A stretch of 63,340 bases of DNA, the filler included, from Olpidium bornovanus S191 (lineage: Eukaryota > Fungi > Olpidiomycota), in the NCBI GenBank assembly GCA_017911155.1. It is 30 parts of 30 records of this genome, joined end to end, with 100 filler letters (N's around TTAATTAATTAA, not from the genome) between each part and the next. Parts side by side here need not be neighbours in the genome. Positions count along the whole stretch, not along the records: positions 51,616 to 53,614 come from JAEFCI010005317.1; 29 more parts are not named here. One strand, 5' to 3'. The translations under genes were made by a program, and so were the position numbers. This document shows, piece after piece, positions 1 through 63,340 of the stretch (position 1 is its first letter; the number at the start of each line of letters is the position of its first letter). Under the pieces are notes generated by a model. That model made no database searches, was not told where the DNA came from, and saw nothing but the letters and a program-made list of their open reading frames with translations.

Positions 1-370
1 GCATGTACTTCTAGCAGAAAGGAACCCCCGACTGCGCTGAGGCCGTACCGTTCATCGTGGTCGCCTCCCCGCGTTCAAGCGAAGTGCAACCCCGAGAACC
101 CAAGAGGACAATCCGAGGACGCGCCGTGACATCGAGTGAGAGATACGGGACTTGCTGTCCCCTGTGAGTTTTGTTCGCAGTTAACGGCGCAGGGCCAACT
201 GGCCAGTCCGCGCTCTCGGGGCTGTAATTCTGCAGTTCACCCGAGTCGCCTCGGCAGTGCAAGTTGCAGTCCTTGCTTTCGGTTGCGTGGAAGATAACGA
301 CCCTGCTTGCGAAACACGTTTCCGACACGTCACGCTCCACATAGTGCGGATAACGGCGGAGACGTCAGGC

Positions 371-1527
371 ATGGCGCCAATAGTTGGAGGCGGCGGCGTG
401 ATAGACGACGAACTTAACCAGGTACATTCGATACTGCGCACAATTTACCAGATGCGCACAAACAACCCTGATGCGTTGCGATCCCCGTATCAACCTAGTT
501 CCCGCTGCGTTTTACAGGAGATAAAGCTGTGGAGCAGCACCAAAGAGCGGGAGGAATACGATTCGATGGCAGACGTCTACGCCATCATACAAACCGTGGA
601 GCACCTGGAGAGGGCATGGATTGGTGGGGTCGTGAAAGCGGATGAGTACGTGAGCTCGCGGCGTTATGGTCGGTTGGGCGTCAACCAACTGACGTACGTT
701 TCTCACTCCACAACGCGGAATACTCAGGTACACAAGCGCGTGCGCAAGGCTCATATCGCAATTCAGGATTGCGCGACGGTACGTTCCAGACGTCGAAGAT
801 TTCATGAGACGGTACGAGGTAAAAAAAAACAATATTATCTGTATTGTCCAGCCACTTCGCCCGTTCCCACTCAGTGCCGTCCGCCGTACTGACTGATCAG
901 TCCGCCAAGCGATTTAACCACCTGCATCGACCCGTCCCTCCACACTGCTCCCTGACAAGCTCAACTGCCCGAGGGCGGTGCACCGGCTCTTGAAAATCGG
1001 CGTGCCGGCGACGACGGAGCATGCGGTGCCCAACGAGCAATCGCAGTACGCGCGGCACATTGCGGACGCGGCCGCCTGTTTTATTACGGCCGCGAACCAA
1101 GTGCAGCTCAAGCTAGCCACGTCTGAGGTGCTGCATCCGGTTTTGAGCGATTTGATGAGGTCGGTAAACCGGATCCCCACGTTGCCCCCGAAGTTCGAGG
1201 GCAAGGAAAAGATAAAAGATTGGTAGGTCTGATTTTCCCCAGCCCATCAAATCCGATTGATAGGATTGCGGTCGGAATCGCGGAGCGCGACCCCAGTTTG
1301 CAGCGGCGGATGGATGCCCCAATCACGGTCAGACTAAAGTCTCATGCCTGGTTTGGCACAAACTAACTTCCCTACGCGCGAATTGCAGGCTCGTGACCCT
1401 GAACCAAATGAAGCCAACAGATTCGTTAACAGAAGACCAGGCGAGTCAGTTTGTATTTGACATGGAAAAGGCACACGGGGAGTTTTATGCTCTTCTTGAA
1501 AATCCTGGTAGCCAAAAGACATATTGA
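371..1527 (+). CDS. VPS28: ESCRT-I subunit Vps28, apparently complete, 5 exons
   Basis: Spliced translation MAPIV...DELNQ|EIKLWSSTKEREEYDSMADVYAIIQTVEHLERAW...|YTSACARLISQF...|LNCPRAVHRL...CFITAANQVQL...LHPVLSDLMRSVNRIPTLPPKFEGKEKIKDW|LVTLNQMKPTDSLTEDQASQFVFDMEKAH* matches Vps28 N- and C-terminal domains; GT-AG introns (first 422-517). Confidence 0.93.
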
Positions 1528-4254
1528 GAAGCAATATGGCAAAGATATCCTACTTTGCCACGCATCAAGCCGTGTCGGCGTACCTAAACTTTATGTTAGG
1601 AGTTTTCTGGTCGATCTGCATTTGTCGTGAAGGCAATTACGAAGTGTGCTTGCATGCATGCAACAAGTCAAATAAGCTTAGTGGACAGAATTTAAAGCTG
1701 TTTCCGTGTGATAAAAACCAAGTGCTAACAAACATTGTCATTTTTGTGTTCCTTAATATACCTTGGCGCAACTGTGTCATCTAGGACCATGCTGTGATTT
1801 TTTTCACTGATCTGCGTTTGCTGTTCCATTGAAATTTCCCAGACGTGGACAATCAAGTTCCCCAGATTATCGTCACCACCCGCTTCCACGCTTCACTTGA
1901 TATGAAATTTACGTGAAACAGAATAAAAGGTTTACTTGACAAACGGCACCCTGGGATGTTCATGTTTTTCCAAAAGGGCCCTTAAGGGGCTCCGCCAGAG
2001 CGCCCGCTGCTGAGACGAGAGCTCCGTACCTGGGCTTTGTTCTGGTCCAGGACGAGCGCTGCCTCTACAATCTCCGCAAATTGGCACACGACAACAACGG
2101 TTACAACTGCTTGTTCGAGACGACACCACAAGTGCCAAAGGGAGGGTCCATGACCGCGAGCGCGAGCTCAACCGAGATGGGGGGCGTGCCTAAGATATGG
2201 TGCCGGTGCCAGTTAATGAAAAATTCGAGTCGCGCCCCGTGAATCTAATTGGTGGGTCGCGGTGAGAATTCGAAACTTCCCGATCTGCGGCAAACGAGAA
2301 AGTTGAGGTTTTATTCAAGAGCGTTCATAATGTAACCAAACAGTGAAAAATGCGGATGATATCATTTTTAAGTTGATGGTTGGTGGTGCCGCGGTGAACG
2401 CAGAAAACCGCCAGTGGAAAATGTGATATGCCGTTTAGAGCGAGGGTTTTGTGTGACGCCGGGCTTCGTTGGGAAGAACAGTTTTTGACACGGGTGACAC
2501 GCCCTGGCGCGACGGTAGGGCGGAGGGCCGGACGCGGTTGCGGCGCGGGGGGCCGGGGTGCGGGTGGGAGTCGATGGGGGGCGGCGCCTTTTTTCGACTT
2601 TTCGTTTCGCCTCACAGGACAGACGTGTTCTAAAAAAAAAAACCACTCAAAAAGGACATTTGGATGCCTTCACATCTCGAAAATGGCTTACTTGACCCCC
2701 TCCCATATATTGAAATGCGCCTGTCGTTTTCTAACGTCGCATAATCGGCTACAGGCCGATTCTGAGCGTAATAGAACGAATTTTCCGTTGCCGCGCAAGA
2801 TATGGACGCTTGCCGCGCACGATATCGCCGTTGCCAGCCCCCCCCCCACCCAACTTCCCCTCCCCCCACACCCCCCCAAAAAAAAATCTAGAAAACGAAG
2901 AACGCCGAACGGGTTCCTGTCCCGCACCGTCACGCGAACGAAGCCATTGACGGGTGCGTTTACCCTTCCAGAAGCCTCTCGAGGCCGTAGAGGCAAATCG
3001 GGCCATCTTGGATCCCGCCGTCCCGGTCGTCAACGCTTCTTAGTGTTCACGACAGTGTTGGCCAGCGTGCCTACGGCCCAGGCTTTCATGACGGAAATCG
3101 CGCTCGCCGTTCTCCCGCGCAGCCATCCCCGCCTTTGACGTATCGCAAAAAAAAAAAAAAAAAAAAAAAAAACACGCCTTCGAAGCAGCGGATGGGACGA
3201 AATGACAGGTCTTCGACAGCGGATTCGTCATCAGCAAGTCTCAGATTTGGCGGCATTGCCCGAGACGGCCGCGGCGAGCACATCTCCCAAGACGGCCGCA
3301 ACGACGGCATTTTCCGAGGCAGCCGCAACCGCTGGCGCTGACTCTCCAACGAGCGCATCTGCGAGCTTCGAACCAATAATGTAATGGATAAAATTGTCAA
3401 GTCAATCTGAGACGGCCGCGATGGGCAATTTGGCAGCGTCTGGGATGGCGTCTGAGATGGCGAAGGCGGCGGTGGGACGGGAACGGGGACGGGCCCGGAC
3501 TGCATATATTATTCGCGTATTTAACACCGAGCCCGTCAAGCCAGACCCCCCTTCCTGCCTTTGCACCAGCAGAGCATACCACATATTGAAGCCCAAAAGA
3601 AAGAGATTGACAGAGATTAAACTGGCCAATGGAGGCCGTTTTGTAACTGACGTTGTTTCTATTGGTCTCTCATACAAAATGTATGTGAGACGTACGTGTC
3701 CTGATGTTTGGGCGCACGAAGGGATACATACATAATATTGCACCCGCTGCGGCATTTGCCGGTTCGGCGGAGAAAAAGTGGAAGTACCGGCACGCATCTC
3801 CCAGCACCGGATGACTCGTGCCGCACAGAGGTCAGTTACCTCGCTCGTTACCGAGAATTCGAACTTGCGATAGGGCTGTCTCGCCCTACTGTGAGAAAAT
3901 CGACGAAAACAATTACGCCGGAAAGGGTGGACATCAACCTCTTCTCCTGCGCGCTGGCCACCCGGGCGCCTTAAAGCTGAGCTCCCTTCCGGCGCCGTCC
4001 TCGACCGTCCCTCTCTCTCTCACCCCACCCCCCCTTCCGCGGCGGTTATTTTCTGCCAAGGGGGCGCCCTGTTACCGAGGAGCGAGAGCACTTTTCCCGG
4101 CCGGGGAAGGGGAGGAGATGTTTCCGGGGACCAATGTCGCTGGGGCCTTGTGGGCAGGGCAGGTAAGGGGGGCGGGGCGGGCAAGGGGGCGGCGGGGGGG
4201 GGGGGGGGGGGGGGTTCCCCCCCCCCCCCCCCCGCCCAAGGGGGGCCCCCCCCC

Positions 4255-4354
4255 NNNNNNNNNNNNNNNNNNNNNNNNNNNNNNNNNNNNNNNNNNNNTT
4301 AATTAATTAANNNNNNNNNNNNNNNNNNNNNNNNNNNNNNNNNNNNNNNNNNNN
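4255..4354. other. Artificial contig spacer N44-TTAATTAATTAA-N44 (first of 29)
   Basis: Identical 100-nt block with stops in all six frames. Other copies start at 7224, 9214, 11553, 13003, 15359, 16604, 18168, 19575, 23678, 24999, 26234, 27348, 28580, 30603, 32340, 34859, 36368, 38664, 43382, 45928, 48528, 51516, 53615, 54807, 56603, 57947, 59286, 61286. Confidence 0.99.
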
Positions 4355-4673
4355 CAACGTGCATTTCCGAATAATGTAAATTGGAGGGTGTACCAGTCAC
4401 TTTTGAGATATGCGTGAGAATCAAACGACTCCACCCCCGTTTTCCACAGTTTGAGGCAACGTGAGGCCTGACATGAGAACCAAACCCGCGCCCCTTTGGC
4501 TGGTGCACAACTGGTGCGCAGTGCCCTAAAAGGTCACACTGGCTCGGCTCAGAGGCTGGTCGTGTGGGAATTCAGCGATTTGCCTTTCGCCATCTTATCC
4601 CTCGAGTTGTCCACGTGAAGCCTGAAACAAAGAAGCCGTAATATTTATGTCAACATGGCCTCCTGCCACAAAA

Positions 4674-4747
4674 GGGAGAACCGATGAAGCAGCCTCGATT
4701 CAAGGGCGCCGGGAGAACCGATGAAGCAGCCTCGATTCAAGGGCGCC
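4674..4747. repeat. Perfect 37-bp tandem duplication
   Basis: GGGAGAACCGATGAAGCAGCCTCGATTCAAGGGCGCC at 4674-4710 and 4711-4747. Confidence 0.95.
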
Positions 4748-5139
4748 GGCAATGTAGGAAACAGCAATCGTGAAGTTGAACCTCAAGCGTGAACAGCCGG
4801 TCAAAAAGCGCTTGCACCGGAACCAATTATCATGGAGTATAGCGAGGTGAACGAAAGGTAACTACGACGGCCATCGGTGGAGAAAGAAAACTGCGGGGAT
4901 CGAAAACATGATCTACGAGCCGGCAATTTTCTCCAACGCAGCGTATATGTGGCCAAAAGCGACTCTTGGCAAGCCATGACAGGCCATCAGTTCACGCTAT
5001 GTATTATTGATGGAACAAGCATTAAAGCGGGTAAGTAGCCGGCTCCGCTTTACGTGACGAAACTAGCTGACCGAGGGAACGAAATTGAGGGTTAACAGAA
5101 AAAACGCATAGAAGAACCTGCCTTGACATTAGAACTTTT

Positions 5140-6496
5140 TTACTGGTGGTCGTTCTCCGCTTCAGCCTCTCGGCCCGCAGTTTGCCCGTTATCACCGTTC
5201 AAAGAATCAAGCGAGTTTGCCACCGGCGACAGCCCCGTCGGTCCAGGGTCCATCTTCTGACCGGTCGAGCGAGTCGTGCGCCTTGGGGAGAGAGGGTCAG
5301 CAGACCGGCCAGGACGAGGCGACGGGCTGGGCGACGCGCCTTCGGGCCGGCGCAAGGCCGGACCCGGGCTTCCTGGTTTGCCGAGTAGGGCCGGCGACCT
5401 CGCACCAGGGGGTGTCATTGAGACGCGGCGCCTGCGCGGCGTTCCCGGGGTGGGCGACCTTCCAGGTGACCGCCGGGTGCGCCCTACGGTACCTCGCCCC
5501 CTAGGCGGTGTCTCAATTCTGCGCCACCTCCCACGTGACCCCGACCTGGCACGCGGACTGCGACTGGAGGATCGCCCCCGGGAATGTGAGCGGCGGGAGC
5601 GTTTGGGGGGTGTCCAGGACCCACCGCGCGAGCCTGAACTGCGGGCTCGGCGCTCCGGGCTGCGGTACCGACGATCACGGCGCGGCGCCGGGCTCCTGCT
5701 CCTACTCCTGCCACGGCCGTACGGGGAGCACCCGCGCGCCGGGAAGCGGCGTCGGTCGTAGCCTCGCGGGCTGCGCGGAGGGGTTCTGGAGCGATAGCGG
5801 CTGAAATAAAACAATGTCGCAAATCCGCTCAGCTCGCAACTTTGTGCCTTACATTAGAGAATTCGAGGCACTTACCGGTAAGGAGGATCCCGCGGTTTGT
5901 AACCGCGACCCTGGCTGAATTCCACAGTGATTTTATACCCCGGTTGGATATAGGTTCCATGCAGGTCTTTAATCGCGTATTCAGCGTCCCGACGGTCGCT
6001 GAAGTCGACAAAGGCAAAGTCTGCGACAAGCGAGTACAGCAAAAGCGTAAAGAGTTCAAGCAGTCGTATTGTCCTTGGGGGCCGGCTTATTCTGGCGAAT
6101 GCTTCCCGGTCAAAACCCCGCTCTTTCAGGACGCCCACACCGCGGAAAGGACGAGACCGCAACACGAGGAAGTAGCGTCGCCGCTCACAATCCGAACGCT
6201 GCTTCTAGGACACCTCTCTCGTCCGGCCAGTCGAAGACTTACTGAAGTGAGGACGCGGCTGAGCGTGCGCAAAACAAAATCCCCCAAACCGTTCCCTGTC
6301 AATGGAGGATCGCTGCCGTTTCCGTAGTTTCGGCGACAAAGGCGGAGAACACGTGGAACCGGCAATCACACGTTGGAGACCTCACCTTGAAGTCGATGTC
6401 ATCGTAAGGCCCATAACCGGCCACCAGGCGCTCGATGTCCCTCCTATCGAAACTCGTCGGCAGGCCGCCGAAGAAAACAGTGCCCGGACGCGGCAT
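5140..6496 (-). CDS. SR-family splicing factor (one RRM + long RS domain)
   Basis: MPRPGTVFFGGLPTSFDRRDIERLVAGYGPYDDIDFK ... FAFVDFSDRRDAEYAIKDLHG...ITVEFSQG (RNP2/RNP1 motifs), followed by an RS/RSRSP-rich exon 5140-~5800. A microexon is needed to keep frame (see findings). Confidence 0.88.
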
Positions 6497-7488
6497 CTTC
6501 GCTAACACGGGTTCAGCAGCCTAAAGCGCGCGGACGTCCCTCGTGGACAAACACGCCGCGACGATCGTCCACCCAGAATCGAAGCACCACAGTCCGCTAT
6601 TCACAAGAAATTGCGGAGGCACCCAGGAAGACAGCCCGCCGCGGCAACGCCAGGAAACGCGGGGCAAACGGGGACCACCTTTTGTCGTGCCCTCCGCCCC
6701 TGACCACTTCAAGCGGAGCAGCCGCTGACCCGGAAGCAGAAGGGGGGGGTGGGAGGGGGTGTGCGGGGGGCGGTGAAGAGGGGAAGCGAAGGCAAGCCTT
6801 CCTTTGAACCGGGACCCGATTGCGCGGGCGAGCGCGGGGCAGGCAGGGGAAGGGTGGGCGGGGTTGGCGCGCGCTCCCGCGTGTTTTGCGCTGCCGGCTG
6901 TGCGCGGCAACCCGGGCAGACTTGGGTATTCCGGGGCAAGGCGGTATTATTTTTTTATTTTTTTTTTATTATTATTATTTTTTTTTTCTCGTTTGTGCCG
7001 GGGCGTGGGGTCATTCAAGCGCGTCTTTTTTTTCGCCACCAACGAAGAGCCCACCCTCTCAGTCACCAAATCGAAAACAAAACCAGACAAAGTGCATTTA
7101 CGGGCACGGAGACTTGCTGTTCGGCTTGTGGCATTTGAAGCGCGTTGTTTCTTAAATAAAGACGAACACCAGGGAAAGTGCTGTTCGGCTTGTAAAGTAC
7201 AACAAAACGTTTTGGCGTTCATGNNNNNNNNNNNNNNNNNNNNNNNNNNNNNNNNNNNNNNNNNNNNTTAATTAATTAANNNNNNNNNNNNNNNNNNNNN
7301 NNNNNNNNNNNNNNNNNNNNNNNCAGGGGGGAGATAGTGCACCGCGCCCACCCGGGTTTTCCCCTGAAATCCTCTCTATAAAATAGGGTAGACTCCCGGA
7401 ATAGAGCAGCTCCCGAGAGCTCCTTTCGAACGCAGAATTCAACACTTCCTCCCCCCCCCCCCCCGGGCCCCGGGGGGGGGGGGGGGGG

Positions 7489-7529
<41 letters not shown>

Positions 7530-8257
7530 AGGAAAAGAAAAGAGAGAAACCGAAAGGGCCCGACGCCCGCTGATTTCCAACGGACTTCCGCTTTCCGCGC
7601 TTGCGTGCTCGCCGGGACCATCCCCGCCACCCAGCAGGCTCCTCCCCTCCTCGTCCCGTGAGTGACGTGCAGCGGACCCCCCCTTTCCTTCCTCCCACCC
7701 AGCCGCAGAAAGCCCGACTGCGCTTCGTCTCCCGCTCGCCCGGCCCGCCCGGTGCTCGGCGCCCCCGCCGCGTCTGTGCGGAACAAGCCCGGGCCGCGCT
7801 GGGCGCCTTGTGCCGTCGTCTGCGGCGCGCGTTTCCGCTGTCGCCCTTTCCCCTCTTGACGGCGATACGCTCTTCGCAGCGTCGCGCGCTTTTAGCCGCC
7901 AGGAGGATATCCCTTGCTGACGCAATCGACCTCGCTTTGCCGGTTTGTTCGAAAGCTCGAAAAACGAAGAAACAAAAACGTTTTTCCCTTTTCACTTTCC
8001 CACGCAAAAAACCGATGGTACGTGCTGGTGGGGGGGTTTTATTTTCGCAGAGGCCGGCTTCTTGCGAACCGCCTTGGGACCTTGTGCCCGGACGGGGCAC
8101 CCAGGAGGTCCGCCGGCTGGTCACACGCGCGGTCGGCACCAAAAACGCATCGGTCGTGACGAGAATGAACCCGTCTTTTCGGCGGCGAGTCCCATCTCGG
8201 ATTGACACATTAATTGTGAGCCGTGTTTTTCTCTGCGGGGTGGAAAAAACCTGTTAG

Positions 8258-9213
8258 ACCGTCCAATCTCGCCGCCGTGCACAGGGAGGCGGCCTGTTTA
8301 GCACTGCACAGGCCGGAAGCACTATCTTCCTTGGTGGAGGATCCTCTCGGAATAGCTATGTCTCACGGAAGGCCAAAAGTACGCCATACGGCTCCCTCGT
8401 AACGGTGCCATTAGCTGCGAAGGTACAAGGGGGTAGCAAGATCATCGTGAACAATCTGCACTCTCACGTCACCGAGGACGACTTGAAGGTAGGAAGCATG
8501 GTCAAAAACATTGGCCACTTCCAACGCTGAACCGATGGCAGTCGCTGTCAGCTCGGGCAGCATTGAACACGAACGTCTAAGTCGGGGAGGGGTTTATGAA
8601 CGCAAACGAAGGTGGACGGTACAATGCGTCTTGGCCCGTGCCACGCTGGCATAAAGAAGGAAAAATGGTCGTTCAACGAGGCGGAGATTCGGAACGGACT
8701 TGCGCTAGAGATCGTAGCGACGCATCCGTCGTACATGGCTGATGTGGCATTTGACGACGTTTCTTCCCTGTTGTGCATGTCCCACGCACACACCGGTTTT
8801 CCAAACAATTTTTTTTGATTTGCCTGGTTCCCAGGAGCTTTTCTCTACGCAAGTCGCACCGCTGAAGAGAGTCATGCTCAGTTTTGACGCATCGGGGAGG
8901 AGCAGGGGTGTCGCGGAAATCGCTTTCCGCGGCAGTGGAGACGCCACGATTGCGTGCCAGAAGTTCAACAAAGTCCTGCTCGACGGTGGGTACGAAGCCC
9001 TTTAGACTGTTGAAACATGTAATAAATTCTCACACAATGTCGTCAATTCGAAACGTTGCTTTTTGGTTTTTGATGGGGGAAAAAAGGGCGGCCCATGAAC
9101 ATTGAAATTGTTCTACAACCTAACCAGTTTAGGCGCAAAATAGTCGTCGGGTGCGTCGGTGTTCGAATTCTTTCCTGTTTTTCTGCTTCAAAGGCGTTAT
9201 AATCATTCTTTCC
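8258..9213 (+). CDS. YRA1: mRNA export adaptor Yra1/ALYREF, partial (start exon uncertain, 3' end off contig)
   Basis: GSKIIVNNLHSHVTEDDLK|ELFSTQVAPLKRVMLSFDASGRSRGVAEIAFRGSGDATIACQKFNKVLLD|GRPMNIEIV aligns with the fungal Yra1 RRM; introns 8489-8834 and ~8985-9086. Confidence 0.88.
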
Positions 9214-9313
9214 NNNNNNNNNNNNNNNNNNNNNNNNNNNNNNNNNNNNNNNNNNNNTTAATTAATTAANNNNNNNNNNNNNNNNNNNNNNNNNNNNNNN
9301 NNNNNNNNNNNNN

Positions 9314-11516
9314 CGGGAAGCTCGCAGCCGCCCCTGCGTCTCTGCATCAGTCGAGCAGCGCGTGTTCCGCCGTCCGGTTCCTCCGCGTTTGGCGCCGAAA
9401 GGCTCGTTTTCCGCTCCGAGAGATCGGTCCATGAAGTCGCTGATGGCAGGCTCGTACGTCCTGTCATGATCCGCAAACGAGGCGTGACGTGAGCGCTCTT
9501 CCTCCTTCCGCCGCAAAAAAGGTTCTCGCTGCGCATTTGCGCTCCAGCGAACCTAGTCCGGTGGAACGTCCGCATTACCACGACTTCCGTCCCGTTTCAG
9601 CTGCCGCCTGAGCGGCAAGGTCCCGTCGGAGGACCCTGAGCGCCCCGAAATGCGACCCCTTCCTGTTATCCGGCTGGGGCGGATCGCCAGCCGAGTGGTC
9701 AAACAGGTCGTCGAGCAGGCGGATAGGCACATGAAAGTTTCCACGCCGGCAGAACACGCGGGCGATGTAGATATAGAAGTTTTTGGAGTTGCACACGTTA
9801 CGGGTGAGCCAGCCTTCCCACCGGGGTACCAATCGACCGATCTTGGCCCACGCGAACTCGGCCGCGGAATCGGCCACGCGCTCGGTGAAAGCCTCCGCGC
9901 TCTCGTCCTCGGGGCCGGCGTGTGCCCGGACGGTTTCGTTCAGGAAAAGGTACTGCACCCCTAACGCGATCGACACGCTGGACAGCAGGGTTCCGGGTGT
10001 CGGCGGGTGGCCATCGTAGTACAACTCCGTCAACGACCTTATCGGTTGCAAATCAGCCGCCGTCCAGCAGTGCGCGGTATCCTTCCCTAGCGCGGCGGCA
10101 AGGCGGAATAACAGGGGCGCCTGCAGCGCGATGGCCATCTCGTCGTCGGCCTCCCCTGACGTCGCAAACTTTAAACGCAATACCTCCAGCGCCCGCGCTG
10201 CCAAAATGATTGCATGCCGGAGCGAGCTCCGGGCGAGGTGGTCCACCGCCTTGTCAAACTGCTCGGTGATATTTTCCCACTCAAGCGAGTCCCGCCACCG
10301 CAAAACCAGGTCTTCGCTCCGTCTGCAAGAGGTGAGGAAGTCGTACATATCGGTCACCGAGGCCGGCGTGCACGGGAACTCGTGCCGTGCTAGCTCCAGC
10401 GTCAGCTGTTGGGCCTGGGTCAAGGTAAACGAGCAAAACGTTTTCTCATTCAGCGGTTCGAACAAGAACGTGCTAAAAACCAAGCGGAAAGCAGCTTTCG
10501 AGAATCCAACCCACTTGGTGGTATGCCCGATGATAACGGCACACCGCAGCAAAGTCCTTGAGCTTCCTCGGATCGTCAAAAACAGCGTAAGCAAACGCGG
10601 TGGAGAGATGTTGCACGAGAACGGCCCTGTTGGTCCAACCATCCAAAAAGCGGAAAACACCAACTGAGCGGGTCAAACTCAAGGCAAACCGCCACCACCA
10701 ACAACTGGAAAGCTCGTTTGGCGGCAAGAACCGTGCGGTGGTGCAGCAACAAGAGTTCTTAACTGGAGCGCTGCTCACCGGCGCATGTAGGGCGGAATAG
10801 ATCGGTAGGTTCCCAAAGATCTCTGTATCGAAAGCCGCGACAGGGCGGGATCCGAAAGCGCCAGCGCCTCGCCGGCCGCGAACGCCGCGTGCGCGACGAG
10901 AGGAAGCGGCCGCTTTCGGCTGGCCAATGGTTCCGGGCCGAGCAACCGCAAACAGACGTTTAACTCGCCGGACAACGCGGCGAAGCCGCCGTCCGCGAGC
11001 GTCAGGGCGGCGTTGTCGGAGAGCACGCGGGGCAGCCCGGTCAGCCCCGGGACGAGAGTCTGCGCGTGCGACAGGACGGCGGAAGTCGGCGGGGTCCGGA
11101 GTCAGAAGCGGAAACGCGCGTGGTCGCGGAAACGGCACTCCGAAATTCGGCGGAGATCGACAGCGGGGAGGTTAAACGCGAGCTTCACCGCAGCGGCCGC
11201 ACGGAAGTGGGGAGGGGGGGGTGGGGGGAAGGGGGTTTCCGTACGCCGGGGCGGTACCGGGTGGTGGTAGGCCACGGACCTCGCCGACGGGCCGCAGGCG
11301 CCGCTTTCTGCCGTAGGTTGAGCAGAGCTTGCGGGGCCACGGATCCCCCGCCCCCGGGGAATCCTTCGCGCGGGGCCGCTGGCGCAGCTTTTCGAGCCCC
11401 TGCGCCCCGCAGCCGGCGGCGCGCGCGGCCGCGTTGATCGCGACGCTCGCCCTGTCCAGCAGCGCGGCGACGGTGTCGAGGCCGAGCGGCGGAGCAGGCC
11501 CGTCGCCGGCGCGCAT
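9314..11516 (-). CDS. Multi-exon hypothetical alpha-helical protein, partial
   Basis: Several protein-like segments bounded by GT/AG (e.g. VGVFRFLDGWTNRAVLVQHLSTAFAY...; AQQLTLELARHEFPCTPASVTDMYDFL...; SFADHDRTYEPAISDFMD). No family recognised. Confidence 0.5.
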
Positions 11517-11652
11517 GGTGTCGTCGGGGGGGGGGGGGGGGGGCGGAACGAGNNNNNNNNNNNNNNNNNNNNNNNNNNNNNNNNNNNNNNNNNNNNTTAA
11601 TTAATTAANNNNNNNNNNNNNNNNNNNNNNNNNNNNNNNNNNNNNNNNNNNN

Positions 11653-13002
11653 CATGTGCGTGGAGTGGGTGACGAAGCCCGTGTGCACCAGCGCAGCCTC
11701 CAGCCGCGGCGGCCGCCGGCCGCTCCGAGGGCGGAGGACGTGCCTGACGGTCACCCAGAAGCGCCGGCCGTAGGCCAGCCTGGCGGGAGCCTTGACCACC
11801 TCCAAGCGCCGGCGGCCGGAGAACAGGTACGGCGGTGAGAAAGCCTCGACGCGGAACTCGGTGCCCCACCGCAGCCACGACGGCGGCGCCTCCGTCGGCT
11901 TGTCGATCGGATTCGCCCCCGCCACTAGCACCTGCCCGTTCGGGAGGAGCAGCGAGACGGAGTGGTACATCCGCGGCACCCGAGCCCGTGCCATCTTCCG
12001 GAACCGCTTGCCGGGCGGCCGGAGCGGGGAGTAGATCACGGGGACCATCACCGGGTTGCTCGCCTTGACGCGGACGGACACGTTGTACCCGGCTACGCCA
12101 CGCGCCGCGCCGTTGCTGATGAATACCGTCCCGTCGGCAAGGATCACGCCGTCCGGCATCACCCGCGGCAGAGGCATCGTCTCTATTTCCCACTCGGGAG
12201 CTTCCGACGACAGGTCGATCCGCGCGAAGGAGTCCGCGCCTTTCGACGAGTTCCACGCCGGCGGAAACATCCCCTCTGAACCGCCGAACACGATCACTTC
12301 CGTTTTGTAGTTGTTTCTGGGGTCCAGCGGGAGCAGGACGGAGCTTCCCGTAAGAGGATACGACCTATTGAATGACCAGATATCGCGGCGTCAAACCGAT
12401 GTTTCCCGGCGGAAAACAAAAAAGTTTGGGGGGACGGAAACCGGAAAGAACGCGCTTACCGCGGCGGGCCCGGTATGTCCGGGTGCACTTTCGCGACGGT
12501 GTTTGTCATGTAGTCGAATTCCATAGCCTTGTTGTTTGCCCACACGAACAGGCGGCCGTTCGGCAGAAGGTGCAGGCCCGGGTACAGGTTGAAGGGCATC
12601 GTGTCGACCAAGAACGGCATGTGTATGGAACTGCCGCCGGCTTCCCGCGGATAAAACTCGTAGGTTGGAACGTTCAGGTTGTCTATGTTGATGCCAGTGC
12701 TTTGCTTGCTGCCGCCGACCACAATCAGGCGCCCGTCGGCCAGCGTCGCCACCGTCGGATACCAACGGTGGTCGGCCAAGACGACACGGCCGTCCATGCG
12801 CCAGTCGCACTTCTCGTCTGGCAGGGCAGGCGGCCCAGCGGCGGGCACCGGCGGGACGCGTTTCTCCTTTTTGCAGGGGGTCAACGAGCGGATGACGTTA
12901 TACCCCTCGGAGGTCCTCCGGTACGCCTCTGCGCCGCCGACGTTAACGAGTGTGCCGTCTGCGAGAAATCCACCAGCGGAGCAGAAGGTGTTACTGGCAA
13001 AA
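11653..13002 (-). CDS. Copper radical oxidase, glyoxal oxidase-like (CAZy AA5), partial at both ends
   Basis: All catalytic-residue motifs visible: FCSAGG (Cys), RWYPT (Tyr), RMYHS (Tyr-His), GFVTHSTHM (His); plus SYPLTGSSVLLPL and EFRVEAFSPPYL; one intron near 12370-12460. Confidence 0.93.
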
Positions 13003-13105
13003 NNNNNNNNNNNNNNNNNNNNNNNNNNNNNNNNNNNNNNNNNNNNTTAATTAATTAANNNNNNNNNNNNNNNNNNNNNNNNNNNNNNNNNNNNNNNNNN
13101 NNAAC

Positions 13106-15050
13106 TTGATGCTGAGAGGAGTAAAGGAGAAGAAATTCGAAAGCATCTGGCAGAGAACCTGGAACAAAGTACGTTCCAACTTTAGGATTTCTCAAAATAT
13201 CTCATTACATTCACCCTTTCATGAGCGTCAACGGCGTGCTCTAGTCAAAGCCCAATACCGTGAAGAAACGGAACAGCTGCGACATCAGCTCGCGGCACAA
13301 CGCGAGGAGCTGAATCGTAGGTCTGACGAAGAGATATCCGCGATGGCGGCCAAAATTTCGGTAACTACTTGACCTTGAAAAGCTGATATGAAAATTGCAT
13401 TAAGCCTTGACACTTCCATTATAATGCTCTAGTAATCCGCCGTTGACATAAAGAATTTTTTTTTCCTCTGGGAATTTTCTGTCGCAGTTCTTGGAAAACC
13501 AGCTCCGCGAGGTTCTGGATGTGAAGGCGCCCGCGGCCTGCGCAGCAGCTGCGCCTTGCTATCTTGAAAGTGCGAACGGCATCGTCCAGGCCGGGAGGGC
13601 CGAACAGCATGGCCGGCAGTTCCGCACTCCGGACCGCACGTTTGACGAGGAGCTGGCGTTCCTGGATGACATTGAGGGGGAAATCTCGCGCACCTTAAAC
13701 TGCCGCGAAAGCGTGGCGGACGTAAGGTCGCGGCCGCCGGGCGCTTTCGGAACAGCGGAGCAAGCTGTCGATCCGAACGTCGAGAGAATCCGACAAATGG
13801 ATCAGCTGCTTTATGATAAACATGAAGAGGTGGGAAACCTCGGGAATCTCGCAAAAACGCTCCTTGGGTTTCTTCGAAAATCGCCGGGATTCCACACGGC
13901 GGCCTTACTTTCCCGTTGTTGCCGGGTTACGCAGGTCGAGTCGCTGCGGCGGGCTGTTCGCGACATGCGGCAGGACATGGAGCGCGTACTGCGCGAACAA
14001 AAGGCGCAAGACGAGGCGCAAAGCCAGACCCAGGCGTGCCTCGACGAGCTGGAGCGGCTGTCTGGGGAGCTCCGGGACGCGCGGGTGGCGCTGAGCGAAA
14101 AGCAGAGCCTGATTGACAGGCTGCTGGCGCAGCAGGCCAAGGCGGCCGCGACGTGTCCGGCGTGCTCCAGCGTCGGTCCGGGCGCACCGGCTCCTTCGCC
14201 TTGGGAGGCGAATTCCAGCGGTCGGTGCACGCCTGTCAAAGGGGCAACCGCCGCCGGATCCGTCGAGAGGGAGCGGGCGGCGGCAGCGGCGGCGACTTCC
14301 CGCGCGGAAGAGCTGCGAGCGCAGCTGGGCAAGGCCGTGGCCGACCTCAAGCGGCTGGCTGCCGAGCGAGCCAGGCTCGCCGAGGCCGGGAACGCGCTCA
14401 GGGCCGAGATCCGCGGCTTAAAAGACGCCGCGAAACGTTCGCGCGCGAACAAGGCCACTCAAAGTAGGTTGGGCGCGCAGGACTTTTACCTGAGTCCGAG
14501 GGTTTTTCCTTTTTTTTTTTTTTTTTTTTTTTTGTGGATCCCGGCGTCCCGCATCCTCGGACGCCTCGCAAGTGACACGCGCGTTAACGGCGCCTTGGGC
14601 AATCCCTTTTTCGATATTCCCCGTTCGCCCCGCAGCGCAAACCGTTGAGAGTCTTGGATCTGAGAACGGTAGGTCATCCCGGTCTACGACGGGCGGGGGA
14701 GGAGAGGAAAGGGGGAGGGGGGGGGGGACCCCCCCGCCCTCGCGCTTTGGCACGAGACAGCCTCCCGACTCACCCTTCCCCTCCTTCCGGCAGCCGCACC
14801 GCCAGACCAGCCGCGACAGCCTCCCGTCCTCGGACCGAACCAGAGGCTTGTCCGCGTTCCGGCGTCCGCACTGAAAGCCCGTTTAGGAGGCTCGGCGCCG
14901 CTGGCACCCGGGATTGCCGCTCCGAGGAGGGCGCGTGAATTGGCAGACGTTTTCGCGGGCGCTGGTGACCACCGCCGGATGCTGGGGATAAGCCACGACC
15001 GAGGCACAGCGATAAGCAGAGGTATAAGAAACTGGAACTGGAGAGATTGA
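13106..15050 (+). CDS. CCDC57: Long coiled-coil protein, CCDC57-like (centriolar), 5' partial
   Basis: Heptad-rich exons; ELRAQLGKAVADLKRLAAERARLAEAGNALRAEI resembles the CCDC57 'EMGNRLRAEL' block; terminal GIRNWNWRD* resembles the CCDC57 C-terminal IRNYN motif (both from memory). Confidence 0.55.
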
Positions 15051-15593
15051 GTTTCAATTTTTATTTTTATTTTTTACCGGAGCCATTCGCCGCGCCCCTG
15101 GCTTTCCCCCCTTGCGCGCCCCACCCCCTTCGGCCCGGTTGAGTTTTCAGGGCGGGGGGATCGGCGGGGGGAGGGGGGGGGAAAGGGGTGGCGTGGGGGG
15201 CCGGGGGAGAGGGGGGGAGCGGGTGCGCGGGTGGGGTGGGGGGGACCTTGTTAAAGAGAGGTTGCGTGTTGTGTTGTGGTTGCGTTGTTGGTGTGTGTGC
15301 GCGCGTCCTCGCAAAAAAAAAAAGTTTCGTCCACTGGCAATTGCAAAAAAAAACCAATNNNNNNNNNNNNNNNNNNNNNNNNNNNNNNNNNNNNNNNNNN
15401 NNTTAATTAATTAANNNNNNNNNNNNNNNNNNNNNNNNNNNNNNNNNNNNNNNNNNNNCCCATGGTTCCTTCTATCTATGCTCTGCTGGCTTGTCACTCA
15501 GTGCAACTCGGCGGTTTCTCGTTTGTGACGCGATTGTTCCTTAAGTCTTAATATATCCGGGCGTATTCCCGCCGGCGCTTCGAAACTCCCAAA

Positions 15594-15768
15594 ATCCCCC
15601 TGAATTTTGCGAACTTGGTTTCTCGAGTGTCGCCGTCTTTGCCTGCGGGGTTCTCTTCCGCGGGGATACGGCGAATGCAAAGATCCACCTGAATTTCGCG
15701 AACTTGGTTTTTCTCGAGTGGCTCCGTCAGCGCGACTGTCGATTCTCTTCCGCGGGGATGCGGCGAAA
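15594..15768. repeat. Diverged ~89-bp tandem duplication
   Basis: ATCC(C/A)CCTGAATTT(T/C)GCGAACTTGGTTT..CTCGAGTG ... TTCTCTTCCGCGGGGAT(A/G)CGGCGAA recurs with period 89 (15594, 15683). Confidence 0.85.
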
Positions 15769-15770
15769 GA

Positions 15771-16603
15771 CTAATTACCGCAGCCGTGCACCACTCGATG
15801 TGGAAATACGTGATGTCGATGTGGTTGGATCTCTTCGACAGATTGGCGTTTTCGGGAGCCTTGCTCCGCTGCTCTTGCATTTTCTATCACGAGGAGAGTG
15901 GCTACAGTCGTTGCGACGTTGGTCGAGATGTTCCAGGAGACGATTGGGCCGACGCGACCAATGGGAAGGCGCGGGACGGGCCGTAAATTGAAATGGAGCG
16001 ACTGGCCGGGCCAAGCCCCGCTCCACCCGCAGAAGAGGACGCGCACATAAAACCCCCACCCCTCTGTGCGTTTCGCTCTTCCCCAAGAGCCCATTTCCAG
16101 TCTGGAACTTAGCTTTCTAGCGCGAGAGAAGGAAGAGTGACTTTACGCGACGAGTCGCAAAGAGGCTGAGGCCAGTATTCCGACGGGCGCAGGGAGGGAG
16201 AGAAAACTCCGCTTCCCGCGCCCTGCTCCTTGCCATCCGCTTCCCGCTCTCCGCATCTTGTCCGCGGCCGCGTCGCTCCCGACTTCCGGTTTCGGCGCCC
16301 GGCGCGGCAGCAACGGCGGGGTGGACGCCGTCGGCGTCGCGAAAGACTGCGGCGCCGGCGGCGCCAGTACCTCGACCGACCGGACCAACTCCGGCGACCG
16401 CGGCGTCCTAGGCGAGGGCACCTGCGAGTCGCCTCCCCTGAGCGCGGCGGGCTTCGGCTTGACCGGCGGCTTCGGCTGCCGCCGCCCGACGAGAGGCTGG
16501 AAACCGACGCCGAGCGCGAGAGGGCCTCGGCGGCCTGGCGCTTGAAGCCGGCCAGCAACGGGGAGTTCAGCCTTCCCGTCCTCTCCGGTGCGTCGCCCGG
16601 GTC
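15771..16603 (-). CDS. Hypothetical Pro/Ser-rich protein fragment
   Basis: Open frame with PKPPVKPKPAALRG...PPLLPRRAPKP and a downstream exon with a GTAATT donor; correct frame uncertain. Confidence 0.3.
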
Positions 16604-16796
16604 NNNNNNNNNNNNNNNNNNNNNNNNNNNNNNNNNNNNNNNNNNNNTTAATTAATTAANNNNNNNNNNNNNNNNNNNNNNNNNNNNNNNNNNNNNNNNN
16701 NNNAAAAAAAAAAAAAAAAAAAAAAGAAAACAGATGCTCGCGATTTGGTGAGGGGCGGAGCGGAATTTTGGCGCGCGTCTTCTGACTCCTACCCCG

Positions 16797-18167
16797 TCAG
16801 TCGATCACCGAGCACGAAATCATGATCTCCGACACGTACCTCCGCCAGCTCAACGAGATCCTGAACAGCCAGCTGGACGACCACGAATTCGCGCTGGCGC
16901 AACTGAGGCGCAAGCGGGAAATACTGAGAGGGATGTCGGCGGTGACGACGTCCGATATTGAGATGGAGCGAGATAACGAGTTTCGGATGGAGGTTGAGAC
17001 TGTTCGCGTATTCTCGCCCAACTTAACGCCTCCGGGAATGCTGTTGCCTGTGATGCGGTGTTTACGCACGAAAATTCCGTTCATCAAATGCAGTCGCTGG
17101 AACTCATCACTGCGTTCAAGAAGAGGATTCAGGAACTCAAAGAGGAGGAGAAGTTGCTCACCCAGAACAGGAACGCCCTACAGCGAAAACTTTCGCATTA
17201 CAAGCACGACAAGAAATATATCGCGGTGAAGAGAACGGCGGACGACGCTTTGAGGATCTTTGCAGTCGCGGTAAAGTATGAAGCGTTCGCGCAATGCCCC
17301 AGGATGCGTTGGCGCTTACAGCGGCAATCGACCGCTAGCTGCTCTTGTCCAAGGACGGGAAAAACTTTGAGCCCTTTCAGGGCTCCCCTCTGTGCATCAA
17401 GTGCGGAGGTAAGGTACGTGGCGGACGGCAGCGTTGCGGCTGCGCACACACGGGTATTGCAGCTGCTGAACCCGTCAATTGCCCCAAGCTCATCGCGTGC
17501 CCGCATCGCCTGCTCGGAGGAAATTACGAGCTCCCGCCGAACATCACGCATTTTCGCGTCGAGCACCCGCCGCTCGAGTTCCACGCGGCGGCCCCAAGGA
17601 CGGCCGAGGACGGCAAACGGGAGGGGGAGGAGGAGGAGGAGGAGGAGGAGGACCTCCAGGGGAAGCTGGAGGCGACCAAGGAAATCGCGCGCATGGACAT
17701 CGAGCTCGAAAAGCGGAGAAAATTGAAGGCCGCGAAAGAGGCCAGCAGGCTTCAAGAAGGGGGGGAGGAGCAGTACGCGGACGAGAACGTGCGTGCAGGG
17801 CGGTTTCGTTTGCGCGGCGCGCGGTTTGTGGGAAAGAAAAAAAAATGGAGTATCCGTTTTTTACGAATATACGACACGCGGGCGCCGGGGCCCCTTGATC
17901 GGGCCCCCCCCCCCCCCCCCTCCAAAAAAAAAAATAAATAAAAAAACAAAAAAAAACGCCCCGGCGTCCCAGATCGCCAAATCTTTCGCGCGGGTTTGGA
18001 ACGAGTTCAAGAAACGCGGGGGCAATAAACCCGCGCTGCCGCGTCTCATGCCGGTGAACAAGCTGCGCGCATTCATCCAGGAGCTCTGGGACACGTACTG
18101 GATCATCGAGTCGGAGTGCGACCTGAAGCAAAACTACAAAGAGTTACCGTCGTTCAATGACTACGTG
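16797..18167 (+). CDS. Hypothetical coiled-coil protein with a Cys/His-containing segment, partial at both ends
   Basis: Exons: YLRQLNEILNSQLDDHEFALAQLRRK...; ELITAFKKRIQELKEEEKLLTQ...; PLCIKCGG|...CPKLIACPHRLL...; PRLMPVNKLRAFIQELWDTYW...SFNDYV. Confidence 0.55.
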
Positions 18168-18267
18168 NNNNNNNNNNNNNNNNNNNNNNNNNNNNNNNNN
18201 NNNNNNNNNNNTTAATTAATTAANNNNNNNNNNNNNNNNNNNNNNNNNNNNNNNNNNNNNNNNNNNN

Positions 18268-19241
18268 ACCGCGGTTGCGGAATAATGTCGTTCAGAAAAG
18301 ATGATTCCATACGTTAACGCCTTTCCGACAACCTGACTAGTCATACCTCCATCAATGGTGCTTAACATTCGCGGGAAAAAGGCGCATGTAAATGCCCAAA
18401 TTCTCGCTGCACTGGCGATTCACATATACCGCGCATAAAGGCTGCCTCGTTTATGCCAGTCATCAACTCACTTTCCCAGGACATCATGACGCCTTTCTTT
18501 TCCTCGTCAAGCAGCCGGTCAGCGCCTTCAAACCGCAATTTCTCTCCAAGATATGCCATATTCGCCGGGTTCGTGTAGAGCGCCGGCCGGCCAAGGTCGT
18601 TTCCGGCCTCGATCAAGGCGGCCCGTCTCATGTTTTCGATTCTTCCTAGTAGGAGTTCCGCTTGTATCCCTGAGTACCAGGAGGGAAATGCAGTGCGCCG
18701 TCAGCACGGGCACCTGGGGCGCCGGGAAGTCATTCTAGCAGAGTGCACTGCTAGAATACGATGCAACACCAGGTTGGGTATCGCGCAAAAACCGTGGTGT
18801 CGCCGCCCACACACTAAGTCCCGGCGCTGCGACGTGGCGTACATCGGGGCCCTCCTCGCAAAAACGTCAACCCGACGAAGTTTACGCACCGGCATTGAGG
18901 AGTGTCTCCGCGCCCTCGACATGGCCCGCCTCCATGGCATAGTCACCCGCACACCTTCCGGAGCAGTCCAGCGCGTTCCATGGTGCGCCCTGGGCCAGGA
19001 GGTATTCTACCACCTCTGTGCAGCCAACCTTCGCCGCCTCGATTAGCGGGCACGTTTCGCCAGCCGCGCCGTCCCCGTTTTCCGTCCCGTTGCTGTTGCT
19101 CGGACTTGTCCCTCCCGCCACACAGAACCCGGCAGGGTCGGCGCCTCCGTCCGCCACCAGGGCCTTCACGAGGTCCAGGGCCCGGGCCCTGCACGCCTCC
19201 ACCAGCCTGACCTGCAAATCAACGGCGGCGTCGTCCGGCAT
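18268..19241 (-). CDS. RMT2: Arginine N-methyltransferase 2 (ankyrin + GAMT-like), 3' partial
   Basis: PLIEAAKVG...LLAQGAPWNALDCSGRCAGDYAMEAGH...LLNAG|IQAELLLGRI...NMAYLGEKLRFEGADRLLDEEKKGVMMSWESELM is the Rmt2 signature. Confidence 0.9.
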
Positions 19242-19488
19242 TCGCGAGCTGCGAGTGAGGTGACCGCGCGTTTCGTCGCTCGCCGGGCGGCAAAAGTTGG
19301 GTTGGCTGGGAATTTTTGCGCGAAACCCCTTTTTTCCCCCCTCCCCCCCTTATTCTCCCACCTCCACCCTCTTTTTTTTTTTTTTTTCCCCGCCCCCTTG
19401 AAAATCCCCCTCCCGTCCGTGCGCAGAACGAACTTTTTGACTTGTTTGACTCCGCTTTTCCGCGGGGTAAAAACGAGCTTGCCGCCTG

Positions 19489-19567
<79 letters not shown>

Positions 19568-19674
19568 CCGAAACNNNNNNNNNNNNNNNNNNNNNNNNNN
19601 NNNNNNNNNNNNNNNNNNTTAATTAATTAANNNNNNNNNNNNNNNNNNNNNNNNNNNNNNNNNNNNNNNNNNNN

Positions 19675-20746
19675 CACTGATAGATGAGCGCTCTCTTCGG
19701 GCGTGCGTCCGCCTCGAGTTCGATGCTATGTTCGATTCGGCTGCGCAATTCAGAAAAGTGCGGCAGCTTCGAAGGGATTAGCTTTGCGTACTTCGTGAGC
19801 AGGGTGCGGTACCGAAGTTGCGACGGTCGGCAGAAGATCTGCAAACTTCACATCCAATCGTTCACGGAGGTCTCCCGGACGAATGTCCTCAATGGGGTTC
19901 TCCTTTTGGTGAGCGTCGGCGAAGTCGATGGTTTTCGGTACAATTGTGGCGACAAGGATCGATGATCCTTTCTGGCGTTCAGCTTTTCTCGCCTGGCGCC
20001 AGGAACATGTTTCAATTGTCTCCTGATGGCGCAGGTCTGGTGACTGTTGCGAGTCATTGAGCCGTCTGATCGGCTCGTCGAGGGCACCGCCTTCGCCTTG
20101 TTGGCGCGAAGGGGGCTCTGACGTCTGAGGGGCTAAGTGGTGCAGTAAATGGCGGCGGTTGTCAATCGCGGCCTCGGAGGGGCTGAGTATCGTCCGCACA
20201 GGGACGTCAGTCAAAGAACGATTCCTTCAGGTCTGGAAAAGCGCACCCCTGAGAACGTGACGGTTGCCGTCATCGAACTCTTTTGCGGGTTCCCGGTGGC
20301 AAGCCTGCGTTCCTCTTACATGATGCGACTGTGCAGGGTTCCCTAGTCCTGAGTCTTTACCCGATGGGGAATCATCGGGTCTCCGTGCAATTCAAAGTAA
20401 ATCTGGTGTCGTCCGTAATTTCCAACAGGATATCGTCAAGGAGGCATCGACTTCCGGTTATACTTCCATCGGCGAATTCCAGGGCTACGTCTGTCTGACG
20501 TGCCGTTCGCGGGGCGAGTCGTCGACGGAACACGGTGGCACCACACATGGTGTCCAACGCGCAGGCGACAGGTCGTTTGTCGAGTCGTCCTTTGAGAAGG
20601 ATCCAGTCCTTTGTAATTCGGTCCTCCGGCGCAACGTTTGCGACGTTCACGCGGATTGAGGACAGCAGTTCATTCGACAGCTCAATGTTACCCAAGAAAA
20701 TCGGCTTCGACGGTGACGGCCTGTCGTCATCCGACACCCAAATCAA
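19675..20746 (-). pseudogene. Degenerate protease/pol of element A
   Basis: -1 frame relative to gag; decayed aspartic protease motif (LDTMCG), stops and frameshifts, ending at the pre-RT IEHSIELE motif. Confidence 0.7.
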
Positions 20747-22133
20747 AAATCCTTTTTATTTCCTTTGGGAAGGGGTTTTCTATGGTCGCCGTTGTGGCGT
20801 GCACACCATACCGCGCTATGTTCGGGTGGGACGCCGAGCTTCCTACAGAAGAAGCATCCCTTCCTCTTGGAGAGGAATTCGCGGAGTCGGTCCGCGAGGA
20901 CGGGGAGCTTCTCGAAGTCGTTGTAATTCGAGTCATCGGCCGCGATGTGGTCGAGCTTGGCGCGTAATGCCGCCGCGTCGGGGTTTTCCTTGCCGCGTTT
21001 TGCGGTGACGGCCTTCGAGCTCGGTTGCAGCGCGTTGACACGGACGGCCGGTCCGGCCGCGGCGCGCTTCCTTGCATCCGCGGCATTTCCCGCACTTCGG
21101 GCGATGAGGACCGAGACGGCTTCCGCCGTGGTTTTTATTCCTCGAAGGTCGAGGAAGTCCAACTCCGCTCGGGGAAGTCGGCAGGTCAACGTCATCCACC
21201 TCTCGGCCTCCGGAACGTCTGGAAAGACGACTGTCAGCCGGTCGAGGTTCGTTTTAAAGTCCCGAGGAAACTTCAGCAGCGATCCGCTGCGTTCGACCAT
21301 GAGGTCGTGCCAACGAGCATATTGCTCGCGGCGCCAGTTCGGAGGGTAGAACTCTCCCCGGAGGGCGTCGGCAATGCCCTCAAAGTTCTTTCCTTCTTCT
21401 CCCGCGTATTGCTGCCAGTGGGCGTCGACGCCGACCCACCAGGCGGCAGCGCGACCAAATAGCTTGTAACCGAAGGCCTGTACACTGGCGCGTCCGTCGA
21501 GCTGTGAGACCTCGCAGTACTGGTTAAAGGCGCGAAGGAATGCTTCGACCTTACTTGCATCTCGTTCACCATGGAAGTTGGGGACACCTTGTCGAGCGTC
21601 CTAAACAAGGGCCTTCTGCGCGGCGGCCCGGGCGTTGCCGTGACCTCCGGCAATCATGTGTGGGCCGTTGTTCACACGGGCCAGCTTGTCGGCGAACATG
21701 TCGAGCATGCTCGACATGACGCGCTGGTGCTCCGCGGTAGCGCGGGCACGCTCTTCGGCGTGCTGCTGCGAGAGGTGCTCAGTGGCAGCCTCCACAGCAG
21801 CCGCGATTTGCGCTCCTTGGCCTCCAGCACCTCCCCGCGCGGCAGGAGGGCGGGCTCGGACCTCCGTTTCGGTGGCTCCTTCGACGAGACTCTCGTCGTC
21901 CGTCATGGGGACGTCGCCAATGGTGGCCACAGTGTCGTGCTCGCGGGGTTCCTCGTTCAGCGCCAGCGATGCGAGTGCGTCGGCGCTGGTGTTGGCGGGG
22001 TCGTCGAAGGCGGCGCGCTCGTCGACCGAGGCGGGAGCGACGTCGGCAGTGGCGGCGCGCTTGTCAACCGAGACGGGAGCGAATGTCGGCAGCGGCGGCG
22101 GCGGAGCGGTTGGAACAGCAGGTCGCGGGCATG
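20743..22133 (-). pseudogene. gag of element A with one in-frame stop (21601-21603) and out-of-frame ATG
   Basis: Open frame 22134-21604, TAG, then Retrotrans_gag-like core and zinc knuckle to TGA at 20743. Confidence 0.8.
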
Positions 22134-22171
22134 GTTAGGAGGGTGGAGGCAGGGTCCGTAGTCGTGTTAAG

Positions 22172-22182
22172 CGTTGCTACCA
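22172..22182 (-). promoter_or_regulatory. Primer-binding site TGGTAGCAACG (complementary to a tRNA 3' end, initiator-Met type)
   Basis: TGG complementary to CCA immediately after LTR ...CA; TGGTAGC matches known tRNAiMet PBS starts (yeast Ty1/Ty3 TGGTAGCG). Confidence 0.75.
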
Positions 22183-22448
22183 TGTAATGGCGCGGTGGCC
22201 GGGAGTTTTTTGGCTTGGTCGAGGGTTTGTTGTTGTTTATTAGAGGAGAGCGGTGGCGCATTTGCGTACTTCGAAGGAGGGTCACGTGTGATAGAGGTCG
22301 ACATCAAAGGATACATGCGGTGTCGATATGGGGACATATCGATATCGATGCGATATCGGGATCGATGCAATGGAGGCCGGCTTCGAAGGGAGTACGTGCG
22401 ATGTCGATAAAGGGTGATGCAGTGGCCGGGAGGTCTACTATAGTAACA
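22183..22448 (-). repeat. 5' LTR of element A (266 bp)
   Basis: Minus strand begins TGTTAC, ends CATTACA; internal AATAAA; abuts PBS. The second LTR is off contig, so LTR-LTR identity cannot be confirmed. Confidence 0.75.
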
Positions 22449-23311
22449 CTGCCGCCATGACATTGACGCCGCGGATGTGCTCCTTTTTTTTCCTGCAGAC
22501 AGGACGGGGCGCGAGGAGCGGATGCTGCCGGGTCTGGGGGGGAAGGCGAGGTCGCAGTTTCCGCGCGCGTACTGCGCGATGAGCGCGTCTCGCAGTTGTT
22601 CCCATGTCTTCCAGCGTTGGGGGTGCCGTCTGTCGTATTGTGTCGCGTGCGTCAGCCACATGATACTTGCTTGGCCCGTGAGACGGTTTGTGGCCATTGC
22701 CAGCTCGTCTTTCTCGTCCAGGCCTGCTCGTTCGAATGCGGATTCCAGCTTGGCAATGGAGTTTGCGAGGTTTTGTTGCTCCGCCTGTGCCCGAAAAGGT
22801 TGGGAGTGCCACCAGTAGCGTTTTCCCAACGCCGTTCCTCTTCTCTTTTGCGGTGGGGAGCTCATTGTCGCTGTCGCTTTCGCTGTTGACGTGGTCGCGG
22901 GCGACGAGTTCTTCGATGGTTCGTTGGTAGTCCTGGACTTGTTTGGTCAGGGCGCTTATTTGCTTCCGTAGGACTTGTATTTCCGAGTCTGCGTCTGCTG
23001 CTTCCCGGCGTTTCTCCTGTTTTGCTCCTTCCCTTTGAAGGAGCACGGAGTCCACGATTCTTTGCGCGTGCGTAGACAGCCTTGACGTTTCTGGAGTTCC
23101 GCGAGAAGGCGGAGTCTCTGGATTCACTTCGTCCGTGGGCGCCGGGCATCGTGGCGTCCAGCTTCGGGGTCCTTCCTCTTTCAGTCGTGGCGTAGTAAGC
23201 GTACGCCGTGTTCTCTTCTGCTTCTGCCGTTTGGAGGGCTCCCGGCATGCCGTGTGCGTGCCGTCGTCCTCCTTCTCCCAGCACTTCACTTATGCTGAGT
23301 TGCGGGCGCTC

Positions 23312-23363
23312 TTCCATGGTTCCGCGTCTTTCCATGGTTCCGCGTCTTTCCATGGTTCCGCGT
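23312..23363. repeat. 18-bp tandem repeat, ~2.9 copies, in the element B leader
   Basis: TTCCATGGTTCCGCGTCT at 23312 and 23330, partial copy at 23348. Confidence 0.9.
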
Positions 23364-23424
23364 ACGCGTACGGGGAGTAGAACGTTTGCGTTTGCTTCTT
23401 CTTTTGACGGGGAATCTGCGGTTT

Positions 23425-23436
23425 GGGCTCATAACC
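23425..23436 (-). promoter_or_regulatory. Half-tRNAiMet-type PBS GGTTATGAGCCC
   Basis: Exact reverse complement of GGGCUCAUAACC, the initiator tRNA anticodon stem-loop; directly after LTR ...CA. Confidence 0.8.
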
Positions 23437-23673
23437 TGTGGTGGGGTGTGCCCTCCGGAGGAGACCCCGGGAAATCCAAGGGAGCCGCGCAAGGATTCGC
23501 AAGAGGAGAATACTGTTCTGTTTCTTCTTCGCGGTGCTTTGATTCTACGGATTCCGCGCCTATTTATGTTGGGATCCCGTGCGGATTCTACAAAAAGGGG
23601 GAAATGGGGAAGTAATTCGTGTAGGAGCTCTATCCGTGCTGCCTGCTGGCTGCGCCCCCCCCCTTTTCCTACA
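23437..23673 (-). repeat. Putative 5' LTR of element B (237 bp)
   Basis: Minus strand begins TGTAGG, ends CCACA, contains CATAAATAGG TATA-like box, abuts PBS. Confidence 0.7.
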
Positions 23674-23833
23674 CGGCNNNNNNNNNNNNNNNNNNNNNNN
23701 NNNNNNNNNNNNNNNNNNNNNTTAATTAATTAANNNNNNNNNNNNNNNNNNNNNNNNNNNNNNNNNNNNNNNNNNNNCCATGTTACGGCGCGCGCCGCGT
23801 TTCTACGTTACCAGAACTAGAATCTCCTTTTAG

Positions 23834-24276
23834 GGCACGGTTCATCACAGCCGACTCAGAGGATCGTACCTATAATCGTACTTCCAAAATCTTCGGCGTC
23901 AAAAATAAGCACGCCAGCAAACATCACAAAAAGAAAGCCTGTCCCGGCACCGGTAAGAAAGAGAGGACACATTATCATTCACCTACTAACATTGGACTGG
24001 TACTGTAAGTTGTTGGATGAGAATATCCCCAAGTGCAAGATCTCCAATCACGACAACACCGCAGCCAGCAACTCGATGTTAAACGGACCGGCATGTCAGA
24101 TCGGACACGACGCCGCCGACCTGACAGCGATCTCGACGTCCACTGCCAACTTGGACGAACAGGCATTCCTCCGATCCACGAAACCCCCACCGCACGACGG
24201 CCGTCGGAAATCCCCGTCGTCCGCCGCGCCGACCGTCGCGGCAAACGGCGGCGATGTCGGGCGAACGCAGAGTTGA
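23834..24276 (+). CDS. Hypothetical low-complexity C-terminal gene fragment
   Basis: Exon HGSSQPTQRIVPII...PVPAP, intron with GTAAG donor and perfect TACTAAC branch site (23984-23990), then LLDENIPKCK...GRTQS*. Confidence 0.3.
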
Positions 24277-25854
24277 TTGCGCGCCGGCGCTGTCCTGCAG
24301 GGATTTTCCGTCGAGGGTGGCTTTCTTCTGCCCGGGTGCGAACCTGCGTCGCGTCCGTGGCGGCGGTCTCCACCATCGGAGCGACCGACGCGTCGATGTC
24401 GAGCGCGGCAAGACCATCGCTGGGAATCACGCAACCGTTATTTTTAGTTGCGGGTGATCCGCCGGCATAAACACAAAAAGGCGTCGCCGCGTGCGTTCAG
24501 ACGACGCGCGGAAGACAATATAAGATTTTACTTTACGTTCGGGCAGTTTGCACTATTTAATGCGCCGGGTCTCCGTCAAAAATATTTTTGACATATAATT
24601 GGCCGCCGCCTGGCAGCCTCGCCCTGGGGGCGCCTTTTAAGATAACAGGCGCCCGGCGCCTTCGCCAGCCGGGCGGTTTCCTTCCACCGGCTTCCAGAAC
24701 CCGGCGGGGATTGGGGGCGGGGGTGGGGGCGGCGATAGGGGGCGGTGATACAGGCGGGCGAGGCGGCCGGGGGAAGGGGGCGCGGCTGTCCGGCGGGCAG
24801 CAGTTGGCGGGTTAAAGTTGTGCGGGGGGGCCAACGGGCGGGCGTAACGCCCGGCAATGACGTCAATTCCCGCCCGACATGCATGAATTTTCAATCGGCC
24901 CATTATTTCCCCTGCTCGCCGGCCGCGGTCGTGAAAGGGCGGCGGGGAATTTTGCTCCTCATGAGAGCCAGATCGCCGAGCTGGGGAGGGGACACCGGNN
25001 NNNNNNNNNNNNNNNNNNNNNNNNNNNNNNNNNNNNNNNNNNTTAATTAATTAANNNNNNNNNNNNNNNNNNNNNNNNNNNNNNNNNNNNNNNNNNNNAA
25101 ACCAAGCCAGAGGACATAGGATGAAGCTTCCACTTGGGGCATACGTCGAAACGCGTGAAAAGCATTTTTAGAGGGCCTTGGGAGGGTTCGGTGTGGGGTA
25201 GAATGAAGATCTTATCATGCCGCTGGGGAAGCCTTCTTCCGCCCGCCGGCCTGCCCGGCCAGCCACCCCAAGACCCCGACGCGCCCGCACAACGTATCTC
25301 TCTCCCTTCCTCGCTCTCGCTCTCTCTCTCCCCAATCTGCGCTCGACCGCGACCTCAGCCGCACACGCGGACGCTTCCCCCGCCCGGTCTTGTACGCGCC
25401 CTCCGCACGCTCCCGTCTCCCTCGCTCCGGTCGCTGTCACGTCCCGTGCCGCGCGGCGACCACCCCGAAAAGCATCCTGCCCCGAGATCCCAAGATCGGA
25501 CGGCAGAGACGCGCTGCCGGGGCTCTGCCGCGGACAGAGCGCGGGTACGAGCGCTCCCAGCGAGCGTTCCGGCCAAGGAAAACCCAGTTCCCGTTTCCCG
25601 GAGCCCGGTGTAGACGAGATTACTTAACAGAACGGCTTGGGTTTGCAGAAAGTCCCCCTTATCGAAGTGCAACGAAGCAGATCGTTCCCACCGACAACCT
25701 TCAAGGTTGTTGCCAACACGCACGGACTACGGGGCTGAAGGATTATTTGAACCCTACCGATGTCAATCTCATCTGTAGCCCACAAGTGAGTATTTTGCCG
25801 GCGTCACTTCTCCCGCTGTTCTGTTCCGGAACCTCGCTGCAACTTACGCGGCCC

Positions 25855-26233
25855 ATGCAATCCGGCAGATACATATTTGGGGCAAAGTCGGATATCAAGT
25901 CCAGTCTTCTGTATCTGGACGATGGCGTATATGTCTTTGTCGCTGGAGCGAGTGTCATTAGTGCGTTTCCCGGGTTACCGAGTGCCGTTCTTTAGATTCC
26001 GCTTCGCGACAGCACTCACATATTTCCTTCCACCGGCCATCGTGCGCAGTCTACAACGCGGAGCAGAGAACTCACCGGTTTACTGCAGCTTCTGAAAAAG
26101 CCGAAGCAATTACATGCATCTCCTTGTCCAATGATAGGCGGTTTCTAGCCATCGCGGAGAGAACACTTGGTTCGTCGAGCGGGGCGAAGCCGGTAATTCA
26201 TATCCACGAGATTGTGACGCTGAGACGGCGCCG
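25855..26233 (+). CDS. CFAP57: Cilia- and flagella-associated WD40 protein CFAP57/WDR65, N-terminus
   Basis: With intron 25961-26049 removed: YIFGAKSDIKSSLLYLDDGVYVFVAGASVIIYNAEQRTHRFTAASEKAEAITCISLSNDRRFLAIAE...KPVIHIHEI, aligning with CFAP57 [41 protein letters not shown]...ALSISPNRRYLAISE..KPAITIYEL. The second exon is absent from the supplied ORF track. Confidence 0.85.
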
Positions 26234-26348
26234 NNNNNNNNNNNNNNNNNNNNNNNNNNNNNNNNNNNNNNNNNNNNTTAATTAATTAANNNNNNNNNNN
26301 NNNNNNNNNNNNNNNNNNNNNNNNNNNNNNNNNCTCTCAATCACTCTC

Positions 26349-26350
<2 letters not shown>

Positions 26351-26390
<40 letters not shown>
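26351..26390. repeat. (CT)20 microsatellite
   Basis: Direct reading. Confidence 0.95.
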
Positions 26391-26393
<3 letters not shown>

Positions 26394-26827
26394 CTTCCTT
26401 CGTTGCCGGCAGCCCCTTTTTTTTTTTTTTTTTGCGGCAGCCAGAACGAAAGGCTGGCGGCGGAAGGTGGTTTTGTGCTGGGTCTGGCCGGGTTTGCCCT
26501 ATAAGAAGGTATGGAGGATAGTGGACGTGTGCAGCGGCTGACTGGGCGCTGCCACCCTTCCCTCCACCAAATGTTCCACCGAACAGGAAAGGTGTTGCCG
26601 GTCGCGCGTTAAAGCGGAAATGAGGAGCGCGGATAAGGCAGACGCAGGGTTTCTGGTCCAACCTCAGATGGAGAGGTTCTCAACATCTGTTCTTTAACTA
26701 TCTTCTTTGCTCTTCTTAGAAAAAGGACAAGGTTGTGCGCGCGGAGATCACGACTACGGAAACGCTCGGGGTGGGGGCCCCGGGGGCGCTTTTCCGCCCC
26801 CCCCCCCCCCCCCCCGCCCGCCGCCCG

Positions 26828-27247
26828 ATGAGCGGCGAATCCGGTGACTCCTCCCCGCCGCTTGCCGGACGAGGAGGAGGAGGAGGAGGAGCCGCCTCCG
26901 GGGTGCCGCACGCGCTGGCCGCGGGGTCGCTCGCCGCGCTGGCCAGCGTTTTCGCCAAGCTCACCGTCGACGACAGGACGCGCGCGCTGGCGGCCGGGGC
27001 CTTCCGGGCCGTCGGCGCGGGAGGAGGAGGCGGAGGAGGAGCAGGAGGAGAAGTAGCAGGAGGACGGCGGGCGGCCGGCGGCGCGCCGCCCCAGGAGGCC
27101 GCCGTCGCGCTGGTCAGGGCGGCGTGCTTCGCGGCGATCTTCGCGTGCAACGCGGCCATGTGGACGAGCTTCACCAGAGCCCTCAACCGGTCGCCGAGCT
27201 CCGCCAGGGTCACCGTGATCAACACCGCCGCGAACTTCTGCGTGACG
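26828..27247 (+). CDS. TMEM42: TMEM42-like DMT/EamA membrane protein, first exon
   Basis: ALAAGSLAALASVFAKL ... FACNAAMWTSFTRALNRSPSSARVTVINTAANFCVT, then a GTACGG donor. Confidence 0.85.
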
Positions 27248-27272
27248 GTACGGGCGAGACGGCGAGCTCCAC

Positions 27273-27315
<43 letters not shown>

Positions 27316-27447
27316 TTTTTTTTTTTTCCCCCCCCCCTGCCCCCCCCNNNNNNNNNNNNNNNNNNNNNNNNNNNNNNNNNNNNNNNNNNNNTTAATTAAT
27401 TAANNNNNNNNNNNNNNNNNNNNNNNNNNNNNNNNNNNNNNNNNNNN

Positions 27448-28505
27448 ATCAAGGCGGCAATGGGGATTAAGGTCTGCGCGACGGACCTCGAGAAAGCCGT
27501 TGCCGGCTCTCGTCTGCTTGTTGTGGGCCCGGATGACGACGAGGAGGAGATGAAGGACGAGATCATGTCCGATCTCCAGGACCTCATGAGCTCTGTCGAC
27601 AAGAGCGGCCAGGGCGTGTGCGTACAGGCGTCCACCCTCGGTTCCCTGGAGGCGCTGCTGGAATTCCTCCGGACGTCGAAAATCCCGGTGCGTGGCTATT
27701 TCCCTGAGCGGTGTTTGTAACGTGTGTATTCGGCACGGCCTCTGCAGACGTGCTCAAAAGGGAAAATTTTCCTTTTTTTTTCAGGTTTCTGGTATCAGCA
27801 TCGGACCCGTGCACAAGCGCGACGTCATCCGCGCCTCAACTATGCTGGAGAAGGCAAAAGAGTAAGCCCCCCTTGGTTTTTGAACGGGCGCCTGGCGTAC
27901 TTCTTTCCCTGACGTTCTGAACATTCCCGGCACTAGATACGCTGTTATGCTGTGCTTTGACGTAAAGATTGACAAGGAGGCGCAAGAGCTCGCCGACGAG
28001 CTGGGTATCCGGCTTTTCAAGGCAGATATTATCTATCACCTGTTTGACGCGTTTACGGCGTACAAGAAAGTATGGTTTGTCTTTGCCTGCGTTACGCACC
28101 AGACCGGACACTAACTCCCGCCCATCACACGATATATCATAACTGCCCCAGGACATCGAGGAGCAGAAACGGCAGGACTCCGCACCGCAGGCCGTCTTTC
28201 CCTGCGTGTGCAAGATCATCGCAATCATCAACAAGAAGGACCCGATTATTGTCGGCGTGGAAGTGCAGGAGGGCACACTGCGGATTGGCACGCCGCTCGC
28301 CGTGGTGAAGCCTTCGCCGACCGGCGAAAGGCAGGTGGTTCCCCTGGGCAAGATTTCCAGCATGGAGATCAACCGCAAGGCCGTCGAGGTGGTGAAGAAA
28401 GGCCAATCCGGCGGAGGGGTCGCCGTCAAAATCGAGGGATCTTCGTACGAGTCGTCCCGGGTCTACGGGCGGCATTTCGACGACTCGGACCTGCTCTACA
28501 GCCGG
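27448..28505 (+). CDS. FUN12: Translation initiation factor eIF5B, domains II-IV, partial
   Basis: [25 protein letters not shown]|[14 protein letters not shown]...|[10 protein letters not shown]...[11 protein letters not shown]...|AVFPCVCKI...[19 protein letters not shown]...[14 protein letters not shown]. Confidence 0.96.
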
Positions 28506-29898
28506 GTACGCGTGTGCGCGGGGCGTGCGTGCGTCCGGAAGCGCGGAGACAGAAACAAAACAAACAAAAAAAAAAAAAANNNNNNNNNNNNNNNNNNNNN
28601 NNNNNNNNNNNNNNNNNNNNNNNTTAATTAATTAANNNNNNNNNNNNNNNNNNNNNNNNNNNNNNNNNNNNNNNNNNNNAGGCGGACGCTTCCCTTTCCG
28701 GCCGTTCAGACGAACGCACTCCGCCCCCGGGAGGGGAAGTCGGCGCCGCCAGACCGCGCACACGACTGGCTTCGTTTCGGGGGCGTGTGGCCGGTACATG
28801 TTGCGTACGGATAAAAAAATTCATTCGTACCCCTCCCAACGCATCTCTTTCGGAACGCGTACAAATTCCCGGAACAAACGTTCTGGCGCCAAACGCATTA
28901 ACCAATACCGCACGTGATCTCCAAAATTACGAGTTATCCGGGGGAACGGCTTTTCCGTAATTTCTGGAAGAAGGGGCGGAAGTTTGCACTGCCGTAAGCC
29001 CCTCGACGAACGCAAACGTTATTCTTTCTTTCGGCAAAAGCCCGTTTTCGCGCCTGCTACGTTCCTGTGGATCAAATCGAGGTCCAAAAAGTCGCGCCGC
29101 GTCCGGGCGGATTGGGTTTTGATTTTTCTCGGGCGTAGAAAAAACGCTCCGGCCAGACCATTTTCGACCGGTTTTGGGAGAAAAGAGTGGCCCCAACCGG
29201 GCGGTTTTAACCCGGGGGGGTTTTCGACAAATTTAGAGTTTGTGAAAAAGCTTTGACGCTGTCTCAGACACAACGCCGGTAACTTTTTTCCAAATGTTCC
29301 GCCGGACAGGAAAGGAAACTTTCTCCGTCCCGTCCCTGCCGGCCGGCTCCTGCGGTCACGCCTCCTCCCTCCGCATCATTTTTTGCCGTTGGCGGGGCCA
29401 ACGGCCGTGGGGGTGACCTCTCTCTCCTTTTTCGACCGTCAGTTCACATCGACGCGGCGTGGGATCCCGAGTTTTTTCTGCCGGGAGGAAAGATTTCAAC
29501 GCGGCGTTCCCATCAGGCCACGGGCTCCCGGCGCAAGCGGGTCTCCCATTTGCGGGCAAGCCACAGGGTACCGTTCCCGCTTCCCCTCCTCCCCCCCCCT
29601 CCCGTTCCACACCGGGCCGCGCTATGACAGGGCACCCCCTTGCGCGTCGCGCGGTCTTCCGCGGGCGCGGCGCCCCCGGTGAACGAAACGGTCCCGAAAT
29701 CCGACGATCAACTCTGCAGCGAGGGCACTCGCGGGGGGAGGGGGGTGTGTGGGGGGGGGGGAGGAGTTGATCCGGTAACCGCGGAAGTATTTCAAAGCTC
29801 GTTATTTTTTTTTTTATTCTTCTTCTCCCTCGTCTCGACCTTTCCGCGGGAAGCCACGGGAAAGGAAAGGGAAATGGGAAGGGGGCGGATTGATCCTC

Positions 29899-29931
<33 letters not shown>

Positions 29932-30339
29932 CCCCGTCTGGCCCTGGCCCCTGGTTCCCTTCACCCGACGACTTTTTCCTCTCACCCGGCGCACGCGTGG
30001 GCCGGGGGCGGGGGGGTAGAGAGCGCGCGACCAGGCCGCCTGCCGAAGGGGGGGGACCGCGACCTCCCCTGCGCTGGGCGGGGGCGCACTCTGCCCCCCC
30101 CCCGGCAACCACCGCGCGCACGCCTCCGCGGGAGTTTGGCGGTCGGCGGGCGGCGGGGGATCGAATGGCTGTTTTGATGCGGCGGACGGAAATCCTTTTC
30201 GCCGGAAGGTTAATTCCAGAAAAAGCACCCGCTTCCCCCCCTTTTTTCCCCTTCCCCTGCTGCCCCTTGCCCGGCGAGACCAACTCCCCCCCTCCCCCTC
30301 CCCCCCCCCCCCTCCCCCCCCCCCCCCCCCCCTTTTCCG

Positions 30340-30372
<33 letters not shown>

Positions 30373-30399
30373 TTCCCCCCCCCCGTTTTGCCCGGCCGG

Positions 30400-30431
<32 letters not shown>

Positions 30432-30702
30432 AAACCCAAGGCGACCTTTCGTGCGCAGCCCCCTCCCTCCCCTCCCCCCTCCCCCCCCCCCCCCCGCCCC
30501 CCCCGGGCCGCGGGGGGCCCCGCCCCTGCCCGCGCGTTTTTTCGTTTTTTTTTTTCCAACTCGTCCTCTCTTTTTTTTTTCTCACCTTCCGCTTCGGAAA
30601 GCNNNNNNNNNNNNNNNNNNNNNNNNNNNNNNNNNNNNNNNNNNNNTTAATTAATTAANNNNNNNNNNNNNNNNNNNNNNNNNNNNNNNNNNNNNNNNNN
30701 NN

Positions 30703-32045
30703 CTACATGAGGCCGTACGTCTTTGGCATAAATTGCCAGGACCCCACCAGGAGAAAGGAGGCGAGAAGGAGAAGTCCCGCGAAGATAGAGAAAGCCGTGA
30801 CAGGCACGATTGCCGGCGCCTTTGGTTTGCGAGATTGCAGACGCGGAACGCGCGTTTCAGGCAGCAGCGTTTTCCACTCTCCAAACGCCACATCACGTGG
30901 ACCGCTCGGAAGCTTGCACTCACAATGCTGTAACGACTGTGATGCCCCATTTGCAGCAACATGACCGCCGGGATAATTAACATTACAGGATAGAACGACA
31001 GATACGACGCCGCGGCGAGCCAGAACATTGACTTCATCCTGTTGCCTTTGCGGTAAGACCAACGGGAGGAATAACGACGCAAACATTCAGGTTCGTCAGC
31101 AATCATGTGCCGCTAGTGTATGGCCGACGCGTACCAAGTTATCGACAGCAAAACCCACCCTTCGTCGCGTAGTGCAAAGCCAGAACGACAGCCAGATTGC
31201 TGAACACGAGCGTGCTTCGTGACAAGCATGTAAGGATCGTCATAGGGTTGAACAGGTACAAACCTGCCACAACCGGCGGCGACACGTAGGACTCCAGGGT
31301 TGACTCAACGTCAGCGCCGTCCTTTACTTCTCCGACTGGAAGCCAAAGTCGCGGTCGCGATTTGTAGATCTCAAGCTTCGCTTCTGCGATCCGCGCGAGC
31401 CGTTGAGCTATAACCCCGTCGACGAGAGAATATACCAGAGGCACGAGCACGACCGTGGCGGAGCCGAACTTCAGGAGGGAGTGGAAGAACGCCAGAATAA
31501 GCGGCAACTTTTTTTTTTTTTTTTTTTTTTTTTGCGGATAATAAGCAGCAACGTGAGTCTTGTGTGGCGTCCGATCCGGTCCGGCACTTTGGTGCCACTC
31601 CCTCGGAGGGTCAACTTGCGAATCGCTCTCCTTCTCCGCGTTCACCTGGTGGACCATGTCACCGTCATATGGCGGGATGCCATTTTGGATCAGGAACAGC
31701 CCTTCCGTGACTGGCGGTTGCGAAGGGGGTTTTCCTGTCAGACAGGACCGCGCCTTTCTGCCTTCCCGGAACAGCCCGGCGCGCGCAAGGAGGAAAAAAC
31801 TCACGCCGCTTGAAGCTCGTCAGCGGGGTTACCAGCTCGACCCTGTTCGCGATCACGCTATCCAGCAGCGACCTCGGCAAGGTTGCGAAGAGAAGCAGCC
31901 GCAGCACCACGCCCCAGAAGACGAGGCGGCCCAACAACCGGCACGACAGCCGTGGTTCCGGCGGCCGCGTCGATGGGTCTGCCGGTGAGGGCGCCCTTGG
32001 TGGTTGCGGAGCGGTCGCTGCGAGCTTCTCTGCGGGCGGGACCAT
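30703..32045 (-). CDS. PIGU: GPI transamidase subunit PIG-U/Gab1, 3' partial
   Basis: RVELVTPLTSFKR|LTEGLFLIQNGIPPYDGDMVHQ|LPLIL...YLFNPMTILTCLSRST...ASYLSFYP. Confidence 0.93.
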
Positions 32046-32773
32046 GATCCCGGCTGAAGTGCGTCGGAAACGCGGCGGAAGGTCGGCGGAAAGGCGACGG
32101 AGCGGGGTGCCGCTGTGGGTTGAGGGAAGGGCGTCCGGTGCGTGCGTGTGCGTGTGGGGGGGGGTGGGGGAGGGCGAGCGGCGTTGCGACGGGTCCGCGA
32201 GTTTTCGCCTGAACCTTCGATTTATTCCTTCCCTTGCCCGCTTGTCTGGGTTTCACAAGACTTATGCCATCTGGTTTTTGCGACCCGGCCACGTTTGGAA
32301 CCGCACCAAAATTCAAAATGTCAGGCAAAACCCTCATGCNNNNNNNNNNNNNNNNNNNNNNNNNNNNNNNNNNNNNNNNNNNNTTAATTAATTAANNNNN
32401 NNNNNNNNNNNNNNNNNNNNNNNNNNNNNNNNNNNNNNNCATGATAATATTGGATTGGATTGGGTGGGGGGAGGAAGGGGGGGGGCTTGCCCCGTTGTTT
32501 TTGGTTCTGGGGACGACGCTTTGACAGCAAAATCTTTCTGCCTTTTTGGCGTCGTCGTCTGACGTGACGAGCAGGCCACAGGCCGGCAGAAACTTTTTTT
32601 TTTTCGCGCGGCACATCGCGGCGCGCCGCGGCCTTTTTTTCCCTTATCGCGGTGATGGGAAATGACCGTTGTCCCCCGCTTCCAGGTGAACGGCGCTGGC
32701 GGTCACGCGCCACAGAGCGCGTGTTCTGCCGATCGCGACACGCGCACTTCTCTCCCGGGCTCCTTTTCTTTTT

Positions 32774-32814
<41 letters not shown>

Positions 32815-32921
32815 CCCCGTTAGTTGGACGGGATGCCCCGTGCGCAAGCGACTCCGCGCGCGGAAAACCGCTCAGAACCGGGGACGACGAGGAGGCGGAG
32901 GCGGAGAACGGACGACGGACC

Positions 32922-32967
32922 ATGAACCAGTCGGGGATACGAGGTCCGTCAAAACGCTGCGCTCTCC

Positions 32968-33006
<39 letters not shown>

Positions 33007-34723
33007 TCTCTCGAGCGAGACTGGCAGACAGACGGGCTTAAAAGTGACGCTCCGTGGAGCGCCGCCGGTCTGGAAATCACCCGTGCTCGCAGGGGCAAGC
33101 CCGTCGGAAAAAAACTGAAACGCCTCCGCTCCTTCTTCCCCTCCTCCCAGCTTCCAACGAGCTGCTCGAGCTGTTCGCCCAGGCGGTCAAGGATGGCACC
33201 ACCCGCGCCGTCCGAGTGTCCATAAAAGACGGTATTTTGCGGCCACTTCGCTGTCGAAATCCGGAGGGAGGGGGGGGGGGGTAAGGGGTAAACGTCTCAC
33301 TGATCCCCCGCCTCCTCGTTGCCTGGTGCCGCAAGAGGCTCTTGTTCCGGACGGCACTTCCCCCGTCCAGGGAGGATGGGAAGACGGTACTGCCCCCGCG
33401 GCCGCTTGGGGGATGCTTCTTTTTGGCCCCTGCGCGCGGGAGGGTGGGGAAGGGGCGGGGGGGCGCCGCGTAGGAAGGAATTCTTAACGGGTTTCTCTTG
33501 AACCCGATGCCAACCCCGCCACCCACCTCGTCCGCCCCTTCCGTCATCCTGGACGACGCGGAAAAAGATTTCGCTGTGATCCAGGGTTATCTCGAGCCGA
33601 AGAGACCCTGCTATGTGCTCTACCGCTTGGACAGCCGCGGCGGCTCCGGAGACCACGAATGGCTGTTCCTGTGCTACGTGCCGGATCACGCGCACGTCCG
33701 GGAGAAGATGCTCTACGCTTCTACCCGGGCGACCCTCGTGAAGGACTTGGGCGACCACCGGTTCACGGATTCGGTCTACGGGACGGCGGCGGTAACGACC
33801 TCGTCGAACGCGCGTTTGAAGGCGGGAAAGAAGGAGGACGGGCTCCTCGGGATACCGATTTGATTTAGCCCCGCGCCGAGTCTGCTGACGGGGACCGGAC
33901 GCCCGTGGGCTTGGATCCTGGGTGTTTTTTTCTTTTTTGAAATCGCGTCCGCCGGACCAGGCGGAGTTTACTCGTGAAGGCTACGCGAAGCACTGCGCCC
34001 ACCAGAACAGCGCTGCGCCGTTAACGGAGAGGGAAAAGGAGATGGAGGAAATCAAAAAGACGGAGGTAATAATGATGACGGGAGCGAAGGAGAGGAGTAG
34101 GAGGAGGAGGAGGCGGGGCGGGGCGGGGGGCGAGGGGAGGAAAGGGGGGCCGGGTCCGTTCCTTAACATCTCCCGTCCGGATGCCCGCGCGCCCGCCAGC
34201 ACGGAAGTCATATCGGAACGGAGACTAGGCAGTCGCACGTCTCTGGCGTCACCTTTCCTATCCAGGATTCCGCGACGGATGCGCTCGAGAAGCTGCGCGA
34301 CGGCGAGGTTAACACCGTCATCCTGGTGCGAGACCCCCCCCCCTCTTCCCCCACTTTTCTTGTTTATTTGCCTCGCGCCCGCCTGTTCGGCCGACTGAGC
34401 CCGGCCTCCCCCCCGTCCGGCCGTTTCAGCAAGTTGACACGACTTCGGGTGAATCCATGGCCCTCGAGGCGGCCGAGAACATCTCCACCGCCGACGAGGT
34501 CGGGTCGCGACTCCCACAAGACCTCCCCCGCTTCGTCTTCCGACAGCTCGACCCCTGTCTCCTCCCCGCAGGCTCGGCTCCGCCCGAGGGGACCGGCACC
34601 GTCTCGTTCCTATACAGCTGCCCGACCGCGAGCAAGATACGGGAGCGCATGCTGTACTCATCCTGCCGGCTCGCGGCCCTCCGCGCCGCGGAGTCGGTGC
34701 TGGGGTACTCCGTCAAGTACAGG
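32922..34723 (+). CDS. TWF1: Twinfilin (two ADF-H domains), 3' partial
   Basis: MNQSGIRASNELLELF...; PCYVLYRLD...WLFLCYVPDHAHVREKMLYASTRATLVKDLG; APLTEREKEMEEI; PRFVF...FLYSCPTASKIRERMLYSSC. Confidence 0.94.
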
Positions 34724-34958
34724 GTGAGCGTCTTCGTCCCCCGTCATTTCGCCCCGAGTCGTCACAACTGCCAAGCGTCGGCGGCCGCGGAGCGGGAGGG
34801 TTGACGCAAACTCTCCCGCGCGTTTCCCCCATTCTCCACCCATATCGACACACGCATGNNNNNNNNNNNNNNNNNNNNNNNNNNNNNNNNNNNNNNNNNN
34901 NNTTAATTAATTAANNNNNNNNNNNNNNNNNNNNNNNNNNNNNNNNNNNNNNNNNNNN

Positions 34959-36240
34959 GATGGGCTCTGGACCGCCGGTCGGCCAAAATCGATGAGGCCG
35001 CTGATGTTGTCGGTGTGGTCTTGCGCAAGGGGATCGGAAATGGCTCTGATGCCGCCAACTGGCCGAGTCTCGTCCATGGCATCGTCCAGCTGAGGTGACT
35101 CCAATTCGCCTTCGATGCTGCTGAGAGGGCGCGGGTTCAGCACCGGCGTTCGGATTCCTCCGTCGCACGAGCTAAGCTCCATGGACACGTCGTTCATGTC
35201 GCTTTCCGATTCGTTTCCCTCCTGGCTTCCCTCCAGGGACAAGCGAAGGTCAAACGGATTATCCAGACTAAACGAGACGGGCGTGCCGCTGGTCAGCGTC
35301 CGTTCTTTTTTACGTCAAAAGCGCGAGCGCCAAGGTGACTGTCACGCCTTACGCGCTGCCTGTTGACCCGAGGTCGGGCATTTCAAACCCAATGCCCTTA
35401 TTGTCCCGGAGAAACGAAAGCGACGGCGAGCGCCCCGGGGATTGCAAGCCGATCTTGCTGCTGCGCCGCGGTTCCCTCGGGGAAGGCGAGGCGTCCTTAT
35501 TAAAGAACCTAACGGCGTGCGAAAAGTCAAGAAGGGCCGATTGACGAAAACCGGTCTGCTAATCCTTCTGCGGAATCAGCTTCTTGCCTAACGTGTGCCA
35601 TCTTGGCGAAGGTGACCCTAGACTGGCGGCGTTCCTTCCTGGTTTTTGGTTAAACGCTGCAACTTAGCAACCGTCTTGATCAAAAAGGGATTGCGGATTC
35701 ACATTTGACGTACCGAGCGACCGCGTTCGGATCGTTCTCTTGGTCGATACGCTCAAAAGCATCCAGCTTCCCCAGTCCACTACGCAAGCAAAAAAAAATC
35801 CGTCGGTCAAAGGTCTCAGTCGCTCCTGTCGCGTGGTCAAAGCCACGCAAAGAACCCGCGCTCACGTGTCGGCGTCGTCCCCGTTGCCGGGGGCGGTGGA
35901 CGCGGGTTCCCTTTCTCTCTCGGCCAACAACCGCTGGAGACCCCTGGAAGCCGCAAAAACGTGAGTGTACCGCTCGGCCCCGGGAGGGGGGAGGAGAGGG
36001 GGGGGGTTGGGCAACAGCTTTGGGGGAAAAAACCCTCGCGGATGTTTTTTTAAACGCCCTCACCGCGCCGGCTCTTCCGGTTTGTTCGGCGGCGGCATCG
36101 GCTTTTCGGGCGCTTCCACGAAGTTCTTGATGCTGAGGACCGTGTTTCTGGTCATCACCTTCTCGGCGAGAGACACGCGGCGTTCCGACCTCGCGGACGG
36201 GGACTTGGACAAAATCCGGGCGGCGATCTGTTGCCGGTTC
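34959..36240 (-). CDS. Hypothetical intron-rich, Ser/Pro-rich disordered protein, internal fragment
   Basis: At least five small exons joined by GT-AG in consistent phases (...KPMPPPNKPEEPAR|GLQRLLAERE...|GLGKLDAFERIDQENDPNAVAR|...SLDNPFDLRLSLEG...). Confidence 0.4.
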
Positions 36241-36295
36241 CGTCAGCAGGGTTCGCGTCTCTCGCCCCTCCGAGCGCAAAAGCGCATCGATCGAC

Positions 36296-36336
<41 letters not shown>

Positions 36337-36467
36337 CCCCCCCCCCCCCCCCGCCCCCCGCCGCGCCNNNNNNNNNNNNNNNNNNNNNNNNNNNNNNNNN
36401 NNNNNNNNNNNTTAATTAATTAANNNNNNNNNNNNNNNNNNNNNNNNNNNNNNNNNNNNNNNNNNNN

Positions 36468-38663
36468 ACCATGTTTCTGACGTGAGCTTGTTGCCCAGGT
36501 TCCGTACCGCTTCTTCAAAAGCCTTCACCAGGCGGTCCGCCTGCAACCCCGGGATTTTATTTAGTTCGCTGCTCGACTGCACATGACAAACGAGCACAGT
36601 GGTCGCGCGTGAACATACCGCTACATCTTCCGGCGAGGGCCCTTTCCGCCTACACGTTTTCCGGATGAGCGTCATATTCGGGACCTACCCATTCGCGAAA
36701 GCAGAAAAAAAAACCCCCAACAAGCGTACCCGAAGTACTCTTCCAGCACGGCATCCACGTTTCCGCCGGGCACGACGCCGCGGTCGTAACCTGCGAGAAA
36801 CAAACGGGGAGAATTTTTTTGATAATCAAAGCAAGCCGACCGCGAAATCTGCTCTTCGACGACCCGGTCTTCTCGTCTGCCGCGGGGGGGAGGAGGGGGG
36901 CCCCCCAAACTCCCGCCGGCCGGGACGAAACGCGCGCGCACCTGTCTTTTCCAGAAAAGTCGTGATCGCCAGCAGCCGCTTCTTCATGCGGCAGCGGACG
37001 ACCACCGCGCGCGCGGCGAACAGGAGCCGCTTGAAGGACCGCGCGCGCCGCTCCCACTCCGTGGCGGCCAGCCCCCCGTTCGTAAAGACGGGCGTCCGCG
37101 ATCCCGTCGCGCCCGTCGTCGACTCGGCCGGCGGCGGCCCGCGGCCGTCCACCCGCCGCGTCCGGATCAGTTCCGTCACGGGTTTGGAAGACGAGACGAA
37201 ATGCGCGGCGTGCACGACGTAAGGGGACTTGGACGCCGCGGTCTGCGCCCTGGCCTCGCGCTGTGCTCGCGACGCCACGAACGCTTGAGGTCACAGGGAG
37301 AAGGGTGAGCGAGCGATTCGTAACCGTAGCCGTCACCGTCCCGCGATTTGCGACATTCCGCTTTCGCACCTTCCAGCTCATCATCATCTGGAAGGTGTTC
37401 GCCGTGGCAGACAAAGCGGTGCAGCTCTTTGGATCGTTCAAACTTTGCCTTTTTTTCGACGTAGTTAGACGCTGTCACAGAATTTTGAACCCGAGCTGTA
37501 TTAATTTGATTCGTAGCGCAGCGATACCTTTGCGATGATCTCCTCTTCTATCTGGGCCGCCTCAAGATCTGCGCGAGTTATATCGTACATACCGTCTGTC
37601 AGAACGTCGAAGGGGACGCCTACGCCTTCACACCACGTTCTACCTTTTTGCCTCCGCAGAGTCTGACCGTGCTTCGCGTGGACATTACTGCTCTCGCGCC
37701 TTGCCGCAACCGATCCTGCAGCTCCTACCGAGATTTCCATGCAATTCGCTGGCTCCGTATCTCCCGGCTGGTTGAAGTCCCCGCGGTTCTCCGCGTTCGC
37801 GCCGACGGTCGCCGGGGCATTGGAGTCGAGGGCCAACCCGCCGGCGGGCTGGGCCTCGTCCGACCGTCGAGATCTTCGCCCCGTCCGGGGACCCGTCCTC
37901 CGCCGCTGCTTGCCTCGCTTCTGCTTTTCCGCTTCCAGGACGAGCTCCCTAACGCGGCACGGCAGGGACGAACCCCAGATCTCGCAGACGAACGGGACGA
38001 AACCGAACTGGGCGATGTTGACCTCCATTTTGGAGATCGCAGTGATGTGCGCAAGGGGCGTGAAAGTCACGTGGATGTCGGCCTGTCCGCATCCCGGGAC
38101 TATACCTGAACACGGCGAAATTGCTCGTCGCGGGTGTAACTGCCATTCGCAAACAAGGGCACCTTTGGCGCGCAACATCGCAGCTCCGTACCTCTCAACG
38201 GCGAAATGGTGATGAACGGATGGGGCTCGATCAAGTTGAGCTCGAATTCAAAGTCAATGGGCACCTTGCAACGCAATGGGATGACCTTCGTCTGACTTGC
38301 TTCCGTTCCATATGAAGAATCACGTAGTAGTAGATGAGCGCGGTTTGTTAATAAGTTGTCCGTCCTGGATACACGCGCGACAACAGCAACACCGAAGCGG
38401 CCGGGGATCTCCGGGGCTTACGTTTCTGAGATCGGCGCCAACCCGAACGATATTTTCTTTGGAAACATAACGTCGTTCATTATGGGGTAACTATAGCGGA
38501 AATGGAGTGAACTCTTCCGCCGTTCGCAGGAACAGAAACGATTTTCCGTTCACCAATTTCCCACCAGTGTATTGGGACAATAAGGATCTCGTCGTTGCTT
38601 GTCCGAACACGTATGCAATCATAATAGTACCGCCAACTATCCGGCACGAATTCCACCGTCATG
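36468..38663 (-). CDS. CFAP221: Central-pair projection protein CFAP221/PCDP1, internal fragment
   Basis: MTVEFVPDSWRYYYDCIRVRTSNDEILIVPIH; ISPCSGIVPGCGQADIHVTFTP...MEVNIAQFGFVPFVCEIWGS; WERRARSFKRLLFAARAVVVRCRMKKRL, matching CFAP221 blocks (FSPDEWRYYYDCIRV; GIIPANG..VTIKFTP; QKRFQQVARKV). Confidence 0.9.
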
Positions 38664-38763
38664 NNNNNNNNNNNNNNNNNNNNNNNNNNNNNNNNNNNNN
38701 NNNNNNNTTAATTAATTAANNNNNNNNNNNNNNNNNNNNNNNNNNNNNNNNNNNNNNNNNNNN

Positions 38764-39798
38764 CCCCGGTCGAGGGATTCGACCCAGAGGCGTAAGCCCG
38801 AGCAAGTGGCCTTTTTTTCGGCCCAGAATTGTTTGCCAACGTTGTCTCTTCCAATTTCATTTCAACACCCCCTCCCCACCCATGCTGGGAACGACCAGGT
38901 GGCACTTCGACATTCATGGAAATTTGATCTCGGCGCCTCCCGCTGCTTATGAAAACATGGAGGTCCACCAGCTGCCCATGATTCCTGTGCATCAGATGAC
39001 TCACCCCGTGGCGCCGCACTTTTATCAGCACCTGCCGCCCCCGCACATGTTCCGCCCGGCGTGCGTTCCTCAATTCCCCCTTGGCAGACTTCCCATGATG
39101 CGTAAGCGTTTCTGAACTCAATCGGTTACCATGCATTGACTGGTTGCGCCTCGCGCGGGCGACTGACTTTTGTATTGCGTATACAGCCTATCCTCGTCAC
39201 CAGCTTCAACCCGACGTGCCAGAGATGTTCCATGCCCAGGCAAGCATTCGCCCGACGTACCACAAGAAGTCCGGCGGACACAGCAGGTAAGCGGGGGCGA
39301 GGCTCCTCGGCTTGCCGGTCTGTGCCAATCGCCGGCTGACATGCCCTGTGGTCGCGTAGCAATTCCCCTCCCCTCTGTCACTTCTTCGCGCAGGGCCGTT
39401 GCCGCAACGGCTCCCAGTGCCTGTTCTCTCATGAACATGGTACTCAACAACAGTCAGGAAAACACGGCCACTCCAACGGTCACTCTGCTTTCCAGAACGG
39501 ACGCGCCGATAAGTTCGGCCACAACCGCCATTTTCATCACCACCACGACCGCAATCACCACGCCAACGCCCTCCCTCAAAGCTCCAGAGATTGCCGTTAC
39601 TATATCCTGGGAAATTGCAGGAACGGTTCCAACTGCCGTTTTGCTCACGACGCCAACTGCCGTCTTGTCCCGGACGACTCTGCCAGCAACACCACATACT
39701 CTGCCTTGTCCACGCCGGTCTCTATTTCCGAGCCGATCTCTCCGACCCCGGAATCTCAGGCTGCCGCCCAAGATGCCTCGCAGGCTGCTGCCGCGTAA
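38764..39798 (+). CDS. Tandem CCCH zinc-finger protein, 5' partial
   Basis: Spliced frame gives CHFFAQGRCRNGSQCLFSH and CRYYILGNCRNGSNCRFAH (both C-x7-C-x5-C-x3-H); stop TAA 39796-39798. This frame is not in the supplied ORF track. Confidence 0.85.
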
Positions 39799-40823
39799 GC
39801 GGCTCCACGCCCTTGTACCTTAAGGTCCTGGCCGCCGTTTCCGTTACCGGCTTCAGCCGACCCCGGAAATGACCACCGTTCGATGTTCCCCCCCTCTTCC
39901 CCCCCTCTTCCCCCCCTGCCCGCGCGGTTTTTCAAACCTGTCATTTTTGCCTGTGCCCGCTTCCCGCCGCCCGATTTATCATCAGCGTTTTGTGTACCAT
40001 GCTGCCTGCTTTTATTGCGGCCCCCCCCCCTCCCCTTTTTTTTCTTGTGAAGACGACGCGGCACGTTTGATCCCTATCAAGAAAAAAAGGAACTTGCGAA
40101 TTGATCGTATCTCAGAGACTAATTCTTTTCATTCCTTTCTTTTCCTTCCTCAACCCTTTTTGTGTTTTGTTCTTTTTTTTTTTTTTTTTTTAGCTTTTTC
40201 CTTTGCTTTTTGTTTTCGTTGCCACGCGCCGCCCATACACCGCCGCTTCTTTTTTTGCTTATAGAAAAAGAGAAAGAGGAAAAAAGCTTGCCGCATTAAG
40301 TACGATCCCTTCAACACGTCTTTACCACGCACGTTTCAAACTTCACCCCTCACTCTCCCAATGTTCGCGATTCCCCCCCTTTTTCCCCATCTCCCTGTGC
40401 TTGCCATAGTCGACCTCAACGGCTGAAATTAAGAAAGTGCGGAAGTAACGTGATTTCGTGGAGGGGGGAGGGGGGTTCTCTTTTTCCAATTATGTCCCTC
40501 AAATATATTTTGAAGCCGGTTGAACTGGCGCCGGACGGCATGTTCTCCAACTTGGGCAGAGTCAGCAAATGTTCCTAGCGCCAAACGCGGAACCGCCCTC
40601 CGCCACGCTGCGCGGTTCAATCGTGGATTAGCGTCGAATGCGAAGGGGAACATCAGCAATAATGACAGAGCGGTCCGTGCCCAGGGACGGATATCACAGG
40701 TGATTCCTGCGGGCGACATTCAGAAAATTACGAAAGCCGTCTGCCTTCGAAGCATCATGAACTGCCTGCCGCCGGCAAGTCGGCGGCAAAACAGACCGAA
40801 CTATAAAACGTCCAGCGGAGATA

Positions 40824-42925
40824 TTATTTCCTTCCCAATGTAAAAGTACGTCCACCTGTATGCGGCCTTGAAGCGTACAACGCCGGAAGCGGCAGTCGCA
40901 ATGTCAGCGTGTTTGCCTCTATCAAGATTCCCTGCAACCGCCCAAACCCACCCAACCCAAGCCAAATCGGCCCCCCTCCTCTCCCCCCCCCCCTCCCGCT
41001 TTCCCCCTTTTTTCCTGTTACACCAATTTCCAGAAGATCCTGAACCAGATGGCGTACCGTCCTGCGACTCCTCAAGACCTCGCACAATCGCCGGGCAAAA
41101 GGGAACACCTGCCGGGAGTTCTCGATTTGGCCGGCGAAGGCAGCCGCGAGATTATCGTCCCCCCGATGTCCACTCCGTGACGGTTTCGTTGCGCGTACAA
41201 CGCTGAGGAACAGCTGCACTGCAGGCGCTGATGTCCATGTGGTGCCGAGCGCCGGCTTCACTGACGAGCCCACAAAGCTGGAAAGCGGATTGCTAGGACG
41301 CGCTCCCACGGTGCCGTTCGTCACCTGATGGCAATGGGCGCCTTCCGTTAGCAACTAACCGGGACTGCACGTGGGGAATTCGCGGAAGAACATTACCAGC
41401 ACGACGATGTTGTGAGTCCGGGCCAACGAATTCAACATGCGGCTCATCGTTGTCAATAGGTAAAATGCTGCAAATTCTACCGCATTAGTTATAACGGCCT
41501 CGAGGAGAAACAGCCCTCGATCCCCACTCACATCTCCAAAGCTTTATCGTTAATATGGCGGAGAAAGGAGCCGAGACTGAGTCTACCACAACGATTCGCA
41601 ATCGCGATTTTTGTCCGCTCTGACGCAGTCAGTAAATCAGCGGCGTGTTGATACAACCATCGCTTTCACGGCACATACCTTTAGCTTCACACCCTGTTCT
41701 GCATGCACGCATCGAACAGTTTCCAGCAGCGCCGGAACGTCGAAAACGCGATGTACGGTAATCCTCGATAGTAGATCACTTGCTTCCTGCATCCGCCCGT
41801 TGCGAGCGGCCCTTTTAAGTCTAAGGGTTGGTCTATCATGCGGCGGGCGGAGAATTTTGAAAATTCTCGACTGACCATGCCGCCTTCCCGCACTTGAACA
41901 AAGCGATCACTCTCCGTAAAGAGCTCCGCAACTCGTTCGGGCGAAAAGGCCGCCCCGGAGTCGATATAAACGGCCGTCGCGGTGGGATCAGAAGCCAGCG
42001 CAACAACAACGGCAAACAGGCAAAGCTGAGACGGAGTCGGGGGGAGGGGTTGGTCAGACCAGCCGGCAGGACAGCGGGCGCGTGGGGAGGTCTGCCTTAA
42101 AGAGCCGCTCTCGCATTGAACTCTGTTCTTCACCTGCGTTTTCCCCGAAGCGGGCGCTCCGGCGATCTCCGTCACCTCTCCAGCCTTCAGCCCTCCTTCT
42201 AAAAGCCCGTCTATCCTTATCGCGGTTTTTTTGTCCGCGCAGAACGGGGAACGCTTGAGCCCGTGCCGTTCGTTGGAACCGCGAACTCGCCGGGTACAGT
42301 AGGTATGCCCGCGTCCCCCGGGCTGTGGCGTTCCCGCCTTCCCCACATCCCCACCCCCGCCCCACCTCCCGCCAGCTTTCTTTTTAACGCACCCGTCACA
42401 ACCGGTGGACAGCCACCATTCCGGCCTAAACCGCCACTTCCTCCGGAGAATATCGAACGCTGTCGGCAAAGGGTCGCGCGCCGCCGACGTGGCAGACCCG
42501 TCTGGGTCCGTATCTTCCGCCGAGAGGATGAGACGCACGGCCGCGGCGATGTTCTGGAACAAATGCGGCGTTTTGCGCCCTCAGCTTTCTGACGAGCAAG
42601 CAAGGCTTCCTTTATTAGCCGGGAGAAGGACGGTTCCGGCTCGTTGGGTACGCACGGAGGGCAGCAGGCCCGTGTGTCTCTCAATGTCGTGGGGATCGAC
42701 GGCAAGGATCTCCTTGGCTGTGTGACGCCGGGCGAAGGGGAAAAACAAAACAAACCAAAAAAGGACGTAAAGTCAGTTTTTTCGGGCGGAGGCCGTCGTT
42801 ATTTTCTGGGGAGGTTTTTTTTTCTCTTTTAACTCACTGCCGCGAATTTGGGCCCTCGCAAGCGCGTCCAGGGCCTCCTGGCCGAGGGCATCGCGGAGGC
42901 CGGGGACACGCGCGAGGGGCGGCAT
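40824..42925 (-). CDS. RAD51D: RAD51 paralog RAD51D-like, near complete (last exon uncertain)
   Basis: LSTGCDG|IDGLLEGGLKAGEVTEIAGAPASGKTQ|LCL (Walker A); VYIDSGAAFSPERV; LSRITVHRVFDV; RIVVVDSVSA (Walker B); LARTHNIVVL|VTN...VKPALGTTW. Confidence 0.88.
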
Positions 42926-44455
42926 TTTTTTTTTTCCGCTTTTCCGATGGAGTGGCGCGTGTCCTGCGAGCGCGCGCCGGCGGGGGGGGGTGTTGTTGGT
43001 TACCTCGCGCGGATTTTTTTTTTTTTTTTTTCCCGTCTCTCGTTGTGCTGGTGCCGCCCGAGCGAGAAACGGGAAGAGTGAAGGAGAAAGAGAGAGAGAG
43101 AGAGAGAGCGAACCCCCACAACATGGAGATGGCGGCCGATCCACGTGGGCACACATCCGGTCGTTTGAAAGAACGTGAGATTGTAGATTATACTCACGGG
43201 GAAAGGTTAGGAGCAGTAGTAAGGCCAAAAACAAAAAAAAATGAAATTAAAACCGATATACATGTATATATGTATATATACTTAAAACCGGCAAGGAAAT
43301 CCAAAATTGGGTCAAGAACGGGGCAAACAGTCCGGGAGAGGTAAAAACGAGGACGACGCAATATTTCAACGCATCGCCCTCNNNNNNNNNNNNNNNNNNN
43401 NNNNNNNNNNNNNNNNNNNNNNNNNTTAATTAATTAANNNNNNNNNNNNNNNNNNNNNNNNNNNNNNNNNNNNNNNNNNNNCATGACGAGGGGGAGGGGG
43501 GAAGGTGTTCCCGAACGTTTAAACCCTTCACGAGAGAGCCCGGGAGCAGAGTCAGTCATTGCACAACAAACGAAAAGGGTCCAAACCCGCGCACGCAGCT
43601 TGTAAAGCCGCTGGGAAGGTTTTTTTTTTGTTTTTGATAGGAGGGGGTAGAAGAGTTTCGGGCGTCCGAGTTTCCCCCACCCTTCCTCGAAAGCCGCGCA
43701 GCGCAGCGAGGACCGGGTGTTGAAAATCAATGTTTAACAGTGGCAATTATTTTTGTTTGCGACGCGGAAGAGAGCCGACGAAGCCCAAGCACGAGGACGA
43801 CACGCGAGGAGGCGAGCGCAAAAAAACCTTTTCCTTTTTGGTTTTGCTTGGGATGTTTGCGTCTGGTACGGTAAAAGCCGGCAGCGACGGAGCACAGGGA
43901 CAGGTTCGGCCCCGCGAATGTAGAGTAAGAGCGCATAACACGATCGTTTATTTATTGCTGTGGAGTACCGTATACAACCCACATTACGAAATGGGAAGAT
44001 GCCGAACCCACTTTTCAGCAGACAGACTCAACCTTGGCACACCCTCCCCCTCCCCGCCACTCCCCCTCTCCCTCGATTCACTTCTAACGTTTTTTTCCTT
44101 GTTTTGCGTTCCGCTCCGACAACCCTTCGAAAGGCAAACGCTAATGTTTTTGACGCCGACCGCAGAGCCGCATAAACGTTTTTGCGTAAATCACTCTCCC
44201 TACTATTTTGCGCCCTTCCCTTTCGCTCCCCAATCGTTGTTCTGATTCAAGATGTATGCAATGCGAGCCAGCGGCAAGGTGCTTTCACGGCATAGAGGCA
44301 GCACGCGCGAAATCGTTGCCCATAAGTAACAAGCAATTTGTGGTAATTGTCTTCCCTAAGGTCTACAGATTGTGTGCTTCCCGGTTACCGCACGGAAACA
44401 CCAATACACGATTGTTCTCGGCAAAACGACCGGCTGCAGTTTCTTCTTCCCCTGT

Positions 44456-45893
44456 TCACTGGCGCATCAGCAACGAGAACCTGTCCGCCGTTCCCCTCTG
44501 CGATCCTGCGGCCGATCTCTCGCTCGTCGATCGGGCCGCCGCCTCTTTTCGCGGGGTCTTGACCTTTGGCCTGTCGGTCTTCTTCTCTCCCTCCCTGATC
44601 TTCCGTTTCGCCGTCTGCTGGCGGGAGGCGAGCGTTCGAACCGTCATCTCCTCGGCCTTCATCTTCGCGTCAACCTCGGCATCATCGGCCGGGCCGCGTG
44701 GATTTTGGAGTGCCTAACGGCGTCCGAGACGCGGGACGTGGACATTATACCGGCGAGAGTTTTGGAGTTACAAAACTTATTTTTTTTCTTGGTTTTGCGA
44801 ACAGGAATCTCGCTATCAGCGAACTTGCCAACAAAAAAAAAACCATACCTCCACCTTCTTGTTAAACTTCTGGAACGACCGGCGTCCGAAGGAAGCGCGC
44901 TCGTTCATAAACGGCAAGAGGCTCTGGGTGTATTCCACAACAAACGCGCTGGAAGTTCGTGGTTTTTTGTGCTTAAAGCACGAAAACATGCAAAATTGTG
45001 GCCCCCACAAAACAAAAAGACGCTGCGACCTCTCCTCTGCTCAACTTTCCGGCTCTTCTGCTTGCAAAGCGGAATGCGGCACCGGAACGGGCTGAGGACA
45101 CCCCGGCAGACAAAACTCACGGTTTTCCTATATTGGCGGCGTTGCCGCCTTCCGCGTCCAATGTCCAGTGAGCCGCGGTTATGAACTTCTTCTGCTCTTT
45201 CTCCAGCTGCTCACGGAATTCCTTGTCTTGGGCGCGTTGCATGAACTAAAAAGCAAATTCCGTGCAAAAAACCAGAAAGAAGCAAGGTACAACACGTCGT
45301 GGGTCACAGCAAAACGGACACGCCCCTCCCCCCCCTCCTTCCGCCTCCCCCGGGTTCCCGAGGGAGTTCACCCCCCCGCGCGAAGGGCACACCTTCATGT
45401 TCAGGAGGCTCTTGGACAACTCCTTCTTCGCGCTGCCGCCCGCCGCTCCTGCCGACGTGGAAGAAGACGACGGCGTGCCGGGCTTTGGCGAAGAGGAGAA
45501 CGGGGCGGCGGCGGTGCCCGAAGGCGTTCCCGGCCGCTCTCGGCCGTTGCCGTTGCTGCCGCCGGCGACGGTGGCGGGCTTGTCCGAGCGCGGGTCGGGT
45601 GTCCGCGCGTGCTGCGGCCGTTCCGTTCCCGCGCCGGAGGGACTCGTTTTTCGGCTGGCCTTTCCGCCGCCTCCTCCGCCATCTCGTCCGCGTTCCTTGC
45701 GGCCGCGTTCCTTCCTCTTCCGCTCGTCTTCTCCGTCCGCGCCGCCCCTGTTCCGTGCCGGCGGCGGCGGCGGTTGCGGCGGCGCCGCGTTATTGTCCCG
45801 ACGGCCGCCGGCCTCTTGGTCGTCCCTGGCGCCGCGCCATGGCGCCCCGCTGTGGCCGCCACGGGCGCGCCCGACGTCCCGTTCGCGCCACAT
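44456..45893 (-). CDS. MPP6: Exosome cofactor MPP6-like with long N-terminal extension
   Basis: KELSKSLLNMK|FMQRAQDKEFREQLEKEQKKFITAAHWTLD ... SFGRRSFQKFNKKVE matches MPP6 LSKNLLRMKFMQR...HWYLD...GRMSFRGFNPEVE. Confidence 0.85.
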
Positions 45894-46027
45894 GAACAGG
45901 GCGCGCGCGCCGGGGGTCGCAGGGGGGNNNNNNNNNNNNNNNNNNNNNNNNNNNNNNNNNNNNNNNNNNNNTTAATTAATTAANNNNNNNNNNNNNNNNN
46001 NNNNNNNNNNNNNNNNNNNNNNNNNNN

Positions 46028-48350
46028 AACACGTGGGTCATACGCGGCTCGCCATTCTTCATATCCTGACAAAATGTAGTGTCGAACCTTCAAATTGTAC
46101 AGAATGCTGGCTAGTTGGCCCCCGGCTGCCAAGTTCGCATTTGCCATGCTGTTGATGCTGTCCAGGTCCTGTTTATTCCGACACCATTACAATGCACTTT
46201 TACCGGTGAGCTGCACGCCGGCGACAAGCGCTTACCTGCAGCGTCCGCGCCAGCTGTAGTTCTTGCCTTCGGTACGCCTCTTCCATCGTCGACTGAAACC
46301 GCATTGTTATTTAGCTAGCAGGCGGAATTTCGTTTCGCTGGCGGCGCGGAAGTACCTTCATGCTATCCGATGCTGCAAGCTGCCATTGCTTCAGCGCGTT
46401 GAAATTCTGGTTTGCCGCAGCGCTGTGGAGCGTCACTGCCTGAATTCCCTGCATTCGGGCGTCGCAACGTCAGCAGGGCCAACCCTGCTGGCCGGCTTCA
46501 CGTGGTGAAATCTCACACGCGCCTTGTCAACGCGTTCTAGTGCATCAGAAACGGCGACGGCGAGCTGCCTGACGTTGTCGCCGATGTTGTCCGCCAGGCC
46601 TGCCACCGCTTCCTGCTTCGTCTCCATTTGGCCGGTGCTTGCGGAAAGGTCTACAAGGCGCAGGTGTATGTCTTTCATCGCCTAGAAGGGCGCGGTCAAA
46701 GGCACTTCAGGATGCCGGGTAAACGTGCGGGAGACTGCGAGAGCAGCGTACAAGAAAACAGACATCTTCCACCCTGTTTGAGGCATCAAGAACCACATCC
46801 CGGATGGCGTCGCTGCTAAATTTCAGGTTTGCAACGGACGCTGCGACCTGCTGGTGCCCCGCCTCTAGCCCCTGAGCGGTCTGCCTAGCTTCCGCCAAGG
46901 TGCGCGTCAGCGCGGACACGTTCCTGGCTGCTTCTGCCACGTTGAGCTGTCGAAACTCGTCAGCAAAGCCTCCGTCTCAGACCGCTTTTTCACACCACAC
47001 AGGTCACGTCATGTGCCAAAAAAGGAAAGAAAAAAATAATAAAACAAAGGCTCACCTCGGTGCCCAGCGTGCTCTCGAGAATGTCGGCTTGCAGCAGCTT
47101 GAGCGTGTTAATGTCACGCACGTGTTCGGCCCTCCATTCCCGAAGTTCCCGTTGCTGCTGTCGCATTAGTTCGTAATTGGTACGGTGATGCCGCGTCAGG
47201 TTACGGTGCAACTCCGCAAGCAGTTCTATATGTTTGAAATAATTTGAAATGCTCTCGACAATCAGGCGACCGCGCGGTTAACAACTTTCGCCCGCCGGCC
47301 GGACACGAAATACCTCGTTCCAGAGCATGCCGCACCGCAAAACACATGTTGACAACCTCCCGCAGGTAGCCGCTATACGAAGTCCAGAGCTGAGGGACTC
47401 TCGCGAGCGCCCTGCGGGCCGCGGAAATCGCATTTTTTTTAAAAAAAAACCCCCCCCGCCGGATTTAACTTGTTGCGAGGGCCAATTGACCACCTACAGC
47501 AAACTCGGAAGAAAAAATAGGTGCAAGGGTTGGGGGGAAGGAAGGAGGCCTCACTTCACACAGGTCGGGAGCGAATCGTCGTCTAGCGCGGGGGTGCACT
47601 CGGGCGGCGGGGGCACGTTCCCGGTTGCGATCTCGCATTTCGCAAGGCGGACGGCGTCTTCAGAAACCCCGGTTAACGCCCGAAGACCCGAACAAAAACA
47701 AACCGGCACGAGGTCTTAGTTCGAAATCCGAAAGGAGGAGGAGACGTTCTAGACGATCTTGGGGAGTGGGGGAACTCACAGTGGATCTTTTGCCGCTGCT
47801 CGACGTGCAGCGCGCCGCAGCCCTCCTTGAGTAACCGCGCGGCTTGGCGGAAGCAGTCCCCCTGGCGGGCTTCGTAACGCGCGATCGCCTCTACGACCGG
47901 GGATCGGAATCCCGGAAACCGTTTTTTTAAGGGGGCCAGCTGTGACCCCGGCGGAAAACCAAAGCCGTTCCTCCTCCCTACCCCCAGCCTTTCCATTTTC
48001 TCACCTTCTCCACGCGTGATTACGCCGGACTCTTCGCGGGTGACCTGGACCCACTCGTCGGACAGCGGGTACGTAAAACCTGTTTTTTTCCGCCCGGGGT
48101 TTGCCAGGTTTCAGCGAGCAGAAAGAACAAACGCGCGCGTCTGCCGGGAGACGCGCAGTGCCGCGGGTCTAGGAAAGGCGGTTCGGGTGTCGTCCCCTAC
48201 TCTCTTCTCACCTTCGTCCGGAAACAGCGGGTCGCCCTTCGCGGCGAGGTCGCCGTGCGATCCGTGTCCTGTCCACGGCCACCACTTCGCGTCGGCGAGC
48301 ACCGCCAGGACGGCTGGCGAAACGCAAGCGAGGAGGAGTAGCGCCGCCAT
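46028..48350 (-). CDS. KAR5: Nuclear-envelope fusion protein of the KAR5/Tht1/GEX1/Brambleberry family, 3' partial
   Basis: Signal peptide MAALLLLACVSPAVLA; Cys-rich domain across exons DCFRQAARLLKEGC...|AVRLAKCEIATGNVPPPPEC...TCV|ALARVPQLWTSYSGYLREVVNMCFAVR; then long coiled coil. Confidence 0.85.
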
Positions 48351-48460
48351 GAACAAGGGAAAGCCTACGAAAAACGTATATATATGTATCTTTCTTTTTA
48401 TTTTTTTTTTTATGAGGGCCGCATTTCCGGGCGGAGCGGAGGAATTTGGTGCACGTCAAC

Positions 48461-48492
<32 letters not shown>

Positions 48493-48627
48493 GAGACCAA
48501 CAAAAAGCGCGGAGAGTTTAGGTTTTGNNNNNNNNNNNNNNNNNNNNNNNNNNNNNNNNNNNNNNNNNNNNTTAATTAATTAANNNNNNNNNNNNNNNNN
48601 NNNNNNNNNNNNNNNNNNNNNNNNNNN

Positions 48628-48861
48628 CATGATGAGCCTCTGCGCAGTCGGGGCCATCTTGCCCATTGTCGTAATGTTTCTGTCTTCCCTGATGATGTGC
48701 ACGTAGGCGGTGCTACCTTGCAGGTGGTCGACATTGATGCGCCTTTCTTCCTGCCCGTGGAAGGCGAGGTGCAGAACCCCTCTGCCGAGGTGCGCGTGCG
48801 GAGATCGATTGTAGAGGTAGACCATTGACCCCCACACTTCGTCCCACAGGCGGGCGTCAGG
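48628..48861 (-). mobile_element. Ty1/Copia integrase C-terminal fragment
   Basis: ARLWDEVWGSMVYLYNRSPH...AFHG...HLQGSTAYVHI...KMAPTAQRLIM resembles Copia LWAEA...VYLYNRSP...LRVFGS.AYVHI...K.APRA. Confidence 0.75.
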
Positions 48862-50556
48862 GCCAGTCTGGCTCAGGATGGCACCAATGCCAGCATCAGA
48901 AATGTCAGTCTGTAAGGGGAATTAGAACTGACGAGAGAAATCGGGGAGCTGTAAGATGGGCTCTGTCGTGAGTAGCATTTTTAATTGAGTGAAGGCCATT
49001 TGGTGGGACTCGTCCCACCGAAACGGGACAGCCAGTTTCATTAAATCGTAAAGGGGTCGAGCGAACATCGCCGATCAAGGGATTAATTTGCGATAATATG
49101 CAGTGAGGCCAAGAAAATGTTGAATGAGAGACACACTACATGGCAGCAGCCAATCGACGTTTGTCTGGGTCATCCGCGGGTCGGGCTTCAGAACATCAGG
49201 TGTCATGAGGTGACAGATGTAAAGGACTTCGTCACAACAGAACAAACACTTCTTTATGTTCATGTGAAGGCTGACAGCATCGACGCAGGCGAGGACCTTG
49301 CGGAGGTCGACAGGATGCTGTGCAAAGGACGGCGAGAAAATAATGACGTCGTCGATGTAAACGAAGCAGCACTGCCACAGCAGGGGGGACAAAACGGAAG
49401 CCATAAACTGATAAAACACGGCGCGAGCATTTTTCAGCCCAAACGTCATGTAGGTATACTCACAAAGGCCTATGTCGTATATGAAGGCGGTTTTTTCGCG
49501 ACTGGCAGTGGTGGGGACGCGCTGCATAGCGAAGGTTAGACGTAGAGGTAGTGCTGCCTGTCGTCTCAACACCTGTTGTTTCGACACCGTACCTTAAATG
49601 TTTTTTCTCGAAGAACCCGTATAAATGGTTTTTGAAGGATTGGCTGGTGACAATCGATACACTCTCTGTAGTGCCCGTATCGCCCGTACCAATTTTATTC
49701 CAATGCGCTCCCTGTAGCGCCAGTAACGACTTCGTTTTGATGCGCCCATTTAAGTGCCCCCCCCCGGTGGGCTGGACGGCTTCCCCGGGGGTATAAAAAC
49801 CCCTTCGGGGAGTGCGCCCACAGGCTAATTCGCGCTTCAACCCTCACCAGAACACAATAACAACAAAACGAACGCTTTCCCTTCCCGCATTGTCCGTTGC
49901 TCCGCCCGTTGCTCCGCTCGTTGCTCCCCGCTCCCCGCTCCTCGCTCCTCCGCTTCCGGCTCCGCTTCCGCAGCTATGGGGCTTGCCAGCAGCAGAAACT
50001 GGAATCTGCCAATAGCCAGGCGCAAGGTCCATGGTCGAAAAATACAAGGCATTAACAAGAGCATCAAGTGTATTGTCCATTCGAGGAAGCGGATAAATTT
50101 CAGTTTTGGTCACAGCATTGAGTGCATGATAATCAATGTAAAATCGGATTTCCCCACCGAGTTTTGGAACGAGGACAACAGTTGCAGCCCAAGGGCTCGT
50201 CGACAGCGTAACGGTTCTGGCGGCGAGCATTTTTCAAATATGCTCCAGATTACGTCACGTTGCGCTGGGGAAACATGGTACTGTGGGCGATTAACAGGCG
50301 CCGAGGTACCTGTGTCGATTTCAGATTAAAACAAAGACAGGCTGACGTGACCAGGGTTCACCGAATTCTGGGCGAAAAGGTGAGCGTATTTGCGCAGGAA
50401 AGCAACAAGCAAACAGAGCGGTGATGGGGACAAATCAGAACGGCCCACGTGAATTCCTGGCGGCAAACCTGTAAGGTTGAGATCGGCGTGCCGTTCGGCG
50501 TGTTTTTCCAACGTCATGGCGTGGAGTTCGGGAAAGGCGGTAGCCGACGGTGTCAT
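48862..50556 (-). mobile_element. Degenerate Ty3/Gypsy RT-RNaseH, interrupted by a solo LTR
   Basis: SPWAATVVLVPK...RFYIDYHALN...YPLPRMD...DLAPGYWQIPV//REKTAF...FGLKNA...VYIDDVII...FLGLTAYYRK...LQTDISDAGIGAILSQ. Confidence 0.92.
49509..49988 (+). mobile_element. Solo LTR (480 bp, TG...CA) with 4-bp target-site duplication GCAG
   Basis: GCAG at 49505-49508 and 49989-49992; removing the insert plus one TSD restores in-frame QIPVSAASREKTAF; TATAAAAA at 49792 suggests + orientation. Confidence 0.88.
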
Positions 50557-50649
50557 GGGGGGATTGTAGTATCTTCTGTGTGCGGGCCGGTGCTAGTTTC
50601 TTCCGCCCCCTTTTTTCCCTCCTTTTTCTTCTTTCCCTTTTTCACCTTT

Positions 50650-50868
50650 TGATAATACAACGCGTAAGAGAAAAAAAAAGGACGAAGAGATCACGCGCCC
50701 GTTGACGGAGCCCGAGAAAGCACGCTGACGCGCACCCGGGAAGCGTTATTTCCCAAGGTTTTCACGTTTTATTGACGGTAAAGAGTTTTCTCAGGACAGG
50801 GGGTGGGGGGGGGATTCCACAGAGGGGGATCACGTGGATACGGCCCGTATTTCTCTCAACACTCCCCC
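50650..50868 (-). repeat. Copia polypurine tract (GGGGGAG, 50862-50868) and 3' LTR (~212 bp)
   Basis: PPT directly followed by TGTTGA; internal AATAAA; probable end ...TTATCA at 50650 (this boundary less certain). Confidence 0.7.
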
Positions 50869-51515
50869 GTGATGCTAACATTTCCCGAAAGTGACGCATC
50901 ACCTGTTAAACGAAGGCCCGCGACGTGCTGAGAATGTTCGATGCGCGGAAGCGCCTTAGTTAACACGTCGGCCGTCATCTTGCCTGTCTCGATCAACCTG
51001 ATGGAGATGGGCCCGCACTCGACACACTCTCGATGAAGTGGTGTCGCACATTGATGTGCTTGCAGCGGGAGTGATGAACAGGATTCTCCGCCATGAGCTT
51101 TGCGCCCTAATTGTCTTCGAAGATGATGAGGTTGTCTAGCGCAGTCCCGAGCTCGACGAGGAGGTGGTGTACCCAAATCCCTTCTTTCGCTGCCTCGGCG
51201 AGAACCACGTATTCGACTTCGCAAGTAGAAGTCGCGACGACTTCTTGTCGCTTACTGCGCCAGGTGATCGCCCCACCTGCAAAAAGGAAAACGCATCCGC
51301 TCGTCGACCGACGAGTCTCCCGGCACTCGGCGTAGTCGGCATCGCAGTAGCCAACGAGTCCGGGTCCGTCGCGTTTGTATTCCGGTTTCATATGCTTCGT
51401 AGTCAGAGCGTATCGAAGCACCTGCAACGCCAGTGTCCGGTCGCGTTGCCGCGGCGCTGATTGGCGACGGCCGAGACAGCATACCGAGAATGCGATGTCT
51501 GGTCTGGTCCCCATG
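50856..51515 (-). mobile_element. Ty1/Copia RT end + RNase H, degenerate
   Basis: TRPDIAFSV...LVGYCDADY...RRSTSG...ITWRSKRQEVVATSTCEVEY...IFEDN*...KHINVRHHF...MTADVLTKAL; one stop and one frameshift. Confidence 0.93.
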
Positions 51516-52775
51516 NNNNNNNNNNNNNNNNNNNNNNNNNNNNNNNNNNNNNNNNNNNNTTAATTAATTAANNNNNNNNNNNNNNNNNNNNNNNNNNNNN
51601 NNNNNNNNNNNNNNNCATGCAAGAGATTCCTTTTGTTCGCTGAAAACGCGTGCGACTTGGGTGAGGAGATCGACTTTTTTTTTTCCTCGAGGGACACTCG
51701 AAACCAGTTAGAGCGATGCCTGGCGAAATCCTCAGGGTTTTCCTAGCTTTCTCTCTCTCTCCATTCGTCAGTTTCCACGCGCCCGCAAAAAAGTGCGGCC
51801 GGCCTATTGCATGAGAGTTCTATCCCTGTAGGTCACAACCCCTCCCCGCCCCCCGGGTGTTGGACGGACGGAAGTTGGCCGGTGCCTCCCGTGTGGAAGA
51901 GAGAGAGAGTGCGCGCGGGTCCCACGGGCAAAAGGCAAAATCTCGCAGGTTGCAGGAACCCGACTACCTTGTTGATGTTTTCCCTGCGTTTTCTTTAAGG
52001 TAGGGGAAAAAAAAAAAAAAAAAAAAAAAAAAAGGAAACCAACCATTGGTTTTTTCCCTTGGGTTGGGGAAGGGAAGGGTGGTGCGGTCGAAGGAGCCAT
52101 ACACGTTGAAAGGCGATCTGTGAAACTGGAGGAGGCGGAGTTCAGTGCTGGGTCTGGTGGCCGTCTCCAGGCGGTTCAAGTGTCGGGGAAACCCGAGCCT
52201 GACTTCGGCCTGAACAGGGCGGCTTGCGTTTTCTGCATATCTACTCACGCACGGCGGCCACCGCATACGGCCGCGAGACGCATCTCTCGTGTGGTATGTG
52301 TCTGCCTGTTGGAAATGAAGAGGCGGTAGAGACGCGGAGGCGCTGCGCGCACCAGCTCCTGCTCCCCTTTCCGTAGAATCCCTAGTTTCCCGACATACAA
52401 GTGGCCTTCTGTAGATAGCGCGCGAACGAAACTAAGAGAAAAACGAGGTTCATTCTCTCGCGGGCTCGCTGCGCTACCGTCTTCCCTCCGGGTTAAACAC
52501 TGCTTGGGTATCGCTGCCCCCTCGTCTTTCGAGGAAGACGGCGGGCTGGCTGGAACGAGAGGACGTGGTGACGCCAGGGTGGCACGGCAGCAACAATTCG
52601 CCGCGCTTCAGGAAACCAACCGCAGGATTGTCCTCGAGGTGCTTTCACGACGGGCGGCCCTTGCTCTGAAACAACAAGCAACGGGCTGTAGCGGAACGCC
52701 CCGGCGTTTGTTTCAAACGTCCGCATCGGCGGCCCGGAAGCCGCCCGGAGATTCAGCCGCGACGGGGGAGGGGCC

Positions 52776-53614
52776 ATGGTGCTCGGGTACCTGCTGCTCG
52801 CAGGAGCCGCCTATGTGGCCTACAGGACGAACCCGGACCCAAAGTCCTTTCGCACCTTCCTGGAAAACGATCCGGAGAAACAGCAGCGGTCGGGAGGAGG
52901 CGGCCGGAAGGGGAAGAGCTTCTTCTCGAAGCTGCTGGCGCCGCTGCAGAAGCACTCGGTGCCGAATTACACAGTCGACAACTACGCCTTGTTCAGCGTC
53001 GCCACCGTCTGCGACTCGTCGGGCGCCACCTTCCTTGGCGTCTTCGGCACCTGGTGGCTCCTCTCTTCCTCTTCTTCCTCCTCCTCGGCGTCTTCGGCGG
53101 ACAGCACTGACTTCGCTTCCGGCGGCGGCGCCGCCGCCGGCGAGGACCGCGCCGCCCTAGAACGTCAAAAGGCGGTCGGCCACAAAGGGAGGAGGGACTA
53201 CCGCTCCGCTGCCTCCGCGTTCTACAACGCGGGCAAGCTGTTCGAGCTGGCCTCCAGCGAAGCGTCCTCCGCCAGGCCGGGATCGGGCGAGTTCGAGGCG
53301 CACGAGGCCGCCACCGCCTTTGAAGAGGCATCAAAATGTTACAACATGTGCAACGAGGAAGGTGCGCGGGGCTTTCATTTTCCCCGTCTCGGAGTGTGTT
53401 CTGTCCGGGCGTACGGTCCCCCTCCCCCCTGTCCCACCTCGACGTTTTCAGATCGGTAGAATTTTTCACGCTTTGCCGCACCGCAGGAAGGGCGGTCGAG
53501 TGCGTCGAGACCGCGGCGAGGCTCTTCCGTGCGGTGCCGAGATCCGGTTGCCGAGCCGCCCGCCTGTACGACTCGCTAGGCGAGCTTTACCGCAAGCCTG
53601 AGCCGCCAAACATG
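52776..53614 (+). CDS. Membrane-anchored protein: TM + DUF4359-like domain + SNAP/TPR-like repeats, 3' partial
   Basis: MVLGYLLLAGAAYVAY-RTNPDPKSF...NYALFSV...FLGVFGTW followed in the same exon by DYRSAASAFYNAGKLF...HEAATAFEEASKCY...|RAVECVETAARLF...AARLYDSLGELY (alpha-SNAP-like). Confidence 0.7.
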
Positions 53615-53714
53615 NNNNNNNNNNNNNNNNNNNNNNNNNNNNNNNNNNNNNNNNNNNNTTAATTAATTAANNNNNNNNNNNNNNNNNNNNNNNNNNNNNN
53701 NNNNNNNNNNNNNN

Positions 53715-54806
<1,092 letters not shown>

Positions 54807-54906
54807 NNNNNNNNNNNNNNNNNNNNNNNNNNNNNNNNNNNNNNNNNNNNTTAATTAATTAANNNNNNNNNNNNNNNNNNNNNNNNNNNNNNNNNNNNNN
54901 NNNNNN

Positions 54907-54990
<84 letters not shown>
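54907..54990. repeat. (AG)n microsatellite at contig start
   Basis: Direct reading; minor interruptions. Confidence 0.95.
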
Positions 54991-55019
54991 AAAAGCGGCC
55001 TTACGGGAGGGATGCGGCA

Positions 55020-55639
55020 GGAGAGAGGGGAGACGGGGGCGGGGAGGCAAACTTACGGATGGTAGTCTCCAGGTACGCGGAAGCCGGGCGGCCGGCGGCC
55101 GCAACAAGGAGCAGGAGGGCGCAGGCGATCCTGGGAAACATCCTTCTGGCCGATGACGTGTATCAAAAAGCGGCGTTTTTCGATTTGCCGGGGGTGGGGG
55201 GCCTGCTCCGCCTTCTGCAACCCGCGCGCGCGAAAGCCCCAGAGGATGGGATTTTGCCAGTGCAAAAAAAAAAATTTGGGGGATGGGAAGCACGGATCGG
55301 AAGCGCACACGCCCTCCCCCCTCCTCCCCCCGCCTCCGCCCCGCCGCCCGGCCCGGCCCCGCTTCGTTGAAAACGCGTGACAACAGGGGTGGGGTTACGG
55401 GGATTCCACGCACCGGTTTTTTTCTTTTTGTTTTTCTTTGGGGATGGGGGGAGGTTTCGCGCGCTCGGGGGGCCTCGTTTTGCCGCGGCGGCTTCCGGTC
55501 GTTGCAGGCACCAAAAAACTCGCACGCCGGACCGGTTTTTTTTTCTTCCCCCCCCCCCACCCACTAGCCCCCCTCCTCCGCTCCACCGCTCCACGCCTTT
55601 TCCGGCGGCTTCTGCGGCGGCTCTCTGCGCTCGTTCGTC

Positions 55640-55682
<43 letters not shown>

Positions 55683-56051
55683 GTGTTTTTGGGGGGGGGG
55701 GGGGGGGATCGGCTGTGGTACAGCAAGCACAGTGGGCGACTGCACGGCGCAGGTGCGCGAATTCGACGCGCAAAATTTCCCGCGCGCTTTTTCTCCTCAA
55801 CCCCCTTCGCGACGCGTGCGCCGGACGCGCCCTGTTCCGCCCCCCCCCCCCCCCCCCCCCCCCCCCCCCACCCATCTGCCAGGAGGGTTTAGGGCCATCT
55901 GTTAAGTGCACGAACCGCGCGCCCGTTTCTGTCACTGGAAAGATTTCTTGCCTTTTTTTTTTTTTTTTTTTCTGCCTGCAGGGGAGAAAATTTTCTCGTT
56001 TTATGCTCTATCCGGGCCGGATCCGTCTCGGACTAACGCGCGCGGGGAGGA

Positions 56052-56083
<32 letters not shown>

Positions 56084-56212
56084 AGGGGCGGGGGCGGGGA
56101 ACGGTCTCGGGAACTTCCGAATTTTTGGAAAGGCGCCGCCGGTGCGGGGACGGGCTCCCCCGGTATCGAGCAGGCCAGCCGGTCACAGCCCCCCCTGGGA
56201 CCGCGGCTTTCT

Positions 56213-56256
<44 letters not shown>

Positions 56257-56495
56257 CTCTCTCTCTCTCACTCCGCCCGCTCCGGAGAGAGCAGAGAGTG
56301 AGAGAGAAAAAAAACGGAGGGGGGGGGGGGAAAACATGACCGTGTCCTGCTGCTGTCAGGTTTCGCTGTCGTCCACCGGTCTCCCCGGCCTGGCCGCCGC
56401 CCTGGGCTCCATGTCCGTGAGCCCGGAGCCGCCGTCGCCGCAGGAGGAGGAGGACGAGGACGAGGACGAGAAGGAACGCGTCGTTTCCGTCAACG
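55020..56495 (+). CDS. Hypothetical gene fragments
   Basis: Protein-like segments AQAILGNILLADDVYQKAAFFDLPGVGGLLRLLQP and |VSLSSTGLPGLAAALGSMSVSPEPPSPQEEEDEDEDEKERVVSVN| with splice sites, separated by homopolymer-rich DNA. Confidence 0.3.
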
Positions 56496-56545
56496 GTGCG
56501 TGCGTGTGCTCGGGCGGAAACCCGCGTCGCCGTCATTTCTCACGC

Positions 56546-56576
<31 letters not shown>

Positions 56577-56862
56577 CCCCGGGGGGAAAAAAAAAAAAAA
56601 AANNNNNNNNNNNNNNNNNNNNNNNNNNNNNNNNNNNNNNNNNNNNTTAATTAATTAANNNNNNNNNNNNNNNNNNNNNNNNNNNNNNNNNNNNNNNNNN
56701 NNCATGGAACACGGCACGCCCGTAAAAGTAAATAAAAAAGATTTCATTTTCCCATCCTCTTCCTGCTCTCCACCGTTTGGCGGTCGGAGAGAGAGATAGA
56801 GGTGGAAAGAGAGAGAAAGAGTGAAAAAAAAAATAATACAGAAAGAAAGACAGAGAGAGCCC

Positions 56863-57829
56863 TTACATCGTCAGCAGCGTCAGCGCCATCGCGATCGCGG
56901 CGGGCAGGGCGCCGACGCGTTTCGCTCTCTCTTTTGGCCGCACGAACGCCGCGCGCGTCTGCTTCCGTTTCGCTTTGCTCGCCATGCCGTTGATGACGGC
57001 CGGCAGGAGCGTCCACGAGAGCATCGCGAGCAACAGCATGAGCGCCGCGACGATGGTGTACGGCTTATTTTGTAAGATAAGAGGGTGGAAAAGCCCCCCG
57101 CGGCGGAGGCACGGGCGTTCGCAGCCGGGGATGCGGCAGCGGGGTGGGGGGGAGAGGGGGGAGGGAGGGGAAGGAAGGGAAAAGGGGAAAAAGAAGAGAA
57201 CGGGAGAAATGGAGGGAAAAAAAAGGAGAACCCCAGCCCCCCCTTCCCCCCCCCCCCCCCCCCCCCCCTTGTCCCCTTCCCTCTCGTCTTCAAGGCTCTC
57301 TTCCCCCCCCCCTCCTGCCCGCCCGTTCCCCCCAAAAAAAAACGCACCCACGCATTGCTGAGCGCCTGGCCCTTGTCGATCGCGCCGTCGCGGAACGGAA
57401 TGGTAATGTTCGTCACTCCGCCTTGGAAGGACCGCCGGATCGCCGTCGCAATTGCCCACCATCTGCCCAAGATGCCCGTGTCATTCTCGGCGTCGCCGTC
57501 GTTTCCGGCACCTACTGGCGGTGGCAATTCTTTTATTTTTATGCGAGATCGAAAACCCCAGTTTCGTCCGGGACCCGGGTAAACGGCGACAAATGCAATT
57601 CGGGGGAGCTTCAAGGAGGGAGAAGGAAGGGAGGGGATGTGTGGAACGGGGGAGGGGGGGGGGGGGCGGCCGCCAAGCGGCATTCACTTCCCCACCCCCC
57701 CCGCCCTTCCCACCACCACTCCAATCCCTCTCGCTCCCTTTTCCAGCACGGGCTTTTTCACAAACCTTGGCCTGCGGCCGTTCGGGCCGCCGACGCGATG
57801 CACGCCGCGACGGCCGCCAGCGGCCTCAT
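56863..57829 (-). CDS. Hypothetical membrane protein (signal peptide + at least two hydrophobic helices), 3' partial
   Basis: MRPLAAVAACIASAARTAAGQ|ELPPP...NDTG...NITIP...|PYTIVAALMLLLAMLSWTLLPAV-basic loop-VGALPAAIAMALTLLT|; GT-AG phases consistent. Confidence 0.5.
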
Positions 57830-58046
57830 GCGCGGTCTGCCTTTCTTTTCCGTTTTTTGGTTGTTTTCCATTTTTTTTTTGGTTTTGATCGGGGGGGGGA
57901 GGAGGGGAAAGGGGTTTCGTGTCAGGCGGCGTGACGGGGGCCGGGGNNNNNNNNNNNNNNNNNNNNNNNNNNNNNNNNNNNNNNNNNNNNTTAATTAATT
58001 AANNNNNNNNNNNNNNNNNNNNNNNNNNNNNNNNNNNNNNNNNNNN

Positions 58047-59189
58047 CATGGTTCGGACAACGCCATTATTTTCTCATCACGATCGCTTGTGCCGCGCCGC
58101 AGCTTTGGTGAAAACCGTGTGCCGGTCGTCAACTGTACCTCTGCCGATGTCATCCACGCCGGTCAAGATGGGTCGCGACTTGTCCTCTGCCGATGCCAAA
58201 TCGACCTGTGCGTTAGATCCGACGGATGCGGATGTCGATGTGGTACCGCTCGAGTTTACCCCGCCCTTCCGTCGGTTGAACGTCTTAGAAGAGTTGGAGG
58301 CCAGGGCCGGGAAAGAATTTTCGGCGGATCTTGGTAGCGAAGGTGCGTCCTGGCAAAGTGACGTGTTGGGCCGGACGATTTTTGATTGCGTTGGCCATTG
58401 ATCTCTTTTCTGCCGCTGCAACATGTGTTCACCTATGTGCAGAATCCGCGAAGTGGCTTGTACAGGTCTGTGAGGATCACGGCGTGACTGTCGTGCCGCC
58501 CGTAACGGTCCCCAGGCTGCTGGATCGCATGATCTCCCACTGGATAGAGCCCAACTGCATCCAGCCGACATTCTTGTATGGTCACCCGACGGTCATGAGC
58601 CCGCTGGCGAAGTCGGACGTGGACGCGAAGGTGCGAACGGAAACCCTGCTGGAGGGTTTGGCGCAAGGCGTTTGCATGAAGCTTTTAGTGAACAAATTCT
58701 CATGCCGCATTTGCTCTGGCAGGGTCGGTCGGTGTCCTGCCGCTTCGAGCTCTTCGTCGGCGGTAAGGAGATCGTTAACGCATACGAGGAACTAAACGAC
58801 CCTGACGAGCAGCGGCGGCGGTTCACAGAGCAACTGAAGGGCGGCGAAAATGATGGACACCGATCGGTGAATCGGAGCTGCATTGCGACGTGACGCCCTT
58901 TGGAGGACGTTCCTCAGGGTGGGGGGATGGAAAATTTTTGCTGACAGCAGGCGTGTTTGTTTTTCCCCTGCCGCAAAAAATTTGGTTTATGGCTTGCTTC
59001 TAGGACCGCGGGAAAGGTGACGAGGATTCCCAACTCCCTGACGAGGAGTTTTGCAAAGCGCTGGAGTTTGGTCTCCCTCCGACTGGCGGTTGGGGCATGG
59101 GCATTGACAGGGTGGTGCAGCTGCTGACGGGGATGACGTCCATCAAAGAGGTCGTCGCGTTCCCCATGGTTAGACCGTCGCAAAAATAG
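58047..59189 (+). CDS. Class II lysyl-tRNA synthetase, C-terminal half (organellar vs cytosolic not resolved)
   Basis: FTPPFRRL; [18 protein letters not shown]; [28 protein letters not shown]; [30 protein letters not shown]...IKEVVAFP (motif 3). Confidence 0.95.
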
Positions 59190-59420
59190 AAAAGCCAATT
59201 GACTGGGACTGCAGCTCCGCCTTGTTGTGGGAGGACTCAGGATCTTTGGAGCGGAACACAGATACAAACGGATCACCTTATCAGCNNNNNNNNNNNNNNN
59301 NNNNNNNNNNNNNNNNNNNNNNNNNNNNNTTAATTAATTAANNNNNNNNNNNNNNNNNNNNNNNNNNNNNNNNNNNNNNNNNNNNCCCCCCCCCCGCCCC
59401 CTCTTGCCCGAGGCAGAGAG

Positions 59421-60809
59421 ATGCGCGCGGACGTCCTCGCCAGCGCGACGAGGTTCCTGCAGGACCCCGCCGTGCAGTCGGCCGCCCTTGCGAAGAAGGT
59501 CGCGTTCCTCGAGTCGAAGGGCCTGACCGCCGATGAGATCGGCGAGGCCCTGTGGCGCTCAAAGCCCGCCGCCGCGCCGGGCCCCGACGACGCGGCGGCG
59601 GGCCCCGCCGCGCAGCAGCCGCCGCCGCCGCCGCAGCCCTACTACCACTACCCGCTGCAGCCCGCTGCGCCGCCCCTGCCGCCCGCGCGGCCGCCCGCCG
59701 CGTGGAAGGACGTCGTCTCCGGCGCCGTGGCGTTCGCGGGCGTCAGCTACGGGGCGTTCGCGCTGGCGCAGGTGAGCTCCCCGCCGTCCCCGTCGTCGAC
59801 TTGATTTTTGGTTTTCGTTTTTCGGGCCCACTTGCGCGCGACGCATCTTCCCGCTTCCGCCCTCCGCCCTCCTTGCACACAGCCGGACGGGGGTCCGCAT
59901 CCGAACTTCTCCGCCGTCCGCATCGGGAGCTGGGCTGACGCGTCGCGTCCGCCAAATCCCACCGCATTCTTTCAACCTTGGGAAAAAAAAAAAAAAAGAA
60001 ATGTCTCGGTCCCTTGCTCCGCTGGCCGTCGGACGAGGACGTGCGGGCGGCCGAACGGCGCCTGGACGAACAGGTCCGCCGGGCCGAGGAGGCGCTGGGG
60101 GACGTGCGGCGCGAGACCGAGAAAATCGTGGCGTCCGTGGCGGAGCAGTCCGAGCGCACCACCTCCGCGCTGGTCGCGCTGGGAGAGACCATGGCCGGCT
60201 TGAAGGAGAGCGACGAGAGGCGAGACGAGGAGTTCGAGGCGTTCAAGCGGGAGCTTGAGGAAATCAAGGCGGAGATCCCGACGGTGCGTTTGTCGGCCGG
60301 GATGGCCGGGGTGGCCGGGATGGCCGGGGCGGGGAAAGGGGGCCGGCGCAGCTCCTGCTGGTACAGCCCACCGCGGACGAGTCGTCTGATCCCCTCGACG
60401 GTTCGTTCCGGTCCCTTCGCCGTTCTTCCCCTCCCCGCAGCTCTTCGACCGCACCAAAGAGTCCCAGACTGCCGTCCTCCACGACCTGCAGGCCGAGGTG
60501 AAGTCCCTCAAGGCGCTCCTCCTGAACCGGCGCGTGGGGTCGGTGCCCGGCGGCGCGCCCGCGGCGAGGTCGCCGTCTCGGACGCCGTCCGCGACCGGCG
60601 CGCGCACGCCGCAGGCTGGGGAGAAGCAGGCGGACGACCGGCAGCCGCAGCAGGGCACAGCGTTCCCGTACGCGTCGGGCCAGGCCGGATTCATACCACC
60701 CTGGCAGCTGGTAGACGGCGGCATGGGGCCGAAGTCGGAAACGAAAACCGCGATGCCTCTGATGTTGGGCGCGGAGAGCGAGGAGAGCGACAGTATCGAA
60801 GCAACGTGA
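59421..60809 (+). CDS. PEX14: Peroxisomal docking protein Pex14 (start possibly upstream)
   Basis: MRADVLASATRFLQDPAVQSAALAKKVAFLESKGLTADEIGEAL N-terminal domain, WKD + TM segment, coiled coil ending LQAEVKSLKALLLNRR, IPPWQL. Confidence 0.95.
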
Positions 60810-61514
60810 TCGCTTTTCCTTAAAAAAATAAAACGAGGACTTTATGCGGTTATGTGTCGAAAAGACCGGGCTTTTCTCGCCCGCCCCCTACACCCTCCTT
60901 CGAATTCCTGGCGCGTGTATCCCGAAAAACGGGGATTGACAAAGTTTGGAATGTGATCGGAACACGGCGGGTGCACCCAGTAGGACGGAGTACTCGCAAC
61001 GGGGAATGAAACGCGCTCCAGCAAGCCGCGCTGGCGGCTTGTCGCGAAACTCCCACGACGAGAGTGAGGCTTCAGTTTATTCGAATCGCATTTGGAAACG
61101 CGCATGCGGGGTATGGGGGGATGACGGCGTCGGGGAAATCTGGGAGGGCACCAATGCTGATGTACAAAATGGAAAAGGAAATGCGGCGTGATCGCCGGAA
61201 ACTGGCGAAGCGAGAAAAATGTCGGGCCACGTAAACCGGAGGCGAAAAAAAAAAAAAAAAAAAAAAACAAAAAACAATACAGAAGNNNNNNNNNNNNNNN
61301 NNNNNNNNNNNNNNNNNNNNNNNNNNNNNTTAATTAATTAANNNNNNNNNNNNNNNNNNNNNNNNNNNNNNNNNNNNNNNNNNNNAAAGCAAAAGGGAAA
61401 AAAAGGAGGGGAGGGAAACTGCGAAGGGGGGAGGGAGGGCGCGAATTTTTTGAGCAGACGGCTGAAAATCGGGGGGGGGGGGGGGGGGGGGAAGGGGGGG
61501 GGGGAGGGGGGGGG

Positions 61515-61564
<50 letters not shown>

Positions 61565-61861
61565 CCGGAGGGATGACGGAAGGGGCGCGGGGTGCGGGCG
61601 GGCGGGACGAAAAATGCGCGTGCCGAGGGAAGGGGAGGAGGAAGCGTGGGGCGGGGAAGCGGGCGTGTGGCGTCGGCAGTGTCACGTGACTTGGAGCCCT
61701 GCGTGTTCGCTCAGAACGCGAAAAAATCAATCAATTTTGAGCGAGAGAACGAGAGAGAGACAGAGAGAGAAAAACAGAAAAATCAGAGTTTTTTCCCCCC
61801 GCCCGCCGACCGCAAAACCAACCCGAACCCGCCCCCGCCCTTCTTCCTCCAAGCCGCCGCC

Positions 61862-63224
61862 ATGAGCCTCACCAAGGTCGTCCTCGTCACCGGAGCGGTG
61901 AGTTGCCCGAGCGAAATGGGCGGGGCCGGGACGAGGGCGGTCCCGTCGCGCCGCGCTCTGCATCCTGGAAATCCCTCTCCGGACCCCAGCCGATGACGTC
62001 GTCCGTCCACCGCCCCAACGCCACACACACTCCCTCTACACACGCGCCCCGGATTTCGCGCGCGCCCAAACGCTGTGTACCTTCGTTGTTGTTGCTTTTT
62101 TTCGTTGTCCAAGAACAAAGGTACGAGTTTTGGCGTAGCACGCGGTGAACGCGGATCCTTCGCCGTCTTCCCCCACCCTGACGGGCAAAGCCTCGTATTT
62201 CGCGGCCTCAGGGCCCCCGGGAAGGCTCACTGTTTTCCGGCTTTTGTTCTTCTTCTTTTTTTGGGTGAACGCTGCAGGGATCGGTTACAGCATCATACGC
62301 GGCCTTGCGAAAACGGCGGGAAATTCTCCCGGCCGTCTGGCTCTGATACTCGCCAGCAGGGACGAGGCGCGCGGCCGGAAGGCTGCGGAAGAGGCGCGGA
62401 AGGAGGCCGACGCCAACGCGAACGTCGACATCGTCGAGGCGCAGCTGGACGTTTGCAGCAAAGAGAGCATCAAAAAGGCCGTCGACGAGATTAAAGCGAA
62501 GTTCGGAGGTGGGAGCAGGCGTTAATTATTTTTCTTTTTCCTAGTTTACAGTCGAAACGCAGATTTCGTGTAATTTCCGGTGTGCCTGATTTGTCCGTTA
62601 CCGGAAAAAAAAGGAATCGACATTCTTGTGAACAACGCAGGCAAGTTCCTGACGGCTTTTCAAACATGTACGGATGTGCCCTTGCAACATTAGTAACATT
62701 GTCTCGAGCGTCTTTTAGCGTGGGCGGCCAAGGGCGACGCGTTCGACTCGCAGGTAGTCAAGGACACTTTTGCCCCGAACTACTATGGCCTAGTTGCCGT
62801 CACGGAGATGGTCCTGCCCGTTCTCCGCCCGAACGGCCGCATCATCCACGTGTCAAGTAGCGCTGGACAACTCAGCATCCTGAAGTCCGAGGAGCTCCGC
62901 GCCCGCTTCTCGTCGCCGAAGCTCGACATGGAAGGGCTGAACGCCCTGGTCAAGGAGTTTGAGGTGGGCAAATATTGGAAAAACCTGGGGCCCGCTTAAA
63001 CCTGGACGTTCGTGCCGCGCCGAGTCAGAAATTCGTCTCTATCTCGCGCGCTGACTTTGTTGGCCCGAACAGGCTTCGGTCGCAGACGGCTCCTATGCGA
63101 GCAAAGGATGGCCCCGCGCTGCCTATAGCGTCAGCAAAGTGGCTGTCACTGCGCACGCGGGAATTTTGACCAGAATGCAAGGAGTGAAGGAAAAGAACGT
63201 GATGGTGTTCGCGGTGAACCCCGG
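61862..63224 (+). CDS. Short-chain dehydrogenase, carbonyl reductase (CBR)-like, 3' partial
   Basis: VVLVTGA|NKG|IGYSI; LDVCSKESI; IDILVNNA; NYYG; GRIIHVSS; YSVSK (YxxxK); VFAVNPG. Confidence 0.9.
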
Positions 63225-63298
63225 GTGCGCCACCGCACGCAGTTTTCATTGCGTCTGACTGTCAATGCGTGTTTTACCTCGCTCACCGTCGGCTTTTT

Positions 63299-63331
<33 letters not shown>

Positions 63332-63340
63332 GTGGTGTGG

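Follow-up and report, generated by a model that had tools for sequence, protein, structure and literature searches.

Soluble NSF attachment proteins (SNAPs) are, by definition, soluble adaptors, and a locus of the early-diverging fungus Olpidium bornovanus S191 (Olpidiomycota; assembly GCA_017911155.1) raises the question of whether a natural SNAP can be permanently attached to a membrane. The window, the whole stretch of DNA analysed, comprises 63,340 nucleotides in which 30 parts of 30 genome records are joined end to end with filler between them; the locus lies in the piece at positions 51,616 to 53,614, from JAEFCI010005317.1. A sequence-only reading had proposed at this place an N-terminal hydrophobic helix and a compact domain fused to alpha-SNAP-like repeats, that is, a membrane-tethered SNAP-like adaptor.

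Within the piece lie the 5′ leader and coding exons 1 and 2 of an alpha-SNAP/Sec17-type gene that is expressed, with the following features (window positions):

52062..52775, + strand: transcribed 5′ leader, minimum extent, from an X2-run transcript contig that is unbroken over 52062-53359
52776..53361, + strand: coding exon 1, opening at the ATG at 52776, with 195 codons and the first base of codon 196
52776..53075, + strand: N-module, aa 1-100, as modelled by AF2 with the family alignment
52776..52823, + strand: N-terminal hydrophobic helix, aa 1-16, a predicted signal-anchor or transmembrane segment
52824..52835, + strand: R-T-N-P motif, aa 17-20, directly C-terminal to the helix
53064..53138, + strand: Ser/Gly/Ala-rich low-complexity linker, about aa 97-121, with a CTC/TCC repeat at 53058-53086
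53139..53361, + strand: first SNAP helices, aa 122-195, corresponding approximately to alpha-SNAP residues 37-95
53362..53486, + strand: intron of 125 nt, GT..AG, phase 1, from spliced transcript contigs
53487..53614, + strand: coding exon 2 with the next SNAP helices, in-frame codons 53489-53614, truncated where the piece ends

The open reading frame extends over 52776..53459 (+), and its start codon is supported by most homologues, which begin with the aligned methionine. The joint across the intron (53359->53485, cut +2) is carried by one transcript contig from run X2 and one from run X5, and exon 2 carries on the helical domain of exon 1 in frame. The transcript contig breaks at an A27 run (52007-52033) just 5′ of the leader, and the X2 contig runs 512 nt past the end of the piece. 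The coding sequence within the piece amounts to 238 codons, with the C-terminal two-thirds of the protein outside it. In the raw RNA-seq runs X21 and X24 no reads were placed, from a sample of ∼6% of each run that is too small for a test, and an Rfam scan gave no RNA family match. The locus corresponds to KAG5460373.1, for which the deposited GenBank gene model is mis-built. The proposal that one exon encodes helix, compact domain, linker and helical repeats, and that the fusion is not a splicing artefact, is borne out: exon 1 ends at 53361, before the intron seen in the transcript contigs, and since anchor, small domain and helical region share this single exon in a layout common to ∼30 homologues, the fusion is real. 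An artefact of splicing or of the gene model is ruled out by the transcript contigs and by the family recovered in an exhaustive phmmer search.

Residues 1-16 of the Olpidium protein form an unbroken hydrophobic run followed by R-T-N-P, and the motifs quoted in the sequence-only reading (TNP..SF..FL, NYALFSV and FLGVFGTW) are all present. The AF2 model of exon 1 from the single sequence is unusable (pLDDT 43), and the model obtained with the family alignment was used instead. In this model, the N-module has a mean pLDDT of 82 and consists of the transmembrane helix, a short helix (22-31), a low-complexity loop, an amphipathic SFFSKLL segment and a four-stranded beta-sheet ending in FLGVFGTWW; helix 2-17 reaches a pLDDT of ∼96, and its placement against the sheet is highly confident. 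With about 15-16 residues the hydrophobic run is short, and its role as a membrane anchor is a prediction from the sequence. Foldseek returned no match in the PDB at E ≤ 0.001, and a feature search with exon 1 was blank. The linker, recognized earlier as Ser/Gly-rich, differs in length and sequence between homologues.

The helical region begins at about residue 122. With a profile built from the SNAP region of the homologues alone, exon-1 residues 122-195 score 53 bits over positions 8-68 and exon 2 scores 34.6 bits over positions 72-108, adjoining the exon-1 match. Arginine occupies the position of alpha-SNAP K56 in exon 1 and those of R116 and K122 in exon 2. The truncated Olpidium pieces give no SNAP match in Pfam at E ≤ 10, Pfam and NCBIfam searches on the exons yield noise only, and phmmer against the PDB returns nothing or designed repeat proteins without reaching alpha-SNAP, so that the SNAP assignment of these short pieces is transitive, via the family. 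The alignment by eye to alpha-SNAP in the sequence-only reading holds as to the alignment columns, which are the same according to the residue-level alignment of the homologue P0005 to alpha-SNAP taken together with alignment A2, but the four strings quoted for it belong to alpha-SNAP and not to Olpidium.

The exhaustive phmmer search identifies 32 cluster representatives at E ≤ 0.001 including the Olpidium locus, and so 31 others, with matches covering the N-module as well as the first SNAP helices. All members with an organism name are early-diverging fungi from 6-7 phyla or subphyla (chytrids, Neocallimastix, blastoclads, Basidiobolus, Syncephalis, Mortierellaceae, Endogonales and Glomeromycota), and no member from Dikarya occurs among the named cluster representatives of this search. 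Most members share a layout composed of Met1 and a ∼15-residue hydrophobic helix, K/R-T-N/K-P, a small alpha/beta domain, a variable linker and the SNAP domain. The apolar run starts at residue 1 and is unbroken over 15-19 residues in 18 of the 31 members, Olpidium included (its length is 15 in fourteen), while T18 and P20 are kept in at least 90% of members. The residue after the helix is K or R in about half of them, as in Olpidium, and H or Q in most others; no basic residue is found N-terminal to the helix. Evolution within the family is fast, terminal branches measuring 0.7-2.9 substitutions per site, and the resolution of its tree is poor, with 10 of 15 inner branches left open and only the blastoclad and chytrid groups recovered. 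Database labels for its members range from ‘hypothetical’ and ‘TPR-like’ to ‘soluble NSF attachment protein’, with one Ambispora member auto-named gamma-SNAP in UniRef. The combination of predicted anchor, small domain and SNAP is common to many early-diverging fungi. It is apparently undescribed: no account of a transmembrane-anchored SNAP was found in the literature searched, in agreement with the earlier suggestion of a possibly undescribed module.

The identity of the helical domain is established through the full-length homologues. Nine of the ten tested exceed the gathering threshold of Pfam SNAP (PF14938, 25 bits), with 61-157 bits and E-values from 1.5e-16 to 7.9e-46, the only one below it being the Catenaria member P0022. 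In the best member, P0005, the stretch from residue 105 to 373 is collinear with alpha-SNAP 38-296 (E 7e-30; 107 bits over 269 aa), across the TPR-like twisted sheet and the C-terminal bundle and on through the EEDLR-type terminal tail. Against the PDB, the family profile matches alpha-SNAP at 2.1e-44, Sec17 at 8.5e-43 and gamma-SNAP (2IFU) at 2.9e-14; natural TPR proteins reach 1e-5 to 1e-6, the only further strong matches being to designed consensus repeats. The Pfam scores of the homologues and these profile scores rule out a generic TPR protein, and on this point the proposal of a membrane-tethered SNAP-like protein withstands scrutiny, with 9/10 homologues passing Pfam SNAP and family profile values of ∼1e-43. 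Gamma-SNAP belongs to the same SNAP superfamily but is rejected as the closest type, the family profile being ∼30 orders of magnitude weaker for it than for alpha-SNAP/Sec17 and the family tail being of the alpha type.

Comparison with alpha-SNAP and Sec17 (PDB 3J96, 1QQE) reveals both conservation and a marked replacement. The TPR-like helical domain is shared from helix alpha2, at alpha-SNAP residues ∼36-38, to close to the C-terminus. By contrast, residues 1 to ∼35, comprising helix alpha1 and the apolar membrane-binding loop (alpha-SNAP F27/F28; Sec17 F21/M22), are absent, and the ∼100-aa transmembrane and alpha/beta module with its variable linker stands in their place. The residues of alpha-SNAP that contact SNAREs are R116, K122, K163, L197, L198 and Y200 (PMC6457932), and in Sec17 a C-terminal acidic stretch with a penultimate leucine (L291/L292) is needed for NSF/Sec18 (PMC5540461, which also provides residue roles used in this comparison). 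In the family, the equivalent of K56 is basic in 19 of 23 members, that of R116 in 15 of 23 and that of K122 in 20 of 23, L198 is matched by L/M in 15 of 18 and Y200 by F/Y in 16 of 18. The tail is acidic and its penultimate residue is L, F, I or V in 15 of 18 full-length members (..EGSLR, ..EDLK, ..EDFR, ..GDLL, ..EDIR), a count that refers to full-length homologues since the Olpidium tail lies outside the piece. On the other hand, the equivalents of K163 and K167 (Sec17 K159/K163) are not conserved and that of L197 is variable, often Ala, Ser or Thr, so that SNARE disassembly activity could be weakened or retargeted. The family further differs from the soluble proteins by its predicted membrane anchor, its fast evolution and its restriction, among named members, to early-diverging fungi.

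The N-module resembles two known families, DUF4359 (PF14271) and Tim29 (PF10171), at levels below the Pfam gathering thresholds of 27 and 25 bits, respectively. DUF4359 proteins, which are small bacterial membrane-anchored proteins, share the N-terminal transmembrane helix, a T-N-P-type motif, a short helix and a small beta-sheet, but are stand-alone and about 100-110 aa long, whereas the N-module of the family is fused to a SNAP domain. Sub-threshold DUF4359 matches occur in 4 of the 31 homologues, in a consistent register; the best (16.5 bits, E 0.014) aligns P0007 residues 16-83 to profile positions 3-77 of 103. The Olpidium protein itself has no DUF4359 match in Pfam. Tim29, a component of the TIM22 complex in humans (PDB 7CGP chain C), is likewise composed of a transmembrane helix and a following domain, but it carries a matrix helix at its N-terminus and a chaperone-recruiting motif at its C-terminus, and is devoid of a SNAP domain. 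Its best sub-threshold Pfam match is 16.7 bits, and most such matches are confined to the transmembrane and T-N-P segment; the R-T-N-P segment aligns with the start of the DUF4359 profile and with Tim29 profile positions 46-76. In structural comparisons, the N-module reaches TM-scores of 0.61-0.65 with DUF4359 and Tim29 structure clusters. DUF4359 is the top named structural match for two independent models, that of Olpidium (TM-score 0.63/0.57 over 81 residues) and that of P0005 (0.64/0.64, also the top feature-based match at 0.83), values that carry little weight at this domain length. The top PDB match, 7cgp_C residues 58-174 (Z 5.3, 83 residues), covers Tim29 transmembrane segment 58-74 and the intermembrane-space domain and lies within 1 Z unit of unrelated folds. 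A search of the PDB with the N-module sequence profile (A1) does not recover Tim29, its best match being poxvirus OPG107 at a non-significant E of 0.32. The resemblance to DUF4359, proposed in the sequence-only reading, receives converging sequence, feature and fold support, all of it below threshold.

Taken together, the Olpidium gene probably encodes a membrane-resident paralogue of the alpha-SNAP/Sec17 type, whose family is conserved in early-diverging fungi and would be the natural counterpart of TM-Sec17. The latter is an engineered protein in which the transmembrane anchor of Vti1 is fused to the N-terminus of Sec17 (Song et al. 2017, PMC5540461); it is active in vitro, and the apolar loop is dispensable when SNAREs zipper fully (PMC5540461). 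Both have a transmembrane anchor at the N-terminal, membrane-proximal end of SNAP. The artificial protein, however, retains helix alpha1 and the loop, whereas in the natural family both are deleted and a folded domain next to the membrane is inserted, along with a long flexible linker. In the Olpidium protein, the helix would act as an uncleaved signal anchor. The lack of basic residues before the helix, the K/R after it in about half of the members and the lack of a small-residue cleavage motif suggest that the SNAP domain is cytosolic with its N-terminal end at the bilayer, which is how alpha-SNAP is oriented when it sits on the SNARE bundle of the 20S complex. So placed, the protein would use the retained basic and hydrophobic contact residues to bind SNARE complexes of its home membrane, its C-terminal tail would recruit and activate NSF/Sec18, and the permanent anchor would stand in for the membrane affinity of the loop. 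Such an anchored SNAP may serve organelle-specific SNARE recycling or AAA recruitment, and, as a putative specialised paralogue lost in Dikarya, it would most likely exist alongside a canonical soluble Sec17.

Other explanations have to be weighed against a membrane-resident alpha-SNAP. The protein could be a SNAP-derived helical scaffold on mitochondria or another organelle, no longer linked to NSF and SNAREs, such as a signal-anchored outer-membrane receptor of the Tom20/Tom70 type or a Tim29-like assembly factor. A short anchor at the N-terminus, flanked by basic residues, is typical of mitochondrial signal-anchored proteins; Tim29 provides the best solved-structure match of the N-module and sub-threshold Pfam matches in 6 of 31 members, and the family has lost the K163/K167-equivalents and diverges fast. 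A mitochondrial role has also been suggested for gamma-SNAP (PMC1550239). Yet the similarities to Tim29 and DUF4359 are all below threshold, neither a presequence nor a Tim29-type matrix helix was found at the N-terminus of the family, and the alpha-type acidic/Leu tail is kept in most members together with the R116, K122, L198 and Y200 equivalents, a conservation that would be difficult to account for if NSF and SNAREs were not partners; a scaffold of this kind is therefore unlikely. It is less probable still that the helix is a cleaved signal peptide, or a buried core helix of a soluble cystatin- or NTF2-like domain, in a lumenal or soluble protein. The run of ∼15 residues is indeed short and signal-peptide-like in starting at Met1, AF2 places it confidently against the sheet, and many weak PDB fold matches of the N-module are NTF2- or cystatin-like. 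But the helix is apolar without an amphipathic pattern (Kyte-Doolittle mean over the best 15-residue window of members, 2.35), save for one polar residue or proline at position 2-4 that breaks the run in the remaining members, about a third, and in the structural relatives DUF4359 and Tim29 the corresponding helix serves as a transmembrane segment. Signal-peptidase sites have small residues at -3 and -1, whereas here bulky ones (V..Y, V..V) precede K/R-T-N-P, and a lumenal SNAP domain would find no NSF; this possibility is accordingly very unlikely.

The relationship to soluble Sec17 could also differ from the one preferred here, with the anchored form as the sole Sec17 orthologue of early-diverging fungi and soluble Sec17 arising in Dikarya. 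The about equal profile scores to animal alpha-SNAP and yeast Sec17 would agree with such a scenario, as would the name ‘vesicular-fusion protein S17’ given to some members in databases. It is nevertheless improbable, given that the blastoclad Blastocladiella emersonii is reported to express homologues of both alpha-SNAP and gamma-SNAP (PMC1550239), that the SNAP domain even of the best member seems much more diverged from alpha-SNAP than would be expected of an essential single-copy orthologue, and that a soluble ancestor is more parsimonious because animals and other eukaryotes have soluble alpha-SNAP. Starting from the membrane-resident paralogue, a more far-reaching scenario is conceivable, if on balance doubtful: early fungi, possibly since the fungal ancestor, would have kept a dedicated membrane-resident alpha-SNAP in which a DUF4359/Tim29-like transmembrane module was exchanged for the apolar loop, so that the recruitment of NSF/Sec18, or the promotion of fusion in the manner of Sec17, would be hard-wired to one organelle, before its loss in Dikarya. 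Gene loss in Dikarya would explain the absence of the family from model fungi. Tim29 is reported only from Holozoa (PMC7523481); if this scenario is true, its transmembrane and intermembrane-space module would belong to an anchor-domain family of ancient origin, common to bacteria and fungi as well, and would not be a holozoan invention.

On the practical side, the GenBank model of the Olpidium gene is incorrect, and labels like ‘soluble NSF attachment protein’ in databases are misleading for this family. The possible link between DUF4359, Tim29 and the anchor module would give a first context to two poorly understood families. How far the function of Sec17/alpha-SNAP needs reversible, loop-mediated membrane binding is a question under active study by those working on fusion, approached with the artificial TM-Sec17, and a natural family that is loop-less and permanently anchored across phyla would constitute an evolutionary test of this dependence. 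The family would also be a marker, by gene loss, of the transition to Dikarya, and it predicts that in early-diverging fungi SNARE recycling or fusion promotion may have a branch restricted to an organelle.

The gene opening at 52776 encodes an anchored alpha-SNAP-type protein conserved in early-diverging fungi, for which no earlier description was found in the literature searched; the full-text search returned no account of a transmembrane (TM)-anchored SNAP, fungal or other, and a single paper that touches on DUF4359 in passing. The 5′ end of the gene lies in a part of the window, 51616-53614 (hereafter the piece), that is GC-rich eukaryotic DNA. Its only repeats are a perfect A27 run in the upstream region (52007-52033) and the serine-codon repeat of the linker, and an Rfam scan of the piece matched no family. 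The features of the gene are as follows.

Features of the anchored-SNAP gene
52776, + strand: ATG opening the reading frame (translation)
residues 1-16, + strand: hydrophobic segment without interruption (read from the sequence)
directly after residues 1-16, + strand: R-T-N-P (read from the sequence)
downstream of R-T-N-P, + strand: short helix, Gly/Lys-rich loop, then amphipathic SFFSKLL segment (sequence)
after the SFFSKLL segment, + strand: beta-rich stretch with last residues FLGVFGTWW (sequence)
residues ~97-121, + strand: Ser/Gly/Ala linker (sequence)
from residue ~122, + strand: helical region (sequence)
53362-53486, + strand: intron of 125 nt, GT..AG, phase 1, after codon 195 (sequence prediction and spliced transcripts)
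53487-53614, + strand: exon 2, in-frame continuation of the helical domain

The predicted intron was later confirmed in spliced transcript contigs from two runs (joint 53359->53485, cut +2). These contigs show that the 5′ leader is transcribed from at least 52062, where they stop just downstream of the A27 run, and that the mRNA extends 512 nt or more beyond the piece. Compared with transcript contigs of other runs, the window has seven single-base differences (52506, 52606, 52632, 52634, 52699, 52772, 53131), of which one lies four bases 5′ of the ATG (52772) and another, C>G at 53131, in the Gly/Ala linker of the coding region; they resemble variation between strains or alleles. The deposited model KAG5460373.1 (window 51857-53601; ‘MAG: hypothetical protein, partial [Olpidium bornovanus]’, on a 1999-bp contig equal to the piece) is P0001, the cluster representative of the locus and the 100% identical hit of the exon-1 product. 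It is mis-built in two respects. It takes in 242 residues translated from the 5′ leader, ahead of the true ATG, and it uses another donor after exon 1, which places exon 2 in the wrong frame and ends it prematurely at ~53598; the frame that agrees with the homologues is the one given by the transcript-supported splice. Soil metagenome runs X14, X16 and X17 contain a small share (0.13-0.19) of the words of the stretch, compatible with the presence of Olpidium or close relatives in soil.

The exon 1 and exon 2 products were searched separately. An exhaustive phmmer search of 1.84 billion cluster representatives with the 195-aa exon-1 product gave 32 proteins with E<=0.001, P0001 included. Many homologues are 350-420 aa long and align from their first residues to Olpidium residue ~190. 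Those with an organism name come from Chytridiomycota (Chytridiales sp. JEL0842, Borealophlyctis, Blyttiomyces, Entophlyctis, Dinochytrium, Nowakowskiella), Neocallimastigomycota (Neocallimastix), Blastocladiomycota (Paraphysoderma, Catenaria, Sorochytrium), Zoopagomycota in the broad sense (Basidiobolus, Syncephalis), Mortierellaceae (Linnemannia, Mortierella), Mucoromycotina (Calcarisporiella, Jimgerdemannia) and Glomeromycota (Ambispora), while no Dikarya or non-fungal organism is found among the named members in these representatives. The maximum-likelihood tree of the family is poorly resolved with long branches; one group of blastoclads and one of chytrids come out of it, a result compatible with vertical descent. 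Seven short members (P0012, P0018, P0021, P0024, P0026, P0031, P0032; 129-261 aa) break off at the ‘..K-[KR]-D’ of the first SNAP helix and continue in unrelated tails; they look like gene models that read into an intron conserved at that position rather than stand-alone N-terminal modules.

Judged by sequence, the C-terminal domain belongs to the SNAPs proper. Of ten full-length homologues, nine score above the Pfam gathering threshold for SNAP (61-157 bits, E 1.5e-16 to 7.9e-46), and one cluster representative, P0005, aligns with all of mammalian alpha-SNAP from residue 38 onwards (E 7e-30) and matches yeast Sec17 with E 5.8e-18. Against the PDB, the profile of the family alignment (A2) finds alpha-SNAP (E 2.1e-44), Sec17 (E 8.5e-43) and gamma-SNAP (E 2.9e-14), and natural, non-designed TPR proteins at E 1e-5 to 1e-6. 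Consensus TPR and PPR designs fall in between (E ~6e-35 to 1e-8), but these matches involve one repeat-like stretch of the profile (positions ~185-281), several of them matched many times, and unlike those to SNAPs they are not collinear. The Olpidium pieces of the domain, which are too short, give no Pfam or PDB SNAP match alone. With a profile built from the homologues' SNAP region only, exon-1 residues 122-195 match positions 8-68 (53 bits) and exon 2 positions 72-108 (34.6 bits). Since these matches are adjacent and in order, the by-eye alignment to alpha-SNAP segments (FKMAKNW.., HDAATCF.., EAINCL.., AAKHH..) in the sequence-only reading was right, as is also borne out by A2 and the P0005/alpha-SNAP alignment.

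Residues with known roles in alpha-SNAP and Sec17 (PMC6457932, PMC5540461) were numbered from the latter alignment, and their conservation was counted over the family.

Equivalents of alpha-SNAP functional residues
K56: basic in 19/23; Arg in Olpidium
R116: basic in 15/23; Arg in Olpidium
K122: basic in 20/23; Arg in Olpidium
L198: L/M in 15/18; past the piece end in Olpidium
Y200: F/Y in 16/18; past the piece end in Olpidium
K163/K167 (Sec17 K159/K163): not conserved; past the piece end in Olpidium
L197: variable; past the piece end in Olpidium

The penultimate residue is hydrophobic in 15 of 18 full-length members (the Olpidium C-terminus itself lies past the piece end), and most of these tails have acidic or small side chains ahead of it (..EGSLR, ..EDLK, ..EDFR, ..GDLL). 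They resemble the tail of alpha-SNAP/Sec17 that NSF/Sec18 needs.

Soluble SNAPs attach to membranes by an apolar loop, whereas the fungal family has an N-terminal module (residues 1-100) in its place: every alignment to solved SNAPs starts at about alpha-SNAP residue 36-38, leaving helix alpha1 and the apolar loop without a counterpart in the family. The layout of this region is very regular. The aligned Met is the first residue in most members, with extra N-terminal residues in a few gene models, and is followed by ~15 apolar residues (mean Kyte-Doolittle 2.35), with a single polar residue or Pro near the start in about one-third of members. Then come [KRQH]-T-[NKR]-P, in which T and P are each present in at least 90% of members, a conserved Phe five residues later, a variable low-complexity loop, an amphipathic segment of the W/F-F-x-[RK]-L-L type, and finally P-x-F..D-Y-x-x-F-S and [FY]-[LIV]-G-x4-W.

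The AF2 model of the module, built from an alignment of 31 sequences (A1), is confident (mean pLDDT 82), with helices 2-17 and 22-31, a disordered loop and four strands within residues 65-97. It matches in shape bacterial hypothetical proteins of 90-113 aa (TM-score 0.65/0.71), a DUF4359 cluster (0.63/0.57, 81 residues aligned) and a Tim29 cluster (0.61). The Atlas model of P0005 agrees with this, and a DUF4359 cluster heads its feature search (0.83). The top solved-structure match is 7cgp_C residues 58-174 (Z 5.3, 83 residues), which by published segment boundaries are the TM helix and intermembrane-space domain of Tim29. Pfam matches to Tim29 (6/31 modules, best E 0.005) and DUF4359 (4/31, best E 0.014) keep a constant register around the TM helix and T-N-P motif. 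Shape, features and register agree with the DUF4359 likeness proposed earlier, but all scores for both families fall below gathering, a sequence search with the A1 profile does not recover Tim29, and membership of either family is not demonstrated. The module is probably a distant relative of a widespread type that pairs a TM helix with a small juxtamembrane domain. Tim29 has been reported as holozoan-specific, sequence search having given no homologues elsewhere (PMC7523481); yet its TM and intermembrane-space domain is the best solved-structure match, though a weak one (Z 5.3), to the fungal module and to DUF4359-like bacterial proteins. Among Atlas clusters, the fold also occurs beside other domains in Bacteroidota (GYF_2, zinc-ribbon, Lcl_C) and in uncharacterised Streptophyta proteins of ~250 aa, which suggests a widely reused membrane-anchor module.

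The hydrophobic helix starts at Met1 with no preceding basic residue and no small residues at -3/-1, and is followed by Lys or Arg in about half of the members, Olpidium included; most others have His or Gln there. Topology can be predicted from such features by the positive-inside and signal-peptidase rules, according to which the helix should be a signal anchor of the N-out/C-in type that stays uncleaved. The SNAP domain would then be cytosolic and have its N-terminal end next to the bilayer, and the long variable linker would provide its reach. On SNARE bundles alpha-SNAP has the same orientation, its N-terminal loop being towards the membrane and its C-terminus touching NSF (PMC8143792, PMC5540461). 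Wickner and colleagues have shown that Sec17 with a TM anchor on its N-terminus is active, loop apolarity being dispensable if SNAREs zipper fully (PMC5540461), and the fungal family looks like a natural version of that experiment. The only indirect evidence for a soluble Sec17 in the same genomes is the reported expression of an alpha- and a gamma-SNAP homologue in a blastoclad (PMC1550239); a recent survey gives one alpha-SNAP as the general state in fungi. The hydrophobic helix, small domain and SNAP-like helices first read by eye are confirmed, and as far as architecture goes the evidence supports the interpretation given to them. Because of the predicted topology and the TM-Sec17 precedent, we propose a membrane-resident alpha-SNAP paralogue that would bind SNARE complexes of its home membrane and recruit Sec18, a plausible function.
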